IMG/VR virus record: IMGVR_UViG_3300009514_000024
Location: 1 to 63,892 of that record
DNA: 63,892 nucleotides
DNA from: a virus
Taxonomy: Duplodnaviria; Caudoviricetes
Reading direction: 5' to 3' (one strand)
A program made the position numbers and the translations under genes. The notes beneath the pieces are model-generated. The model was not told the origin of the DNA and ran no database searches. It was given only the letters and a program-made list of their open reading frames with translations. Positions 1 to 63,892 of this stretch are shown here, piece after piece. Numbering within the stretch: position 1 is the first letter of the stretch; every line of letters starts with the position of its first letter.

Positions 1-12
1 CTATTAACTTTT

Positions 13-678
13 TCATTTTATCCCTTGGTTGAATTTATGTAAAGTATCTCTAAACGGTTTCACATCTTCTTCTGTTATATCCACCATTTTGTAATCGTTT
101 TTCAATTCAGTAAGTGTACTGGTGGCTAGATAAGCCTGACATTCATCAGTTAAAACATCAGAGTTATACCCATCTTCAATCAAACATTGTTTTAAAATTT
201 CATATGATTTTTGATTCATTCTTCCAAGATTATTAATCATTTCAATAGAGTAATCGTGATTTAAATAATAAAGGGCATGGGCTATCTCATGGTTAATCGT
301 TATTTTTTCTTCTGAATCTTCCCCATATGTAGCTATCATGTACCATTTTTCTTTATTTTCAGATACATAAGATTTTACTCTATTGAGTAACTGAACTTCT
401 TTATGCCGTAATTGGTATTTGAATACATCACAGAACCCATTAAAAGAATTACTTGAAATATTGAAACCAGACCAATCGGTGAAATAAGAAAACTCCCCGT
501 TCTTAGAAGCATAAGCATCCATGAACTGATCTAGTGTGAAAATGTTTCCTTTTATTTCGGGAAATTCAGATTCATAATACTCTTGTACCCTGACCATTGT
601 GGAAGATAATTCATATTGAGAATCGAACTTTAAATGATATATGGGATACTGATTCAGCTTTACAATATCGAAGTTCAT
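13..678 (-). CDS. Hypothetical protein with HExxH zinc-metallopeptidase-like motif
   Basis: NHEIAH motif. Start moved from 714 to the ATG at 678 (MNFDIVK) because 686-714 lies within tRNA-His. Confidence 0.6.
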   Translation of the reverse strand: MNFDIVKLNQYPIYHLKFDSQYELSSTMVRVQEYYESEFPEIKGNIFTLDQFMDAYASKNGEFSYFTDWSGFNISSNSFNGFCDVFKYQLRHKEVQLLNRVKSYVSENKEKWYMIATYGEDSEEKITINHEIAHALYYLNHDYSIEMINNLGRMNQKSYEILKQCLIEDGYNSDVLTDECQAYLATSTLTELKNDYKMVDITEEDVKPFRDTLHKFNQGIK

Positions 679-685
679 TTTGAGG

Positions 686-761
686 TGGGGGTAGAGGGTG
701 AGAATCGAACTCACATCTTTTCATTCACAGTGAAATGTCTTTCCGTTAGACGACCTAACCC
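686..761 (-). tRNA. tRNA-His(GTG)
   Basis: Cloverleaf; anticodon arm TTTCA-CTGTGAA-TGAAA; T arm GTGAG-TTCGATT-CTCAC; encoded CCA. Confidence 0.9.
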
Positions 762-771
762 ATATCCTTTT

Positions 772-779
772 TATTTATA
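772..779 (-). promoter_or_regulatory. T4-type late promoter TATAAATA (representative; other copies at 2154, 2670, 3148, 3847, 3982, 4414, 6024, 8327, 10564, 11899, 12905, 13214, 33582, 35307, 41260)
   Basis: Exact T4 gp55 consensus placed just upstream of tRNAs and genes; a gp55 homologue is in the window. Confidence 0.75.
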
Positions 780-954
780 CAGGTGAGCCTTCTTCAACCT
801 GTTTTTCTTCTTTCACTTCGACCTGTTCAGTAGGCGCAACTGCTTCTTCAACAGTATCCATTACTTCTGTTTCAACTTTAGGTGTCTTATTCGCATAAAG
901 AACCAAACCAAGTGTTACAAGGGTGACTCCGCAAAATACTAAAAATGGTAACAT
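775..954 (-). CDS. Small membrane-anchored acidic protein (59 aa, not in ORF track)
   Basis: MLPFLVFCGVTLVTLGLVLYANK...; AGGAG ribosome-binding site at 961-965; bipartite promoter upstream. Confidence 0.6.
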   Translation of the reverse strand: MLPFLVFCGVTLVTLGLVLYANKTPKVETEVMDTVEEAVAPTEQVEVKEEKQVEEGSPV

Positions 955-988
955 GATAATCTCCTTTTAAAAAATATGTTTATCTTGC

Positions 989-1037
989 TTATAACATATC
1001 TTCTTTGGGAGAAGAATTTTCAATTTTTTGGACTTTT
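989..1037 (-). promoter_or_regulatory. Bipartite phage promoter, AAAGTCCAA box plus TAWGTT -10 (representative; other copies near 8070, 9938, 10428, 12394, 15050, 17218, 29721, 31525, 38908, 40104, 51727, 58835, 63708; variant 22541)
   Basis: Repeated motif with a fixed 35-36 nt offset between the two halves, always upstream of minus-strand genes. Confidence 0.8.
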
Positions 1038-1043
1038 ATTTTA

Positions 1044-1262
1044 TCAGGTGTAAAGGTCTAGCAACCCACTTTCATCTATTTCTTGATTGATAGTTTTCAG
1101 TAAGTTCTCCGCTTCTTCTTTGGAACCTTCTCTGTATTTTAAATAATCCCTAATAGTCTTATGTACATTATGTAAAGCATGAAAGGCATCATCTGAAGCT
1201 AATAATCTCTTAGCAGATTCATCCCCATGTTCCTCGAATTTGTGTATTATTTTAATGCTCAT
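1044..1262 (-). CDS. Hypothetical protein
   Basis: ORF coupled to the upstream gene. Confidence 0.55.
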   Translation of the reverse strand: MSIKIIHKFEEHGDESAKRLLASDDAFHALHNVHKTIRDYLKYREGSKEEAENLLKTINQEIDESGLLDLYT

Positions 1263-1995
1263 TTGATTCTACCACTTCTTTAAAACCTTGAAAATTCTTA
1301 AAAATCTTACATTTTAGTTTTTGTTTTTTGTACAGTTCCAACTTTTCCAACCATCTTTGATAATTTTCACCTAACCATTTCTTTCTTTTCTCTCGATCTA
1401 TACCATCTAACTCTACCCATAAATTCTTTGAAGGTAAATATAAATCACTATATTTTGAGGTATCTGGTATTCTTTTATGGGGTATAAAATGTATTTTCTT
1501 TTCTTCTAGATATTCAAAACATTTTTTCTCAAAATTAGATTCAAAAAAGGTTCCACCTTGAGTATAACCTTTTTTCCCAAACCCCCCGAATCTTCCTATT
1601 TCTTTTAATCTAATTCTTTCGTTTAAGTCTGAACATCTATTTCGTATATGAGAAGTTACCTTTTTTCTATAAATATCTCTTTCCCAATTAGCCTTCCCTG
1701 AGCATTCTAAAGAACAGAATTTTTGTCTTTTTAATCTACTTTTAAATTTTACAAAACATCTATCACATTCTTTCTCATATAATTTACAATTCCTGCATAA
1801 GCATTTTTTAGTATCTGTTCTTTTATTTACGGATATAGACTTTTGGCACTTATTACAATAAGCAATTTTATTTTCTTTTTTATTATCGTTTTTTGTAGAA
1901 TATGATCTTGCACACTTGGAAGAACAAAAACAACCATTTGAATATTCACTAGGCTTGTTTTTAAAATCAGATTCACAATTATTACAAATAGCCAC
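1252..1995 (-). CDS. Putative homing endonuclease (Cys-rich zinc-binding repeats plus C-terminal PD-(D/E)xK-like domain)
   Basis: Repeated CxxC/FCSxxC motifs; SDLYLP...WVELDG nuclease-like motif; lies in tRNA cluster. Confidence 0.65.
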   Translation of the reverse strand: MAICNNCESDFKNKPSEYSNGCFCSSKCARSYSTKNDNKKENKIAYCNKCQKSISVNKRTDTKKCLCRNCKLYEKECDRCFVKFKSRLKRQKFCSLECSGKANWERDIYRKKVTSHIRNRCSDLNERIRLKEIGRFGGFGKKGYTQGGTFFESNFEKKCFEYLEEKKIHFIPHKRIPDTSKYSDLYLPSKNLWVELDGIDREKRKKWLGENYQRWLEKLELYKKQKLKCKIFKNFQGFKEVVESNEH

Positions 1996-2064
1996 AATGC
2001 CTCTAATAGTGGTTTTAATTATTTATAATTTGAACCTGATAGTTAAACTGTGCTTAAATATTCA

Positions 2065-2142
2065 TGCCCGATAATGGATTTGAACCATTGCAAATAACAT
2101 AGTATGTAACACTACTGCTCTACCAGACTGAGCTAATCGGGC
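2065..2142 (-). tRNA. tRNA-Val(TAC), atypical
   Basis: Acceptor GCCCGAT/ATCGGGC; anticodon arm GTAGT-GTTACAT-ACTAT; 9-nt variable region; no encoded CCA. Confidence 0.75.
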
Positions 2143-2170
2143 TTGATATCTTTTATTTATAAATATCTGT

Positions 2171-2464
2171 ATGTATGAATGCAGATTCCCAAATTGTGAC
2201 TTTCGGACTAGTCTGAGAAGTCAAATTCACTTCCACCATATCAAACCTAAAGAATTAGGCGGTATTGACAAAGATTCCAATAGAATCTGGCTTTGCCCTA
2301 CGCACCATTCTAAGGTCTATATACCTGAATCTAAATCAGGCATACATTCAGTCAAAGGTGAAGATTCAATCGTTATAAACGGCTTATTCTTGTCTACAGG
2401 CGGTCTTGTGATGGAATATGAGCAAAACGGTAAAGTTAAGCATCATTTCTATCGGAATCCTTGA
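2171..2464 (+). CDS. Small HNH-domain protein
   Basis: CxxxxC...HHIKPKELGG...NRIWLCPTHH motif; plus-strand TATAAATA at 2158-2165. Confidence 0.7.
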   Translation: MYECRFPNCDFRTSLRSQIHFHHIKPKELGGIDKDSNRIWLCPTHHSKVYIPESKSGIHSVKGEDSIVINGLFLSTGGLVMEYEQNGKVKHHFYRNP

Positions 2465-2573
2465 TTTTTTTCCTGTTGTATTTGGTTCTATCTGGAACAA
2501 CCTGAGTTCTAGTCACCTGACTCATTCTAACCCGTTCTTTGCGATCTTTCTCTGGTTCCTTTGGCTTTTTCAT
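2436..2573 (-). CDS. Small basic protein (45 aa, not in ORF track)
   Basis: Hand translation MKKPKEPEKDRKERVRMSQVTRTQVVPDRTKYNRKKIKDSDRNDA; fills the gap downstream of tRNA-Leu. Confidence 0.4.
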   Translation of the reverse strand: MKKPKEPEKDRKERVRMSQVTRTQVVPDRTKYNRKKIKDSDRNDA

Positions 2574-2591
2574 AATCTGTAAAATTTAATA

Positions 2592-2664
2592 TACTGATGG
2601 GGGGAGTCGAACCCCCAACATCTTGTTTCTAAAACAAGCCTCTCTGCCATTGGAGTACATCAGC
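2592..2664 (-). tRNA. tRNA-Leu(TAG) with short variable loop
   Basis: Anticodon arm CTTGT-TTTAGAA-ACAAG; T arm GGGGG-TTCGACT-CCCCC; acceptor GCTGATG/CATCAGT. Confidence 0.85.
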
Positions 2665-2679
2665 ACATTTATTTATAAT

Positions 2680-3012
2680 TCAGAAAGAATGGAAACAATT
2701 TCCACATCTAATTTTTAAATCTTGGATTGATTGTTTTATATCGACTTTAGCGTTTCTTTCTTCTTTGGATAAATGTAATAAATTTGGAAGTTCATAAGGA
2801 GAACGATGATTATAACCCCTTTTAATCATTTCTTTTACCAATAAATCATGTCTAATCTTCATAGAAGAAGGTTCAATTAAAACCTTTGGTTTTATTCTAC
2901 CTTTAATAGAATGTTTTTTAACGAAGTTATGTCTATGTTTATGGATCTCATTATGTTCTCCAAGCAAATGTTGTCTACACAAATACTTAGGGTTGATCAT
3001 CCACATTCTCAT
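2680..3012 (-). CDS. Pyrimidine-dimer DNA glycosylase / endonuclease V family protein
   Basis: MRMWMINPKYLCRQHLLGEHNEIH and EMIKRGYNH signature. Confidence 0.8.
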   Translation of the reverse strand: MRMWMINPKYLCRQHLLGEHNEIHKHRHNFVKKHSIKGRIKPKVLIEPSSMKIRHDLLVKEMIKRGYNHRSPYELPNLLHLSKEERNAKVDIKQSIQDLKIRCGNCFHSF

Positions 3013-3067
3013 ACCAATAATATAAAATATAAATCAAATGAAAGCAAATATCAAAAACAATAAAAAA

Positions 3068-3139
3068 TGGAACCTGTGGGAGTCGAACCCACCAAAGAGA
3101 CATTGCAAATGTCTGTCGCCACCCCGACTGTTAGATCCC
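3068..3139 (-). tRNA. tRNA-Ala(TGC), atypical D arm
   Basis: Acceptor GGGATCT/AGGTTCC with G3:U70; anticodon arm AGACA-TTTGCAA-TGTCT; canonical T arm. Confidence 0.8.
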
Positions 3140-3156
3140 ATATATTTTATTTATAA

Positions 3157-3831
3157 TTAATAACTTTTATTTTCTGCATATCGTTTTCTTCTATTAAGTC
3201 TACCATTACCAGTATTCAAAGCTCTATATGTTGGTGTTAAACTATGACAATTTGGACATAATAATTCTAAATTTTCTTCTTTATTATTAGTCGAATTTCC
3301 ATCAATATGTTCCACTTCTAATGGTTGCTTGTTTGAATAAGAATTTATTTCATTCCAACCACATTTACAACATTTGTTATTATACTTTTCAAATAAATAC
3401 ATTCTTAACCATTTTGGTGTATTAATGTTTTTAATTGGTATTCCGTTTTTCCAATTTTTTATTTTTTCCTTATGTTGGTAGTTTGTTTGACAATCGGTTG
3501 AACAATATTTATTAATTGTTCTTTTAATGGATTTTTTACAATTTAAACAATATCTTTCTTTTGCTTTCTTTTTATTGGTGTCTATGGCAGAACAAGAACT
3601 AGAACAATATTTTGGATTTGATGTTATCGTGTTACAAACTAAACAAGGTTTATCTTTTCTATGTGACAATAAATGAGATTTAAAAGAACTTATATTATAC
3701 TCATTATCACATATGTTACATCTAACTTTATTATTTTTATTGCAATGTGCTTGATGTCCTGCTCTTGCTTGAATAGTTTTAAAGTTTCTATTACATTTTT
3801 TACATGTCGTTTTTTCCATCAAATACCCCAT
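3157..3831 (-). CDS. HNH homing endonuclease with zinc fingers
   Basis: LEVEHIDGNSTNNKEENLELLCPNCH; N-terminal C2H2-like and YCSxxC motifs. Confidence 0.85.
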   Translation of the reverse strand: MGYLMEKTTCKKCNRNFKTIQARAGHQAHCNKNNKVRCNICDNEYNISSFKSHLLSHRKDKPCLVCNTITSNPKYCSSSCSAIDTNKKKAKERYCLNCKKSIKRTINKYCSTDCQTNYQHKEKIKNWKNGIPIKNINTPKWLRMYLFEKYNNKCCKCGWNEINSYSNKQPLEVEHIDGNSTNNKEENLELLCPNCHSLTPTYRALNTGNGRLNRRKRYAENKSY

Positions 3832-3901
3832 AGCTACCTATTGAAGTATTTATAAAATGAAAAATTAATTTTTTATCATTTGCAATTTGATTTTTAAGGT
3901 G

Positions 3902-3973
3902 AGCACGATAGAGGTTCTGCCCCCCTGTTTCATCCATACAAAAGAAGTGTTTTACTAATTAAACTAATCGTGC
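3902..3973 (-). tRNA. tRNA-Thr(TGT), atypical or degenerate
   Basis: Acceptor GCACGAT/ATCGTGC; loop TTTGTAT; weak anticodon stem; T loop GGCAGAA. Confidence 0.65.
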
Positions 3974-3994
3974 AATATCTTTATTTATACTTTG

Positions 3995-4068
3995 AGCTAT
4001 GGGGGGGATTTGAACCCACCGATCATAGGGTTGCAACCTACAGCTTTTCCAGACTTGGCTACCATAGC
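3995..4068 (-). tRNA. tRNA-Cys(GCA)
   Basis: Anticodon arm GTAGG-TTGCAAC-CCTAT; U73 discriminator. Confidence 0.9.
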
Positions 4069-4076
4069 ATAGTTAT

Positions 4077-4316
4077 TTATGAAAAATCATATTCTTGAAT
4101 TACTTCCAACGGAACTTCATCATCTACAACAGAATATTGGCCTTTGCCTTTTGCCCCTGCGATATTCAAATCCCAATGATCTTCAAAATCTTCGTGTGAC
4201 ATTCCATCCCTTTCTGTACACACTTTTCTGGCTTTGGATTTTAGGATTACAGGTTTATCTTCAAATGTTTGAGCATCACTTAAAATACCAAACACATCAT
4301 CACCTTCATTTTTCAT
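4077..4316 (-). CDS. Hypothetical protein
   Basis: ORF between tRNAs with AAGGA ribosome-binding site. Confidence 0.55.
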   Translation of the reverse strand: MKNEGDDVFGILSDAQTFEDKPVILKSKARKVCTERDGMSHEDFEDHWDLNIAGAKGKGQYSVVDDEVPLEVIQEYDFS

Positions 4317-4328
4317 TTTAAATCCTTA

Positions 4329-4405
4329 TGGTGGTTCGGGTGGGGGTCAAACCCACGACCCCTCCATTAAAAGTGGAGTGCTACTATCATCTGAGCTACC
4401 GAACC
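4329..4405 (-). tRNA. tRNA-Lys(TTT)
   Basis: Anticodon arm CTCCA-CTTTTAA-TGGAG; encoded CCA. Confidence 0.9.
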
Positions 4406-4412
4406 ATTGTTT

Positions 4413-4640
4413 TTATTTATATTCTTTGACTATTTTGGGTTGAGCATATTTTATTTTTAAATGTTCAATCATTTCTTCGGCTTCTTTTAGACTATCGTAA
4501 TATTCCCTGATAAATACATTCTCACACCAAGCACCGACTTCAGACCATAACCAAAAGTTCCAAGGTCTTTTGGCCTGAATAAAATACTTACCATCAGCAC
4601 TTCTTAATATTCTAAATTTCTTCACTTTTATTGGTTTCAT
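4413..4640 (-). CDS. Hypothetical protein
   Basis: ORF with 4-nt overlap to upstream gene. Confidence 0.55.
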   Translation of the reverse strand: MKPIKVKKFRILRSADGKYFIQAKRPWNFWLWSEVGAWCENVFIREYYDSLKEAEEMIEHLKIKYAQPKIVKEYK

Positions 4641-5566
4641 TTCTTTACCTTAAATTTATCAAACTTACTTGTGTCTTTTTTCTCTGCAAAATCTTTAATT
4701 ATCATTCCATAGTTATTTATGCCATCTGGAATAATCATTCCTTTTTTCCTAATCAGAGGTGTCTTTTTAAATGAACTATAATCCACATTATGATGCCACC
4801 TACCGAACTTCCAAACCACTTCTGCTATATCTGGATGTTGGTCTGCAAGCATTTGGGATTTAGCTCTAGTTCCCTCGATATACAATTCATCAGTATTTCC
4901 ACCCTTCATTCTCTGAGTAGTGACCTTCCCACACAGAAAGGCATTGAATTGAATCGTGCAATATCCATCCTTTAAAATTCTCAAACATAAATCCACATCT
5001 TCATTATACCGACCTTGCCATTTGTATGGTATATCATTCCTTATCAGTAAGCAAGAATAAACCTTAGTGTTCTTCAGATATGGCGGTACTTTGTCGGTAG
5101 CCTTGCAGAATGAATTATAATTCATCCCTGCCACATATACATTTTCATACCTTTCAACAAAATCTTCACTGGCCCGAAAAATGGCTCCTGTTCTAACAGG
5201 TAAAATCATGTTCCGATTGAGCCTGTAAAATTCTTCTAAATTATCATCTAGAATCCAGTGATAAGTTGAACCTTCTGATATGGAATGTTCCCAACAAAAG
5301 TTTCTAGCTCCCCCCGAACCTTTGGCTTTAGTGTCACCCAAGTCATCATAGGTTACATATTCATCCTTGTATTTCTGCGGAAGAACCAAAATATCTTCTT
5401 TGTCGAAATATCTCAGGTAGTTACCGTATTCGCTTTTCTCGACCACTATGCGGTGTTTTACACCAAGCCTATCCAATGCCCTACTGGTTGTTCTACTTTC
5501 CCATCTGCCCTTTGAAATCACATATATCGGGTGTCTAGGGTTCGTTGACATACCGCTTTTGGCCAT
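4637..5566 (-). CDS. GT-A fold glycosyltransferase, GREB1-like/TET-associated (TAGT) type; candidate DNA base modifier
   Basis: PIYVISKGR, GARNFCW, HWILDDN, YNEDVDL, MKGGNT motifs. Confidence 0.7.
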   Translation of the reverse strand: MAKSGMSTNPRHPIYVISKGRWESRTTSRALDRLGVKHRIVVEKSEYGNYLRYFDKEDILVLPQKYKDEYVTYDDLGDTKAKGSGGARNFCWEHSISEGSTYHWILDDNLEEFYRLNRNMILPVRTGAIFRASEDFVERYENVYVAGMNYNSFCKATDKVPPYLKNTKVYSCLLIRNDIPYKWQGRYNEDVDLCLRILKDGYCTIQFNAFLCGKVTTQRMKGGNTDELYIEGTRAKSQMLADQHPDIAEVVWKFGRWHHNVDYSSFKKTPLIRKKGMIIPDGINNYGMIIKDFAEKKDTSKFDKFKVKK

Positions 5567-5780
5567 GCCACCCCCTAGCTTTAAATGGATGCCAAATACT
5601 GTTTGTCTTTGGTGTTAGTTTTTGGCCAATTAATTTTGAAAACTCCATAAGATCATCATGGGTATCAAAACGAACAACTAGTTTACTGTAGGGTTCCACC
5701 TTGTCCTGAACGAACTCTGGCATATCCACCCATTCGGTTTCCCATTCTAGGGTTTTGTTTTTCTTCTTAGGTAATAACAT
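5535..5780 (-). CDS. Small partner protein upstream of the glycosyltransferase
   Basis: EWVDMPEFVQ motif; overlaps glycosyltransferase start. Confidence 0.55.
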   Translation of the reverse strand: MLLPKKKNKTLEWETEWVDMPEFVQDKVEPYSKLVVRFDTHDDLMEFSKLIGQKLTPKTNSIWHPFKARGWHGQKRYVNEP

Positions 5781-5936
5781 ATATTAAGTATCAAAATTTT
5801 TCAGTTATAAATTCATTAAATTTCATTCTAACAAATTCTTTATCATGTTTCCCCATATCTTTAATCACATATGGAATATATGGAATATAACCTTTATTTT
5901 TATTTTATCTCTATTTTGAACTCGAAACCTAGAGGT

Positions 5937-6007
5937 TAGCAGGTGTGGGAATTGAACCCACCTTGTAAGGATATGAGCCTTATGAGTAACCACTACTCTA
6001 ACCTGCG
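5937..6007 (-). tRNA. tRNA-Met(CAT), initiator-like
   Basis: Anticodon arm TAAGG-CTCATAT-CCTTA; unpaired C1 opposite position 72. Confidence 0.8.
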
Positions 6008-6030
6008 AAACTCTATTCTTTATTATTTAT

Positions 6031-6076
6031 AAAACAAAAGAGGAAGTAAGCACTTTCCCATTGTACTTACATCCCC
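6031..6076 (-). terminator. Probable intrinsic terminator after the ARPP-like gene
   Basis: GGGGATGTAAGTAC/GTGCTTACTTCCTC hairpin followed by TTTTGTTTT. Confidence 0.6.
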
Positions 6077-6090
6077 ACAAGTGACTTTGT

Positions 6091-7164
6091 TTAGAAACTT
6101 AGTCCACCTGTATCATAAGGATCGTTTCTCAATGACTTGAAAGATGTTCTGCCTTTTGCTTGGGCAGAATCAGTAACAAGCGACATATATACAACATGAT
6201 TGTCTCCATGATATAAAGCCTGTCCTTTGAATCCACTTCCATCTAACTTAGTCATCGCCAGTTCATTAATTTGTTCCTGCTTGGTTCTATTTACCGCAAT
6301 CTGAGCCATTACACTAACCTTGCTTTTTAAACCAGTAACAAATTCATCCTTTGTCTTGGTATATTCTGCTTCCAAATCTTCCAATGTTTCCACATCTTCG
6401 ATTTTCAACAGAGGTGTGTGTATCTCTGCGTTGCCATTCTCAATAGCTCTTACGGCTTCCGCACCGTATGAGTCTCTGATAAAGGCTCTCCAAGTCTGTT
6501 TCCAAGTTTCGTACTTAGGAACAATATCAACTGCTACGATTTTATCATTGATTAAAACGATAGCTCCTAATTGATTTTTTACTGGTTCAAATTGGGCGAT
6601 AAACTCATTCAATTTATCTTCATACTGAGAATAAAAAGTTTGAAGTCCATTAACACCGTTCTTTGAAATCCATTTCTCAAGACCACCCCACATTGGAGAA
6701 TAGTCATTTCCATCTTTATAATTGCTATTCTTATCATAGGCCAACTTTCTAAGTGAGGGAGCCAACATCATAAAAGATGAATGGTCAAGTTTTCTCACAT
6801 CGAAATGTCCACTCTGGCTTGGCTGAACACAGTTAGCGGGAATGGTTTTGTTGCCTTTTGTTTTGATAAGGTGTGCAAAAGGAATAGTTCTATCTTGGGC
6901 AGGTTGATCATTAATCAAAGTCCAACCCTGCAATGCGATCCCGATTTCTCCACTTACATTTTGGAAAGTTAATCTTCCATATTCAGGATCGTTTTTTAAA
7001 GTTACTTCATTTTGGTCTGCTACATTCGTGAACTCATGGTCACTTACGATAGGGAGAACTGTCATGTTACCAACACTTTGGATGTTGTCTTTATCAATTG
7101 TGTAGCCGTTAAGCAAATCACCGATTTCAATTTTGTCTGACATTTTCTCTCCTTTAAAGGCCAA
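6091..7164 (-). CDS. ARPP-like protein (ARPP-1/ARPP-2, DUF6569-related); likely start MSDKIE at 7143
   Basis: IQSVGNMTVLPIV, AQDR...IPANCVQ and FIAQFEPVKNQLGAIVLIND motifs; sits downstream of the vWA partner gene; AGGAG upstream of 7143. Confidence 0.6.
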   Translation of the reverse strand: MAFKGEKMSDKIEIGDLLNGYTIDKDNIQSVGNMTVLPIVSDHEFTNVADQNEVTLKNDPEYGRLTFQNVSGEIGIALQGWTLINDQPAQDRTIPFAHLIKTKGNKTIPANCVQPSQSGHFDVRKLDHSSFMMLAPSLRKLAYDKNSNYKDGNDYSPMWGGLEKWISKNGVNGLQTFYSQYEDKLNEFIAQFEPVKNQLGAIVLINDKIVAVDIVPKYETWKQTWRAFIRDSYGAEAVRAIENGNAEIHTPLLKIEDVETLEDLEAEYTKTKDEFVTGLKSKVSVMAQIAVNRTKQEQINELAMTKLDGSGFKGQALYHGDNHVVYMSLVTDSAQAKGRTSFKSLRNDPYDTGGLSF

Positions 7165-7612
7165 TAACCTTTTTCATAATGTTTCTCGAATGTACATATA
7201 AATCGTTTGTAATCGTTATATAAGGATTAATTAATTTTGTTTGTATGTAAACATCTTGTTTTCTTTTATAACCTTCTTGTACACCTATAGCAATCGAACC
7301 ATATGGTCTTAATGCTAAATGCCTACCCAACTCATACATACAAATAGGCTGATCTGACTCTCCTGATGTGAACCACATACTAAACACATCACAATTATTC
7401 AATGCGTGAAATTCCCATTCTATTTGCTCTTGTGAAGCACTAGGATCGTTTATTGGGAAATCTTTTCTCCTTGGATTTATTACCGCTATATCTTCTTCAG
7501 AAAGAAAGTTGATTATTTTTTGTTGCCAATCTGGGCAGTTTGTAATACCCCCCGCAAGAAATACGGTTGGTAATTCTGTTTCTATTTTCTCTGGTGCGGT
7601 GAATATTTCCAT
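7154..7612 (-). CDS. Nucleoside 2-deoxyribosyltransferase-like protein
   Basis: VFLAGGITNCPDWQ, INPRR, EQIEWE, YELG motifs. Confidence 0.85.
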   Translation of the reverse strand: MEIFTAPEKIETELPTVFLAGGITNCPDWQQKIINFLSEEDIAVINPRRKDFPINDPSASQEQIEWEFHALNNCDVFSMWFTSGESDQPICMYELGRHLALRPYGSIAIGVQEGYKRKQDVYIQTKLINPYITITNDLYVHSRNIMKKVIGL

Positions 7613-7638
7613 AAATTATTTCAATTTGTTAAAAAAAA

Positions 7639-7767
7639 AGAAGGGCTAAGTAAGTAAAGTTGTTTTGTTGAAATAGTGGGGATCGAACCCACTGCCTTTT
7701 TTTTCGATAAAAAAGCTCTACCAAATGAGCTATATTTCTGAAACTTTTCTTTTAAGAGCCACTTCCT
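7639..7767 (-). ncRNA. Y RNA-like ncRNA unit 1 (scaffold enclosing a normal-topology tRNA mimic)
   Basis: Outer stem GAAG(T)GGCT/AGCCCTTC, inner stem AAAGTT/AACTTT, enclosing GAAATA...D arm...T arm...TATTTC. Confidence 0.75.
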
Positions 7768-7793
7768 TTTTCATTTTAATTTTAATTTTTTTA

Positions 7794-7967
7794 AAGAGGG
7801 TTAGTTTACTAAAGTTATTGATTATGAAGCTCTACCAACTGAGCTAACTCCCCTTGATGTGAACACCTTTCGATGTTTACATTGGCGGGGAGTGTAGGAA
7901 TCGAACCTACGACCTTCGCATTAACAGTGCGTTGTATTCTGAAACTTTGGTATTTAGAACCACTCCT
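7794..7967 (-). ncRNA. Y RNA-like ncRNA unit 2 (circularly permuted tRNA mimic, GTT anticodon arm)
   Basis: Order: anticodon arm, T arm, ACTCCCC-GCCA, linker hairpin, GGGGAGT, D arm, inside the shared scaffold. Confidence 0.8.
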
Positions 7968-7986
7968 TTTTTTAAAGTTTACATGG

Positions 7987-8062
7987 AAGAGAGATTGTCA
8001 AAAGAAATTTGGATTAAGATTCAGTTTCTAATTCTGTAATTTCTTTTTTTAGTTCTACTCTT
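7987..8062 (-). ncRNA. Y RNA-like ncRNA unit 3 (minimal scaffold, no tRNA domain)
   Basis: AAGAG(T)AGA/TCTCTCTT and AAAGAAATT/AATTTCTTT stems plus CTAAA and ACAG motifs; bipartite promoter immediately upstream. Confidence 0.65.
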
Positions 8063-8134
8063 ATCTTACTTATAACTTATATTCTTTTTGAAATTTAAAT
8101 CCTAATTTTTGGACTTTTCTTTTTTAAAATTTTG

Positions 8135-8310
8135 GTAGTTTAAAAGAGGGCGGGTCTGATAAAATTGTGTTTTCTTTAATCTACCTTGCCAAGTAACATT
8201 CTCGAAAAAATGATGGTGGCAAGGGTTGGACTCGAACCAACAGACTTTAGTTTATGATACTAATGATTTATCCTGAAATTTTCTCATTAAGTGCCACTCT
8301 TTTAAACTAT
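8135..8310 (-). ncRNA. Y RNA-like ncRNA unit 4 (circularly permuted tRNA mimic, CAT anticodon arm)
   Basis: Long terminal stem; TTAGT-ATCATAA-ACTAA; T arm GTTGG-TTCGAGT-CCAAC; CCTTGCC-ACCA...GGCAAGG; late promoter at 8327-8334. Confidence 0.75.
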
Positions 8311-8353
8311 TTTTATGCTCTGATTTTATTTATAATACCAAGCTGTTTTGAAT

Positions 8354-9913
8354 TTAGGCCGTTAATTTCTTATTCTTATCGGCCAGTAATTCCTTCAACC
8401 CCACAGGCATTATTGCTTTTGCTTTCTCATTTTGAAACTCTACAAGGTGTCTTGCATATCCTTCCAAAGCAACTTTAGGGTTGTTTCTGGCGATAGCAAG
8501 GAACATAGATTCATTCAGACCTTCGATTCCTTTAACACCGATTTGGGGTGCTAGAGAAGTGATGTTTCTAGAATCCAGTGATTCGGAAGCAAACACAGGG
8601 TTTAAATGAAGAACCACAAGTTCATTCTGCGGATCTAATTTCTTCTTGTAAGTGTACAGGATGTTATGTGTAGCCCCTTCATATGGAGCATTTTCATATC
8701 CATCCCCAATAATTACAATTGTCTTACATCCATCTTTAAGAGCCTGTAAAACCGAATCAGCATAGTTGGATTGATTCTTCAGAGAAGGAATCAAACCAGT
8801 GCTTGGATTAGTTCGGTATTCTTTGAAAGTCCCTTTTGAGGCTTCTTTGAATACTGCACTTAAAGCCATCCCCTTATACAGAGGGTGATTTGGATTCTGT
8901 TTTGTACCATACATACTCAGTGAGGTATCCAAAATAACACCAACATCTTTCAGATCAAAGGATAGAGTTCTAGCCACCTTTTTAGCCTGTTTAGAAATCA
9001 GCTTTTTAATATTGGTCACTGTATCTGGCAACCTACTTTGTGCTGAAATATGTACAATCAAATCAAATAGTTTCAATTTGGAGATATCTAGTCCAGTAGA
9101 TTCACCAGACTTTTCAACCGCTTTACTTTTCAACCGTTTTTCTTTAGCAGTAAATTTCCCGCCTTTTTTAACAAACAGTTTATCAAATTCTTCTTTAGAA
9201 AGTCCAAACTTAGTCTGGAATCCTTCTGCGACAGTATAGGGAAGTGAAGCTAATAAATCTGAATCCCCATTCCGAACTTTCTCATAATTACGAATAACAT
9301 CTGGGGTGTTGCTATCAACTACTCCCATACGAATGTATTGGTGAATTGTGGAAAGTTTCAGTTCAGATTTTTTAACATGGATATGTCTCAAAATCCTGTT
9401 CATGGGTGTTCTATACTTAATAGCCCACAAACCCCAACTGTCTTTGTGTTCATTCAGGAATCTTCTTACCACATATACGGCTCTCTTCTTATTGATCTTG
9501 CCTTCCTGCAATGTGAGGAAGAAATCGAACACTCTTGGAATAGGCATATTGTTGAAGATTTGAAGCATGATCTCATTCTCCCATTGGGTAGTGGGATCTG
9601 CTTGGTGGTCTTTCAACCCTTCCTCTCTCAAGGTGTTTCGAATGAGATTCAATGCCATCAACTGTTTGTTGACATCATTAACCCCTTCTGGGAGCATCAT
9701 TAGTGAGTAGAAAAATCGTGAGTTCTTGAACACCTGTTCATGTTGGGATATCATAGCTTTCTTTTGTTCTTCAGCCAGATTATAGAAAGTGGTTCTCCCT
9801 ATATTTGATTGACATCCCGAAATAAATCCTAATAACTGATCAGAAGTCAGTTTTTTTTTCTTTGAAACTGTAGTAGTTGACTCTGATTCTCTTTCAAGTA
9901 AGTCTGTTGACAT
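8354..9913 (-). CDS. Ro60/TROVE-like protein: helical N-terminal region plus C-terminal vWA domain
   Basis: MIDAS motif ILDTSLSM and IVIIGDGYEN; 519 aa as in Ro60; adjacent tRNA-mimic RNAs. TROVE assignment is inference. Confidence 0.6.
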   Translation of the reverse strand: MSTDLLERESESTTTVSKKKKLTSDQLLGFISGCQSNIGRTTFYNLAEEQKKAMISQHEQVFKNSRFFYSLMMLPEGVNDVNKQLMALNLIRNTLREEGLKDHQADPTTQWENEIMLQIFNNMPIPRVFDFFLTLQEGKINKKRAVYVVRRFLNEHKDSWGLWAIKYRTPMNRILRHIHVKKSELKLSTIHQYIRMGVVDSNTPDVIRNYEKVRNGDSDLLASLPYTVAEGFQTKFGLSKEEFDKLFVKKGGKFTAKEKRLKSKAVEKSGESTGLDISKLKLFDLIVHISAQSRLPDTVTNIKKLISKQAKKVARTLSFDLKDVGVILDTSLSMYGTKQNPNHPLYKGMALSAVFKEASKGTFKEYRTNPSTGLIPSLKNQSNYADSVLQALKDGCKTIVIIGDGYENAPYEGATHNILYTYKKKLDPQNELVVLHLNPVFASESLDSRNITSLAPQIGVKGIEGLNESMFLAIARNNPKVALEGYARHLVEFQNEKAKAIMPVGLKELLADKNKKLTA

Positions 9914-9965
9914 TATTCTCTCCTGATTAATATTTGATTATAACTTATATTCTTTTGATTGGTTA

Positions 9966-10220
9966 CTAGTTATTTTTTTGGACTTTTTTCTTTTTATATT
10001 TGTACAAATGTTCAAACACATCTTGTGTTAAATTACTTGGTACAAACTCACTATCTAGAATTTTAAAAGTTACTATTCCGTCTTTGATTTTTATGATTTC
10101 AACTTCGGTATGGGTGTACCATATTTTATTTTCTTTCAAAGTCCAGATGGCTCCACTAGACAATCTTTTCTTTTTTAAATTTTCTATAAAGGAAGATTTA
10201 ATAAACCAATCAATCACCAT
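9966..10220 (-). CDS. Hypothetical protein
   Basis: ORF in operon context. Confidence 0.5.
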   Translation of the reverse strand: MVIDWFIKSSFIENLKKKRLSSGAIWTLKENKIWYTHTEVEIIKIKDGIVTFKILDSEFVPSNLTQDVFEHLYKYKKKKVQKNN

Positions 10221-10425
10221 CTAACCCTCCCACCAAACTGGTAAGTAAAGTGGCAGTGGCTTCATCAAAAGAATCGAAAACAGCAACTTCTTTTTTAGTG
10301 CCACCCTTTCGGATACCTTTTATCTGTACCCAAAAAACACCAAAATATCTTTTCTCTATAACGAATTTTTCTTTGAAAGGAACGATATTATATCTTCCCA
10401 ACTTAAAATCAAATTTTATTTTCAT
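10210..10425 (-). CDS. Hypothetical protein (probably leaderless)
   Basis: ATG 6 nt downstream of the TATGTT element of the bipartite promoter. Confidence 0.55.
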   Translation of the reverse strand: MKIKFDFKLGRYNIVPFKEKFVIEKRYFGVFWVQIKGIRKGGTKKEVAVFDSFDEATATLLTSLVGGLDGD

Positions 10426-10480
10426 GTTTATAACATATCTTATTATAAGCTAGAATATTCGATTTTTTGGACTTTTTATT

Positions 10481-10557
10481 TGGTAGGTGTAGCGGGACTC
10501 GAACCCGCACTGGATGGATTTTAAATCCACTGACTCTGCCAATTGGCCTATACACCC
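10481..10557 (-). tRNA. tRNA-Leu(TAA) with short variable loop
   Basis: Anticodon arm GTGGA-TTTAAAA-TCCAT; variable loop CCAGT; encoded CCA. Confidence 0.9.
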
Positions 10558-10558
10558 A

Positions 10559-10927
10559 TCAGCTATTTATAATCTCACCAAATTCCTGATAAACAATACT
10601 GATTGGTTTAATTATCGCTTTAGGAATACAGTTGTGCATATTCCTTGCCCCTACTGGATTAAAACTATGAATAAACATCTTTGCTGGTTGTCTTTCGGGG
10701 TTTTGCTCTAACCACTCTGCGACCTGATAACCTGTACCTTCCCCACTATCTACAAACACCTGTCCACCTAAATCATGGTCTAAGAATACCATATCCCAAT
10801 TTTTGGTTTCTAACATTTCAATACATTCACTGGCCGTATATACATGACAAACATAGTGCTCTATAGGAACTAGTTTTTTAATGTAATTATGTCTAGTTTG
10901 ATCATCATCTAAGAATAAAATATTCAT
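10559..10927 (-). CDS. Cyclic-phosphate-processing receiver-like domain protein
   Basis: ILFLDDD, FLDHDLG, TGYQVAEWL, IHSFNPVGARNM motifs. Confidence 0.75.
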   Translation of the reverse strand: MNILFLDDDQTRHNYIKKLVPIEHYVCHVYTASECIEMLETKNWDMVFLDHDLGGQVFVDSGEGTGYQVAEWLEQNPERQPAKMFIHSFNPVGARNMHNCIPKAIIKPISIVYQEFGEIINS

Positions 10928-11376
10928 ATTAAATATACCACTGGTTGAACTCTAGTTAATTCTTCTTCTATAATTTGTTCAATAATATCCCAATTTCCAC
11001 CAGCTAAACCTGCACCAATTTTAGGCATAGCTACTGTTTTATCTTTTTTTAAGACATGTCCAACAGAATTTATCAGTTTCATACATGAACGGATAGCATC
11101 ATAATCACAGTATCTTTTATTTTTTTTACCATAAAACTCTTGAGTTATACAATTGTAAATAGTAACATCTTTTTCATATGATATAATTATGGTTCCTAAA
11201 GTCAAATTATTACCATTTAATATATATCTTTGATGATAAATATCAAAAGCATTTGGCCACTTTTCTCTGATTAACTTTGCAACCCCTGATCCCATAACAC
11301 CTTGAGCATTGCAACCATGTGCAATGTAAGGTTCGGTTGCTTCTAGCAAATCTCCTTTTTTGTAAACAATTTTCAT
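10924..11376 (-). CDS. Macrodomain (ADP-ribose binding/processing) protein
   Basis: KGDLL...IAHGCNAQGVMGSGVA...MPKIGAGLAGGNW. Confidence 0.9.
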   Translation of the reverse strand: MKIVYKKGDLLEATEPYIAHGCNAQGVMGSGVAKLIREKWPNAFDIYHQRYILNGNNLTLGTIIISYEKDVTIYNCITQEFYGKKNKRYCDYDAIRSCMKLINSVGHVLKKDKTVAMPKIGAGLAGGNWDIIEQIIEEELTRVQPVVYLI

Positions 11377-11377
11377 A

Positions 11378-11602
11378 TTAGAAACTTGTAGGTTTAGCTA
11401 TGGATCTGACTAAGGCCATTATGCCTTTTTGTAAATCAGTTTGAGCTATACTTGCCCATCTTTGATCTGTTTCTGTGAGTGCTTTAACATCATCAACAAC
11501 TTTTTCAATTTCTTGTCCAAGTATTTTGACTTTGTTCATTTGAGATACTTCTTCTGTGGTGAGATCCCTGTAACCTTTGATATATTTGTGTTGGTTATCC
11601 AT
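11378..11602 (-). CDS. acb2: Anti-CBASS cyclic-nucleotide sponge, Acb2 family
   Basis: MDNQHKYIKGYRDLT...RWASIAQTDLQKGIMALVRSIAKPTSF closely follows the Acb2 pattern; start set to MDNQH. Confidence 0.88.
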   Translation of the reverse strand: MDNQHKYIKGYRDLTTEEVSQMNKVKILGQEIEKVVDDVKALTETDQRWASIAQTDLQKGIMALVRSIAKPTSF

Positions 11603-11819
11603 GATAATTCCCTTCAAATAAATGTCAGTATCCAGAAAACCCTATGTAATTATCTTCTGGTACAAAATGAGTAGATAATATAACGGTACATTTTTGAGTA
11701 TTTTCATCATAAGTTAGACTCTCAATACTTCCGTCTTGGTTATAAGATTCTAAACATTCGTTAAGAATTTCTTCTAATTGTTCTTCAATAAATTGTTTAT
11801 CCATAACACTTCCTTGTAA

Positions 11820-11891
11820 TAGCCAATAGGAGAATCGAACTCCTGTTTTCTGATCGAAAATCAGATGTCCTAACCACTAGACGAATCGGCC
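11820..11891 (-). tRNA. tRNA-Glu(TTC)
   Basis: Anticodon arm TCTGA-TTTTCGA-TCAGA; canonical D and T arms. Confidence 0.9.
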
Positions 11892-11908
11892 TTTTGTTTA
11901 TTTATAGT

Positions 11909-12373
11909 TTAGAGGTAAAAATAATCTTTCCTGTTTTTACTCTTTAATCTCTTCTGAATTGTAGGTAAAATGGTTTTAAGAGACTCACTTGCTTCTCTCA
12001 ATGTATGATATATTCTACCTTCCGCTTTAAATGGTCTACTTTTCCAATGGTTTTTGCCCATGTGTTGTTTAAATTTCTTTTTCCTGTTTCTGATCGTTTG
12101 TTTTGAAAAAAACTGTTGATACGACCAAGACAAGTTTCCTTTAGAAACATTTGTAAGGTCACCATCTTTGTATGTGATATGTAATCTATCGTATTCTTCG
12201 GGAAGAAAATGTTCTGCCATTAAATGTGCAACTCTCATTGAACGGCCATTTATAGAAACTAGAGGTTTACCAGAATGATCTTTGCGATTGGTGGATAATT
12301 GTACATTGCCTTTAAAAAATTCACCTTTACTTGTAATGAAATGGTTTGCTGTTCCATTAATTTTCTTTTTCAT
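11909..12373 (-). CDS. HNH/NUMOD-type homing endonuclease, possibly degenerate
   Basis: RVAHLMAEHFL...YKDGDLTNVSKGNLSW; C-terminal NUMOD1-like YHTLREASESL. Confidence 0.65.
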   Translation of the reverse strand: MKKKINGTANHFITSKGEFFKGNVQLSTNRKDHSGKPLVSINGRSMRVAHLMAEHFLPEEYDRLHITYKDGDLTNVSKGNLSWSYQQFFSKQTIRNRKKKFKQHMGKNHWKSRPFKAEGRIYHTLREASESLKTILPTIQKRLKSKNRKDYFYL

Positions 12374-12447
12374 AAGAAACTCCTTTTGGTTTCTTATAAC
12401 ATATATTCTTATGAAATTTTACAAGCGATTTCTTGGACTTTTATTAG

Positions 12448-12532
12448 TGGCAGAGGGTAGAGGAATTGAACCCCGAAGATTTCTCCCCCGCTAGTTTTCA
12501 AAACTAGTTGTACACCATGTACCGTACCCTCT
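12448..12532 (-). tRNA. tRNA-Ser(TGA), atypical D arm
   Basis: Anticodon arm CTAGT-TTTGAAA-ACTAG; long variable arm; G73 and CCA. Confidence 0.85.
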
Positions 12533-12678
12533 ATAATTCACTTATCAACCTTCCTGATTGCTTCAAGAATTTGATTATCAAGTTCTTCTGTAATGATCTT
12601 TTTCATTTCATCTGTATCAATAATGAAAAGAAATTCGTTCATTGTTATTGTTAAATCTTCACTTATTACAACATTCAT

Positions 12679-12885
12679 TTATTTCTTAGCCCAACTATCC
12701 AAGTAATGAACAATTAATTCTTTGATCAAAACTTTCAGTCTATTGAAATGTTCCAATTCCTGTTCTTCATTCATATCGGGAAGATCAATTTTTTTATTAA
12801 TCTTCGCTACTTGTTCATCTAAAAAATCATCACTTAAATATTTCTTTGCTTGTTTGACAATAATAGTCTTTACCCACTTAAACAT
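12679..12885 (-). CDS. Hypothetical protein
   Basis: AGGAG ribosome-binding site and late promoter at 12905. Confidence 0.6.
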   Translation of the reverse strand: MFKWVKTIIVKQAKKYLSDDFLDEQVAKINKKIDLPDMNEEQELEHFNRLKVLIKELIVHYLDSWAKK

Positions 12886-12914
12886 AATAAACTCCTTTTT
12901 CTTTTATTTATATG

Positions 12915-13007
12915 CGGAAGAAGTGGGAATCGAACCCACAGGCCCCAGTTTATTGGGGGCGACAGTTTAGCAAACTGCTGTAACGAGCCAGTATTTACCT
13001 TCCTTCC
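12915..13007 (-). tRNA. tRNA-Ser(GCT)
   Basis: Anticodon arm GCAGT-TTGCTAA-ACTGT; long variable arm; G73. Confidence 0.85.
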
Positions 13008-13022
13008 AAATATATTATAAAA

Positions 13023-13098
13023 TGGTCAGGATGCTCAGACTCGAACTGAGATTTTCTTGCTCCCAAAGCAAGCGGATTACCATTTTTCCCACACCCTG
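13023..13098 (-). tRNA. tRNA-Pro(TGG)
   Basis: Anticodon arm CTTGC-TTTGGGA-GCAAG; C1:G72; encoded CCA. Confidence 0.9.
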
Positions 13099-13117
13099 TT
13101 TTAAATATTATTATAAG

Positions 13118-13202
13118 CTGACATGGTAGGGATCGAACCTACTATGGGATTTCTCCAACAGATTAACAGTCTGCCCCCTGCTACCAATTCGGGTTCATGT
13201 CA
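13118..13202 (-). tRNA. tRNA-Asn(GTT) with long variable arm
   Basis: Acceptor TGACATG/CATGTCA, G73; anticodon arm GCAGA-CTGTTAA-TCTGT; variable hairpin GGA-GAAA-TCC. Confidence 0.85.
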
Positions 13203-13338
13203 TCACTTATGTTTATTTATATGTTTCCTAACTGCATTGACATTTACATCGTATATACTTCTTGTTCCTCTGTAACCGTATAATGAGACTTCTTTTATCA
13301 ATTTATTTATATCTTCGGGCCATTTTGCTTTTCTTGCA

Positions 13339-13521
13339 TTATATTTCTATATCTATCTTAGTTCCGTTTTTTGCAAATACGCCACATTTACAAGATTTTA
13401 CCATTTTTTTACGGCCTTCAGGTGGACAATAACTGATCCAAGTTATTTCATTGTCACATTCACCACAAATGGGTTTTTTGCTACCCCTGTTTGCGTTTTG
13501 ATTTTTTGAAGGTTTACCCAT
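13339..13521 (-). CDS. Small zinc-ribbon-like protein
   Basis: CxxC and CxC motifs. Confidence 0.5.
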   Translation of the reverse strand: MGKPSKNQNANRGSKKPICGECDNEITWISYCPPEGRKKMVKSCKCGVFAKNGTKIDIEI

Positions 13522-13522
13522 T

Positions 13523-13831
13523 TTATTTTCCTTTTATAAATTTCCAAACTTTTTTTGTGAATGCTTCAAAGCTAGTATCATCTTCTGGATCTAAGAATCT
13601 ATTAAAATCCAACACCCAAAAACTATAAACCATTGTATCGTAACTAGGCATAATACCGTATCGCCTTTCAAACTCATGATATTTATTTTCAGATATAGCT
13701 TTTATTCCGTTTTGGTAATCTTCTTCTATTATTTTATTCCTAAATGTGTATACTTGTTCGTTTCTAATTAACATCCAAATCAAGATACAAAAGATAAATG
13801 GTAAAACAAATGTTAACATTATAGTTAGCAT
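13523..13831 (-). CDS. Hypothetical membrane protein
   Basis: N-terminal hydrophobic helix. Confidence 0.55.
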   Translation of the reverse strand: MLTIMLTFVLPFIFCILIWMLIRNEQVYTFRNKIIEEDYQNGIKAISENKYHEFERRYGIMPSYDTMVYSFWVLDFNRFLDPEDDTSFEAFTKKVWKFIKGK

Positions 13832-13979
13832 TATAGTTCCTTATTTAATTCAAAATTAATACAACAGATATAAAAAAACATAAGGGTAAATACACCTGTC
13901 TCCACAAAAATCCCCACACCGCTTATTATATAAAGAGAGAATCTAATGATAATCCATTTATTTTTAGTGATAAACTCTT

Positions 13980-15023
13980 TTATTTCTTCCATGATTTATA
14001 CCATTCTTCATGTCTTAATGCATATTTCTTGTACCTAGAATAAGGCAAATTTAAGTTCCTTAGTAGTTTCTTAAATGAAGGTATCGGGTCACGATTGTTG
14101 TTAAACCTTTTATATTTAACTTCTTTTCCTTCTTTAGTAATTTTCTCAATGTATCTTAGATAAGAATGAACAAATTCAACACAATCATTCAGTTGTTCAT
14201 ACGAATCATAGGCATCCAAAAATCTAAACTCTATCGTAGCTCGTTTGCCTCTCCTAATATCTAATCTTATAACTCTGCCTTTGTTTCCAGAAAATAACTT
14301 AGTAATTGAGTATTTTGAAATAGCGGGGTTAGATAATGGAAAAACCCCTATGGGGTAATAAAGTTTACGTTTCTGTTTGAAATTTGGAACAATAAACATC
14401 GAATAATCTTCATTACAAAGAATCATGTCGTACATTTTATCATGTGTACTGTTTTTAGTATATGTAAGCATTTTAAATATATAATCTTGGCTCGAATTTG
14501 TGTACGGTCTGGCTGAAACATCATCTCCTACTTCATTAAACATCCAATTCAGATACGGTCTGTTAGAAATATCAGAATATAGATTAACCAAAAACTTAAA
14601 CAACATCTTTTTATGAAACAGCTTCAATGCAACGTGGATATGGCCACCCCCAGAAAATTCAGTTTCTAAGTGAGGTTTGATGTTATTCTTTTGAGCAAAC
14701 TGTGAAATTTTAAAATAAAAAGATTTCATGTCTTTGATGGTCTGAAATACTGGACTAGCTACCTCCACACACCCTTCATCATTATAAACTTTAAAAGGTT
14801 TCAGCTTTTTGTTTTTCATTCTAGAAAAGGATCTTTTACAACGGACTATTATTTCAGTCGTTTTCATTCTGAGTGGTGCTCTATGAGTGGATGGTGTTCT
14901 AAAAAGACGGGATGAACCGTCTTCATGTATTAAAGTCAAATCAAAATTAGGTTCTTCTTTCTGTATATTATCATTGAGATATGTAAACTCAACACCCCAT
15001 GAACCCCATTTTCTAAAAGTCAT
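13980..15023 (-). CDS. Putative amidoligase (COOH-NH2 ligase type) family protein
   Basis: GVEF, CVEVASPV, GGGHIHV and TIEFRF motifs. Confidence 0.7.
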   Translation of the reverse strand: MTFRKWGSWGVEFTYLNDNIQKEEPNFDLTLIHEDGSSRLFRTPSTHRAPLRMKTTEIIVRCKRSFSRMKNKKLKPFKVYNDEGCVEVASPVFQTIKDMKSFYFKISQFAQKNNIKPHLETEFSGGGHIHVALKLFHKKMLFKFLVNLYSDISNRPYLNWMFNEVGDDVSARPYTNSSQDYIFKMLTYTKNSTHDKMYDMILCNEDYSMFIVPNFKQKRKLYYPIGVFPLSNPAISKYSITKLFSGNKGRVIRLDIRRGKRATIEFRFLDAYDSYEQLNDCVEFVHSYLRYIEKITKEGKEVKYKRFNNNRDPIPSFKKLLRNLNLPYSRYKKYALRHEEWYKSWKK

Positions 15024-15097
15024 AATTTCTCTTTATGTTTATTTGATATTAATACTATATATTCTTAACGGGCATAATATGTTGAAATTTTGGACTT

Positions 15098-15529
15098 TTA
15101 TTTTTTATTTTTCAAGTGTTCTTTGTACCACTCATTTGTCAAGAAAACAATGTCAGGGTTTTTATGTCGCATATTAAATAGGCTTTTTCCTTCTTCTCCC
15201 CACTTGCATATTTTTTTCCACCATCTGTAATAACCCTTGTATGCTAATTCGGATTTGACTTTTCTTTTTTCTGTGTATTCAAATTCTACTACTTCAGTTT
15301 CAGCCAGATATGCTTCTAGCCTTGTATGGTTTTCTTTTCCTGTTTGCCGATCTTTTACGATATAAGATTTGAAGTGGTTTATGATGTGGCCAGAATTTGT
15401 ATAGATTTTCCCTTTGTTGCTAAATTTGGCGGTATTAATAACTTCACTGTTTTTATGTACACAATCGGAGCCACCGTTACTGTATAGTCCTGTAGGCGTG
15501 TGTCTTATTTTGTAAATAATTTTGTTCAT
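15098..15529 (-). CDS. Hypothetical protein
   Basis: YKIRHTPTGLYSNGG N-terminus typical of small phage proteins. Confidence 0.55.
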   Translation of the reverse strand: MNKIIYKIRHTPTGLYSNGGSDCVHKNSEVINTAKFSNKGKIYTNSGHIINHFKSYIVKDRQTGKENHTRLEAYLAETEVVEFEYTEKRKVKSELAYKGYYRWWKKICKWGEEGKSLFNMRHKNPDIVFLTNEWYKEHLKNKK

Positions 15530-16367
15530 CTAGGATCTCTTTGTATTCTTCGTACATTTCTTTAAAGTTATTAATTTTATCGTGATTTTGAATAAAATTT
15601 ATAGATTGTTCTATAAAATGTTTTACCTGTTTTATTGAAATGTTGTATTCGGTTGATAGCTGTTCATATGTATAAGGCCTATAACCATTTAAACCATATC
15701 TTTTTTCAAGTATCTCTCTTTCCATATCTGTCAATTCACCCATCATATCCTTAATCATATTAACATTTGTTTTCTCACAGAAGAGGTTTTCAGGATTTTC
15801 TCCATTAGGATTCTCTATAATTTCTTCCATTATCATATCATACATTTTTTCATTCAAAGAAACACTATTCTGATCTTTAATGTTAAACAGGTGACTAATC
15901 TCGCCAGACATTTCCACTTGATCGTTATACTGAATCTTCAAGAAGTTATTCAGTATGGTCAACTTCTTTTGAGGGATCTTAATCAGATTCCCCTTTTCGT
16001 GTATAGCTTTCAAGATAAATCCTTGAACATATAGTTTAGCATAGGATATGAATTTATAACCTCTGGCTATTTCATATCGGTCTACTGCTCTGGAAAGACC
16101 TATCATCCCTTCAGAAACTACATCCGAATTGGGTAAGCCTTTGTTGAAGTAATAATACGCAATTTGGAGAACAAATTTTGAATGCCCAAGGATTATTTTT
16201 TCCTTGGCTTTCTTGTTTCCATTAAAATATTGTATAAATAATTCATCTTCTTCTTTCTTTGTTAATACTTTTTGTTTTGAAATATCTCTCTGATAAAACA
16301 TAAAAGACTCTGCTATCATCCAACCACCTATATTTATTACCGTTATGAGACTTCCCACTCCAACCAA
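15477..16367 (-). CDS. Sigma70-family RNA polymerase sigma factor (no region 1.1)
   Basis: DVVSEGMIGLSRAVDRY...GYKFISYA (region 2) and LTDMEREILEKRYGL (region 4). True start probably downstream of 16367. Confidence 0.85.
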   Translation of the reverse strand: MVGVGSLITVINIGGWMIAESFMFYQRDISKQKVLTKKEEDELFIQYFNGNKKAKEKIILGHSKFVLQIAYYYFNKGLPNSDVVSEGMIGLSRAVDRYEIARGYKFISYAKLYVQGFILKAIHEKGNLIKIPQKKLTILNNFLKIQYNDQVEMSGEISHLFNIKDQNSVSLNEKMYDMIMEEIIENPNGENPENLFCEKTNVNMIKDMMGELTDMEREILEKRYGLNGYRPYTYEQLSTEYNISIKQVKHFIEQSINFIQNHDKINNFKEMYEEYKEILDEQNYLQNKTHAYRTIQ

Positions 16368-16489
16368 GATGTGTAAAGCCTGTGTGTCTTATTACTGTCT
16401 GGTATTTTTTCTAGAAACCCCCTCTTTTTTTTTGTTTAATTAGTTTAGATTATAGTATAAGTTTATTATCCCATAGTACAAACTTTTTT

Positions 16490-17203
16490 TTAAAAAAGTT
16501 TTTCCACTGTTTGGTAGAGTATTTGATACTGACCCAAATCTTGATCATGATGCCAGTGACCGCAGTATCCTTTAGTGTATTCTACCTTCTGGTGAACCTC
16601 TTCAAGATAGTCACAAGTGTAGTCACGCCACTTCTGGTTCATCCAGAAGTCAAAACGAAAAAAACCTTGAAAAGATTTGGGGATAGTGTGACTCAAAATA
16701 AAGTCTACCTTATTATTATACTTATCTAAGTTCTCAAAACCAAGTTCCATTTCTTTGTGTGATGGTCTTTCTTCTCTCCACCATGATAACCCAAGTGTAC
16801 GGTGTTCTTTGTCTATAGATAAAGCTCCACCCATTGTGAAGAAAGTCTTGCCTTGAATATTATAAATGTGACCTCTTTTTAAATGATATATACTATCTGA
16901 CACTTTTCCGACCTTACTGCCGAACATTTCTACTTCTGGTAACCTGCCTAATCTCTCATGGTTCTCATGGTTTCCATCTATAAATAAAGTAGTCCAAGGC
17001 TTATTATTGAGCCAATTTGTCCAATATTTTTCAGTTTCGTCTATTTCATTAGCCCAGAGTAAACCGAAATCTCCCAATTGAATTAAAACATCTTCTTTGG
17101 TGAGTTTCAAACCTTCGGGAAAGTTTTTTGAATTTAATTTTCTGATATCGTGAGGAATGTGTGTATCCCCCGTTACCCATACTGACATTGTGTGGTACTC
17201 CAA
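16490..17203 (-). CDS. Calcineurin-like metallophosphoesterase
   Basis: GDTH, LGDFG, DGNHEN, GHWH motifs. Confidence 0.85.
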   Translation of the reverse strand: MEYHTMSVWVTGDTHIPHDIRKLNSKNFPEGLKLTKEDVLIQLGDFGLLWANEIDETEKYWTNWLNNKPWTTLFIDGNHENHERLGRLPEVEMFGSKVGKVSDSIYHLKRGHIYNIQGKTFFTMGGALSIDKEHRTLGLSWWREERPSHKEMELGFENLDKYNNKVDFILSHTIPKSFQGFFRFDFWMNQKWRDYTCDYLEEVHQKVEYTKGYCGHWHHDQDLGQYQILYQTVEKLF

Positions 17204-17290
17204 TCATTTCTTCCTAAGAACTTACCCTCTTTAGTTTGGTTACTAGCCTGTTTTTTGGACTTTTATTTAAAATCTTTTTTCAGATTTTTG

Positions 17291-17319
17291 TTGCGGTGAA
17301 TTTTTGATTGAATTATATT
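17291..17319 (+). promoter_or_regulatory. Sigma70-like early promoter
   Basis: TTGCGG-N17-TATATT upstream of the first plus-strand gene. Confidence 0.5.
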
Positions 17320-17353
17320 TCAGGGGTAGGTAAACTTATAAAGGAGAAAAAGG

Positions 17354-17536
17354 ATGATAGAAAATAGAGTGGTTGTTTATGAAAACGGAAAAGCTATATC
17401 TAAAACTTTTGAGAAAGAGATAGATGCTAAACTTTTCATAAAAGATAAATTGGCTAAGAATCCGAAAAACTATTATTCATGGAACACTATGGATATGGTT
17501 CTTTTTGATAACAGATTAGAGGTACTTCATGGATAG
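17354..17536 (+). CDS. Hypothetical early protein
   Basis: AAGGAG ribosome-binding site. Confidence 0.6.
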   Translation: MIENRVVVYENGKAISKTFEKEIDAKLFIKDKLAKNPKNYYSWNTMDMVLFDNRLEVLHG

Positions 17537-17688
17537 TGTAATGGAAGAAGCTCTGGATGTGCTCGAAAGAATGTGGAAATATCTAGATGAAATCAATGAG
17601 CAACAAAAGCGATATATCGCCAGACCATAAAAAAGATTCAAAACAGGTGAAATTGGGATTTTTTAGCCCTTTTTTTTATCTTTCAGAC

Positions 17689-17717
17689 TTGTTTTATCAG
17701 ATTTATAATGCTATATT
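17689..17717 (+). promoter_or_regulatory. Sigma70-like early promoter (extended -10)
   Basis: TTGTTT-N17-TATATT with TG; shares core with 19195 and 22634. Confidence 0.65.
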
Positions 17718-17743
17718 GATAGTAGAGATAATAAGGAGACAAG

Positions 17744-18943
17744 ATGGAAAAAATAGAAATCGAAAAAGGGGCAGAAAAAACTTTCCTTGAGAAAGTCGCC
17801 AAGCTCCAAAAGAAAATAGACATCAAACTCCTGAATCGTTCCGTTGAAAAGAAAGAAAAAGAACGGACTGATTTGTTTGGAAACAAAAGAATAATAACTT
17901 GGAATGTTATTTCTTATGATGTTGAGTTCCCCGAAATATATCAGATAGAAGGTTTTGAATTCTTAGGTGGCCTGACCGATTCTGATGGGATGGTTACTTG
18001 GTTTTCAAAAGGTGAAGGCGAAGCAAATCTCCACAGTGAGGTAGATGAAAATATGGTTTTCAAATGCTACCACTGTAATAAAACAATGCAGAATAGAAAC
18101 AACCGCCTGTTCTTCAAAAAAGAAAACGAAGGGATTATTTCTTTTGGTGTTAAGTGTGCGGAGAATTACTTCGGAATTGATGTTTACAAAAAACTGCGGT
18201 CTGCTTCCTTTGTGTGGAATTCGATGGTTGATGAATTCGGTGGGGGGAGTTTTGGTTACAACTTTGAAGAAGCCCACAACAATGCGGTGGATTTTTGTTT
18301 AATCTGGTTCGGGAATAACAAAGGTTATGTTTCACAGGCTAAAGCGGAAAGCGGTGGACAGGGGGCGACTTCTTGGGAAGCGGATTATTTCTGCCCACCA
18401 CATAGCCCCACTTTAAGACAAAGAGATTTAGACGAAATTCATGCTTTCTGGGATTCTAACCCTTACACTCCCGAAGAAATGGATTCCCTGAAAAAAAAGA
18501 TTTACAAATACTACGAAGAAAAAGAAGTGAAATCTGATTTCGATAGAAACCTGAAAAACCTTTTTGAAATGAGAGGGGCGAAAATCGGACTTCTGGTTTA
18601 TGGGGTTTATGCTTACTTCAAAGACATTGAAAAAATGGAAGAAGAAAAGCGGAACCCTAAATTTGTTCCTGAATGGTTTGAAGGGGAAGAAGTTGAAAAC
18701 ATGGCTGTCACTTTTAAAGACATCAAGTGGTTTGAAGGTCAGTTCGGTGCGACAGCATTAGTGACCCTGCTTTCAGAGAGAAACTGTTTCAAGTGGTTCA
18801 CCTCTTCAGGGAAACTAGATAACTTTGAAAAAGGTAAAGAATATCTCCTGACTAAAGCGACAGTCCGAAAACGGGATGAATTTAAAGGTTACAAAACAAC
18901 GGTAATCAAAACACGATTCAACTGGCTGAAAGAGGTTTCATAA
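17744..18943 (+). CDS. Hypothetical early protein (central zinc-binding motif, C-terminal OB-fold-like region)
   Basis: CYHC...GVKC; C-terminal FGATALVTL...FKWFTS...ATVRKRDEFKGYKTT; strong ribosome-binding site. Confidence 0.65.
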   Translation: MEKIEIEKGAEKTFLEKVAKLQKKIDIKLLNRSVEKKEKERTDLFGNKRIITWNVISYDVEFPEIYQIEGFEFLGGLTDSDGMVTWFSKGEGEANLHSEVDENMVFKCYHCNKTMQNRNNRLFFKKENEGIISFGVKCAENYFGIDVYKKLRSASFVWNSMVDEFGGGSFGYNFEEAHNNAVDFCLIWFGNNKGYVSQAKAESGGQGATSWEADYFCPPHSPTLRQRDLDEIHAFWDSNPYTPEEMDSLKKKIYKYYEEKEVKSDFDRNLKNLFEMRGAKIGLLVYGVYAYFKDIEKMEEEKRNPKFVPEWFEGEEVENMAVTFKDIKWFEGQFGATALVTLLSERNCFKWFTSSGKLDNFEKGKEYLLTKATVRKRDEFKGYKTTVIKTRFNWLKEVS

Positions 18944-19191
18944 TGATACTGGCTTACGAAAACAAAAAACCTATCACTGCCAACGATAAGGCCAAAGAAA
19001 TTATTGATAATGATTTCAATGCTTTGGGTGATAACTGGAAGAATAAAACCGTAGGTGATGATATCCTTCAAATGACACCAGAAGAACTAAAACAGGTGGA
19101 AGAAGCATTATCAAAGAAACTGGCCAGTATTCGGAAACACCTTGGACTAGATAAGGTGGCATTTTTAAAGAAAATAGGGGAAATATCATAA
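18943..19191 (+). CDS. Hypothetical protein
   Basis: TAATG translational coupling. Confidence 0.6.
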   Translation: MILAYENKKPITANDKAKEIIDNDFNALGDNWKNKTVGDDILQMTPEELKQVEEALSKKLASIRKHLGLDKVAFLKKIGEIS

Positions 19192-19194
19192 AAC

Positions 19195-19223
19195 TTGACA
19201 CCTGAGATTTAAAATGCTAGATT
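19195..19223 (+). promoter_or_regulatory. Sigma70-like early promoter (extended -10)
   Basis: TTGACA-N17-TAGATT with TG motif. Confidence 0.8.
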
Positions 19224-19263
19224 AAAGGTAGATGGTTGAGAGATTCAAAAAAGGAGAAGGAAA

Positions 19264-19914
19264 ATGAAAGCAGAAGAAATCAAAAAAATCGAAGAAGGAA
19301 TCAAAAAAGTCGAAAAAGTTGACTTTGAATCCTTCTACGGTAACGCAGGAGAAATAATCAAGGTCAATTATCAAAATTACATTTTTACTGTGTACTGGCT
19401 GAAAGAGAAAAACACTTACGGTGTTATCGGTTATGCTGATGTTAAGAAAAAAGGAGTAGTTAGATATCGCAACAGCATGGTTGGTTATTCTTTCAAATAC
19501 TTTGAACAGGTGAAAAAATACTTCTCTAATGAAATCGAAAAAATTGACCGAATCGTTGAACGAAGAGAAGCCAAGAAAAAAGCAAGAGCCGAAATGAAAG
19601 CGAAAGGTAACCCTTACAAAGTCGGTCAAATCTTTTACAACTCTTGGGGTTGGGAACAGACCAATATCGACTATTACCAGATTGTGCGGGTGACTCAGGC
19701 AAGTATTTTTGTTCGCCAGATTGGTAAAAAGGATCGAGAAGAAACAGGGTTCATGTCTTACAATACCAGACCTGCGAAAGATGAATTTATCGGGCCTGAA
19801 GAACGAAAAACAGTTTCTTACTATGATGGCGGGAAACCTTACATCGGGTCAAAATACGGTTGTATGACTCTGACCACTGAAGAAGAATCCCACAACGAAA
19901 CCCACTACGCATAA
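19264..19914 (+). CDS. Hypothetical early protein
   Basis: GQIFYNSWGWEQTNIDYYQIV motif; AAGGAG ribosome-binding site. Confidence 0.7.
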   Translation: MKAEEIKKIEEGIKKVEKVDFESFYGNAGEIIKVNYQNYIFTVYWLKEKNTYGVIGYADVKKKGVVRYRNSMVGYSFKYFEQVKKYFSNEIEKIDRIVERREAKKKARAEMKAKGNPYKVGQIFYNSWGWEQTNIDYYQIVRVTQASIFVRQIGKKDREETGFMSYNTRPAKDEFIGPEERKTVSYYDGGKPYIGSKYGCMTLTTEEESHNETHYA

Positions 19915-19921
19915 TAAACCT

Positions 19922-20296
19922 GTGTGTAACATGACCAAAAAAACCAGTAAGCTAAAGCGGGTGACAAAAAAGGCCACCAGAGCATTTGTAAAGATCAAAA
20001 TAGCCACCAATGAACAATGGATGCTCAATAGCTTACTGAAAATTTATGAGTACCAAACGGCCTCTGAGAAGGCAATAGGAGAAACCTACTTCACCAACGG
20101 AGTAGGCTTTTCTGGTCTGGATTCACGAATATTATCTTCACTGGCCCAACAATACAAGAGCCATAAGTGGATGTCATTAAAACAAAAAGCGATTGCTTTT
20201 AAACTCATGCCGAAGTATTATCAACAAATAATTAATATTTCTGATAAAGTTAAATTGGAAAAACTAGTAAGGGAATCAAATGAACACACAGTTTAA
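19922..20296 (+). CDS. Hypothetical protein
   Basis: YQTASE...NGVGFSGLD...LSLKQ motif seen in phage proteins. Confidence 0.6.
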   Translation: MCNMTKKTSKLKRVTKKATRAFVKIKIATNEQWMLNSLLKIYEYQTASEKAIGETYFTNGVGFSGLDSRILSSLAQQYKSHKWMSLKQKAIAFKLMPKYYQQIINISDKVKLEKLVRESNEHTV

Positions 20297-21695
20297 AAAT
20301 TACTACCCTACCCCTAAAAGTGTAATCCGAAAAATGGTAGGCGAAATTGAACATAAGAAAGAACACGACAGTATAAGGATACTGGAACCCTCCGCAGGGA
20401 AAGGTCACATTCTGGATTACATTTCCGAAAATATGCAATATCGGGATGTAAAATTATTCTGTATAGAACAGGAACCAGAGTTCCAACTGATTCTAAGGGA
20501 AAAAGATTATCATTTCTTAGATAATGATTTCCTGACCTTTTCTCCTGATTGTACTTTTGACTATATCATAATGAACCCGCCCTTTGATAACGGAATTAAA
20601 CACTTTTTGAAGGCTTGGGAAATCGCTTCTGATACTGAAATATGTTGTCTGTTAAATGCTGAAGATATCAATAACCTCAACACAGCACCTAAGAAACTTC
20701 TCAAAAAGATATTAGAAGATAACAATGGTTCTGTAGAGCACCTTGGAGACTGTTTCAGAGACTCTGAAAGGGTTACTGGGGTAAATGTTGCAATGGTGCG
20801 GGTGACTAGGAAAAATCAGTCAGAATATTCCTATGAGTTTACAAAGCATTTTGATCAAGAGAAGAAATTCAGTATCAACGATATAGACAATACTGCAATA
20901 GCGAATCGGGATGTTTTCGGGAACATGGAAATCAGATACAACAAGATTCGAGAGTGTTTCAAACGGCTGATTGAAGTCAAGAAAGAAATGGAGCATTACT
21001 CTAGCGACCTGCTTGATATTAATTTGGTTAATTTATTCGCAAAAGAAAATATGTCTGATATTGAAATATTCAACAATGCCTGTGATTCAATCAGAGAAAA
21101 TGCTTGGAAGAATGTTTTCGACAACACCAAATTGAGAAATGTGGTTACCACCAATATTCAGAAGAAGATTGCAGACCTTCAAAGTAAACAAGGCCACATG
21201 GCTTTCACTGCCAAAAACATGGAAAATATGTACATGGACTTGTTTCAAAACATGAACAATATAATGAAAGATTGTATTGTGGAATCCTTCGACCTTCTGA
21301 CTAAATATTACAAAGAAAACCGTTGTCATGTAGAAGGGTGGAAAACCAATGAACGGTTCTACATTAATAAGAAGTTCATATTACCAATGAGTGTAGATCC
21401 AACATGGTCAAGATTTTCAGATTATGTTCACCTGAATTATGAAAGGGGTAGAGAACTGGTAGATATAGAAAAGGCTATGTGTTTTTTAACAAACCAGAAA
21501 ATCGAAGATATTGAAACCATAGATGCTATTTTCCATAACAAGAAAGTGACAGAATATGGTAAATGGTATGACAGTACATTCTTTGAGTTTAAGGCTTTTA
21601 AGAAAGGTACAATGCACTTTAAATTCAAATCAGAAGAACTCTGGGCCAAATTTAATGTAACGGCTTGTGAAGGGAAAAACTGGATAGGCTTTTAA
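20280..21695 (+). CDS. SAM-dependent N6-adenine methyltransferase-like protein with DUF4942-like C-terminus
   Basis: YYPTP, LEPSAGKG, IMNPPF; C-terminal GWKTN and FKKGTMHFKF. Confidence 0.8.
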   Translation: MNTQFKNYYPTPKSVIRKMVGEIEHKKEHDSIRILEPSAGKGHILDYISENMQYRDVKLFCIEQEPEFQLILREKDYHFLDNDFLTFSPDCTFDYIIMNPPFDNGIKHFLKAWEIASDTEICCLLNAEDINNLNTAPKKLLKKILEDNNGSVEHLGDCFRDSERVTGVNVAMVRVTRKNQSEYSYEFTKHFDQEKKFSINDIDNTAIANRDVFGNMEIRYNKIRECFKRLIEVKKEMEHYSSDLLDINLVNLFAKENMSDIEIFNNACDSIRENAWKNVFDNTKLRNVVTTNIQKKIADLQSKQGHMAFTAKNMENMYMDLFQNMNNIMKDCIVESFDLLTKYYKENRCHVEGWKTNERFYINKKFILPMSVDPTWSRFSDYVHLNYERGRELVDIEKAMCFLTNQKIEDIETIDAIFHNKKVTEYGKWYDSTFFEFKAFKKGTMHFKFKSEELWAKFNVTACEGKNWIGF

Positions 21696-21708
21696 TAAGG
21701 AGTAGAAA

Positions 21709-21933
21709 ATGGTAAAGGTGATTAAAGAAGTTGAAGTCGAGACTAAGACCCCACTAGAAATCGAAGAAATGTATGCAAATTTAACCCGCCTGAAAAAAAT
21801 AAATGTTCTGTGGGAAGCGTTAGATTTCATGCAACAGTATAATGAAAGAACCAGATTCGATTGTGTAGCAATGGCTATGGGTTATCAGGATATAGAAGGT
21901 CTTGGGAAAGAATATGTTAAAATGGGAGATTAA
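21709..21933 (+). CDS. Hypothetical protein
   Basis: AAGGAG ribosome-binding site. Confidence 0.6.
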   Translation: MVKVIKEVEVETKTPLEIEEMYANLTRLKKINVLWEALDFMQQYNERTRFDCVAMAMGYQDIEGLGKEYVKMGD

Positions 21934-22280
21934 ATAAAAAGTTTGTCATACTTTCTAACTATTTCATTCAGATCGTTTTTTTCTGGTTCTAATTTTATAT
22001 CTGATTTTATTTTCCGACCTAAGATATCAACTTCTTTATCAAAGTTATCCCAAAAATCTTCTTCACCTTCTTTTAACGCTTTAGTAAATGTAGTGGTCAG
22101 AGAGATTAATATTTTTGTAATAGCATATAGTTCCCTTGGCTCAACTTCTTTCAAATTTTCGGCCAACGGTTCCCCATTGTTGTCTGTTAAAGTGTATATA
22201 ACCTTATGAACAATTCCCTCTTTCTCTGCATTATAATGCAAAGAAAATTTCAAATCTCTTTCAGGTTTTTCATATTCCAT
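21930..22280 (-). CDS. Hypothetical protein
   Basis: ORF; second gene of a small minus-strand pair. Confidence 0.55.
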   Translation of the reverse strand: MEYEKPERDLKFSLHYNAEKEGIVHKVIYTLTDNNGEPLAENLKEVEPRELYAITKILISLTTTFTKALKEGEEDFWDNFDKEVDILGRKIKSDIKLEPEKNDLNEIVRKYDKLFI

Positions 22281-22285
22281 ATTAA

Positions 22286-22513
22286 TCAGTCCAATTTGGG
22301 TGCTTTTTCTTTTATCACTTTAAAATCATTTCGAGTATCTACTATTTGATACCACTTCATAAATGTTCCATATCTTATCAGATGTTCAATGACATTACTT
22401 TCACTATGATACCATTTTTTTTCCAATTTATCAAATCCTTCATCACTTCTTATAGAATAATTAGCAGGGCAATACAGTCGATATCTTGGTTTTGGTTTTT
22501 CTTCGTTATTCAT
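22286..22513 (-). CDS. Hypothetical protein
   Basis: ORF downstream of a variant bipartite promoter at 22541-22585. Confidence 0.55.
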   Translation of the reverse strand: MNNEEKPKPRYRLYCPANYSIRSDEGFDKLEKKWYHSESNVIEHLIRYGTFMKWYQIVDTRNDFKVIKEKAPKLD

Positions 22514-22633
22514 AATAATGTTCCGTATAGTTATTTATCTTTTAACATATATTCTTTATTTGAAAAATATTCGGTTTTTTGGTATAAATTTAAAAAATTG
22601 TTAAAAAAGGGCAAAAATTAATCATTTTGTTCC

Positions 22634-22662
22634 TTGAAACTTTAGATTTAAAATGCTAGATT
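22634..22662 (+). promoter_or_regulatory. Sigma70-like early promoter (extended -10)
   Basis: TTGAAA-N17-TAGATT; near-identical to 19195. Confidence 0.8.
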
Positions 22663-22699
22663 AATAGTAGATGGTAAAAGACAAAAAAAGGAGAAACGA

Positions 22700-23677
22700 A
22701 TGACTAAAAAAATTAAAAAGAAATTTGAAAAAAAAGACCCATATGAAGTTATCACAAATCGGATAATCGAAATTATGGAAAAGGGTAACGTTCCTTGGAA
22801 AAAAACTTGGCAGGGGGGTTCAAATCTACCTGCAAATCTGGTATCTTTCCGAAAGGATAAAACAACCTACTCAGGATTGAATGTTTTTACTCTTTCTTCA
22901 ATGGGTTATTCTTCCCGCTTCTGGTTGACTTTTAAACAGGGCCAAGATTTGGGTGGAATGGTTAAGAAAGGAGAAAAAGGTTTCCCTGTTGTCTATTTCA
23001 ATCTTTTAGAAAAAGACAAAAAAAACAATGAAGGAAAAACAATCAAAGATGCAAACGGAGAAAATGTAAAAACAAAAATTCCTCTGCTCCGTTATCATAC
23101 AGTTTTTAACACCGAACAGTTTACGGGAATTGAGGTTCCTGAACTGGAAGTTAAAGAACCGATTGTTTTTAATCCGATTGAGTCTGCCGAAAAGATTGTT
23201 AAAGGTTATATTGGAAAACCCGAAATCAAACATGGCGGGGAACGAGCTTGTTATTCTCCTATGCAGGATATTGTCAAGATGCCACCAAAAGAATGTTTTG
23301 TTGGTGAGGAAGAATATTACTCAACTCTTTTCCATGAACTGGTTCACTCTACTGGACATAAAAATCGTTTGAATCGGGAAGAAATACAGAACTTTCACTT
23401 CTTCGGTGATGAAAACTATTCTAAAGAAGAACTCACTGCGGAAATGGGAGCTACCTTTCTTATCTCTGAAGCAGGGATATCAACGGAAGCAACCATGAAA
23501 AACTCAGTAGCTTACCTTCAGAACTGGATAAACGCTCTGAGGAACGATAAGACTCTGATTGTTCGGGCCAGTACGCTTGCTAAGAAAGCAGTGAATAAAA
23601 TACTTGGAGTTAAAGAAAAAGATTACTCCAAAGAAAACGAATCAGTCAAAAAAAAGAAACTTGAAACTGTTTCTTGA
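22700..23677 (+). CDS. ardC: ArdC-family antirestriction protein (ssDNA-binding plus zincin-like domain)
   Basis: VPWKKTW, YSGLN, WLTFKQ, VFNTEQ, TLFHELVHSTGH, YSKEELTAE, AYLQNWI. Confidence 0.9.
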   Translation: MTKKIKKKFEKKDPYEVITNRIIEIMEKGNVPWKKTWQGGSNLPANLVSFRKDKTTYSGLNVFTLSSMGYSSRFWLTFKQGQDLGGMVKKGEKGFPVVYFNLLEKDKKNNEGKTIKDANGENVKTKIPLLRYHTVFNTEQFTGIEVPELEVKEPIVFNPIESAEKIVKGYIGKPEIKHGGERACYSPMQDIVKMPPKECFVGEEEYYSTLFHELVHSTGHKNRLNREEIQNFHFFGDENYSKEELTAEMGATFLISEAGISTEATMKNSVAYLQNWINALRNDKTLIVRASTLAKKAVNKILGVKEKDYSKENESVKKKKLETVS

Positions 23678-23735
23678 TTTTAAACTTTAACTTGAGAAGG
23701 CTATTAATTAGTCTTCTCTTTTTATAAGGCAAAAC

Positions 23736-23957
23736 ATGGCAAGAAAATCTAACATAACTTCACAGCAGTTAAGGGAAAGAGCAACAGAACTGATTGAAGA
23801 AGAACATATCATTGTTAAAAAATGTGCAGAATATCTAAAACGACCATTTGAAGAAATCAAATATACTAATATGCTTTTTGAACAAGTTGTGGATGCTTTA
23901 AAGAATGGAATACCTACCAAAAATGAACCCGAAGCAGTAGAAAATGAAAAATTTTAA
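23736..23957 (+). CDS. Hypothetical protein
   Basis: ORF in plus-strand block. Confidence 0.55.
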   Translation: MARKSNITSQQLRERATELIEEEHIIVKKCAEYLKRPFEEIKYTNMLFEQVVDALKNGIPTKNEPEAVENEKF

Positions 23958-24153
23958 AGCAGGAAGAATATATTTTACAAACAATGCTAAACTAATCCTA
24001 TATGACAGTGAAACAGAAGAAGAGGTGGTTTGCTATGAACTTAAAAATAATGATGCATTCTCTTTCAGCACAATAGAAGAAATCGTAAAAAAAGATCATG
24101 GCTATCGGATTGTTAATTTAAAAAAAGTAGGGGATACTTGGATGATAATTTAA
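23944..24153 (+). CDS. Hypothetical protein
   Basis: Overlapping operonic ORF. Confidence 0.5.
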   Translation: MKNFKAGRIYFTNNAKLILYDSETEEEVVCYELKNNDAFSFSTIEEIVKKDHGYRIVNLKKVGDTWMII

Positions 24154-24440
24154 TTAAACAAACTGTTATGATATACCTGCTTATACTTATACTTATACTA
24201 GTATCCGTTATCATGGGTAAAGATTTCCATATTGATACTGTGTTTATACCCACATTCGCCAAGGGAGTGGTTACGGACTCATTTCTGGTTACTAGATTTG
24301 ATACCTTTAATCTGGCTAAACCTGTCAGAGTAATTGATACAGTAGGATCTTTTGGTGGATCTAAAATAATCAGGCGGGAAAGAACTGTAATATATCATGA
24401 TACTTTAACAAGATTCGATACCACTTTTTTTAACAATTAG
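24138..24440 (+). CDS. Hypothetical membrane or secreted protein
   Basis: Hydrophobic N-terminus; TRFDT occurs twice. Confidence 0.5.
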   Translation: MDDNLIKQTVMIYLLILILILVSVIMGKDFHIDTVFIPTFAKGVVTDSFLVTRFDTFNLAKPVRVIDTVGSFGGSKIIRRERTVIYHDTLTRFDTTFFNN

Positions 24441-24452
24441 GAGAAATCAGAA

Positions 24453-24866
24453 ATGGCAAAACAAAACTCAAAAGAATACAAAGGGTATTCCTTATCAAAA
24501 AAATACCCCGAAATGTCAAAAATGATTATTGATCAACCTTTAATAACTTATGGTCAATATGTTGAAAAGGTCGGAAAACGGAAAGCCAAAGAAGCATCTG
24601 TTTTCAATTCCGTAAGACTCCGACATAGGAAACAGGGACTAGAAACAAGTACTATCTCCAAAACCTTTAAAAAAAAGATGTATGAACTGATAAGTAAAAC
24701 TAAAAATTTGAATGACTTGTCTAGTTCAGAAGAAATATTTAACTTCATCAAAGATGAAATTTTGGAGCCAATAAACAAAAACCAGAAGGGATTCAAGTTT
24801 GAATGCGTACCTGAAGGTTTTTCTCAAGACGTTACCTTGAGATTGGAAATGCATTCTGCACGATAA
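24453..24866 (+). CDS. Hypothetical protein
   Basis: AGGAG ribosome-binding site. Confidence 0.6.
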   Translation: MAKQNSKEYKGYSLSKKYPEMSKMIIDQPLITYGQYVEKVGKRKAKEASVFNSVRLRHRKQGLETSTISKTFKKKMYELISKTKNLNDLSSSEEIFNFIKDEILEPINKNQKGFKFECVPEGFSQDVTLRLEMHSAR

Positions 24867-24895
24867 CAGAAACTTTCATTTAACAAGGAGTAGTT

Positions 24896-25303
24896 ATGAC
24901 AACTGCAACCCAAACAACATCCCGAACCTCTTTTGGTCAGATCCAAAGAGCTTTGGAGCCACAGGGAAAATTCCACTTTGAACAGAATAAAGACACCCTC
25001 TTTATCACCAGACAAATTGGTGGAAAGATGATAACTTGTTCTCTGTCAAAGCAGGAAAACAAATCCAAACTGGAATTGAATTTTGATTATCAAGGTCAAT
25101 CTTCAATCTCATATCTCGATTTGAGAAAACCAGAACGGAAGGTCACCAGAAACAAAGGCACATGGCAGATATTTTTTGAAGCCTTTAAAAGATCCGAAGT
25201 GATGCACCATATTGACCTGCATTCTATTGTGATCAATTCAAACTGTCGAAAATACACCAAACGCAAAAAAGAGAAGTTCCTTTCAGAACTTATTGGCGTT
25301 TAG
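24896..25303 (+). CDS. Hypothetical protein
   Basis: AAGGAG ribosome-binding site. Confidence 0.6.
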   Translation: MTTATQTTSRTSFGQIQRALEPQGKFHFEQNKDTLFITRQIGGKMITCSLSKQENKSKLELNFDYQGQSSISYLDLRKPERKVTRNKGTWQIFFEAFKRSEVMHHIDLHSIVINSNCRKYTKRKKEKFLSELIGV

Positions 25304-25330
25304 TATAAAACAGATAACCTGTCAATAATT

Positions 25331-25359
25331 AAAAGGAGCCATTTTTGGCTCCTTTTTTT
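25331..25359. terminator. Bidirectional intrinsic terminator between convergent blocks
   Basis: AAAAGGAGCC-ATTTTT-GGCTCCTTTTTTT hairpin. Confidence 0.85.
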
Positions 25360-25402
25360 ATGTTACCAGATTCATTTTCAAACGATTTCTGGCCTTATCT
25401 TT

Positions 25403-25777
25403 TTAGGTGGCGGTCTGGGTGTTGTCTGACAGAATTTGAGGCTTTATGGTGCCTAATAGGCGTTTCTTGATGGCTTTTATTAGTGTACCGTAGTGAAACT
25501 TCCCATCCATGTCGTGAAACCTGTTTCTTTTAATCCAATCGCACCTGATGAATATCCGTTTTCCGTCTGGATTGTGCTTAGATTTCTTGGTAAATCTGAT
25601 ATCAAAAGATACCCCAGAGGGTATTTCACCAAAGGTTTTAAGTAACTGGGTTTCAATCAGCTTTTTTTTGGCTCCGTATTCCATAGCAGAAACATCTAGA
25701 ACAATTAGACGTTTTCTTAACACCTTATTTTTATTAAATGTTGTTTTGCTGGTAGCAACCTTATTAAGATCAACCAT
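25403..25777 (-). CDS. Hypothetical basic protein
   Basis: AGGAG ribosome-binding site. Confidence 0.6.
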   Translation of the reverse strand: MVDLNKVATSKTTFNKNKVLRKRLIVLDVSAMEYGAKKKLIETQLLKTFGEIPSGVSFDIRFTKKSKHNPDGKRIFIRCDWIKRNRFHDMDGKFHYGTLIKAIKKRLLGTIKPQILSDNTQTAT

Positions 25778-25780
25778 ATC

Positions 25781-26218
25781 TTAATCTCCTTTTTTACTAT
25801 CTAAATCATCCTTAGTAAAGACTCCAAGTTCATTTAGAGCATCATCCAAATTGCTCTTTGTATATAATTCGTCTAGCTCTTTCTGTAAAGCCGTTGATTG
25901 AGGTTTCGGTTCGATAGATTTTCTGCCTTCTTCCTCAAGTTCCGTCTGTTCCTGTTTTTCCATTGCGGGTTTAAGAATAAAGGAAACATAACAGGCCATT
26001 ATGAATTGTCTAAATCCTAGATTCATTATCATATCTTTTTTCTCTTTTACACTCTTAATATAAATCTCGAAAAGAATTTCTTCATATTCTTCAGAGAACT
26101 CTGTTAGCTTTTCATACCCACCTTCAGAGTTTAATAGTTTGTTTATGAACAAAAGAAACTCTATCTGACTAGAATCTTCCAGTTTATCCCATACACTCTC
26201 ATAGTTTATTTCTTCCAT
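25781..26218 (-). CDS. Hypothetical acidic protein
   Basis: GAGG ribosome-binding site. Confidence 0.6.
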   Translation of the reverse strand: MEEINYESVWDKLEDSSQIEFLLFINKLLNSEGGYEKLTEFSEEYEEILFEIYIKSVKEKKDMIMNLGFRQFIMACYVSFILKPAMEKQEQTELEEEGRKSIEPKPQSTALQKELDELYTKSNLDDALNELGVFTKDDLDSKKGD

Positions 26219-26301
26219 TTTACCTCTATAGTTTTTTCTACATTTTATTTATACCTTTTTTCTGAATATACGTTTTTAGAGTTTGAAAAAAAGTTTTTTA
26301 T

Positions 26302-26568
26302 TTACTTTTTATAACGCCTGATACATTCTAAGAGAGAAACGCAAAGAATAATATTCACCCCGAAATTAGCCAAAAAGGGATAAGAAATCGAATCTTGGTA
26401 TAGGGTATAAATGAAAAATAAAATTTCTCCTGTCAACCACCATAAAATGAACAAGGTTGATAAACCTTCAACATTTTTCTTTCTTATAACTTCAACCAAT
26501 AACGGTAACCCGCAGGTGGCTAACAAAAAAGTAGCCAGCCATCCCACCAATTCAATTAAGAAGGCCAA
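26302..26568 (-). CDS. PQ-loop/SemiSWEET-like three-helix membrane protein
   Basis: LVGWLATFLLATCGLP...KKNVEGLS...WLTGEIL pattern; 88 aa. Confidence 0.7.
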   Translation of the reverse strand: MAFLIELVGWLATFLLATCGLPLLVEVIRKKNVEGLSTLFILWWLTGEILFFIYTLYQDSISYPFLANFGVNIILCVSLLECIRRYKK

Positions 26569-26777
26569 TGGTGCGTATCTTCCTCGATCTTATCAATAAA
26601 AGACAGAATCACATTAAGTACTTCAATCTGTGCGTTTTTAATGGTCAGCATATTCTTTCTCACTGGGGGAGAGAAAACCTTCCCTTCTGGGCCATGTGTT
26701 GGTATTGGTTTTTCTGAAATATTAGCTACAATTCTGTTTGTATAATTTTTAATTGCAGTTACACTATCGCTTTTCAT
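26556..26777 (-). CDS. Hypothetical protein
   Basis: AAGGAG ribosome-binding site. Confidence 0.55.
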   Translation of the reverse strand: MKSDSVTAIKNYTNRIVANISEKPIPTHGPEGKVFSPPVRKNMLTIKNAQIEVLNVILSFIDKIEEDTHHWPS

Positions 26778-26794
26778 TGTTTACTCCTTCATGA

Positions 26795-28168
26795 TTAATG
26801 TTCTTCAAATCTATTTAGTCTGGCAACAAAACCCCAATCACAAGGAGGTTGCAGGCTTTCATCTTTTCCATGTAATAACCACAGAACTTTTCCCCTTATA
26901 GGTCTAGTTGGTTCAGGTGCTTGGCCATCTGTAAAAATCACAATTCCATCCGATTTGTTTTCATTAGCATAATTAATAATACATTGAAAATTGGTTCCAC
27001 CTCGACCCAAGATTCCAAACTCTGTTTTAGCTTTATTGAACTTAGTTTCAACTAGTTTAATCTCAGTATCAAAAAGGATAAAAGTTATTTCTGCATGTTT
27101 ACAAGTGTTGTTAATAACGGCTAATCCTTCGGATAAATCTTCTTCGCTCATAGACATGGAAGAATCTATTGCAAATATAATTTTTGTATCAAACTCCCTT
27201 CTATATCCTGGAACTGCAAACTCATGTCTACGGTTCATCTTCATTCTTGACGGGTATGATTTTCTAGACATAACAGAACGAGCAAACCTGCGTACTACTT
27301 CTTTCCAACTTATCTTAGGAGTATTTGCAGAAAATATTTTCTCAATATAGTTCTTTGTCATGTTACCCCATAACTCAGATTGAGATTTTATTTTCCGTAT
27401 CATTTCTTTTATTTCAGCATCCATCATATCGTTTCCACCCCAATCTTTGTTACTAGTAGAATTGGGGTTGAAATAATCTTTCATAGCTTCATTTGAATTA
27501 TCAAATTTTTGAAATCCATCAGAATCATTATTACCATCTTGACTGTCTTTCTCAGAAGTTTCAGAACCACTATTAGATTCTTGTTCCTCAGAACCATTTT
27601 TCTCATTTTGCTCACCTTGTCGGTTTAATGCTTCTCGAATAGCCTGTTCTTTTTCTTCTTTAGACATAGAGTTCCAAATCTTGTTGATTTCTTCATTAGT
27701 TTCGTCTTGTTTTTCCATAAGTTTTCTGAAATAATTCTCAAAAAAACTGTCTATAGGTAAACCAAATTCTTCAGGTTTTGGATAAAAATCTTCCATACCT
27801 TCTATATTTAATAATGGCCCTAAAGACATCGGAGCAACCACCAACGAACTAGACAAAGAAGCTATGTTATAAGGCTTACACAATCTTGTAGTGGGATGTC
27901 TTAACAATACTTTAAAACACTCTTGCACCATCACACATTCTAATCTTTCTCTTGACAGAGAATTAATGAAGTATGGGTTAAACTTAATAACAGGTGGATT
28001 TGTTCGGCAATCTATTCCCAAGGTGTGTTGTTCCTTCATGGGGATCTTTTTAAACATAGTAAAAGCCTTTAAAAGTAAAGGTTCGTGTACAAACCAATCA
28101 AAAGTGATGGAGTCCATTTTTCTGATTGCTGTTTTGATGCTTTTATTTGTTTCTTCTGAAAATGCCAT
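26795..28168 (-). CDS. DUF2201-like metallopeptidase-fold plus vWA protein
   Basis: IDSSMSM, GRGGTNF, IFTDG; partner of adjacent AAA ATPase. Confidence 0.8.
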   Translation of the reverse strand: MAFSEETNKSIKTAIRKMDSITFDWFVHEPLLLKAFTMFKKIPMKEQHTLGIDCRTNPPVIKFNPYFINSLSRERLECVMVQECFKVLLRHPTTRLCKPYNIASLSSSLVVAPMSLGPLLNIEGMEDFYPKPEEFGLPIDSFFENYFRKLMEKQDETNEEINKIWNSMSKEEKEQAIREALNRQGEQNEKNGSEEQESNSGSETSEKDSQDGNNDSDGFQKFDNSNEAMKDYFNPNSTSNKDWGGNDMMDAEIKEMIRKIKSQSELWGNMTKNYIEKIFSANTPKISWKEVVRRFARSVMSRKSYPSRMKMNRRHEFAVPGYRREFDTKIIFAIDSSMSMSEEDLSEGLAVINNTCKHAEITFILFDTEIKLVETKFNKAKTEFGILGRGGTNFQCIINYANENKSDGIVIFTDGQAPEPTRPIRGKVLWLLHGKDESLQPPCDWGFVARLNRFEEH

Positions 28169-28216
28169 ATTGAATTTTAAAATTGGAAAAGCCCATGAAA
28201 AACACAGGCTATTCTT

Positions 28217-28489
28217 TTACAGTGCTTTTGCTATTGCGTTATCTTCAAATACTGTTTTATAGAAAGTTCTTGCAAGTTGAGGTTTGTGAATATCTCCGTT
28301 TGCTAATTTATTAACGGCCCTTTCGTACACTCTACTGGCAGTGACTTTTCTTAGCTTGGCAAGTTTTTTCTTACTAATGCCTTGTAAATAGATTCTTTTA
28401 CTTGGTTTAATTGTAAGTTGAAAAACCCACTTATGCCCTCTATCACGAACAGTATAATAAGGATAAACCCTTTCGGTTATTGTGTTCAT
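28217..28489 (-). CDS. Hypothetical protein
   Basis: ORF between ATPase and vWA genes. Confidence 0.5.
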   Translation of the reverse strand: MNTITERVYPYYTVRDRGHKWVFQLTIKPSKRIYLQGISKKKLAKLRKVTASRVYERAVNKLANGDIHKPQLARTFYKTVFEDNAIAKAL

Positions 28490-28547
28490 CTTTATCGCTC
28501 CATTTGAGGTTGTTTTATCAAAGTTTTTATACAGAACTTCAAAACTG

Positions 28548-29696
28548 TTAATCTATCTCATATTCATCTTCAAATTCATCTTCTTGATTATATGCCTTGA
28601 AGAATTTATCAGACAAAGAAGTATTGGTTCTAATTATAATATCACACCATTCTTTTCCTGCTTCTTTTTCATTTAACATCAAGTCTAAGAAATGAACCAT
28701 TTTTTCATCCCCAATGGTGTCCATATATTGAGACAAATTATGTGTATATTTATTAGCTACATCTGATGATGCCTTAAATTCTTCAAAGTGCATATCAAAC
28801 CACATTGTTATCTGTCTATTTAAATCTAAAATATTCTGCGGTTCGGTTTCTTTAATCTGTTTTTTAATTGTTTCGTTCCAATTAGAAATCACTGTACCAG
28901 GATTAATTCCTTTATGATTCTCTGATCTAAATCTCATAAACCTAGCAGAAGTGTTATGCCCTACCATTCCGATAAGATGGTTTGTAATTAAGTTTTCATC
29001 ACAATATTTAGCAAATTCTTTTGTTTCATATCTCTTTAAAACTTTACTTACCTTTTCCCAAGACCTTCTGTCTGGTTGTACATCGCTAATATTTGCTCCT
29101 TCTGAAATTTTAGTTTCAGGGTCTAATTGATCAGGATTTTTGGTAATGAATCCTATTACATCAAAATGAATTTTATTTGAAGTAGCCCAATCTAACCATT
29201 CATCATGGTCAGGTTGAAAATCATATTCATTAAATCTTGATTTCAAAGCGGGATCTAACTCTTCAACATCATAATATCCATCATCTGTAACGGGGTTCAT
29301 TGCTCCGATAATTCTGCAATTTGGTGGGAGACTTCTGCCGTTCAATTTTCTATTCAAAACCATATCCATAATACAGTTTTTCAGTTCTGGTTTTGCTCTG
29401 TTTATTTCATCAAGAAAGATAATAACATCTTCTTTCATATCAGTCGGCCACCAATCAGGCGGTGCAAAAACCATTTTTATTATTCCATCAATCATTTGCT
29501 TATCAGGTAGACCTATTAAGTCTCCTGAATCCACCATTTGACCAAGAAACTTAGTTACTACTCTGTATTTTTTCTTAGTAAAATGATTGGTAATTATTTC
29601 ACTCTTTCCTATTCCATGTATACCTTTTAACAAGATAGCTTGATCAGCAGGAGTTACTTCAATAATTTTTGTAATATCTTTGATATTCAATGCCAT
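28548..29696 (-). CDS. MoxR-like AAA+ ATPase
   Basis: GIHGIGKS, FLDEINRA, GAMNP, LDPALKSRF. Confidence 0.85.
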   Translation of the reverse strand: MALNIKDITKIIEVTPADQAILLKGIHGIGKSEIITNHFTKKKYRVVTKFLGQMVDSGDLIGLPDKQMIDGIIKMVFAPPDWWPTDMKEDVIIFLDEINRAKPELKNCIMDMVLNRKLNGRSLPPNCRIIGAMNPVTDDGYYDVEELDPALKSRFNEYDFQPDHDEWLDWATSNKIHFDVIGFITKNPDQLDPETKISEGANISDVQPDRRSWEKVSKVLKRYETKEFAKYCDENLITNHLIGMVGHNTSARFMRFRSENHKGINPGTVISNWNETIKKQIKETEPQNILDLNRQITMWFDMHFEEFKASSDVANKYTHNLSQYMDTIGDEKMVHFLDLMLNEKEAGKEWCDIIIRTNTSLSDKFFKAYNQEDEFEDEYEID

Positions 29697-29744
29697 AATA
29701 GCCTTTTCAATTGTTGTTATTTATAACATATATTCTTAAACAAA

Positions 29745-30026
29745 TTAACCTTCTAAATTTTTGGACTTTTCTATTAATTCATCAAGCAGTTGTTCACCTT
29801 TCACGAATGCTTCAGACTTATCAGACATACCCCCCTCTGATATATTGGGCGGGGTCTGCGAATCTCTTTCGTCTTTATAAAGAGCATCCAACATACTAGG
29901 TATCCACTCAGAAAACGCTTTAAAAGTAAACACTTGAGTTTTATTAATAGAGTCTATTCCTTTGATTATATTGAACAGCAGAATTACCAGTAACACTAGT
30001 AACCCAATTATTATATTTAATTCCAT
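29745..30026 (-). CDS. Hypothetical membrane protein
   Basis: N-terminal hydrophobic helix. Confidence 0.5.
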   Translation of the reverse strand: MELNIIIGLLVLLVILLFNIIKGIDSINKTQVFTFKAFSEWIPSMLDALYKDERDSQTPPNISEGGMSDKSEAFVKGEQLLDELIEKSKNLEG

Positions 30027-30606
30027 TTTTTTTCCTTTTTAATTGTTTAATATCGCCCAAGTTTTTGATTTTGATTATATCATCGTGTTGATCAATAATC
30101 GTTCTATTATATTTAGTATATTTACTATATATTGCATAAGTATCTATACCCATTTCGTGTGCTTTAAGTAAATCATTTGCGTTATCATCAATCCAAACAT
30201 CTAATTTTAATTCAATGAAACGACTCTGTTTAGCATTTGGTTCATGTTCTACGAAATAAATACCTTCAAAAAAACCTTCTCCGAAGTCTCTGTTAAGACA
30301 TTCTATGGTAGCCACAACCACACTAGGCAATCTGGCGGTTATAATATACAGTTCATAACCTTTTGATTTCCAGTATAATAACTTTTCTTTAGAATTAGGG
30401 TTCAGTTGCAAACCACCCATATATTTAGGATCACCAAATAATTGGAACACCAGATATGTAAAATAAGAAGGATATAGGTTATTCTTATTGTCATAATCCC
30501 AATATTTGACATCTTCAGATTTAAAATTTAGACCCAACATTTTACTTGCATGTTCTATTACATCCAAATGATATAATGTTTGGTCTAAATCAATTCCTAT
30601 TTTCAT
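29944..30606 (-). CDS. HAD-family 5'(3')-deoxyribonucleotidase-like protein
   Basis: IGIDLDQTL, IITAR, WIDDN. Confidence 0.8.
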   Translation of the reverse strand: MKIGIDLDQTLYHLDVIEHASKMLGLNFKSEDVKYWDYDNKNNLYPSYFTYLVFQLFGDPKYMGGLQLNPNSKEKLLYWKSKGYELYIITARLPSVVVATIECLNRDFGEGFFEGIYFVEHEPNAKQSRFIELKLDVWIDDNANDLLKAHEMGIDTYAIYSKYTKYNRTIIDQHDDIIKIKNLGDIKQLKRKKNGIKYNNWVTSVTGNSAVQYNQRNRLY

Positions 30607-30824
30607 ATTTCTAATTCTGGTTCATCTAATATCTTTAAAGATTTTCTATTATAAGGTTCCAGTTGAGCCTTTCTGGTGAAACTATTTTTACGATTTTTGT
30701 TTTTCTTGTTTCTACCTAAAACACGATTCAGGTCTTTCTTAGAGGTTCTTTCTTCTTTCACTGTGATTCTCCATTGTTTCAGATGGCAATATGCCATGTA
30801 TCTTTTTACGGAAAAGAGAATCAT
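30603..30824 (-). CDS. Small basic hypothetical protein (start probably internal GTG)
   Basis: Fills gap; N-terminus overlaps the transglycosylase gene. Confidence 0.4.
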   Translation of the reverse strand: MILFSVKRYMAYCHLKQWRITVKEERTSKKDLNRVLGRNKKNKNRKNSFTRKAQLEPYNRKSLKILDEPELEI

Positions 30825-31521
30825 TTTTTAGAATTGTGTATACATAGTCTTTAGTTTCAGAAGCTAAACGATCAGCATGAATGTTTTCTAATGAATCTAG
30901 AGAAACGCCTTGTTCCCTTTTCCAATGTAATGCCCACCGATAGGCTTGTTTTCCTCCACCATTATAATAGGCGAAAGTTTTTCCCCAATCCCCAATCATT
31001 TTGTATAACCAATCTAGATACCAACCTGTCATTCTGATATTGATGATAGGATCAAATAGGGTATTCTTACCACAAGTCATGTTCCATTCTCTACAGATCC
31101 AAGCCATTGTTTCGGGCATGATTTGGCCCATACCCTTGGCTCCAACCCTACTAACAGCTTTAGGATTAAATTTGGATTCTTTAAATATAACGGAAGTCAA
31201 CTTTGAAGGTTCAATTCCATACCTATCTGCTACACTGATTATTTCTTCAGCATATCGAAAAGACTCTTCGGAAGAAATGTATATATCTGGAATTGAATCA
31301 ATAATTCTCTGGACACCTTTAATCATTAACCCGTTTTTTTGCATTCTGAGTTTAATTTCGGTTATCTGATTAAGAATCTCCTGATTCATATATTGTTGTT
31401 GGATATTGGCTTTTTCGTGGCGGGTATCTAAAACACCTTGTTTATAAGCCATATAGGGGGTGGCTAGAATTAACAACCAAATCGTCCAATTCTTTTTAAT
31501 GGAATCATATAATAGTTTCAT
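30739..31521 (-). CDS. Lytic transglycosylase (SLT domain) with N-terminal anchor
   Basis: KESKFNPKAVSRVGAKGMGQIMPET, LFDPIINI, AYYNGG. Confidence 0.9.
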   Translation of the reverse strand: MKLLYDSIKKNWTIWLLILATPYMAYKQGVLDTRHEKANIQQQYMNQEILNQITEIKLRMQKNGLMIKGVQRIIDSIPDIYISSEESFRYAEEIISVADRYGIEPSKLTSVIFKESKFNPKAVSRVGAKGMGQIMPETMAWICREWNMTCGKNTLFDPIINIRMTGWYLDWLYKMIGDWGKTFAYYNGGGKQAYRWALHWKREQGVSLDSLENIHADRLASETKDYVYTILKNDSLFRKKIHGILPSETMENHSERRKNL

Positions 31522-31555
31522 TCTTTATAACTTATATTCTTTGGGTTTGAAATTT

Positions 31556-32218
31556 TCATTTTTTTGGACTTTTTTTAGGGGAAATAAAACTCATCCATTC
31601 TTTATTAAGAACTTTTTCTAAAGTTTTAAATCTGTGTATAATACTCTGCTCTATTGTTTCTGCCTGATCAGGTGTAATGGGTTTTCTTCTAAGAGAAATA
31701 GTTCTATTCTTTCCATTTTCATCTTTTACTGTGACTTTACCGTTTGCATCTAGAGGTTTACTGTCTTTGAGGTTATTGCATCGAAAACAAGCGGTTACAA
31801 TGTTGTCCCACTTAGTTTTACCCCCAAGCATTTTAGGCTTAACATGGTCTACTGTGAATTTGTTAGATGACATTTTTTTTCCACAGTATTGGCATTTGCC
31901 TTTATCTCGCTTCCAGACATTTAACTTGGTGTAACAATCGCCCAAGGATTGTTTCTTGGTAATGTTGACAAAATATTTCATTCGGATAACAGATGGATAA
32001 CTAAATCTTTGGCCATTATGATAGAACTCAGAGTTTGGAATCTCTTTCACCATTTCTGCCTTTTCCTTATAGATAAGGTTAAATGCCTTTTTCATTTTCA
32101 AGACATTCAATGGTAGATCGTGTTGGTTCAATAATAATACTTGTTTACTCATACATTTGCCGATATGTTCAACGAAATGTGTTGATTTTGCCCGAAAGAA
32201 AGCGAAGTTATAAAACAT
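31556..32218 (-). CDS. HNH endonuclease
   Basis: RDKGKCQYCG, TVDHVKP, WDNIVTACFRCN; likely start MSKQVLLLN. Confidence 0.85.
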   Translation of the reverse strand: MFYNFAFFRAKSTHFVEHIGKCMSKQVLLLNQHDLPLNVLKMKKAFNLIYKEKAEMVKEIPNSEFYHNGQRFSYPSVIRMKYFVNITKKQSLGDCYTKLNVWKRDKGKCQYCGKKMSSNKFTVDHVKPKMLGGKTKWDNIVTACFRCNNLKDSKPLDANGKVTVKDENGKNRTISLRRKPITPDQAETIEQSIIHRFKTLEKVLNKEWMSFISPKKSPKK

Positions 32219-32349
32219 CCATTCTGATACACTATGTTAGTTATTTTTTCTAAACAGTGTAATGGGTTCTTGCCTTTCGTTATCTGATTTATTTGTTCAG
32301 TTAATACTTTTTGTTTTTCTTCTGTTATATCTCTAAACGATAAGTCCAT
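32149..32349 (-). CDS. Hypothetical protein
   Basis: Operonic overlap on both sides. Confidence 0.45.
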   Translation of the reverse strand: MDLSFRDITEEKQKVLTEQINQITKGKNPLHCLEKITNIVYQNGCFITSLSFGQNQHISLNISANV

Positions 32350-32971
32350 GATTTTCCTTTAATTTTATTTCATCCTGTTGCATTTCTGCTTTAATTGTTT
32401 CGGATGCGTGTTTCAATTCTTCTAGAGTTCCGTTATTATCCACTATGAATGTGAATTGGTCGTAATCATCCAAAGAAGTTTCGGATGGGTGATTAATCAA
32501 ATCTGAATCTCTCACTACACCCCTTTCAATTCTTATTGAAATACATTCAAATTCTGTTTCATTTAAAAGTAATTCAATTTCATTGGGGAATCGAACATCT
32601 GTTGCAATGGTGATTTCTTCATTGCTCTCTTTAACTCTGTTGATAAACTGCTTGACCCAGTAATTATCATCCACTCTATTTCTAAATATTTCAGTACCAT
32701 AAGTCTGAAGCAAAATCCTTGTGATTTCGTTTTTATTTTCATAAAAATTTTCATCAATAGTAAACAATTCTGGAATGTTATGTTTCTTGGATATCGTATT
32801 CAAGTATTCGATTAATCTTTTATAATCTTGTTTGGAGTTATCTTTAAGAGCCTTGGCAAATAAATCCTGCCTTACTGATATTCCATCTGCGGTGAGGGTT
32901 TCTTTGAGATAATCTGCAAATTGATTTTTACCACTTCTGAGTTTCCCAGAAACCAATATGACTTTTTTCAT
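32333..32971 (-). CDS. Deoxynucleoside monophosphate kinase
   Basis: SGKLRSGKN, RILLQTYGTE, TDVRFPNE, HPSE. Confidence 0.85.
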   Translation of the reverse strand: MKKVILVSGKLRSGKNQFADYLKETLTADGISVRQDLFAKALKDNSKQDYKRLIEYLNTISKKHNIPELFTIDENFYENKNEITRILLQTYGTEIFRNRVDDNYWVKQFINRVKESNEEITIATDVRFPNEIELLLNETEFECISIRIERGVVRDSDLINHPSETSLDDYDQFTFIVDNNGTLEELKHASETIKAEMQQDEIKLKENHGLIV

Positions 32972-32997
32972 TATATAAACTCCTGTTCAATTTCAAT

Positions 32998-33561
32998 TTA
33001 TTCTTCGTCTGCTTCCTTGTGAATTTCATTAATGACTTTTTCCATGTCCATTTGTTTTCCATCATAATGAAAAAAATTATCTGTTCTATTTGTGTAAATG
33101 ATAATGGCTCTGCCACAAGTGACACAATAAGTGTCCTTTTTTGGAATATCTTCTTCTTCTTTGAAAGAATAAAACATTCCACAATTTGGACAGTCAATCA
33201 TCAAAATCTGTTCATCTAAAATTTTGGCACTATTATCTGGATGATTTTCATCTTTATCTGGCTTATATATAAACTTTTTTAATTTTGACTTTAGTTCTGC
33301 TCTGGTTATGTTTCCTATTCTGGTTCCATCCATCAGAACATCATTGAGTCTATCTGAACTTAATAACAACTCCATATCTTCAATCGGAATTCCAAATGAA
33401 GCTGAAGCAACATTATAGGCTTCAATAAAACCTAAAAGAAAATCTTTATTTTTAACCACAATAGGTATCCAATAAGGTTTTCCATTTTCATCTAAAGGGG
33501 TATTGAAATATTTTTTATTATTAACCATTTTGATTTTATTATGATGTTTTTTATTATCCAT
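32998..33561 (-). CDS. Hypothetical protein with C-terminal zinc ribbon
   Basis: CPNC...CVTC; late promoter at 33582. Confidence 0.6.
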   Translation of the reverse strand: MDNKKHHNKIKMVNNKKYFNTPLDENGKPYWIPIVVKNKDFLLGFIEAYNVASASFGIPIEDMELLLSSDRLNDVLMDGTRIGNITRAELKSKLKKFIYKPDKDENHPDNSAKILDEQILMIDCPNCGMFYSFKEEEDIPKKDTYCVTCGRAIIIYTNRTDNFFHYDGKQMDMEKVINEIHKEADEE

Positions 33562-33597
33562 AAAAATCCTCCATTTGAAAATATTTATATTCTCAAA

Positions 33598-33981
33598 TTA
33601 ATCTCTATATATGGACACAATCGAATTAACCTGTTCTTCTGTAAGTATTCTTAAATGGTGCTCAACATCATTACTACCACATTCAAAGTATCTTGAAATT
33701 TTATCTTTAACACTATCATCCCATTCTTTTTTGGAACCAATGTATTTGAAAAAATGTTTCCTTTTAGGAAGAACGGCTTTATAAAAGTTGTAATGAACGT
33801 CCTTTGGAAGTTCGTAATGGTTGACTTCATTCACTAACTGGACATATGATTCTTCCATAGAAATAAAGCGATTAATCATATAATTATTATACGATTTAGT
33901 CTGTTCATCATTGTTAATATCAAAATCTTTTTTTTCAGATGTGAGGTTGTTTAGGTGATCAAATAATTTCAATTTTGCCAT
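33598..33981 (-). CDS. gp62: Clamp loader small subunit (T4 gp62-like)
   Basis: LFDHLN...YNNYMINRFIS...LPKRKHFFKY. Confidence 0.8.
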   Translation of the reverse strand: MAKLKLFDHLNNLTSEKKDFDINNDEQTKSYNNYMINRFISMEESYVQLVNEVNHYELPKDVHYNFYKAVLPKRKHFFKYIGSKKEWDDSVKDKISRYFECGSNDVEHHLRILTEEQVNSIVSIYRD

Positions 33982-33990
33982 TTCAATTCC

Positions 33991-34374
33991 TTATTGTTGT
34001 TGCAAAAATTCTATAAATCTCTCCAACATTTTATCTTGTTTACCTGTCAGTATTTCTATTTTCTTTTCAAACTTTTCTTCTAATTTTGCGAGTTCTGTTT
34101 TCAAATCTTCTAAATCTTTTTTATCATAAGATTCCGCATTTTCCAACTGGTTTAATTTGGTTTTCATATCTGCCATCTTATTAGCAATATCTTCCCATTT
34201 TTGTTCCAATTTTTTTTTAAATTCAGATAAAGGCACTTCCCATTCTTTTATTAAATCGGGTTGAAAGTCAGGAGTAGCAGGTTTTTTGAATACTTTAATA
34301 ATCCCCCACACAAAAGTAAGTACCATTATGATTCCACCAAATAAAGCGGTTACCGTTGACCATTCCATTATCAT
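33991..34374 (-). CDS. Single-TM coiled-coil protein, holin/antiholin candidate
   Basis: N-terminal TM helix plus coiled coil, in the endolysin operon. Confidence 0.45.
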   Translation of the reverse strand: MIMEWSTVTALFGGIIMVLTFVWGIIKVFKKPATPDFQPDLIKEWEVPLSEFKKKLEQKWEDIANKMADMKTKLNQLENAESYDKKDLEDLKTELAKLEEKFEKKIEILTGKQDKMLERFIEFLQQQ

Positions 34375-34763
34375 ATTCCAGTTTTAAGATTATTAAACGC
34401 TTCAATTAGTTGTTTTCTTTTGTTTATATTCGTCAAGGTTCCAACAAAACTGTTATTTTTGAAAGATGATTGTGCCAGTACCCAAATGACTTTGTGATCC
34501 TCTTTTCTTACAATTCTAAATTCCATACAAAAATCTTTTTTTTCTTTAATTGCTTTTTTCCACTCATATACGACTTTCGCCATATCTTGGAGGTGTATAG
34601 ATTCTTCCCAACCATATTCTTGGATGTCTTTTAAGTTTCTTCCAACTATCTTCTGATATTTTTCATTAATGTATAACATACTACCATTCATATCCATGCT
34701 AAACAACCCGACAGGGGATGAGTCGCACATGGTTTCGTAAAACGATTTTTCTACTTCTGTCAT
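34371..34763 (-). CDS. Stand-alone PAS domain protein
   Basis: SPVGLFSMDMNGSMLYINEKY...GWEESIHLQD...EFRIV...IWV. Confidence 0.8.
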   Translation of the reverse strand: MTEVEKSFYETMCDSSPVGLFSMDMNGSMLYINEKYQKIVGRNLKDIQEYGWEESIHLQDMAKVVYEWKKAIKEKKDFCMEFRIVRKEDHKVIWVLAQSSFKNNSFVGTLTNINKRKQLIEAFNNLKTGI

Positions 34764-34770
34764 AACAAAC

Positions 34771-35280
34771 CTACGGGTCTATCCATTTAATTTTATCTGA
34801 AATAGGTCTGCAATCAATATGAACCCATGTGGGTGTTTTATTTTCTATACATGTGATATATTGAAATGCGGGGTGATTCGGGTTTGCTCTTATAATATTT
34901 CTCACTGTACTCGCAGAATGATTTTTAAACTTCAAATCCATTGCTCTACCTAAACGATGTTGAGAATAAGTTGTCCCTACCGTTGTATGTTTGGGTCTAA
35001 AACCAGAATATTTGTAATTCGTAGCTTCGTCTTTATTCCACAACCAATCGTTTATTGTAATCGGCCCTAGTAATTCCCGCATTTGGTCAATAGTCCACAA
35101 AAGTTTAGGTTCCAAAAGTTCAATCGCTTTATTTCCCCTATCTCTGTATGTTTTGGGATCTACCAGTTCTTGTATTTTAAAATTAACAGGGACATACACA
35201 TCTAGAACGGTATTTACCTGTATTTTCTTGATTTTTTCCAATTTCCCTATAACATTGTCTATTTCTTCTTCCAACTTCAC
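34771..35280 (-). CDS. Peptidase M15-family endolysin
   Basis: SGFR, SQHRLGRAMD, WVHID. Confidence 0.8.
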   Translation of the reverse strand: MKLEEEIDNVIGKLEKIKKIQVNTVLDVYVPVNFKIQELVDPKTYRDRGNKAIELLEPKLLWTIDQMRELLGPITINDWLWNKDEATNYKYSGFRPKHTTVGTTYSQHRLGRAMDLKFKNHSASTVRNIIRANPNHPAFQYITCIENKTPTWVHIDCRPISDKIKWIDP

Positions 35281-35314
35281 GAAAACCTCTAATTAAATCA
35301 TACATATATTTATA

Positions 35315-36016
35315 TTATTTAAAGGTTTCCAAAGTTACAGGGAAAGTCAACCCCGCACCCTTCCATTTGGCTAAAAACTTTTCTTTTCCTTCATGCCAAC
35401 TAAGAGGAAGTTGCCCTTCTGATTCGTGTTTAACTGTCACATCTATAATACCAATATCATATCCAAGTTTTATCATTTCAAAACAAGAATCTACATCATA
35501 AAAATGATAGTCAGAATAAGTTTCAGCATCAAAGCGGTATGTTTTAGCAATACTACCCCGCATAAACATAATACACCCATCAACAGCGACTACACCTTTA
35601 TTGTCCATCCCACCTTTTTCCTCCATTGTGTATTCTCTGCCTTGTGGATGTCCTTGTATAATTCTTCCTCTAGTTTTTACGGTTCGGTCACAAAGCCACC
35701 AACCACCCCTTTCGGAGTATTCAGTTGTTCCAATAACACCTGCTAGTCCGACAGTAGGTTTATATTTAAAATAAATTTCTATTTTGGGTTCAAAATTTGG
35801 ATCTCTGATAGACATATCATCATGTAAAAACACAACTACATCATCTTCTTCTATAACCATCCTATCTAGGGCATTGTTGTATTTTTGAAAAATACTTTTA
35901 TCCCCACCTTCTTCTATATAAATGCCGTTTTCTTTGGCTATAAGATTTTCAAAAGTAGGCTGAAGTATTTTTTTATAAGTAGTTAAATCTTTACAGGCTA
36001 TTACATAATGAATCAT
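35315..36016 (-). CDS. GT2-like glycosyltransferase
   Basis: SIFQKYN, FLHDD, VDG, HFYDVD, VKHES. Confidence 0.75.
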   Translation of the reverse strand: MIHYVIACKDLTTYKKILQPTFENLIAKENGIYIEEGGDKSIFQKYNNALDRMVIEEDDVVVFLHDDMSIRDPNFEPKIEIYFKYKPTVGLAGVIGTTEYSERGGWWLCDRTVKTRGRIIQGHPQGREYTMEEKGGMDNKGVVAVDGCIMFMRGSIAKTYRFDAETYSDYHFYDVDSCFEMIKLGYDIGIIDVTVKHESEGQLPLSWHEGKEKFLAKWKGAGLTFPVTLETFK

Positions 36017-36315
36017 GGTCTATTTTCTCTGGTGTATTTAAAGGCTAATAATTGTTGTATTTGGAACTGAAACAATGCTCCGCCTTTATCCCAAACAACC
36101 GTATCATTGATATAATACCTAGTGTGGGGCATACCTTCTAAACCATCAGAAATAAAAAAATCTTCATCTTGAGAACAGTCCACCTTAAACCACTGACTAG
36201 TATCAGTGTTTTCCAGATTATCAAAATAGTTTTTACACATCTGACATTCTGGTTTAAAGTAGACATATATCCCGTTTTTGGGTTGCTTATATTCTTCTAC
36301 GGTCAATTCTTTCAT
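36013..36315 (-). CDS. Thioredoxin-like protein
   Basis: CQMC motif and cis-Pro region GMP. Confidence 0.65.
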   Translation of the reverse strand: MKELTVEEYKQPKNGIYVYFKPECQMCKNYFDNLENTDTSQWFKVDCSQDEDFFISDGLEGMPHTRYYINDTVVWDKGGALFQFQIQQLLAFKYTRENRP

Positions 36316-36317
36316 GG

Positions 36318-37262
36318 CTACATAGCGGTTAGTTCAATAAGCATTCCTGCAAAGTTTAATTCTTTATCATTTACAAATGGATGGCTTTTCTGCCATTCAG
36401 CTATGGTTAAGATGGCTTGTCCTTGTTGTTGAGGTTCTAGAAGGGGAATATATTCACGAAACATCTTAGTGTATAATTCACCATAATCATATGATTTATC
36501 CAAGATGTATTTTCGTGCCTTTCCATATTCCCCAGCTTTAACGAAGTTATAAAAATCCTTATCAACAGATTCATACCCAAAGATATCATTATCAATAATA
36601 CCATATAAATCACTATATTTATGACAAAGCTGAATTACTTTTCGGATATCGGGATAAGTAGATAAAATCAACTTTTCAATAACATCTTCTTTGTATTCTA
36701 TTTTTTTCAGTTTCAGGATACCGATTATTCTTTTTTTAATTTTTGGCATCATGTCTTTTTTATCTTTTTTGGTACTATAATTCATATCGTATTCATGACA
36801 TCTAGACCTCAATGGATCTATTATTTTTGTCACATAATTACAAGTAAATACGAATCGGCAAACTTTCGCAAATTCTTCTGTGAAGGCTCTCAATCCTTGT
36901 TGTAACGCAGGGCTAGTTCCATCTGCTTCATCCATGATAACAATCTTAGGTTTCCCGTTGAACGACTTACTGGAAGCGAATTTTGATATTCTATCCCTCA
37001 ACATATCAATACCTGAATTTTTAGAAGCATTGATATACAGATAATCAGCACCGACTTCTTTAACCAGTGCTTTAGCCAGTGATGTTTTTCCTACTCCAGG
37101 ATGAGAAGAGTATAATAACAAATTAGGTATTTGCTTATCTGTTACATATTTATTAAAAGCCTTTCGATACTGAACAGGCATTACAATGTCTGCAATTTTC
37201 TGTGGTCTGAAAAGTTCAGTCCACAGATAAGATGTTTTCTTTTTCTTTGTATTTAATTCCAT
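36318..37262 (-). CDS. gp44: Clamp loader large subunit
   Basis: LWTELFRP, PGVGKTS, MDEAD, PLRSRC. Confidence 0.92.
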   Translation of the reverse strand: MELNTKKKKTSYLWTELFRPQKIADIVMPVQYRKAFNKYVTDKQIPNLLLYSSHPGVGKTSLAKALVKEVGADYLYINASKNSGIDMLRDRISKFASSKSFNGKPKIVIMDEADGTSPALQQGLRAFTEEFAKVCRFVFTCNYVTKIIDPLRSRCHEYDMNYSTKKDKKDMMPKIKKRIIGILKLKKIEYKEDVIEKLILSTYPDIRKVIQLCHKYSDLYGIIDNDIFGYESVDKDFYNFVKAGEYGKARKYILDKSYDYGELYTKMFREYIPLLEPQQQGQAILTIAEWQKSHPFVNDKELNFAGMLIELTAM

Positions 37263-37263
37263 T

Positions 37264-37647
37264 TTATCCTATTACATTTGAAAATTGAATAGCATTTTGA
37301 AGTCTGTTTATTACCCCATGAACTTCTCTATCAAGTTCTTCAGGGTCGAATTTCCGATTACAGGCCATTTCCCTTACTCCGCATAACAAACATTCACAAC
37401 ATTCGTGAAAAGCCAAGTGCTTTATAAAATCGTTGGGTTTTATATCGGATGTAAATTCTTCGTCTGGTATTTCTGAGTTCAAATAGACTTCATATCTTCG
37501 GCCACTGGATACAGAACGAACTTCAGCATAACTAAATTCCAAAGGTTCATGATAAAAAGAATAATGAAAATCTTTTAATCCGAAAAACTCTACATATTTT
37601 CTAAATTCTTTTTTAAACATTTCAAAGTGCGCTTTAGTCGTTTTCAT
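37264..37647 (-). CDS. Hypothetical protein
   Basis: ORF in operon. Confidence 0.55.
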   Translation of the reverse strand: MKTTKAHFEMFKKEFRKYVEFFGLKDFHYSFYHEPLEFSYAEVRSVSSGRRYEVYLNSEIPDEEFTSDIKPNDFIKHLAFHECCECLLCGVREMACNRKFDPEELDREVHGVINRLQNAIQFSNVIG

Positions 37648-37649
37648 GG

Positions 37650-38165
37650 TTACCTCTTATTTTTTTTCTTTTTTCTTCGTTTGGCTTTGGCTTTTTGTTT
37701 TTTAGCTTTAAGCTCTAAAGCTCTTTGAGAATTACCACCAGATTTTTTATCTAATTTCCGTTGCAACGATCTGTTTGCAAACGCTCTGCCAGAAAACACC
37801 TTATGGTAATCTCGCTTATCGAAAATACATTTACAAGCATTTGGTACAACTTCTGTTTGATCCCCATTATCCCCTGACATTGTTATAGTAGTCGTGGAGA
37901 TATAACCTCTACCGTAACACGATTTACAGTTTTTATTGGGTTTCTTAACTAATATTCCTTTTTCAGCAGAAACAAAAGCTAATTTTTCATAATAAGATAA
38001 GTCGGCAAAATCTTTTTCATTCGGATCTCTGTCAACCGAAATTTCTTCTATTCTATCTTCTGGTAAATCATATTGAACCGAAGCATCATTAACAGAATTT
38101 ATTTCTTCTGCGGTTATCTCTTGATCTTCAACTTCTTGGTTTTCAAGTTCATTGTCTGGTGACAT
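37650..38165 (-). CDS. Hypothetical protein (acidic N-terminus, CxxCxGxG zinc motif, basic tail)
   Basis: CKSCYGRG...CKC. Confidence 0.6.
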   Translation of the reverse strand: MSPDNELENQEVEDQEITAEEINSVNDASVQYDLPEDRIEEISVDRDPNEKDFADLSYYEKLAFVSAEKGILVKKPNKNCKSCYGRGYISTTTITMSGDNGDQTEVVPNACKCIFDKRDYHKVFSGRAFANRSLQRKLDKKSGGNSQRALELKAKKQKAKAKRRKKKKNKR

Positions 38166-38175
38166 AGTGTTCTCT

Positions 38176-38883
38176 TTAAGTTAAATCTTCTAGTTCGGTA
38201 ACGTACAGTTCTAGAGAAATAGGTTGCTCTGTATTATAAATGAATTTAATAATTCCTTCTGTTCTCAACTGAATAATGTAATCATTATCAGGGGCCACAT
38301 CTAAGATGTCTTTAGATACTACTATTTCCCAATCTTTTCCAACATTGTTTTTCAATTCAAACGTTTCTTCATGAGTTGGTTGAGTGGGATCAGCAAATAA
38401 TTGTACAGTTATTTGATTGCTTGTTACATTTAACTTCAGAAATTCTGAGTGAATCAGTTTTGACATTTTTTGTAATGACTTGAAATCATCAGAAGATAAT
38501 GCAAATTCAGCATGGGCTTCATTAAAAGCAATATAATCGTATTCATTATCCAATGCTTCTTTGTCTGCAAAGTTGTATTTGGTTTTAGATTTTCCTTTCT
38601 GAATCAGGAATTTATCTTCACTTTGAAACAATTCGGGTGATTCATAAACAGAAAATAGATTATGAAACTCCGAAAAGTCATAAAATGAGATATCTTCTCC
38701 TTCAAATTGAAAATCTTCCACAGGAGCAAATAAATTATAAGCCACTGAATCGCTTGCATTTTTAGTAATAATTTTGATTTGTTTTTTATTTTCAGTTTTC
38801 TCAATGGTCAACTGGCGGGTTACACCCATTAACTGGTTAATCAAACCCAGTGTTTTTTTATTGTAATTAATCTTTACGGACAT
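38176..38883 (-). CDS. gp45: Sliding clamp (T4 gp45-like)
   Basis: FYDFSEFHNLFS resembles the gp45 IYDLxEFL motif; 235 aa; upstream of gp44. Confidence 0.7.
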   Translation of the reverse strand: MSVKINYNKKTLGLINQLMGVTRQLTIEKTENKKQIKIITKNASDSVAYNLFAPVEDFQFEGEDISFYDFSEFHNLFSVYESPELFQSEDKFLIQKGKSKTKYNFADKEALDNEYDYIAFNEAHAEFALSSDDFKSLQKMSKLIHSEFLKLNVTSNQITVQLFADPTQPTHEETFELKNNVGKDWEIVVSKDILDVAPDNDYIIQLRTEGIIKFIYNTEQPISLELYVTELEDLT

Positions 38884-38927
38884 CTATTTCTCCTATGATA
38901 CGCATAATTATAACATACCTTTTATTA

Positions 38928-39281
38928 TTAACTTTTTTTCTTTTTCTTGGACTTTTTTAACCGAAAAATACAATACTCCCTCACGAATTTATTCTTACTT
39001 CTAATATTCATTAAGGCATCTCCTTCTGTTACGATATGTTCAATATCGTTCAATCTTGGGTTTATCATTGCAAATTCGTGTCGGTCTATATACCAATTCT
39101 TTTCTTGGTTTATTCTATCAAACTCAACATCTACTCCACAATTGGGACAGGTAGCAAACACATTATTCACATCTTCTAAACTCACGAAAACATAATCACC
39201 TTCTCCATCATTGGTTTCAAAATGTTTTATCAATGTTTCACAAGCAGGGCAATCTGTTTCAAAAATTACTCTGTTGTGCAT
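38928..39281 (-). CDS. Hypothetical zinc-ribbon protein
   Basis: CPAC and CPNC. Confidence 0.55.
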   Translation of the reverse strand: MHNRVIFETDCPACETLIKHFETNDGEGDYVFVSLEDVNNVFATCPNCGVDVEFDRINQEKNWYIDRHEFAMINPRLNDIEHIVTEGDALMNIRSKNKFVREYCIFRLKKSKKKKKS

Positions 39282-39293
39282 ACAATAACCTTA

Positions 39294-39461
39294 CTAAACA
39301 GCTATAGCAAACTTGATTGGAGGTTCAGACTCATAATCGTGTAACCTAAAATCATCCCTTGTCCAATTAAAAAGATTTTTCGTACCTTTACCCATTTCAG
39401 GAAGGTTTAATTGTGGTAGTGGGTGGCTAGGTCTTTTCAATTGTTCCTCAACATCTTCCAT
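39294..39461 (-). pseudogene. thyA: Thymidylate synthase (ThyA) C-terminal fragment, 55 aa
   Basis: Hand translation MEDVEEQLKRPSHPLPQLNL...LFNWTRDDFRLHDYESEPPIKFAIAV matches the ThyA C-terminus; catalytic part absent from the window. Confidence 0.75.
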
Positions 39462-39470
39462 CTGGTTTTT

Positions 39471-40064
39471 TCATGCTTTTATATCCAATTTTTGTGGTGG
39501 TTCTTTGAACACACTCAAAGTGATATTCATATTCTCATAGATAAACAGTGTAGGTACTATTGTTTCCTGAAAGGTTCCATGCCTACGATCCATTACCTTA
39601 ATATGCTTAATCCCTGCTTGAGCTATCATATTTGCACATGATGTACAAGGGTAATGTGTAGAATAAATTGTACCTTCGACTAGTCGGGAGTTGTCAGAAG
39701 AAGTCAGAAGTGCGTTCTGTTCCGCATGAAGCATAAACGGATATTTGTTTACACTGTGTACTGCCTTCTTAACACCCAAGAAGCTATAATCGTTGTATAG
39801 AGCGATATTCTGCGGGTTTCTAGAATGGGGTACAATTGTATCATTCTTACCTGTATTAACCCCAAAATGAGAGGCACATCCATTATAGCCCATTGATACG
39901 ACTTTACCGTTCTTATCAATTATTACGGCTCCGACATGGGTATTTTCGTCTTTACTTAATTCTGCTATTTTATCTGCAATATCTAAGTAGACTAAATCTT
40001 TTTTTGTGGGAGTTATTTCAACGGGTTTGGGTAACCCGTTGTGGTACATTATTCCATTCATCAA
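39471..40064 (-). CDS. cd: dCMP deaminase
   Basis: SKDENTHVGAVI, GYNG, HAEQNA, PCTSCA. Confidence 0.9.
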   Translation of the reverse strand: MMNGIMYHNGLPKPVEITPTKKDLVYLDIADKIAELSKDENTHVGAVIIDKNGKVVSMGYNGCASHFGVNTGKNDTIVPHSRNPQNIALYNDYSFLGVKKAVHSVNKYPFMLHAEQNALLTSSDNSRLVEGTIYSTHYPCTSCANMIAQAGIKHIKVMDRRHGTFQETIVPTLFIYENMNITLSVFKEPPQKLDIKA

Positions 40065-40151
40065 CTGTTATCTCAAACCTCTTGGGTTGTTCAATGTTCA
40101 TACTTATAACTTACCTTAATAAGCTATTTTTTTTTCAATTTCTTGGACTTA

Positions 40152-40874
40152 TTACAATTTAAAATTAGACAAATCTGATAGGGTTTTTCCACCGATAGCC
40201 TTTAGAATCTCTACGGTGTCTTGTCCTACTTTATTATGGATTTGACCATCTAAAAACTTCATAGAAACTCTGTGTAAACCCGTTGCCCATTTAGCAAATT
40301 CTGGTGAATCTTTTTCAATGGGTTTATTCTGATCCACAATTTTGAAATTATTAGAACCAAATAGTGATTGAAATTTTCCCATGTTACCCTGAACCGCTTT
40401 CCAAGAATCTTTAACAATTTTTTCAGGAACGGTTCTGGCTCGTTTTTCATTCCTCGCCATTGCAGTATCCAGAGAAGTGTTCACAAAAACCATGTAGGTA
40501 TCATATCCAACTTGTTCTAATGCTTCTTTTTGTTTTTTGATTTTATCGTATTCTTTACCTGTCCCATCAATAACGATAGGTAACATACCATCAACAAAAA
40601 GCATTTGTTTTAATTTTGTTAATTTTTTAGCTCTATCTCTAACTTCTGTTTGTTTAGCGAAAGTCTTTGCTTTTGCAGGGTCAAGTTTAAGTGGGAGTTT
40701 TAACTGTTTAAGTTTGGTTTCCAAAATATCATCAGAATTAACAACCTTTAAAGTAGAACCGAACATATTTCTAGTCACAAACGATTTCCCAGAACCTGGG
40801 CCACCTGCAATAAAAACAGCTTTAAATATATTCTTATCGTTAATTCCTTCATTTAAGATATCTGTAAATTTCAT
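40152..40874 (-). CDS. P-loop kinase (zeta toxin/AAA_33-like)
   Basis: AGGPGSGKS, NSDD, IDGTG, RNEKRARTVP. Confidence 0.75.
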   Translation of the reverse strand: MKFTDILNEGINDKNIFKAVFIAGGPGSGKSFVTRNMFGSTLKVVNSDDILETKLKQLKLPLKLDPAKAKTFAKQTEVRDRAKKLTKLKQMLFVDGMLPIVIDGTGKEYDKIKKQKEALEQVGYDTYMVFVNTSLDTAMARNEKRARTVPEKIVKDSWKAVQGNMGKFQSLFGSNNFKIVDQNKPIEKDSPEFAKWATGLHRVSMKFLDGQIHNKVGQDTVEILKAIGGKTLSDLSNFKL

Positions 40875-41254
40875 TTTATCCCCTCTTTGCCTTTCAAGAA
40901 GTGTTTTTCTCCTGCCACTGAAACGGCTTTATAATAAGTTTTTGCTCTAAATCTTCTAAGATAAACCAAAATATTATACCATGAACCATCCACAATAATT
41001 AAGAGGTTCTTATAGAAAGTAACATCAGCTTTCTTTTTATCTTCTATAGTCTTTCCAACATGATACATATAATCATGTATATGACAAGCATCTGACACAT
41101 TTTTACCGTACATGGTTTCGGGTACTAAATTGCCTTTCCAACCTTTCGGGCCACAACCATTGCTGATTTTATTTCGTCTGATAATACTCATAACCCAATA
41201 ACTATCTGGGGCTGTGAGTGTTTTACCTTTGTAATAGAAATTTTTTGTTATCAT
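40871..41254 (-). CDS. Hypothetical protein with phospholipase A2-like motif
   Basis: NGCGP...ACHIHDYMY...KADVTF; late promoter at 41260. Confidence 0.55.
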   Translation of the reverse strand: MITKNFYYKGKTLTAPDSYWVMSIIRRNKISNGCGPKGWKGNLVPETMYGKNVSDACHIHDYMYHVGKTIEDKKKADVTFYKNLLIIVDGSWYNILVYLRRFRAKTYYKAVSVAGEKHFLKGKEGIK

Positions 41255-41269
41255 ACCTATATTTATAAT

Positions 41270-44200
41270 TTAAAGGAATTTAACATCACAAGACCCACCT
41301 GCACAAGCTATGGTATCAGAAACGGTTGTGTTATCCTTCTGTTCGTGAAAATGTTCCCAAGGGACATCTACATATACCCTTTTCAAATCTTCCCATTGTT
41401 TCAGGTTATATACATCTTTCAGGCAATAAGTCATTTTCTTAACATCCCCTCCAAAATATCTAACTGAAAACTGAGCACCCCTTCTTAACCAATCCATTTT
41501 TTCGGTGTAATTGTTTTGTCTTTTCCACCTGTTTTCTTCTTTTTTACTAGAAAATTCAGGAAGTGATAAATTTTCACCTTTTCCAAGCATAGCATCACAA
41601 CAAGCCCAAAGATCCATATCCCAAGCCCTAAGACCATCCACAATCAATCCAGAAGCCATTAAAGCACCTGAACCATATTCTTTAGTAATTTCATCACTAG
41701 TATAAACGGTGGTAAATGGGGCTTGAGGGTAATCCTTATCACCATCCACAGAAAGAAGGGAAATTCCCGCAAAATACTTTCTATTCTGGTAGATGTATTT
41801 GGCTACGGTTTCCCATTCATCATCCCGTACATGGATAGTATTAGAGACATTGTGTTGTAGCCATTCTTGGGTACATCTAGCCTTATTTCGACCTGCGGAT
41901 ACCCAATTCATTTGTGTTAATTTAACATGGTCTAATAACTTGATAGCATCTGTATCGACCTTTGTTCTAGCGTTCTTCGGAACCTCACATAGAAAATTAA
42001 TTATATCATCTGTATTATTTGCTGACCAAACTGATTCTTCGGTGGCTAGAGGGTTATATTTCTTGAAAAATTTGTAGGTTTCTTCTAGTTTATTTACCTG
42101 CATTCTTCTGAAATATCTTTTTGAGTGATGAGGGTGTATCCCCGAAGCTGTACCCAAAATACATGATGTTGTATTATGTGAAATATAACTATTTGATATA
42201 TATGTATGAGTATCTTCAACTTCTATATCAAAAGTTTCAGTTTCAGAATCAGATATATTAATTATTTTATCTACAGAGTGATTGTTTAAATTTAGGGTTT
42301 TAAGAATATCGTAATAATCTTTTCTATAATTGGTAATTTTATTAATATTACCATTGATACCTTTTCGTTCTTGTACCCAATATCTCATGTTTTCACCAAA
42401 AGATGATTTAGTGGGAGGCATTAATCTCATTTTACATTCTCGACCTATGGCTCTTAAAACAATTGTAAGTTCGTCAGCGAATTGTTTTGAAGTTGTAACA
42501 TAACTTATACCTCTATCTGATTTATCACACCCATCTGCTAATTGAAAACCCAATATAAAACTTTCAATTATATGTTTAGGAGATTTTCTTATAGCTAAAG
42601 GAAAAGATATATCATTGGATTTGTTTTTTAGCAAATCATTGGCTCTTAACCATGCTAATAATGGTTTAGAATAAACACCCAAATAACATCGTTTTCCTTC
42701 TCTATAATCTTCTTGGTATTTTGAGTTCAATCCAAATTGTTCTTTAATAATTCTAGTTAATTTATCAAATCCTTTTTTTTCATTTGAATTTCCCGAAATT
42801 CTGATTCCTCGTTTATGATTTGAACCGTCCCCATAATACATACCCAAAAACAAAGCCAAATCATCATTTAACTTAGATGGCATTTGAATGTTTTTTTGAA
42901 ATCTAATAGGTGTATTTTTATCCCAGTTATAATCTATTGATGTTAAATTTTGAATATTTCCACCATTATATTCACCTAAAGAAAAAGGTAAAACATCTCC
43001 ACATATAAGTTCATCTGCACGTTTCCATACATATTCTTTGTTATCGGTTATAACTCTATATTTATGATTTAATGTTGATTCTAATTCTAACCCCGAATCT
43101 AATAGTATTTTTTTAGTCTTTGATAATCCATTAACATAAAAGTTTGGTGATTTTTTCTTTTCAACATCAGTATAAATTTCAATATCATGTTCTTGCCATT
43201 GTTCACCATAAATATCACCAATTTCGTCTAGTCTCAATATTCCTTCATTAGTAGAAATTAATGTATCTTTTTTTTGACAACCTGCGGGTTTCACACAAGT
43301 CGCTCTAGCACAAGGTTCAATCCCTATTTTGGTTGCTAGTTTTTCATTTACTTTTCTGATTAACTTTGCACCCTCTCTTTGTAATTCAGGGTCAAATGCT
43401 ATATCTGGATTATCCATCATACCTGTCATGCTGACCCCTAATAGGGCTTCTCTTTTTACGATTCTTTCTGTGACTTCTCCTAGATATTCAAAATCGTGAT
43501 ACCCTGCTTGGAGTGTTCCAAGGATAGCTCCACCCTTACACATATCTAAAAATTCTTCTCTTGTTTTTGCTTTTTTAACATTCAATTCACATAGGTTACA
43601 TTGATGTGTTATTACATTATTAAACAAACAAAGATGTCTTTTTTCTTCTGTTAAACAAAAGGTATCATGTAAACCATCTAATTCAACCACATTTTTTATA
43701 ATCTGGTACATCTCTTTTCCGTTTTGTTTTCTATCAGATTTAACTAAATCAAATTTATTAGAATACAAATCTTCAGTATTATTAATTTGTAGATACCAAA
43801 GATCATTTAATCTTGTTCCTAAATTTGTTTTTGTGTCTTTTTTTTGTGATAAATTAACAGAAGAATATAAACCCATTTTTGTTAAAAGTAGTTGACCATC
43901 TCTTAATTTATCTTCTGTACCATAAATTCTAATGCCTCGACTAGCAACACTTCCATCAGAATCAATCCATCCTGCGAAAAAATCTATTAGTGATGTTCTT
44001 GACCATGAGAACATATCGTTTGGCAATCCATCTTTGTATTTCATTTCAAATGCGTATTCTTTATCTACATCTGGGAAAGTTATGCTTGTATATTGTGTTC
44101 CATGTTTATTTACATTATCTTCCTTAATTATTTTACAATGTAGGGGTAAATTTAAATCTTGGTCAAATAAATTAGCAAATGGTGTTCTTATTTTATTTTT

Positions 44201-46504
44201 TGTATCAGTTCGTTTACAACAACCATCACCTAATATGTATCCATATTCATAAGAATATTCTTTATCTATTCCACCAGTAAACTTTACATTAGGTGGGGGT
44301 GTGTGTAATGGGTATTTAGAAAACGACATTAAATCTTTTGTCATTACCTCAGAATAGTTATCAGAAAATCTATCTTTTACTGACCATCTATGTTCCGAAG
44401 TACAATCCAAATAACTACCATCACTTAAATTTACTCTATATAGTTTTTGATTGGTGTTTGTTTTAAATGGTTTGACATTACACCATTCTTTACCATTCCA
44501 AATCTCTGTATTTTTTCCTATGGTGTCTTGTATATCGGTTATACCGTTTTTTGTTATTAATTTAGTATCACCTTTAACACAAAAAGACCATCCTGAATTT
44601 CCATCTTCATCATAAGCATACATTCCAATTTCGACACAAGGATTAAAAAGTGCTTCTTTTGAGTCAGCCCAAACAAAACCTGGTTCACCGAATTCTTTTA
44701 CCGATTCAATAATATCAGTAAATTGTTTATAAGTGGTTTCGTTTCTAATAAGTACAACTGAATTATTACTTCTACCTCTTTGCGGATTTTGGATAAACCA
44801 ATCACCTGTTTTGGCATTGATCATATCAACATCATCAATAGAGAAAAGACAGATAGTTGCCGATCTTCTCACCCCACCAGATAAAACAGCATCGGAAGTG
44901 TGCATAACAACATCATAAGCATCAATAGTACCCAATCTATCTTTGCCTTCATCTAGCAACCTTTCAAATATTTCTTTAATTTTCTTTAATGAATTTTTCA
45001 GTCCATCAGGGCCAGGAGCCTTACCGCCACTGGATTTAATGATTGCACCCGCAGGTCTAATTAATGAGAAATCAAATTCGATTTCTTTACCAGAAATTTC
45101 ACTTGGAGTCTGAAAGTATGAATTTACCAAGGAACCAATAGCATCAGCCCAACCTTCAATACTGTCTTCGATAACAATTTTGTGTTTTTTCGGATTGGTT
45201 AATTTCCCGATTTTGGGTAGCTTGGCAATGTGGTGTTTTTGAACAGAAAAACCTACTCCACAACCACACAGTAAAAGATACATAGATTCTTGAAAGAATC
45301 TTGGTCTATCGCAATAAGAAACGGTACAATTACCAGTGACAATACCGTTTGGCATAACAAATGAATGTTCATCTTCTACTTCTAAACACCAAACACCTTC
45401 TTCCTTAACTTTTCGTTCTATTGATTTAACTTTCCAAATAGGTGAAGTTCCACCCATTCTTGTTGATATTCTAAAACGAACTGCATCATGTTTTCCAAAA
45501 TTAGTCACATTATCAATTTTAGTTTCTGAAATAATATAAACACCAACCATAGGAAAAAAGGTTCTAATAAAATCTTGAGATTCTTTTGATGTTTGTTGTA
45601 TACTCAAATATTCTGAATAATTATCATTATCATGTCTTTTGTTTTTTTCAGCATCGGCATCTAGAAACCCTTTAACAAAAGCAGTTATTAATTTTAAATC
45701 ATCTGTTTTTTGGGGTAATGTTTTTAAATAAGAACCCGTATATGCAAAAAAATCACCATTTAAAGAGTTATTTGAGCTTGTTTTGAACCCCATTTCTTCA
45801 AATCTATCTTTGTATTGTTTATCATAACCGCAAAGACGAATCATAGAATATTCATGTTTTCCATTGTACTTAACTTTTGTTCCATCACCATAAACTAATC
45901 CATAGCACCAATATAATTTTTGCATAGGATCGGCTTCATCATAATTAAAATTAAAAACGGAAGGGCTTTTATATAATTGTTGGCCTATTTTTAAATTATT
46001 GGTTCTTTCTCCGTTTTTTAAAATCCAAGTATGATCTTCTGTTGCATAAACTATATTCTCTTTACTTTTCCCTTTACTAAATGTTATTTTATTTAAATAA
46101 TCCTTTCCGTAACATTTTACCTTTGCTTTTTTCCATTTACCTGTATGTGTTAAAACTTCAATTTTTTGTTCATGTTCAAAATCATTAAAAGATTTCACAC
46201 CCTTATTTGTGATAAATTCTGTATCTTTTGACAGACAATTATAAAGTCTTGCGTGTTTTTCTAAAATAGCTCTGCCACCAAACTGTAATGCTCTCTGACT
46301 TCCTAAAACTTGTTTTTTCAACATAGCTACTTCACCGAAGGAAAGTTCTTCTTGAATATTAGGTAGATATTCTTTATACCTTACCCTATGCATATCCATA
46401 ACCCTAGTTATCTGTTCAGCCCATGTCTCCCTTCTTTGTTTTTCTTCGTTATATCTTGCATATTTTGAAATCCTTGTATATTCTTGTAAGGCACTAATTG
46501 ACAT
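41270..46504 (-). CDS. nrdJ: Class II (adenosylcobalamin-dependent) ribonucleotide reductase with three inteins; about 745 aa after splicing
   Basis: RRETW, GCGVGFS, GGVRRSA, NPCVEI, CNL, TCVKPAG/TTS, HNVSNT, C-terminal ACAGGSC. Confidence 0.9.
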   Translation of the reverse strand: MSISALQEYTRISKYARYNEEKQRRETWAEQITRVMDMHRVRYKEYLPNIQEELSFGEVAMLKKQVLGSQRALQFGGRAILEKHARLYNCLSKDTEFITNKGVKSFNDFEHEQKIEVLTHTGKWKKAKVKCYGKDYLNKITFSKGKSKENIVYATEDHTWILKNGERTNNLKIGQQLYKSPSVFNFNYDEADPMQKLYWCYGLVYGDGTKVKYNGKHEYSMIRLCGYDKQYKDRFEEMGFKTSSNNSLNGDFFAYTGSYLKTLPQKTDDLKLITAFVKGFLDADAEKNKRHDNDNYSEYLSIQQTSKESQDFIRTFFPMVGVYIISETKIDNVTNFGKHDAVRFRISTRMGGTSPIWKVKSIERKVKEEGVWCLEVEDEHSFVMPNGIVTGNCTVSYCDRPRFFQESMYLLLCGCGVGFSVQKHHIAKLPKIGKLTNPKKHKIVIEDSIEGWADAIGSLVNSYFQTPSEISGKEIEFDFSLIRPAGAIIKSSGGKAPGPDGLKNSLKKIKEIFERLLDEGKDRLGTIDAYDVVMHTSDAVLSGGVRRSATICLFSIDDVDMINAKTGDWFIQNPQRGRSNNSVVLIRNETTYKQFTDIIESVKEFGEPGFVWADSKEALFNPCVEIGMYAYDEDGNSGWSFCVKGDTKLITKNGITDIQDTIGKNTEIWNGKEWCNVKPFKTNTNQKLYRVNLSDGSYLDCTSEHRWSVKDRFSDNYSEVMTKDLMSFSKYPLHTPPPNVKFTGGIDKEYSYEYGYILGDGCCKRTDTKNKIRTPFANLFDQDLNLPLHCKIIKEDNVNKHGTQYTSITFPDVDKEYAFEMKYKDGLPNDMFSWSRTSLIDFFAGWIDSDGSVASRGIRIYGTEDKLRDGQLLLTKMGLYSSVNLSQKKDTKTNLGTRLNDLWYLQINNTEDLYSNKFDLVKSDRKQNGKEMYQIIKNVVELDGLHDTFCLTEEKRHLCLFNNVITHQCNLCELNVKKAKTREEFLDMCKGGAILGTLQAGYHDFEYLGEVTERIVKREALLGVSMTGMMDNPDIAFDPELQREGAKLIRKVNEKLATKIGIEPCARATCVKPAGCQKKDTLISTNEGILRLDEIGDIYGEQWQEHDIEIYTDVEKKKSPNFYVNGLSKTKKILLDSGLELESTLNHKYRVITDNKEYVWKRADELICGDVLPFSLGEYNGGNIQNLTSIDYNWDKNTPIRFQKNIQMPSKLNDDLALFLGMYYGDGSNHKRGIRISGNSNEKKGFDKLTRIIKEQFGLNSKYQEDYREGKRCYLGVYSKPLLAWLRANDLLKNKSNDISFPLAIRKSPKHIIESFILGFQLADGCDKSDRGISYVTTSKQFADELTIVLRAIGRECKMRLMPPTKSSFGENMRYWVQERKGINGNINKITNYRKDYYDILKTLNLNNHSVDKIINISDSETETFDIEVEDTHTYISNSYISHNTTSCILGTASGIHPHHSKRYFRRMQVNKLEETYKFFKKYNPLATEESVWSANNTDDIINFLCEVPKNARTKVDTDAIKLLDHVKLTQMNWVSAGRNKARCTQEWLQHNVSNTIHVRDDEWETVAKYIYQNRKYFAGISLLSVDGDKDYPQAPFTTVYTSDEITKEYGSGALMASGLIVDGLRAWDMDLWACCDAMLGKGENLSLPEFSSKKEENRWKRQNNYTEKMDWLRRGAQFSVRYFGGDVKKMTYCLKDVYNLKQWEDLKRVYVDVPWEHFHEQKDNTTVSDTIACAGGSCDVKFL
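42173..43279 (-). mobile_element. Intein 3 in RNR (369 aa, LAGLIDADG endonuclease)
   Basis: KPAG/CQKKDT...YISHN/TTS; FLGMYYGDG and FILGFQLADG motifs. Confidence 0.9.
43601..44581 (-). mobile_element. Intein 2 in RNR (327 aa, C-terminal His-Gln)
   Basis: WSF/CVKGDT...VITHQ/CNL; YGYILGDG and FFAGWIDSDG motifs. Confidence 0.9.
45329..46237 (-). mobile_element. Intein 1 in RNR (303 aa, C-terminal Gly-Asn)
   Basis: LYN/CLSKDT...IVTGN/CTV; YGLVYGDG and FVKGFLDADA motifs. Confidence 0.9.
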
Positions 46505-47024
46505 TCTGTTCTCCCTTAAAAATGTTTTCTTCGGTTAGGGTTTTAAATTTCCAGTTCTTTCCTTCACAAAAAACTCTGGCATATTTCCATTTATTCATAT
46601 TCTTAACATATGTAGCATACGCATTATTATAATTGGATATTGCTTTCTTCGTTGGGTTCTTTGGTTTCTTGGGGGGTTTCCCTTGTTTGACAGGTTTAAT
46701 TTCTATCAAAAAGGTTTCTTTAATTTTATCTTTATTCAATATTTCTGCATAGATATCTGGCCAGTAGTTTCGTAATTTTTTATTACCTTGGGCAACATCT
46801 AAATCAAACACATACGGAACTTTAATTATTTCACTTCCCCACTTAACAACATTTTTGTTGGTATCGGCCCAATTAAAAACTCTAAGTTCCCATGAAGAAC
46901 GATAGATTATTTTTTTATTAGCCATACTATTGATACATTTTTCTGGGTGTTGTGGTGTAAACTCTCCCTGTTTCCAATTATGCCTACTACCCATACCAAT
47001 TGCTTTTTTTAAGAAGTTCCACAT
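46494..47024 (-). CDS. gp4: Head completion nuclease (T4 gp4-like, TnsA-like fold)
   Basis: IIYRSSWE, WGSE, YWPD, LIEIKP, NMNKW. Confidence 0.85.
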   Translation of the reverse strand: MWNFLKKAIGMGSRHNWKQGEFTPQHPEKCINSMANKKIIYRSSWELRVFNWADTNKNVVKWGSEIIKVPYVFDLDVAQGNKKLRNYWPDIYAEILNKDKIKETFLIEIKPVKQGKPPKKPKNPTKKAISNYNNAYATYVKNMNKWKYARVFCEGKNWKFKTLTEENIFKGEQNVN

Positions 47025-47902
47025 TAGCTCAATCCATTCAATTCTTTAGAATATTTTTCCAATTCTTCAATTATTCCTAACAGCCTATTGTTCAATAAAA
47101 ACTTGAAAACTTTTGAGCCGTTATACTTATTTATATTGATGTTATCGTATTTTTCTAATATTTTTGTCTTTATTTCTACAGGGATCATGGACAAATCTAT
47201 AAGCTCTTTGTTCCTTATATACTTAGCTTCAATCTCTGGTTCTTCCTTGAAGATTGTCTCCAAACCTTCCTTAATCATCTTGTGGGCGGTCACTGGGCCA
47301 CATCTAGGTTTGACCCCCGAAATGTTATCGCTTGTGTCGCCTGTCAATATTTTAACAATCAAATTTCTTTCAAAATTGATGTGTCTAAATGTTTGTTTTT
47401 TAATAGGATCGTATTGCTGATAATGTTCAAATTTCATTAACTGCATTAAATCCGAATCGTTTGAAACATTAGTAACCCGATAACCACTCCACCTGTGTTC
47501 GGTCAAAATGGCTATAGTGTCATCTGCTTCACAATTGTCCACTTTTATGTGAATCATATTGGGAAACACTTCTTTCAAATCCGAAAGAAATTCCTCTAAT
47601 ACTGGAAAAAACACATCAAAATTAATTTTTGACTTCGCTCTAGCCACCTTCCTATGAGCCTTATATTCGTGGTATATATCCTTTCTCCAATACTTTCTAT
47701 CGTCTATGGCAATCACACACCTGTCGGGTGAAAATTGCTTCAGGAGCCTTAATAACTCTCTTAGTGCGTAATCCTTGAATAACAGAAACTTTGTATCCGT
47801 AGGGTCTTTCGGGTGAGCCATGTGCAGGTTTCTAAATACCAAATTGTACATATCTATTACCAACAGACTTTTCTTTTTTACCATAAAATCATCTATACTC
47901 AT
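47024..47902 (-). CDS. rnh: T4 RNase H-like 5'-3' exonuclease
   Basis: YWRKDIYHEYKAHR, EADD, SNDSD, GDTSDNI. Confidence 0.9.
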   Translation of the reverse strand: MSIDDFMVKKKSLLVIDMYNLVFRNLHMAHPKDPTDTKFLLFKDYALRELLRLLKQFSPDRCVIAIDDRKYWRKDIYHEYKAHRKVARAKSKINFDVFFPVLEEFLSDLKEVFPNMIHIKVDNCEADDTIAILTEHRWSGYRVTNVSNDSDLMQLMKFEHYQQYDPIKKQTFRHINFERNLIVKILTGDTSDNISGVKPRCGPVTAHKMIKEGLETIFKEEPEIEAKYIRNKELIDLSMIPVEIKTKILEKYDNININKYNGSKVFKFLLNNRLLGIIEELEKYSKELNGLS

Positions 47903-48567
47903 GTTTTTCTCCTATCTTCAATCCATTCTCTGGCTAATATGTTAGTCGGGTTGGATTTGGTTACTCTAAGGAAAATATTTCTGACATTCTCGCTTAAATC
48001 TTTTAATTCTATCAAACCTTTTCTTAGTTTTAATTCTAACTGAAGAAATTTGGCCATGTAATAAGCATCAACTAAATCTTCTTTTGGGGTTCTGTATTGT
48101 GGTAAGAAAGAAAAGTCAACTTTGTCTGGTGACTTGGTTTTGTCGTATTCGTCTATCATGGATATTTTATCAGAGTTTCCATTACCAGTGGCGAACTTCT
48201 TAACAACTGTCGGTTCTATAGAACCCATTTTAATCTGTTCAAAAAATAGATGAAGTTTGATACCACCCACAAATTCCCCAATATGGAAAACCTTTCCAGT
48301 AGCAGAGTACGCATAATCTTCTATATACACATAGTCAGTATTCCGAAGAAAATTAATTATATGTTCATACATGAAAATGTTCTTATCCAGATAGTTGAAA
48401 AAATCCTTAGTTTTGTAATGGATTATTTTATCAGAAGAATTTTTCTTAACGGAAGTGAAGGCCAAATAATCCACATCAACAACTTCTAATGTTTCTATAT
48501 CCAGAAACATTTTATAAACACCTGTTGCATTTATGGATGGGTCTATCCCTGCTATAATTAAAGTCAT
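47899..48567 (-). CDS. RuvC-like Holliday junction resolvase
   Basis: AGIDPS, YIEDY, VKKFATGNGN, DLVDAY. Confidence 0.8.
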   Translation of the reverse strand: MTLIIAGIDPSINATGVYKMFLDIETLEVVDVDYLAFTSVKKNSSDKIIHYKTKDFFNYLDKNIFMYEHIINFLRNTDYVYIEDYAYSATGKVFHIGEFVGGIKLHLFFEQIKMGSIEPTVVKKFATGNGNSDKISMIDEYDKTKSPDKVDFSFLPQYRTPKEDLVDAYYMAKFLQLELKLRKGLIELKDLSENVRNIFLRVTKSNPTNILAREWIEDRRKT

Positions 48568-49097
48568 TATTTGTACTCCAACAGGGTGTGTTTCATTTTC
48601 AACAAATCGGCCTTTTTTATAATGGTTATAACATCTTGCCTGTTCCTTCTAGAAATCAGCCTGTAGAAGTCTTTGATATTACCTGCTATACCTTCGTGAA
48701 TTTGTTCTTTAACAAACCCGACCAATCTCTCACACTTTCGGGCTAGTCTTTTTCGATTAATCATCAAGAACCCTTCTTTTACTTGAAAAGCTATATAATC
48801 TGCTTTGCCATAAAGCCATCCATCATTTCCATTGACATTTTTAAATTCGATCCAAACAATTTCATCATTAGGTTCCATATCTGTTCTTGTGAGTTTTTTC
48901 ATTGCTTTCACATCTACTCTTTTCGGTGCCCCCAATTCGCTTTGAGATACTTTGAAATCCCAATGTTCTCTGGTTTCTTGATAAAAGTTTGCTTTTTCGC
49001 ATTCTCCACCGTATTTAGAAATCAGTGATTTAAATGTTTCTTCGGCATCTGCTCCCATTTGAGCAGACCCATTAGAGTCGTATTTGTTTGCGTACAT
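48567..49097 (-). CDS. PD-(D/E)xK nuclease-like protein
   Basis: HWDF...VDVK...WIEFKNVNGNDGWLYG. Confidence 0.6.
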   Translation of the reverse strand: MYANKYDSNGSAQMGADAEETFKSLISKYGGECEKANFYQETREHWDFKVSQSELGAPKRVDVKAMKKLTRTDMEPNDEIVWIEFKNVNGNDGWLYGKADYIAFQVKEGFLMINRKRLARKCERLVGFVKEQIHEGIAGNIKDFYRLISRRNRQDVITIIKKADLLKMKHTLLEYK

Positions 49098-49101
49098 ACA
49101 T

Positions 49102-50217
49102 TCATACCTCTAAATAAAGCATATCGTAGGGATCGGAAGTAAAACAATCTTTAATAGAATCGAATGTAATGTAGTCCAAATTATGCTTTATTATGACTTC
49201 GTTGATGTCTTTACAGTTTTTGTATTTGAATTTCTCCCAAAGGAAAACATTCTTTCGCTGTTTCAACAACTTTTTACTTCGATTCTTTCCCGCTTCATCA
49301 TTATCTAGTAGGTAGTAAACGTCAGGGATCTCATTTAAAAAGTTTTCAATATACTCTGATATTGAAACACCGATCAGTGCTAGACTGTTCTCTACGAAAG
49401 TTGAGTCTATTACACCTTCCAAAACAACTACAGGTTTAGACTTGTCGATATGAAATTTATTGTATATCGCCTTGTCTTTGTCTTTTGTCCTGTTTAGATA
49501 TTTTGGTTCTTGGTTCCAAAGGGAACGACATTGATAATAAAATATTTTATTATTATTATCGAAAAATGGAATAACCATTCTCCCTTTGTAATCACCATCA
49601 TAAGCGACAAACCATTTCTGCCAGATAGCAGGATCGATTCTTCGCTTTTTGCATTCTGTTATAGCCAGATTTATAATATCAATATGGGGGTGTTCAGGTT
49701 GCTTTGAATATCTTCCCCCCAAAGTTAGTGGAATAAAGAATTTAGTATTCTTTTTTTCTCTAACCGCATTTTCTTTTTCTTGTTTAGCTTTCTCTTTTTC
49801 GTGTTTTCTTTTTTGAATTTCTCTTAATTCTTCTAATTCGTTTTTGGTCTTTTTATCACCTTGAGCAGAAAACATTTCCCTCAAGTATGATTTATGTAAC
49901 GATATGTTGGTATGTTTCAGCCAGTTATCCCCCGACCAAGCATTACCATCGCCCGCACAAGGACAACTGCCTTCATTGAAACACTTGTATGCCCAATAAT
50001 ATTCCCCTGATTCTTTATCAAAAGACCTTAACAAGTGGCCTCTTGTTTTTCTTTTGCTTTTTTTACTATCACCACAGACATTGCACCTAAAATTGAAATG
50101 ATTTAATTTCATTACACAAGGACTAAAACTTCCCAATGCTATTCTTAAATATTTTTCTAATATTAAACTTGTATCCATCTTTCCCCACATGGAGACAATG
50201 TGGGGAGTGTTCCCCAC
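49102..50217 (-). CDS. gp61: DNA primase
   Basis: NFRCNVCGDS zinc finger, VLEGVIDS, LDND TOPRIM, KDINE. Confidence 0.9.
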   Translation of the reverse strand: MGNTPHIVSMWGKMDTSLILEKYLRIALGSFSPCVMKLNHFNFRCNVCGDSKKSKRKTRGHLLRSFDKESGEYYWAYKCFNEGSCPCAGDGNAWSGDNWLKHTNISLHKSYLREMFSAQGDKKTKNELEELREIQKRKHEKEKAKQEKENAVREKKNTKFFIPLTLGGRYSKQPEHPHIDIINLAITECKKRRIDPAIWQKWFVAYDGDYKGRMVIPFFDNNNKIFYYQCRSLWNQEPKYLNRTKDKDKAIYNKFHIDKSKPVVVLEGVIDSTFVENSLALIGVSISEYIENFLNEIPDVYYLLDNDEAGKNRSKKLLKQRKNVFLWEKFKYKNCKDINEVIIKHNLDYITFDSIKDCFTSDPYDMLYLEV

Positions 50218-50251
50218 ATCACCTTATTACATAACGGAAGTGTTGTTATGT

Positions 50252-51169
50252 TTATTCAGCCATATCTGCAAAGAAAGAATCTTCTTCTTCCGCAGAATCA
50301 CTGTTTTCTTCGTTATCTTCGTCTAAAGATTCGTTTTCTTTAAGTGAAGATTGTTGTGCAGGTGTAGATGAAGCAGGAGCTTCCTGCATTGAAGCGGGTG
50401 CTTGCATGGTTTCCCCAACCGCTTTATTAAAAGCAGTGTTCAGTTCTTCAAAAGACTTGAACAGTTTAGGGTCAATAATAGGTTCCAGTGGATAGATTTT
50501 CTTTTCTAGTTCTTCAATGAAATCATCATCACCAACAGCAGTGTTGACATCAACAAACCCTGAATCATCATAATTGGTTTGGGTTTTATCCGCACCCCTT
50601 TTAATGATCAGTTTGAAGTTTGTACCTTCATCATAATCAAACACATCTGCTTGCTCTACAATAGAACCTTCTTCGGGTTTCATTTTCCCGATAATTTTAT
50701 TGTAAATTTTTACACCATATTTGAAGATGAAAACCTTACCGTTGTTTTCTGGTGTTTGAGGATCTTTCACTACTAGAATATTGGAGAAATAATTAGTTCT
50801 TCTACCTCTTTTTCTAGCTACTGCTTCATCATCTTTATCTTTGGTGTCCCAAAGAGCACTGTTTGATTTACAGGCAGGACAGTCCAGACCAAGAGTAGTA
50901 GGACAGTTTTGAATAAACCAACCGCCTTTATCTTTAAAACCATGTGTACACTTTTTCACCATTGGAATACCAGTACCATCCCCTTCTGGTCTAGGGAGAA
51001 ATCTGATAATAGCATTGAAAGTTCCATCCTTTTTGAATTTAGGAATGAATGAAAATTCACTGAAACCATCATCTTTATTGTAATTTTTCTTTGTATTTTG
51101 CTGATCCATTTTTTCATTGATATCAGACCAATCAATTTTTCTTCTTTTCTTTTTCTTTGTAGCCATCAT
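50252..51169 (-). CDS. gp32: Single-stranded DNA-binding protein
   Basis: AIIRFLP, HGF, NCPTTLGLDCPAC, NYDDS, acidic tail. Confidence 0.92.
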   Translation of the reverse strand: MMATKKKKRRKIDWSDINEKMDQQNTKKNYNKDDGFSEFSFIPKFKKDGTFNAIIRFLPRPEGDGTGIPMVKKCTHGFKDKGGWFIQNCPTTLGLDCPACKSNSALWDTKDKDDEAVARKRGRRTNYFSNILVVKDPQTPENNGKVFIFKYGVKIYNKIIGKMKPEEGSIVEQADVFDYDEGTNFKLIIKRGADKTQTNYDDSGFVDVNTAVGDDDFIEELEKKIYPLEPIIDPKLFKSFEELNTAFNKAVGETMQAPASMQEAPASSTPAQQSSLKENESLDEDNEENSDSAEEEDSFFADMAE

Positions 51170-51175
51170 AATCTC

Positions 51176-51724
51176 CTATATTGACTTTATTATTTTTATA
51201 CCTTTATTAAATCTGTTTAATTCTTCAGAAACATCATATTTAGTTTTACTAAATTCTTTAAGACCTATATTAAATTTTTTGATATATAAAACAGGCGATA
51301 TTTTTCCCTGCTTGATCAAATCATATAATAAATTATTCCCATTTGAATTAATACTGAAGAACTCTCTGATATTAGTTATTCCCAATCGTCCTGATATGTT
51401 CTTCACATATTCTCTATCTTTCTCATATCGACTTAGCTTAAAACTAGCCAGTGAGCGTGTGATAGAATCTTCTGATACACCCGACCAATTAAATCTGTTT
51501 AATAACATATAAGAATAAATAACAAACAATTTAAAGTCCACAAATTTAAAGTGACCACTGTTTATTAATGCAACTACATTTGAACATTTTTGTTTTATTA
51601 ACCTTGTTTGTCTGTTAAAAACGATAGGGTTCAATTTGTGATTCAAATTTATTTCTTTATTCTTTTTCATAATCTGGTTACAGATGTAATAGAAACTATA
51701 TATGTCATTTCCTACAACTTGCAT
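51176..51724 (-). CDS. Hypothetical protein, positional gp59 (helicase loader) candidate
   Basis: Directly upstream of gp32 as in T4; weak LIKQGKISP resemblance. Confidence 0.4.
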   Translation of the reverse strand: MQVVGNDIYSFYYICNQIMKKNKEINLNHKLNPIVFNRQTRLIKQKCSNVVALINSGHFKFVDFKLFVIYSYMLLNRFNWSGVSEDSITRSLASFKLSRYEKDREYVKNISGRLGITNIREFFSINSNGNNLLYDLIKQGKISPVLYIKKFNIGLKEFSKTKYDVSEELNRFNKGIKIIKSI

Positions 51725-51748
51725 ACTAATAACATACCTTATTGTCTA

Positions 51749-52165
51749 TTAAATTATTCTTTTTTTTGGACTTTTTTCAGGCTTTTTCTTGTACATAAAT
51801 GAATCTAAAGATGAAACTTTGATGTTAATGCTATATCTTTTCGCTAGTGATTTTCTTAGTGTATATTTATTTTCTTCATTAAGACAACTGGTTAAATCCT
51901 TCTCCGCAAGTATTTCTGTAGTGATGTGCAGACAAGCATCGGTAATATCAATGATTTCAGACTGATGTAAATCTTTTAAAATGAAATTAAATTTATGATA
52001 AGGAATGTAATCATTTTTCTTTCGTTTTTGAGCCAACTTTAATAAATCAATTTCTGCCTTTTCAAATATGCTGAAGAAAATATCCCTATTTATCTTCTGG
52101 AAGTGATCTTCCTCTGTTGTCACATCATTAATGATGTCGTGAATTTCGTTTATATTCATTTTCAT
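51749..52165 (-). CDS. Hypothetical protein, gp33 (late co-activator) candidate
   Basis: ITDACLH...LTSCLNEENKYTLRKSLA weakly resembles gp33; T4 synteny 33-59-32. Confidence 0.4.
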   Translation of the reverse strand: MKMNINEIHDIINDVTTEEDHFQKINRDIFFSIFEKAEIDLLKLAQKRKKNDYIPYHKFNFILKDLHQSEIIDITDACLHITTEILAEKDLTSCLNEENKYTLRKSLAKRYSINIKVSSLDSFMYKKKPEKSPKKRII

Positions 52166-52175
52166 GATTTAGCCT

Positions 52176-53630
52176 CTATATTTTTATCTTAGAAAATTTC
52201 AGCCTGTCGGCTTTTTTATTATTGTGTAAAATACCTTTCAGTGCTGAAACTACATTATCGTCTACTATGCCTTTTGGTTCTACGTTATTAGGAAGATCGG
52301 GCAATCCATCAGTGGGGTTATTACCACCACCTGAACCGCCCCCGAATCCATTATCAGAATCAGAACCGCCTTGGTCTAGTATTTCATATAATCTCATTTT
52401 ATTGTAATCCACCCCCACAATACATTTTATCTTATTTAGCCCATATCGGTTTTTCAGGAGAATCCAAGAATATTGTCCTGCACTTCTCATTTCTTCCGAT
52501 TGAGTAATGGCGAATATTATATCCGCAGTATTGGTAGTACCTATTGAATCTGCTATGTCTGTTAAATCTAGACTAGCTTCCCCAAATCCTCCCCTATTTG
52601 TCTGTACACTGCTAACAATAGGTATACTCTTTTCCATACCCAGACCTCTAAGTTCTTCAGATATAGTTTTAATTTCAGTATTAGTGTTGTTTCCCCTATT
52701 GAAATTATTAGGCAACATTATACCTAAATAATCAATAAAAATAATGTCTGGAACAAAGCTCTTTTTCATTTCCAACTCTTTAAGCAGTGTTCTCAATCTA
52801 TTTGTATTCATGGATCTAGTCGGAAATTCTTTAATTACCAATTTCTGATTTATTCTTGCCTTAACCTTTTCAAAAGTATTCATGAATCTAATTTTAGGAA
52901 CTTTGAACAATCCCGACATATCAATATCAAACAAGTTAGCCATAATTCTTTCAGCTACTTTGCTTTCAGACATTTCCAATGATACATAAAGCACATTTTT
53001 ATTCTGGGCTAGGCAATTACTGGCTAATGCTGTTTTAACTAATGATTTTCCCATATTTGTCTCCGACATAAACAAAGTCAGAGTTTTTTCATGGAACCCG
53101 CCTTTAATAATTTTGTCTATATTTCTTAACCCAGTAGGGATGATTTTATCTACTTCATGTAAACTGTTATACAGATTTTCGGCTGAATCAAAAAAGTCCA
53201 ATCCAATGGATGTATCAAAGCTAAAGGAATACGCTTCCCGCATTCTATCTGAAGCTGAAGCCTTAACAGATTCATCGTTGTCTTTAATCCCCTTCATAGT
53301 GGCAAATATTTCATTCTTCAAAAGTTTGTCTCTGTAAAAATCTTCAACTTCGTCTTTAATGAAATCATCCCCCAAATCTTCTTCTATAGAATGGTCTATA
53401 GCCTTTGTCAAATGTTCATAAATTTGTTTATCTTTAATCTTGACTTTTAATTCTGGAATAGATGGAAACTTATTATATTTTTCGTTAAATTTTAAAATAG
53501 TTTCTACAATTTCTTTATTTTCAAAGACTTCAAACACTTCCGATTTGAGAAACGGAAGTAATCTACTCTGAGCTTCTTTATCTTTGAATAAAAATCTTAG
53601 TGTGAGTGTTTCAAATTCTTCTGGTGTCAT
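52176..53630 (-). CDS. gp41: Replicative DNA helicase
   Basis: TNMGKS, LYVSLEMSE, IKEFPT, IDYL, QTNR, LKNRYG. Confidence 0.92.
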   Translation of the reverse strand: MTPEEFETLTLRFLFKDKEAQSRLLPFLKSEVFEVFENKEIVETILKFNEKYNKFPSIPELKVKIKDKQIYEHLTKAIDHSIEEDLGDDFIKDEVEDFYRDKLLKNEIFATMKGIKDNDESVKASASDRMREAYSFSFDTSIGLDFFDSAENLYNSLHEVDKIIPTGLRNIDKIIKGGFHEKTLTLFMSETNMGKSLVKTALASNCLAQNKNVLYVSLEMSESKVAERIMANLFDIDMSGLFKVPKIRFMNTFEKVKARINQKLVIKEFPTRSMNTNRLRTLLKELEMKKSFVPDIIFIDYLGIMLPNNFNRGNNTNTEIKTISEELRGLGMEKSIPIVSSVQTNRGGFGEASLDLTDIADSIGTTNTADIIFAITQSEEMRSAGQYSWILLKNRYGLNKIKCIVGVDYNKMRLYEILDQGGSDSDNGFGGGSGGGNNPTDGLPDLPNNVEPKGIVDDNVVSALKGILHNNKKADRLKFSKIKI

Positions 53631-53655
53631 TTAATGTTCCTTGTGGTAGAAGTGT

Positions 53656-53778
53656 GAAATAAGAAGTACAGGACTTCCACCTGCACACATTCAGCAATAG
53701 AATACCCCAATACGGAGCCGTTAATGGGGATGTCTCCCTCGATTCTTGTGTCTTTTACGATTCCACCATTCTTATTTC
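53656..53778 (-). ncRNA. tRNA-like structured element between uvsX and gene 41
   Basis: GAAATAAGAA/TTCTTATTTC closing stem, D-like GTGGAA...AGACAC, T-like GCAGG-TGGAAGT-CCTGT. Confidence 0.55.
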
Positions 53779-53816
53779 TAGTAATAGCTTAATTTGATTA
53801 TAATCTAGAGTGCTTA

Positions 53817-54902
53817 TTACTTTTTCACTTCTCCCTTTTTACCTGTTTTTTCATTGGCGGTTTCTGACAAATCATCATCATCCGCTATATCCAATTTATT
53901 TTCTTCTTTAAAAGCGTATTTGGTTTCTAGAAAATCCTTAAAGTCGGTGTCTCGAAATATCGGAAGCCAAAATTCTTTATTATATATATTCTTCTCATAG
54001 AACTTTTTGTCATTCTTGATGTGGGGTCGAATGTAATAGTTTCCTGTTTTCTCTACACAACCATGTTCTTTAGCATCATCTAGAAGGCCATAATAAATAT
54101 CTAAACCACCATCCCTTTTGATTCTAAATTTTAATTTTGCTTTTTCATAAGCTAATCTTGACTTTTCAATTTCAATGGTAATAATACTGCCAGTGATATT
54201 CTCTTGAGAATCTTTGTCTTTTGCTTTTGAACTTCCCATAACAACACCAGTACAGTTATGTTTTAAAACCTTTCCACCAGGAACCTGTAAAGCATCACCA
54301 AACCCGCCCACATTTTGGTACAAGTGGTTTGCTACAAAAATAGTAGCATGAGTATTTGACAACACTCTGGACAAGCCATTTTTCAACTGAGTAATTGACA
54401 TATCTTTTTTCTCATTACCTTCTTCTGCTTTCTTCAAAGTCTGGGGGGTTTGTAGGTTGGCGAAACTGTCCAGAAAGATGAAAACATATTTTCTTTTATC
54501 TTTAGGAACATTTTTAACAGACTTGAGTATGGCTTTCTGAACATCAAAAATATTATTATTAGAAAGAGCCATAAATTTTTCTTTACTTGTATCAACTCCA
54601 CATTGTTTTGCGAATTTGTAATCAAAAGCATTTTCTGTATCAATGTACAAGAAAAAACAATCCTTTTTCTGAGCATTTTTACCTATTGACATTCCAACAA
54701 AGGATTTACCTAAAGAAGACAATGAAGCCATTTGTGATACCTTTCCCATAGGAATACCACCAAACACTTTACCACTATATGCTATGTTTAAGTTTACTAC
54801 TCCTGTTGAAATAAATTCTAATTTTTCGTTTTCATCTACAACATCTTGGCCTATATCCTTATCACCTGCCAAAGTTTTGTAAACATCTGCTTGCCAATTC
54901 AT
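53817..54902 (-). CDS. uvsX: RecA-like recombinase
   Basis: ISTG...LNIAYSG, GKS, IDTE, FLDS, ANH, KSR. Confidence 0.88.
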   Translation of the reverse strand: MNWQADVYKTLAGDKDIGQDVVDENEKLEFISTGVVNLNIAYSGKVFGGIPMGKVSQMASLSSLGKSFVGMSIGKNAQKKDCFFLYIDTENAFDYKFAKQCGVDTSKEKFMALSNNNIFDVQKAILKSVKNVPKDKRKYVFIFLDSFANLQTPQTLKKAEEGNEKKDMSITQLKNGLSRVLSNTHATIFVANHLYQNVGGFGDALQVPGGKVLKHNCTGVVMGSSKAKDKDSQENITGSIITIEIEKSRLAYEKAKLKFRIKRDGGLDIYYGLLDDAKEHGCVEKTGNYYIRPHIKNDKKFYEKNIYNKEFWLPIFRDTDFKDFLETKYAFKEENKLDIADDDDLSETANEKTGKKGEVKK

Positions 54903-54903
54903 A

Positions 54904-55227
54904 TTAATCTCCTTCTTTTTCTTCGAGTTCTAGCACAGCCCAAACATCTGTTTCAAAAAGAATGAGATAAGGTTTTCCATCTTCTTCTACTTCCTTTCCT
55001 ACCATATGTGGGTATAAAACTACATCCCCTATATTAACTGTTACAGGAATTAACTCACCGTTTTGTGCAAGTCTACCTTTACCTGTATTAATAACCTTAC
55101 CTACTCTGTAGTTTCGGTTATATCCCACCTGTCCAGAAACAGGATTAGTGGGAATAATGATCCCACCTTTAGTTTTTTCTTCTTCAGGTATATCTTCAAC
55201 TTGTAATCTATCACTCATTAATTTCAT
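54904..55227 (-). CDS. groES: Co-chaperonin GroES
   Basis: DRLQV, KTKGGIIIP, GKVINTGKG, VNIGDVVLY. Confidence 0.9.
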   Translation of the reverse strand: MKLMSDRLQVEDIPEEEKTKGGIIIPTNPVSGQVGYNRNYRVGKVINTGKGRLAQNGELIPVTVNIGDVVLYPHMVGKEVEEDGKPYLILFETDVWAVLELEEKEGD

Positions 55228-55237
55228 TTTTAATCTC

Positions 55238-57808
55238 CTATTTTTTCTTTATCATAAATTTTTCAAAGTTTCCAGAGTTAAAATTTATATCACCCCATTT
55301 TAGTACATCAAACATCTTCTGTATTACAGACACAAAACTTTTATCGAACTGAGATTTATAATCTATTGTGAACTTATCATTAAACTCTTTTGGCCAATTT
55401 CCAATATAACCTAAGATATAGGTTTCTAGATTGTTTTTTGTAGTAGTATGTATATACTTTATTTTTGCCCCATCGTTGACTTGTACATAAGGGAGATTCC
55501 ATCTGGTTATCATGTAGTTATAACACATGGAAGCCCTAATATGAATCGGTGTGCTTTTTTTAAAAGTCAGTTGTTTCTTTTTAACATAATAAGACATTGG
55601 TTTAGCATACTTAGAGTATTCTTTAACTCCTTTATTAAAAGATATATCTTCTATTTTTTGTTCTTTAAAATCTTTTTTTATTTCTCTCATTTTCTTCATT
55701 ACATTTGCTCTATTAGGTGTTTTCCCTTCAAATATAATATCAATAACATTCCTCATTCCTTGTCTACAGAACAACGGAACATCACTCTTAATCATTTCGG
55801 AACCTGTCGCTTTTAGTTTTGGCTTCTCATATATTTCATCTTCATTCTGCAATATTAAAGTGAGATATTTTTTCTTCGCCAGTACTAATTGTTTAGATAT
55901 AATACCTTCTCTTTTAAAGTTTATTATTTGTTCAGTATTATGTTTTTTTGCCCATATCAAAAGTATTTTATCATAAAAAGGATCTAATACTTTTTCTTCC
56001 ATCAAGTAGCCAAACTCTTTTAACTCCATATCAGGAGCATAATGTTCTTTAATTTCACTAAAGCATAAGTAGTTGGAATCGGTATCTATAAGTTTTACCA
56101 CATTTTCCTTAATAACGGGATATGATTCAGCATCAGGGAAAATTCTTTTGGCTATTTTGTGCCATTCGGATTTAAAATATCTATTAGTGGTGTTTGATAA
56201 AAATTTAATTAATTCTCTACCTGCTCTGGTCACCACTCTAGCATTATCAACATCATAAAAATGAAAATACTTACTTGCCATAACTCCGTAGATAGAGTTA
56301 ATCATAATCTTTCTAATGTGTTGTTGAGAATCAAAATATTCGGCTGAAGCATGATCCCCATCTTTTTTACACTGAAACATTTTCTTTTTAAAAGCTCTTC
56401 TTTCATCGAAAATCTTTTTCACAATAACAGGGAATATTCCCTTCTTTTTATTGGTGTAATATAAACCATTAAGAGGGGTTTTAATAAGGTCACCTTGGGC
56501 AATTCGTTCTTCCGAAGGATTGAATACTTTGGTGTCGGGTGATATGTTATATTGCATGATATTATGGGGATACAAAGATTCTACATCAAACGATTCCACA
56601 TCATTGTATAGACCTCTATTGGCATCCACATGGCCACCTTTCACGAAAAAATCATAAAATGTTTTTTCACCATCTTCCCATTTTACATTCTGTAACACAT
56701 CACCCGACTTATACAACCCAAGTCTTTTCCATTCATCAACTATTGGTATTTCCTTATCTGGCATAACCATATTATTCATGTGAAGATGTTTCATCACATA
56801 GCCTTCTATAGTGGCTACAGAAGAAACAACCTTTTCCACTGGAATAAGAGCTTCGGATGATAACTGTATTGCCAAAGCGATAAACTTTTTCTTTTCTTCT
56901 AATTTTTTAATTAGTAAAACATCCTGAACATTGTACTCGACATATTTGTTCCAATTCTTTAAAAACGCATCATTAATGTGGCCTTCTAATTCTAACTTAC
57001 CACCCAACTTCTCATGGTGGGTTACAAAGTTCAATGAATATGAAGGAAGATTATCAAAGGTAAATTTTTCATACAATTCTTTGTAATCTAACAGATTCAG
57101 ACCTGCTATTTTGCAGTAGTAAATTGTTTTACCATGTTTGTCTAATTTGTTTTTATGGTAAAATTTATTAATGGGGGAGAGGGTAAGTTTGATACCAAGA
57201 TTCTCTAGTCGGTTAATAATATACTGAATATCGAAATTCTTCACATACCAACCAGTAACGGCATCGAACTTACATTTTCTCCACCACTTGACAAAGTGTG
57301 TAAGCATTTTCACTTCATCTGGAATCCAAGCATAATTTTCTACTTCAGGCGCATTTCCTGTATATTCCCTATTCCCCCAAGTGTACATCTTTTTGGTTTT
57401 TGTATTGTAAACCGAAATCAGGTTAATAGGGAATTCTGCTTGTTCTGGATAAGGGAAACCTTCACCAGATTCAATTTCAATATCCAACATGGCTATATTG
57501 AAATCATCAATATTAGGATTTAATTCTACTTTTCCGTATCTCCTTTGAAGATAAGACACATCTTCTGCAATATCAAACTCACACAACTTGTTACCAGAAT
57601 CTTTTAATGCTTGAATGTTTTTCTTATTATTAGATAAATGATTCTTTACAGGATTACCATAAATGTCTTTTATTTCCGATTTGCCTGTCAAATCTTTGGT
57701 GTAATATTGATACTCAAAAGGTTCTTCCAACTTAACAGTTTTACCGTTATATGATTCCCATAAGTGTATCTTTTTACTAAATGTATCGTAATAAATTCTC
57801 TTAAACAT
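55238..57808 (-). CDS. gp43: Family B DNA polymerase
   Basis: DIE, FDIQY, YNVQD, SFDVESLYP, KIMINSIYG, DTDS, KKKY. Confidence 0.95.
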   Translation of the reverse strand: MFKRIYYDTFSKKIHLWESYNGKTVKLEEPFEYQYYTKDLTGKSEIKDIYGNPVKNHLSNNKKNIQALKDSGNKLCEFDIAEDVSYLQRRYGKVELNPNIDDFNIAMLDIEIESGEGFPYPEQAEFPINLISVYNTKTKKMYTWGNREYTGNAPEVENYAWIPDEVKMLTHFVKWWRKCKFDAVTGWYVKNFDIQYIINRLENLGIKLTLSPINKFYHKNKLDKHGKTIYYCKIAGLNLLDYKELYEKFTFDNLPSYSLNFVTHHEKLGGKLELEGHINDAFLKNWNKYVEYNVQDVLLIKKLEEKKKFIALAIQLSSEALIPVEKVVSSVATIEGYVMKHLHMNNMVMPDKEIPIVDEWKRLGLYKSGDVLQNVKWEDGEKTFYDFFVKGGHVDANRGLYNDVESFDVESLYPHNIMQYNISPDTKVFNPSEERIAQGDLIKTPLNGLYYTNKKKGIFPVIVKKIFDERRAFKKKMFQCKKDGDHASAEYFDSQQHIRKIMINSIYGVMASKYFHFYDVDNARVVTRAGRELIKFLSNTTNRYFKSEWHKIAKRIFPDAESYPVIKENVVKLIDTDSNYLCFSEIKEHYAPDMELKEFGYLMEEKVLDPFYDKILLIWAKKHNTEQIINFKREGIISKQLVLAKKKYLTLILQNEDEIYEKPKLKATGSEMIKSDVPLFCRQGMRNVIDIIFEGKTPNRANVMKKMREIKKDFKEQKIEDISFNKGVKEYSKYAKPMSYYVKKKQLTFKKSTPIHIRASMCYNYMITRWNLPYVQVNDGAKIKYIHTTTKNNLETYILGYIGNWPKEFNDKFTIDYKSQFDKSFVSVIQKMFDVLKWGDINFNSGNFEKFMIKKK

Positions 57809-57866
57809 TACCTTTTTCTTTTTACCACCCTACAAAATATTTCAAATCCTACTTGATTGCACTTAT

Positions 57867-58832
57867 CTATCGAATATTTACACATTCCTTAAATTTAGCC
57901 AGTTCTTTACAGATAGATTTTATTTTATATTCAAAAGAAGTTGATTGGTCTAACCCAAAACCCCCTGCGTGTTTATGTCCACCACCAAGTTTCAAATCTC
58001 TTAAAATGTTCCCAATATGAACATCCTTTAATTTATTATTTGTTCTTAACGAAGTGCTTTTGGTTTTTGGATTTCTATTAATAACCACCATAAAACCATC
58101 ATTCAACAATTTGTTACAAATATCATTTACAAAAGAAGTGGCTTCTACATAACAACCATTAATATTAAAAGGCAAGGGGTAATAATTCTCTTGAACCTTT
58201 TTCAATTGATTATTCATTTCATTTCTTTTATCAAATACATATTTCAATTCTTCTGGTTTAAATTTACAGTTTCCATTTTCAAATCTTTTAACAAAAGCCG
58301 TAGACTTCATCTTAAAATGTAATTCATTTAAAGCCCACCCTTTAGCTTCTTTTTGATACCACATATCATAATCATTGATATATTTTACTAGTTCATTTAA
58401 AAATGATAAATCTTTGTTAAAATACATTGAACAAAAAGTCTTAGTTAAAAAAGTGGCGCATTCTTGATTATAAACGAATCTAAGATTATCAGGATCGTGA
58501 TGATCATTTGCAGTATCATGATGATCTAACAATACCACATTCTTAATATCTTTGATTGTGCTTACACTTTCAGGTGAAATATCAGTGTAAATCACAGCAT
58601 CATATTTATCATAATCAATCTCTCCCGCCACTGTATCAATATACAAGTGATGGTCTTTTTTGTGACCAGCTTTTATATATTCAATATTCCTGAAACAGTT
58701 ATGAAGGGAAATAGTACTACCAGTTCCATCCATACAAGCATTATGGGATATATTTAATATCTTAGAATCAATATTGAGGTTCAGTTTCTCCTTGACTTGT
58801 TGAACCTCTTTTTGTGTAATGTAATCTTTCAT
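57867..58832 (-). CDS. DHH/DHHA1 phosphoesterase
   Basis: SH...DG, TD, LDHH, GGGHKHAGG. Confidence 0.85.
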   Translation of the reverse strand: MKDYITQKEVQQVKEKLNLNIDSKILNISHNACMDGTGSTISLHNCFRNIEYIKAGHKKDHHLYIDTVAGEIDYDKYDAVIYTDISPESVSTIKDIKNVVLLDHHDTANDHHDPDNLRFVYNQECATFLTKTFCSMYFNKDLSFLNELVKYINDYDMWYQKEAKGWALNELHFKMKSTAFVKRFENGNCKFKPEELKYVFDKRNEMNNQLKKVQENYYPLPFNINGCYVEATSFVNDICNKLLNDGFMVVINRNPKTKSTSLRTNNKLKDVHIGNILRDLKLGGGHKHAGGFGLDQSTSFEYKIKSICKELAKFKECVNIR

Positions 58833-58883
58833 ATTAACAACATATTTTCTTTTTGTTTTAAAAATTCGGTTTCTTGGACTTTT

Positions 58884-60164
58884 CTAAAGAACAGAGGTGA
58901 CTAGTTTCACATATTCAACCGACTCCATCCATCTACCTTTTTCGGATAACATTTTAAATTGTTTGTTTTTAATATTATTGTAATATTTTGGTTGTCTAAG
59001 TTTATCGACAACTTCATTAATATCATCTACTGTACAATTGTCTTTAACTGTTAATTCACAATTATCATACGGAGAAGGTTTACCATTTGTGAAAACCGTT
59101 CCGATTGCAGGTAATGACAGAGCACAATATTCAATATATTTAATATCCGATTTTGCATGATTAAAATCATTAGGAACCAACGGCATAATACCAATATCGG
59201 CTTTAACATTTTTAGCGAAATTATGGTATCTCATAGAATCAACCCAACTATAAACTGTTATTTTATCTTTAATAGATTCAAAGAACCAAGGTAAACCACC
59301 CATACAAATAAAATCTATCGTTTCGTTATTCACAGACTCTATTACCCATTTTCTCCAAGCATTATCAAAATCTCCCAATGCTTTAGAAAAGTTACTGTAA
59401 TGGGTAGGCGAACCTGTATACAACACTTTGAGTTTTTTAATAGGTTCGGTTTTATCTTCCCTAACTCTGTCTCCCCAAAAGAATTGAGGTACACAGTTAG
59501 GAACAACTTTTAATTCGGTCTGTGGATCAAATTTCTCCTTAACAAAATCAACCAAATATTGAGTGCTAAATGTACAAGTATCCATCAAATTCATAATTTT
59601 AACTGAATATTCTCTTACTTCATCACCAATATTTTTATATCCAAAGTTGTATGAAGGTACACCTGTTTTTTTAGAACCACCTAATAGTTCATTTTTACCC
59701 CAAATCATATCATCCATATCCCAAACCATTTTATATTTTAATTCTTTTTGAAGTTGTTTATAATTGGATAACATACCAAATGCCTGTTGAGTCATGTGTC
59801 TTTGGAAATACATGGTTCTGGCTCTTTGTAATATTTCTGTCTGCTTAATATAAAACGGAGCAGTAATACAGATCATTTTTCCACTTTTTCCATAAATGGA
59901 ATTGAGAAACATGGTAGGATATATACATCTAATATGGCCACAACCTGTAAAATCAGAAGGAAAACATACCACCAGATTCTTGGCTATTTTTATTTCCTTC
60001 TGATTAGTTTTATTAGATACGGAAGCTAAATTCCCAACTTGTTGTTTCAACTTAGCTTCAAAGTCTGCCACCGTTTTAACTTTATTAACTTCTGGTTGTG
60101 TAACTGGGTTAGGAGCCATATTCTCCTTTAACTTATTTGTAAAATCTTCTAAAGATGTTGGCAT
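58884..60164 (-). CDS. GT-B fold glycosyltransferase-like protein
   Basis: GCGHIR, WDMDD, VPN, DIGIMPL...FNHAKSDIKYIEY. Confidence 0.75.
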   Translation of the reverse strand: MPTSLEDFTNKLKENMAPNPVTQPEVNKVKTVADFEAKLKQQVGNLASVSNKTNQKEIKIAKNLVVCFPSDFTGCGHIRCIYPTMFLNSIYGKSGKMICITAPFYIKQTEILQRARTMYFQRHMTQQAFGMLSNYKQLQKELKYKMVWDMDDMIWGKNELLGGSKKTGVPSYNFGYKNIGDEVREYSVKIMNLMDTCTFSTQYLVDFVKEKFDPQTELKVVPNCVPQFFWGDRVREDKTEPIKKLKVLYTGSPTHYSNFSKALGDFDNAWRKWVIESVNNETIDFICMGGLPWFFESIKDKITVYSWVDSMRYHNFAKNVKADIGIMPLVPNDFNHAKSDIKYIEYCALSLPAIGTVFTNGKPSPYDNCELTVKDNCTVDDINEVVDKLRQPKYYNNIKNKQFKMLSEKGRWMESVEYVKLVTSVL

Positions 60165-60180
60165 AGTGTTTCAATTCTCC

Positions 60181-61221
60181 TTAATTTTCATTCTTCACTT
60201 TTTCGTATAAATCTTTCAAATTGCTTATCACTTCTTTTTTATCAGGTATATCTATATCTGATACATATTCATCAATAAGTTGTATAATATTTGTTGTTTT
60301 ATATTCTTTCTTTTTATCTTCACTAGGTTCTATATCTAGTTTAATAGTCGGCTCATATACAGGATTAAAGGTACTTACCTTATCCATGTATTTTTGAAAA
60401 TGTGCTTGTTTAAAATTATTATCTACCTTTACTAATACATCAACAATATTCCCCGTTACGATTTCTTTTGTTATTTTTTCAGGATAAACCAAATCGGTAA
60501 ATCTTATTGATTCTGTATTATTTATAAACTCATAATCTAAAGTTTCAGTATCTAAAATACAGAAACCTCTGTTTTCGTTTTTATCCATTTTTGTCAATTG
60601 GTAAGCGTTTCCTATATACTGTATCTTGCTACTTTCTCTTTCTTGATAGGTTCTCTTGTGAAAATGCCCAGAGAAAATCACTTTGTAATTGTTAAATAAA
60701 ACTCTAGAATTTAATCCATGTTCACATAACATTCCTTTGTTGAAATGAAAACCTATTGTCTCAAAATGTCCTATACAAACATCCATATCCAGATTTTTAT
60801 CCATAACTCTTTTCGTGAAATCTTCATTATCAACCTGCCAAGGAACCATTAACACTTTAGCACTCCCAAAGATGTGGGGTTCTATTTCGTCTACCACATT
60901 CACATTAGATAGGTTTCTAAGAAATTTCAATGAGTGGGTTTCAATGGTAGTCTTGAAATATGAATCATGGTTCCCGACTAGCATATATATCTTAAAATCT
61001 TTGAAATCAACCTTCATTAATTCTTCTACCTTATTCATCACATTAACATTGATATTGTTTCTATTATCAAAGAAATCTCCTAAATGAAATACCGTATCAA
61101 TATTATTCTCTTTTAAATATGGGATAAATTGGTTTCTAAAAAACCTTATCTGAGAGTCCAGAAATTCTGGTGATGATTTTTTGATCCCAAAATGAGTGTC
61201 AGTTACCATTGCTATTTTCAT
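60181..61221 (-). CDS. gp47: Recombination endonuclease subunit (Mre11/SbcD-like)
   Basis: TDTHFG, LGDFFD, GNHD, SGHFH. Confidence 0.92.
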   Translation of the reverse strand: MKIAMVTDTHFGIKKSSPEFLDSQIRFFRNQFIPYLKENNIDTVFHLGDFFDNRNNINVNVMNKVEELMKVDFKDFKIYMLVGNHDSYFKTTIETHSLKFLRNLSNVNVVDEIEPHIFGSAKVLMVPWQVDNEDFTKRVMDKNLDMDVCIGHFETIGFHFNKGMLCEHGLNSRVLFNNYKVIFSGHFHKRTYQERESSKIQYIGNAYQLTKMDKNENRGFCILDTETLDYEFINNTESIRFTDLVYPEKITKEIVTGNIVDVLVKVDNNFKQAHFQKYMDKVSTFNPVYEPTIKLDIEPSEDKKKEYKTTNIIQLIDEYVSDIDIPDKKEVISNLKDLYEKVKNEN

Positions 61222-61428
61222 TTATTCTCCTATTACCCCTTTAGTGTAAACCATTCTCCAAGTACCATCATTAAGTTTATCGTAATAAATAAATCCGTTT
61301 CCTTTTCCCAATTTCACTTCAGCTATTTTGCTTACTTTAATTTTAACTTCAGAATCAAAAGTGTTTATTGTATGTTCAACTGTTTCCATTATAATGAACC
61401 TGTAACAAAAACTGTAAGCAAACTCCAC
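61222..61428 (-). CDS. Hypothetical protein
   Basis: Small operonic ORF. Confidence 0.4.
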   Translation of the reverse strand: MEFAYSFCYRFIIMETVEHTINTFDSEVKIKVSKIAEVKLGKGNGFIYYDKLNDGTWRMVYTKGVIGE

Positions 61429-61470
61429 CCAATCACAATCAATAAGTAGATGGCTATTATTATTTCTGTT

Positions 61471-61938
61471 TTAGTCATAATCTTCTTCGTTAAAGTTATT
61501 TTCCTTATGCACATTTTCGATATAACCAATCGGTTGAAATTTCTCACTATACTTTTTCTGTTTATTGATATATTGCAAGAAAGCATGATGACATACGGTT
61601 GTGAAATAACTGAACGGATTTGTTCTAGTTATATCATACCGATCAATGTACCTACTGCAATACCAACAAGCATCAGAAGTCATAGCATCTTTTCTATCAG
61701 CCGAATAATTAATAAAGTTCGGTTTAGTCAGAATATGCTGGCAAAGATTTAAGAATATTTTTCCTAATTCATTTTTGACTCTTGTACCTTGTTTTTGTAA
61801 CATCATATAAGGTGGCGAAGCGGTATCGTTTATTGTTTTCATTTTTTCTATTATTTGTCGTCTAGTGCATAATAGTTTGTAAAATTCTTCATTATTAATA
61901 TAAGAATTGTTTTTGTTCATTTTCATTCTCCCTAACAC
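61471..61938 (-). CDS. gp55: Late-transcription sigma factor
   Basis: YINNEEF, KPNFINYS, NPFSYFT, AFLQYINKQKK. Confidence 0.88.
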   Translation of the reverse strand: MLGRMKMNKNNSYINNEEFYKLLCTRRQIIEKMKTINDTASPPYMMLQKQGTRVKNELGKIFLNLCQHILTKPNFINYSADRKDAMTSDACWYCSRYIDRYDITRTNPFSYFTTVCHHAFLQYINKQKKYSEKFQPIGYIENVHKENNFNEEDYD

Positions 61939-61955
61939 TAGGGAATGAAGGATTT

Positions 61956-63704
61956 TTATTTAGCAACGAAAGTCAAATCAGAAATGGTTGAAAAACCATT
62001 TTTCTTTTCTGCTTTGTACAGGTTATCAAATTCGATTGATATTTCTCTGAAAGAAATCAGAAAAATAGACAAATCAGGATCATTGATAACCATACCCTTT
62101 ATAACATCTATGATGATATCTAAACCCTCTGGTTCAATACTATTATCGAACAGTTCATCAAAGATTAATAAATTACACCCCCAATTATTGATAATCTTTG
62201 CAGTATCAATAAACGACAAAAGAACCGACACATCTAGCCGTTTCTTTTCCCCTTCACTAAAAGTGTTGTATGAAATATCTTTATCTCTGATTGTATTAAT
62301 AATAGCATTCATGTATTCATCAAATTCTATAGTTAATGGTAGCTCAAATAAATCCAAATATTCATTTACTTTTTCGTTTAGTATGGGTATAAGTTTTGAA
62401 AAGAAGTGAGTTTTTAATCCTTCATCCCCTAGAATAATTGACATATTCTTGTTGATTCTCATATCTTTTTCTAACAAATTGATCTTATTTTGCACATCTT
62501 TAAATTCGTGCATTTTGTTTTTTAAATTTTCTTTAAATTCTTCAAGGTCAACGGAAAACACTTTATCACTAGCCACCTGCTTATCCTTTTGCAGAACCTC
62601 TGCTCTTTCTTCAAGATATTTTAAATCTCTTTCGTTTCTGTTGATATCATCAACCAATTCCATTTTCTGGTCTTTGAATTTACGAAATACTGATTCTTGG
62701 TTTTCCAATTTGGCGATAAGGGTTTCTAGTTTTGCTTTATCTTTTTCAGCTTTATCTTTATCGGTCTGTAATTTGTCGATATGTGATTTTTTATGTTCTT
62801 CTGTAAGTTTTGTTTTACAAATCGAACACACATCTGTTTTGTTGAAAAAATTCAATTCTTTTTGAGAAGAATTGATTATTGTTTTTAAACCCCCTACTTT
62901 AATTCTACTATCGTTTAGCTTATCAGAATTTCTTGGTGGGGTTTCTAGCTTTTCAAGTTCCAGTTTTAAATTATCAATATTGTTCTTATGGTCTTTAATT
63001 TCTTTTTTATTCGATTTTATCTTTTTTTCTATTTCTTCGATTTCTTTTATTTTATCGGCTTCAAATGAATCATTCTGTTTTTTCAGGGATTTATACTGCC
63101 TGTCTAGTTCTTTTCCAGATTGCATAACCAGACTTTTAGTCTTTTCCAAAATAACTATTTCTGTTTTAAGATTAGAAATTTTAGTTTTTACCTCTTTTTG
63201 CATTTGACTGAATATTTGAACTCCGAATACAGTTTCTCCTACAATTCGTTTCTCTGCCGTTTTAAGGCCCAAGAAAGGCCGATTATTATTGATGGCTAAA
63301 GACAACACCTGCCTGAAAAGAACGACATCTAGCCCTATTAAACGGTTAATTTCGGCCTGATTTAAGTCATCTGAAGATAACAACTCCAAATCTTCCTTAT
63401 TTTTTTGGATATTGAGGGTTTTTGGCTTGTAAGTTCGGGTTATTTTGTAGTTATCAGAGCCTATTTGGAACTCTGTTTGAACCCAAAGACCTTTTCGATT
63501 GGTTCGGTTGACCAGTTCACCTAGCTTGATATCTTTGAAGGTTTTGCCAAAAAGACAAAAACATAAGGCTTCAAGTATGGTAGATTTACCATGCCCGTTT
63601 TTACCTGATATCGAATTTAGACCATTTTTAAATTGGAAACAAATTTCTTCATTTCCATATGAACCAATGTTCTTAAATTTTATTTCTAAAAATCTTATAT
63701 ACAT
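61956..63704 (-). CDS. gp46: Recombination ATPase subunit (Rad50/SbcC-like)
   Basis: GKNGHGKST, CSIC hook, FSEGEKKR, IFDE. Confidence 0.93.
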   Translation of the reverse strand: MYIRFLEIKFKNIGSYGNEEICFQFKNGLNSISGKNGHGKSTILEALCFCLFGKTFKDIKLGELVNRTNRKGLWVQTEFQIGSDNYKITRTYKPKTLNIQKNKEDLELLSSDDLNQAEINRLIGLDVVLFRQVLSLAINNNRPFLGLKTAEKRIVGETVFGVQIFSQMQKEVKTKISNLKTEIVILEKTKSLVMQSGKELDRQYKSLKKQNDSFEADKIKEIEEIEKKIKSNKKEIKDHKNNIDNLKLELEKLETPPRNSDKLNDSRIKVGGLKTIINSSQKELNFFNKTDVCSICKTKLTEEHKKSHIDKLQTDKDKAEKDKAKLETLIAKLENQESVFRKFKDQKMELVDDINRNERDLKYLEERAEVLQKDKQVASDKVFSVDLEEFKENLKNKMHEFKDVQNKINLLEKDMRINKNMSIILGDEGLKTHFFSKLIPILNEKVNEYLDLFELPLTIEFDEYMNAIINTIRDKDISYNTFSEGEKKRLDVSVLLSFIDTAKIINNWGCNLLIFDELFDNSIEPEGLDIIIDVIKGMVINDPDLSIFLISFREISIEFDNLYKAEKKNGFSTISDLTFVAK

Positions 63705-63767
63705 ACCAATAACATATCTTCTTTTTGGTTAAAAAATTCAGTTTCTTGGACTTAATTTAAAAAGGTT

Positions 63768-63817
63768 AAACCGCAGGGTGGGGGGAGAGCCGAAGGCGAA
63801 CCACCCGCACAAGGTTT
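63768..63817. other. GC-rich nested stem-loop of unknown function
   Basis: AAACC/GGTTT, GGGTGG/CCACCC and GCC-GAA-GGC nested inverted repeats in AT-rich context. Confidence 0.5.
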
Positions 63818-63892
63818 TAATCAGGTTCAACTACCTATCTGTAAATTTTGGACTTTACTATATAGGTTTAATAAATATTATAATAATATTAT

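What the first reader, a model, noticed from the sequence alone, without database searches (positions are those of the whole stretch)
7794..7967. Circularly permuted tRNA mimic retaining anticodon arm and internal CCA
Seen: minus-strand order is anticodon arm (CGCA-CTGTTAA-TGCG, GTT), AAGGTC, T arm (GTAGG-TTCGATT-CCTAC), acceptor 3' strand ACTCCCC+GCCA, a GAAA-capped linker hairpin, acceptor 5' strand GGGGAGT, then TA and D arm (GCTC-AGTTGGTA-GAGC). The chain is opened between the D and anticodon arms, where the scaffold attaches. Known: YrlA-type RNAs use T-acceptor-D order. Inference: keeping an anticodon loop and a GCCA means RNase P plus 3' trimming could remove the linker to give a two-piece, chargeable tRNA-Asn mimic tethered to the Ro-like protein, much like two-piece tmRNA, or a decoy for anticodon nucleases.
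Basis: partly seen in the sequence, partly recalled or inferred. Interest (0 to 1): 0.85.

Follow-up and report, generated by a model that had tools for sequence, protein, structure and literature searches.

The report
Permuted tRNA-Asn mimic in phage Y-RNA
A small RNA gene beside a Ro-like protein gene in a large phage holds every part of an asparagine tRNA in rearranged order, so a known class of tRNA-mimicking Y RNAs also includes forms that keep the anticodon loop and the CCA end.

Summary
On the minus strand, 7793-7966 folds (MFE -51.3 kcal/mol, z -4.64) into a long two-strand scaffold. The scaffold closes a five-way junction made of an anticodon-like hairpin (loop CUGUUAA), variable loop, T arm, 7-bp acceptor stem, GCCA, a GAAA-capped linker hairpin and a D arm. 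Joined in tRNA order, ARAGORN reads it as a 75-nt tRNA-Asn(GUU). Its core is nearly identical to real phage tRNA-Asn genes.

It is one of four scaffolded RNAs just downstream of a 519-aa protein. That protein has no Pfam hit, but its predicted fold matches only Ro60/TROVE. Relatives in other phage contigs keep the architecture with compensatory changes. Among 22 such permuted modules near Ro-like genes, 12 carry NCCA and 12 carry a perfect anticodon-type hairpin.

My reading: a YrlA-like Y RNA whose tRNA mimic is complete. YrlA is published as permuted but lacking the anticodon loop and CCA. Processing into two pieces by RNase P has a published precedent (Mycobacterium smegmatis YrlA) but is not shown here. 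The closest ortholog lacks the CCA and linker and has AUU instead of GUU. Charging and decoy roles remain speculative. I rate it a new variant of a known kind.

The parts
7958..7966 (-). Scaffold outer helix, 5' strand (GGAGUGGUU, with a bulged U). It is part of the 5' motif AGURGnnCUnA shared by the sister RNAs. Presumed binding site for the Ro-like protein.
   Evidence: pairs with 7793-7802; invariant columns across 5 RNAs; binding is inferred
7943..7948 (-). Scaffold helix 2, 5' strand (AAAGUU), inside the conserved AAAGUUUCAGAAU motif
7935..7939 (-). Closing helix of the five-way junction, 5' strand (GAAUA). It pairs with UAAUC at 7820-7824 with one A.A.
   Evidence: Read. The equivalent GAAU/AUUC helix is predicted in L027a and GAAUUAA/UUAAAUC in L001.
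7916..7932 (-). Anticodon-arm-like hairpin ACGCA-CUGUUAA-UGCGA. The loop is 7921-7927 and GUU is 7923-7925.
   Evidence: Identical over CGCACUGUUAAUGCGAA to Lactococcus phage LW31 tRNA-Asn. The loop is kept and the stem covaries in L027a.
7911..7915 (-). Variable loop AGGUC. G46 and C48 are available for the usual tertiary pairs.
7894..7910 (-). T arm GUAGG-UUCGAUU-CCUAC
7887..7893 (-). Acceptor 3' strand ACUCCCC
   Evidence: compensatory C-G to U-A change in L001
7883..7886 (-). Encoded discriminator G plus CCA
   Evidence: NCCA sits at this place in 12 of 22 related permuted modules.
7854..7882 (-). Linker. It holds a GAAA-capped hairpin (7857-7882) followed by single-stranded CAA. The predicted RNase P site lies between 7854 and 7853.
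   Evidence: the cleavage site is inferred, not shown
7847..7853 (-). Acceptor 5' strand GGGGAGU
7829..7846 (-). UA (positions 8-9) and D arm GCUC-AGUUGGUA-GAGC
   Evidence: compensatory G-C to A-U change in L001
7820..7824 (-). Closing helix, 3' strand (UAAUC)
7811..7816 (-). Scaffold helix 2, 3' strand (AACUUU)
7793..7802 (-). Scaffold outer helix, 3' strand (AACCCUC) and the start of a U/A-rich tail
8354..9913 (-). Gene for a 519-aa Ro60-fold protein (P0001): alpha-helical repeat region plus a vWA domain with invariant D329, S331 and S333. Presumed protein partner.
   Evidence: No Pfam or PHROG hit. AF2 model pLDDT 84.5. All 12 Foldseek PDB matches at E <= 0.001 are Ro60/TROVE. ESM Atlas nearest named clusters are TROVE.
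8142..8300 (-). Sister RNA W1, same scaffold. It has an anticodon-like hairpin UUAGU-AUCAUAA-ACUAA, T arm, acceptor CCUUGCC plus ACCA, a UUCG-capped linker hairpin and GGCAAGG. No clear D arm.
7985..8060 (-). Sister RNA W2: scaffold only, no tRNA-like module
   Evidence: counterpart in L001
7631..7766 (-). Sister RNA W4, same scaffold. Its tRNA-like module is in normal order and is attached through its acceptor stem. ARAGORN calls it tRNA-Ser(cga).
   Evidence: (tRNA model 49.8 bits)

Best explanation
The locus encodes a roughly 175-nt non-coding RNA of the Y-RNA kind, working like YrlA. The two ends pair into a long bulged scaffold. Its 5' strand carries a motif shared by all four RNAs of the cluster, and I infer that it binds the Ro60-fold protein encoded 387 nt upstream.

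The scaffold closes a five-way junction that holds a complete tRNA-Asn cloverleaf in circularly permuted order. The break is at position 26/27, between the D arm and the anticodon arm. The natural 3' and 5' ends are joined through GCCA plus a hairpin linker. All the nucleotides used for the tRNA L-shape are in place, so the module should fold as a tRNA-Asn look-alike tethered to the Ro-like ring.

Inferred step (my odds about 0.5 if the RNA is made): RNase P cuts before G(+1) at 7853 and the linker is trimmed back to the encoded GCCA. This happens to M. smegmatis YrlA. The result would be a nicked two-piece RNA held together by the acceptor stem and the scaffold, with a free CCA end.

The mimic then engages a tRNA-binding partner. 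The gene sits inside a phage tRNA array and next to a conserved ARPP-1 gene. I therefore favour a role in phage control, protection or repair of tRNA during host-phage conflict. Charging with Asn (about 0.2) and acting as bait for an anticodon nuclease (about 0.25) are possible refinements.

Shown: the sequence anatomy, the fold prediction, conservation with covariation, and the Ro60 fold of the neighbouring protein. Inferred: expression, protein binding, processing and function.
For: - Anatomy and fold: (z -4.64, 0 of 200 shuffles as stable).
- YrlA model match over T-acceptor-D.
- The un-permuted sequence is called tRNA-Asn(gtt), 75 nt.
- 59 of 75 positions are identical to the canonical tRNA-Asn of the related contig L001 and to Lactococcus phage LW31 tRNA-Asn. 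The differences lie mainly in the acceptor stem.
- Tertiary-pair nucleotides are present (U8, A14, G15:C48, G18, G19, G22:G46, U54:A58, U55, C56), read.
- Conservation: L001 has compensatory changes in the acceptor, D and anticodon stems. In L027a (Ro-like protein 52% identical) the anticodon stem is fully changed while the loop xUGUUAA is kept. The same holds for W1 versus L027b, with UCAUAA kept. Seven of 7 RNAs fold unaided into the same architecture.
- Family level: an objective scan found 22 unique permuted modules in 18 of 104 sources around Ro-like genes, and 0 in 57 unrelated viral loci. NCCA follows the acceptor strand in 12 of 22. A perfect 5-bp/7-nt-loop hairpin sits at the anticodon-arm position in 12 of 22, against a mean of 0.71 and a maximum of 4 in 1000 shuffles.
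- Protein partner: all 12 Foldseek PDB matches at E <= 0.001 are Ro60/TROVE, E 1.8e-6 to 1.1e-4, aligned over about the full length. Atlas TROVE clusters score 0.95.
- Processing precedent: PMC4201824, passages.
- Context: every tRNA hit in the 20 loci scanned lies on the strand of the Ro-like gene. An ARPP-1-like gene lies on the same strand in 62 of 103 loci.
Against: - There are no expression data.
- YrlA scores 34.4 bits against a gathering score of 69, and only model positions 24-84 align. No YrlA hit reaches the gathering score in 20 related loci.
- The protein has no Pfam TROVE hit and no sequence-level PDB hit to Ro. TM-scores are only 0.37-0.54 among the Ro60/TROVE matches.
- The published presumed Rsr-binding motif GNCGAAN0-1G is not at the 5' end.
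- The closest ortholog (L001) has no CCA and no linker hairpin, and reads AUU. L027a has GCCU. An exact CCA and GUU are therefore not required in every lineage.
- NCCA frequency in the modules (12/22, 15/27) equals that of ordinary tRNA genes in the same contigs (90/166). It could be inheritance rather than selection.
- The linker hairpin begins directly after the CCA. It could stack on the acceptor stem as a long closed arm and block trimming.
- The anticodon stem has an A.A at 27:43.
Confidence: 0.45

Rival explanations
1. Same Ro-like-bound Y RNA, but it stays in one piece. The acceptor stem plus linker hairpin form one long closed arm, as in most YrlA RNAs. The GCCA and the GUU loop are inherited leftovers of a fairly recent origin from tRNA-Asn gene copies and have no function of their own.
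For: - The YrlA structure preprint says most YrlA RNAs are closed-loop permuted tRNAs and that some have much longer acceptor arms (10.1101/312249, passages).
- The hairpin starts right after the CCA.
- L001 lost the CCA, the linker and G34.
- NCCA is as frequent as in ordinary tRNA genes of the same contigs.
- The core is nearly identical to real tRNA-Asn, consistent with recent derivation.
Against: - The acceptor is exactly 7 bp with G+1. Chen et al. named this the main determinant that makes M. smegmatis YrlA an RNase P substrate.
- Anticodon-loop sequences are kept while the stems are completely replaced, between lineages whose Ro-like proteins are only 52% identical. This argues for selection on the loop.
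Confidence: 0.35
2. The shared scaffold is not a Ro-binding Y stem. It is a processing or stability element, such as a leader-trailer duplex or terminator, for phage tRNA-like RNAs. The Ro-like gene is then only a neighbour.
For: - The scaffold lacks the published GNCGAA motif.
- Each RNA ends in a stem followed by a U-rich run.
- W4 scores as a good tRNA in normal order inside the same scaffold (49.8 bits).
- All loci are tRNA-rich.
Against: - Permuted modules were found around the Ro-like genes (22 modules in 18 of 104 sources) and not in 57 unrelated viral loci. That control is tRNA-poor.
- The 5'-strand-biased conservation of the scaffold matches how Ro60 contacts Y RNA according to PMC4201824 (passage).
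- A scaffold-only RNA (W2) exists, like YrlB.
Confidence: 0.1
3. It is a true circularly permuted tRNA gene. The transcript is cut and rejoined, or used as a split tRNA, to give a decoding tRNA-Asn.
For: - All tRNA parts, GUU, G73 and CCA are present.
- The layout is the same as in permuted tRNA genes of algae (recalled; also mentioned in passages of 10.1101/312249).
Against: - A canonical tRNA-Asn(gtt) is already in the window at 13117-13202.
- The ortholog has AUU and no CCA.
- There is no bulge-helix-bulge at the junction on reading.
- No splicing endonuclease or RNA ligase appeared among 30 window proteins scanned with Pfam and 8 scanned with PHROGs.
- Across the family many loops break tRNA rules, for example no U33 in 5 of the 21 loops read by eye.
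Confidence: 0.05
4. It is non-functional debris: a tRNA-Asn gene scrambled by recombination in a region full of homing endonuclease genes.
For: HNH endonuclease genes flank the tRNA region.
Against: - The same architecture with compensatory changes is found in L001, L027 and more distant contigs.
- The fold is very stable.
- The scaffold recurs in four tandem RNAs.
Confidence: 0.05

Closest known systems
YrlA (Y RNA-like A; Rfam RF02553), the Rsr/Ro60-bound bacterial and mycobacteriophage Y RNA
   Same: - T arm, acceptor stem, D arm order.
- tRNA-type T and D loops and the UA connector.
- Encoded close to, and on the strand of, a Ro60-type gene.
- A companion RNA without the module, like YrlB.
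- A stem-loop just 5' of the T arm, which Chen et al. 2014 called 'V'.
   Different: - Scores below the Rfam threshold.
- The scaffold has its own motif (AGURGnnCUnA ... AAAGUUUCAGAAU) instead of GNCGAAN0-1G.
- The hairpin 5' of the T arm is an anticodon arm by sequence (17 nt identical to a real tRNA-Asn) and is followed by a normal 5-nt variable loop.
- The closing helix is a separate fifth helix.
- GCCA is encoded.
- The protein partner belongs to a family that Pfam TROVE does not detect.
[quoted passage not shown]
   Same: - 7-bp acceptor stem.
- Expected cleavage at the tRNA 5' end position.
- A CCA end on the upstream half.
- Halves expected to stay with the Ro protein.
   Different: - Here the CCA is encoded rather than added.
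- The linker is a stable hairpin.
- An anticodon loop is present.
- Processing is not shown here.
Deinococcus radiodurans Yrn1
   Same: It has a possible 'anticodon arm' and the normal D-before-T orientation, like the sister RNA W4 of this cluster.
   Different: W3 has the opposite (permuted) order. The Yrn1 loop is 6 nt and its D arm is doubtful (PMC4201824, passage).
Two-piece (circularly permuted) tmRNA
   Same: T arm, acceptor 3' strand, CCA, excised linker, acceptor 5' strand. This is why Rfam beta_tmRNA gives a weak match at 7845-7910.
   Different: - No tag reading frame, no pseudoknots and no ARAGORN tmRNA call.
- Scores of 20.9 and 13.0 bits against thresholds of 84 and 47.
- It has an anticodon arm and a D arm, which tmRNA lacks.
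Circularly permuted tRNA genes of red and green algae and one archaeon
   Same: The 3' half lies upstream of the 5' half, with a linker between the acceptor strands.
   Different: Those are matured through a bulge-helix-bulge cut and a circular intermediate into decoding tRNAs. Here there is no such motif and no such enzymes were seen. The break is closed by a conserved long scaffold, and a canonical tRNA-Asn gene exists.
Phage T4 stable RNAs rnaC and rnaD in the tRNA cluster
   Same: Small stable RNAs of unknown role inside a T4-type phage tRNA cluster. rnaC has a T arm.
   Different: Normal order and no shared scaffold. T4 is not known to me to encode Ro (recalled). I do not regard them as relatives.

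Membership tests
YrlA (Rfam RF02553) | Covariance-model score at or above the gathering score (69 bits) | tested here: not met
   34.4 bits, model positions 24-84 of 114 only. No YrlA hit at the gathering score in 20 related loci.
YrlA (Rfam RF02553) | tRNA-like module in T arm, acceptor stem-loop, D arm order, with conserved T and D loops | tested here: met
YrlA (Rfam RF02553) | Encoded within about 4 kb of, and on the same strand as, a Ro60 ortholog (criterion of Chen et al. 2014) | tested here: met
   387 nt downstream of 8354-9913, same strand. The protein is Ro60-like by fold and by Atlas features, but not by Pfam.
YrlA (Rfam RF02553) | GNCGAAN0-1G motif near the 5' end (presumed Rsr contact) | tested here: not met
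   The 5' strand reads AAGGAGUGGUUCUAAAUACC. CGAAG occurs only inside the anticodon-arm 3' strand.
YrlA (Rfam RF02553) | Bound by Rsr/Ro60 in vivo | not testable with these tools
   Needs immunoprecipitation
Ro60/TROVE (for the neighbouring protein) | Pfam PF05731 match | tested here: not met
   0 Pfam families at E <= 0.01. None of the 72 homologs listed carries a precomputed Pfam domain.
Ro60/TROVE (for the neighbouring protein) | Helical-repeat ring plus C-terminal vWA domain with a MIDAS DxSxS motif | tested here: met
   AF2 model pLDDT 84.5, pTM 0.79. All 12 Foldseek PDB matches at E <= 0.001 are Ro60/TROVE. D329, S331 and S333 are invariant in 35 sequences.
Canonical tRNA | Detected as a contiguous cloverleaf by ARAGORN or the Rfam tRNA model | tested here: not met
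   No call at 7794-7967. 'Nothing found' in the native order, but tRNA-Asn(gtt) after joining the halves in tRNA order.
Circularly permuted tRNA genes (algal/archaeal type) | Bulge-helix-bulge at the junction of the two ends, cut by the tRNA splicing endonuclease | tested here: inconclusive
   By reading, the closing helix is 5 bp with an A.A and unequal flanking single strands, not a 3-4-3 motif. No endonuclease or ligase appeared among 30 proteins scanned with Pfam. The contig is only about 27% of the genome.
Two-piece tmRNA | Family model score, tag reading frame, pseudoknots | tested here: not met
   beta_tmRNA 20.9 bits (threshold 84) and tmRNA_permuted 13.0 bits (threshold 47). ARAGORN reports no tmRNA.

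The most novel reading that the evidence does not exclude
Large phages repeatedly turn tRNA genes into Ro-tethered, complete tRNA replicas. The scaffold attaches at any of three places: between the D and anticodon arms as here, in the variable region, or at the acceptor end. After RNase P nicking, the replica here exposes GUU, G73 and CCA. These are all the elements I recall AsnRS using. The particle could then be charged with asparagine, or serve as specific bait or a competitive inhibitor for a host anticodon nuclease aimed at tRNA-Asn-type loops, shielding phage translation.
Probability: 0.15. Interest if true: 0.85.

Novelty: new variant of a known kind. Interest (0 to 1): 0.62.

Why it matters
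Published work describes YrlA as a tRNA mimic that lacks the two parts needed for charging and decoding, the anticodon loop and a CCA end. The partner of its tRNA-like domain is still unknown.

RNAs that keep both parts, with anticodon-loop sequences conserved while the stems turn over, point to a partner that reads the anticodon loop. That could be a synthetase, a modification enzyme or an anticodon nuclease. This turns the open question of what the tRNA domain of Y RNAs is for into a testable one.

The layout is: anticodon arm to CCA of one tRNA, a spacer, then acceptor to D arm of the next. An early intermediate of the proposed origin of YrlA from tandem tRNA transcripts would look like this.

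The work also uncovers a sizeable Ro60-fold protein family in large uncultivated phages that domain databases miss. The family is regularly paired with an ARPP-1 gene inside tRNA arrays.

Tried and rejected
- Sequencing runs: none was listed and no RNA holder was listed.
- blastn against the phage collection gave only the 38-nt tRNA-Asn match.
- tblastn of the protein against the phage collection gave 1 record, an uncultured 462-kb phage at 22.6% identity. No cultured host system was found.
- Sequence searches of the protein and of its 35-sequence profile against PDB chains gave no Ro hit. Pfam and PHROGs gave nothing.
- A scan of viral contigs with a scaffold plus T-loop plus CCA pattern returned 57 stretches. 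None carries the scaffolded RNA; 2 had a T arm near the motif by chance.
- A loose 12-mer scan of the loci with 2 mismatches was mostly noise.
- Brute-force rotation of 27 modules through ARAGORN was too permissive, with many alternative anticodons per module. I used it only as a lead.
- MAFFT alignment A2 of 13 modules misaligned the anticodon and acceptor regions of several rows. I did not run the count of structure pairs on it and used position-anchored counts with shuffles instead.
- The YrlA-type closing stem proposed by the Rfam alignment (GAA/UUC) is rejected. It is not kept in L001 or L027a on reading, whereas the competing hairpin is.
- T4 rnaC and rnaD were folded and show no shared scaffold.
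- The Annual Review on bacterial Ro60 (PMC10870794) is not held.
- No covariance model was built, and no complex prediction was run.
Full report
**Setting**

The window is a 63,892-base viral record, estimated at about 27% of its genome. GC is about 33%. It carries T4-type replication genes: gp32, clamp loader, RNase H, DnaB-type helicase, primase and a RecA/UvsX-type protein. The first 13 kb hold 13 ARAGORN tRNA genes, all on the minus strand, interspersed with HNH endonuclease genes. No ORF of 60 aa or more lies wholly between 7612 and 8354. One 74-aa plus-strand ORF (8254-8478) reaches into its upstream end.

**Check of the observation**

- anticodon-like hairpin 7916-7932 (ACGCA-CUGUUAA-UGCGA; four pairs plus an A.A)
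- AGGUC 7911-7915
- T arm 7894-7910
- acceptor 3' strand 7887-7893
- GCCA 7883-7886
- 29-nt linker 7854-7882, with a GAAA-capped hairpin at 7857-7882
- acceptor 5' strand 7847-7853
- UA and D arm 7829-7846

The flanks pair with each other in three helices: 7958-7966 with 7793-7802, 7943-7948 with 7811-7816, and 7935-7939 with 7820-7824.

RNAfold finds this structure without guidance. MFE and centroid are identical at -51.3 kcal/mol, z = -4.64, and 0 of 200 dinucleotide shuffles are as stable. All nucleotides used for the tRNA tertiary fold are present on reading: U8, A14, G15:C48, G18, G19, G22:G46, U54:A58, U55 and C56.

**It is a rearranged tRNA-Asn**

ARAGORN and the Rfam tRNA model do not call the native sequence. 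I joined 7829-7853 to 7883-7932 in a script, which restores tRNA order. ARAGORN then calls a 75-nt tRNA-Asn(gtt) with a 7-bp acceptor, 4-bp D stem and 5-bp T stem.

That joined sequence is identical at 59 of 75 positions to two genes: the canonical tRNA-Asn of the related contig L001, and tRNA-Asn of Lactococcus phage LW31. The D arm, anticodon arm, variable loop and T arm are nearly identical. The differences sit mainly in the acceptor stem. The stretch 7894-7931 alone matched 13 of 13 Lactococcus phage records at 94.7%; 11 of the 13 are annotated there as tRNA-Asn.

**The neighbour is a Ro60-fold protein**

The 519-aa ORF at 8354-9913 ends 387 nt upstream on the same strand.
- It has no Pfam or PHROG hit and no sequence-level match to Ro in the PDB, alone or as a 35-sequence profile.
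- Its family has 72 listed members, none with a precomputed Pfam domain.
- An AlphaFold model built on 35 sequences has mean pLDDT 84.5 and pTM 0.79.
- All 12 Foldseek matches with E <= 0.001 in the PDB are Ro60/TROVE entries. They include frog and human Ro60, Deinococcus Rsr and a Thermus phage Ro60. E-values run from 1.8e-6 to 1.1e-4, alignments span about the whole length, and TM-scores are 0.37-0.54.
- D329, S331 and S333 (the vWA metal site) are invariant.
- In the ESM Atlas the nearest named clusters are TROVE clusters, score 0.95, with the TROVE plus vWA_Ro60 set counted for 20 of 30 hits.

I therefore accept 'Ro-like' at the level of fold, not of Pfam membership.

**A cluster of four scaffolded RNAs**

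Four RNAs share the 5' motif AGURGnnCUnA ... AAARUUUCAGRAU and a C-rich 3' strand followed by U-rich sequence.
- W1 (8142-8300): a second permuted module. It has loop AUCAUAA, a T arm, acceptor plus ACCA and a UUCG-capped linker hairpin, but no clear D arm.
- W2 (7985-8060): scaffold only.
- W3: the finding.
- W4 (7631-7766): a tRNA-like module in normal order, joined to the scaffold through its acceptor stem. ARAGORN calls it tRNA-Ser(cga), and the Rfam tRNA model scores it 49.8 bits.

**Relation to YrlA**

Rfam YrlA aligns 7826-7917 over T arm, acceptor and D arm at 34.4 bits. The local E-value is 1.3e-5, but the gathering score is 69.

From passages of Chen et al. 2014 (PMC4201824):
- YrlA RNAs have V, T, AS and D stem-loops in that order.
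- They lie within about 4 kb of, and on the strand of, a Ro60 ortholog.
- They carry GNCGAAN0-1G near the 5' end.
- M. smegmatis YrlA has a 7-bp acceptor stem, is cut by RNase P in vitro and in vivo, and receives CCA. Both halves co-precipitate with Rsr.

From passages of the YrlA structure preprint (10.1101/312249):
- Most YrlAs are closed-loop permuted tRNAs.
- The preprint cites a model in which YrlA arose from dimeric tRNA transcripts.

W3 therefore works like YrlA but fails two membership tests, the score and the 5' motif. Its hairpin occupies the place of the YrlA 'V' stem-loop. By sequence, however, it is an anticodon arm followed by a normal 5-nt variable loop. The 3-bp closing stem that the Rfam alignment proposes (GAA/UUC) competes with this hairpin and is not kept in the orthologs on reading. 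The hairpin is kept.

**Comparative evidence for W3**

L001 (Ro-like protein 82% identical) has the same RNA.
- Acceptor AUUCCCC/GGGGAAU shows a C-G to U-A change.
- D stem ACUC/GAGU shows a G-C to A-U change.
- The anticodon stem UUGCA/UGCGA is now 5 pairs.
- The T stem has one wobble.
- However, its loop is AUAUUAA, and the acceptor is closed by the 7-nt loop UCAUCAU. It has no CCA and no linker hairpin.

L027 (protein 52% identical) has two such RNAs upstream of its gene.
- L027a has stem UUCGC/GCGAG, wholly different from W3, with loop UUGUUAA and GCC-U.
- L027b has loop UUCAUAA and UCCA, matching W1's AUCAUAA with a wholly different stem.

So two anticodon-loop classes (GUU and CAU) persist while their stems turn over. 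All 7 RNAs that I folded separately adopt the scaffold plus multi-arm junction.

**Family-level evidence**

I fetched loci around relatives of the protein: 23 from viral contigs and 80 from metagenomes. Some are the same contig held in two collections.

*The objective scan.* A script required a perfect T stem with a TTCRA loop. It then required a 7-nt strand, a perfectly complementary 7-mer 3-45 nt downstream, a D arm two bases after that, and no overlapping ARAGORN tRNA.
- It found 22 unique modules in 18 of 104 sources (683 kb).
- It found 0 in 57 unrelated viral loci (506 kb). Those controls hold only 3 tRNAs against 166, so the control is weak with respect to tRNA density.

*NCCA.* NCCA follows the acceptor 3' strand in 12 of 22 modules. 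In a hand-curated set it does so in 15 of 27, picked by eye from the script hits for a tRNA-type T loop and non-coding context. Ordinary tRNA genes in the same sources encode CCA in 90 of 166 by a loose test. The CCA is therefore as common as in real tRNA genes, which fits either inheritance or shared need.

*The anticodon hairpin.* The scan did not select for this feature.
- A perfect 5-bp stem with a 7-nt loop sits exactly where an anticodon arm belongs in 12 of 22 modules. In 5 it is 5' of the variable loop, as in W3. In 7 it is just 3' of the D arm.
- At least 4 of 5 pairs are present in 19 of 22.
- In 1000 shuffles of the flanks the means were 0.71 (maximum 4) and 6.0 (maximum 13).

*Three attachment points.* The scaffold can therefore attach at three places: between the D and anticodon arms, in the variable region, or at the acceptor end.

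*Loop quality and context.*
- Loops read by eye mostly keep U33 and a purine at 37, but several do not.
- Discriminator bases often do not fit the identity rules I recall, which argues against charging as a general property.
- No YrlA hit reaches the gathering score in 20 of these loci.
- Every tRNA hit in those loci lies on the strand of the Ro-like gene.

**How it most likely works**

*Shown:* the anatomy, the stability, the conservation with covariation, and the Ro60 fold of the neighbouring protein.

*Inferred:* the scaffold binds the Ro-like ring. The module folds as a tRNA-Asn look-alike with the scaffold leaving at the D/anticodon hinge. RNase P may cut before G at 7853 and exonucleases may trim to GCCA, as for M. 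smegmatis YrlA.

*Function:* I favour a tRNA-directed role in the phage-host contest over tRNAs, for three reasons.
- The gene sits in tRNA arrays.
- Hughes et al. 2020 (PMC7790460, passages) already suggested that the YrlA tRNA-like domain might competitively inhibit an anticodon nuclease.
- Jumbo-phage TROVE proteins have been placed among RNA-repair systems (PMC7824862, passage).

*Against over-reading:* no expression data could be obtained, L001 lacks the CCA, the linker and G34, and the linker hairpin may simply lengthen a closed acceptor arm.

**Literature and novelty**

I ran three literature searches:
- YrlA, tRNA-like, Rsr
- Ro60, Y RNA, phage, tRNA-like
- Y RNA, Rsr, anticodon, jumbo phage

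None returned a paper describing Y RNAs with an anticodon loop and an encoded CCA, or this protein family. A search for 'permuted tRNA' with 'phage' listed 8 papers. None reports such genes in phages, judging from titles and abstract openings only.

The library is incomplete. The supplements of Chen et al. 2014 and the reviews by Sim and Wolin were not available to me.

I rate the finding a new variant of a known kind.

Noticed in passing
window 8142-8300 (-): W1 is a second permuted tRNA-like RNA in the same scaffold. It has anticodon-like loop AUCAUAA (CAU), a T arm, a 7-bp acceptor followed by ACCA and a UUCG-capped linker hairpin, but no clear D arm. Its counterpart in L027 keeps UCAUAA with a completely different stem.
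   Followed up: partly
window 7631-7766 (-): W4 has the same scaffold, but its tRNA-like module is in normal order and attached by its acceptor stem. ARAGORN calls it tRNA-Ser(cga). Its anticodon stem consists only of U and A. L001 has two such RNAs, called Leu-taa and Arg-tcg.
   Followed up: partly
L041:1176, L051:1926, L042:479, L022:1013, L023:765, L035:1485, L018:5110, L086:6276: These 8 permuted modules show a third topology. The anticodon-type hairpin follows the D arm, so the scaffold takes the place of the variable arm. All 8 have perfect 5-bp stems, and 4 of the 8 carry NCCA in a short acceptor loop.
   Followed up: partly
window 6091-7164 (-) and 62 of 103 related loci: An ARPP-1 (PF20208) gene lies on the same strand as the Ro-like gene in 62 of 103 loci (tblastn), usually directly downstream. 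In the passages I read of the paper that defined ARPP (PMC9503650), this pairing is not among the listed gene contexts.
   Followed up: partly
window 8354-9913 (-): This is a Ro60-fold protein family that Pfam TROVE does not detect. It has 72 listed homologs, almost all from metagenomes, many on contigs of 100-435 kb. In the phage collection only one uncultured 462-kb phage matches.
   Followed up: yes
type-A modules listed: By my reading, 12 of 16 modules with the anticodon hairpin 5' of the T arm begin their acceptor 5' strand with GGGG, whatever the anticodon-like loop. Only 1 of the 8 modules of the other topology does. The cause is unexplained; it could be common ancestry with swapped bodies or a shared recognition feature.
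   Followed up: no
window 13117-13202 (-): The window's canonical tRNA-Asn(gtt) is 86 nt with an unusually long variable region and no encoded CCA. The L001 counterpart is 77 nt and encodes GCCA.
   Followed up: no
window 7154-7612, 4637-5566, 10924-11376 (-): Genes for a nucleoside 2-deoxyribosyltransferase-like protein, a TET-associated glycosyltransferase and a macro-domain protein lie among the tRNA genes. They suggest DNA hypermodification and ADP-ribose handling.
   Followed up: no
L042:1249-1620 (+): A full-length tmRNA (101.3 bits) lies in the flank of a Ro-like gene in a phage-like metagenome contig.
   Followed up: no
L164 (phage T4 70908-71046): T4 stable RNA rnaC folds very stably (z -4.57) and ends with a tRNA-type T arm. 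rnaD does not fold notably (z -0.83). Neither shares a scaffold with the RNAs here.
   Followed up: partly
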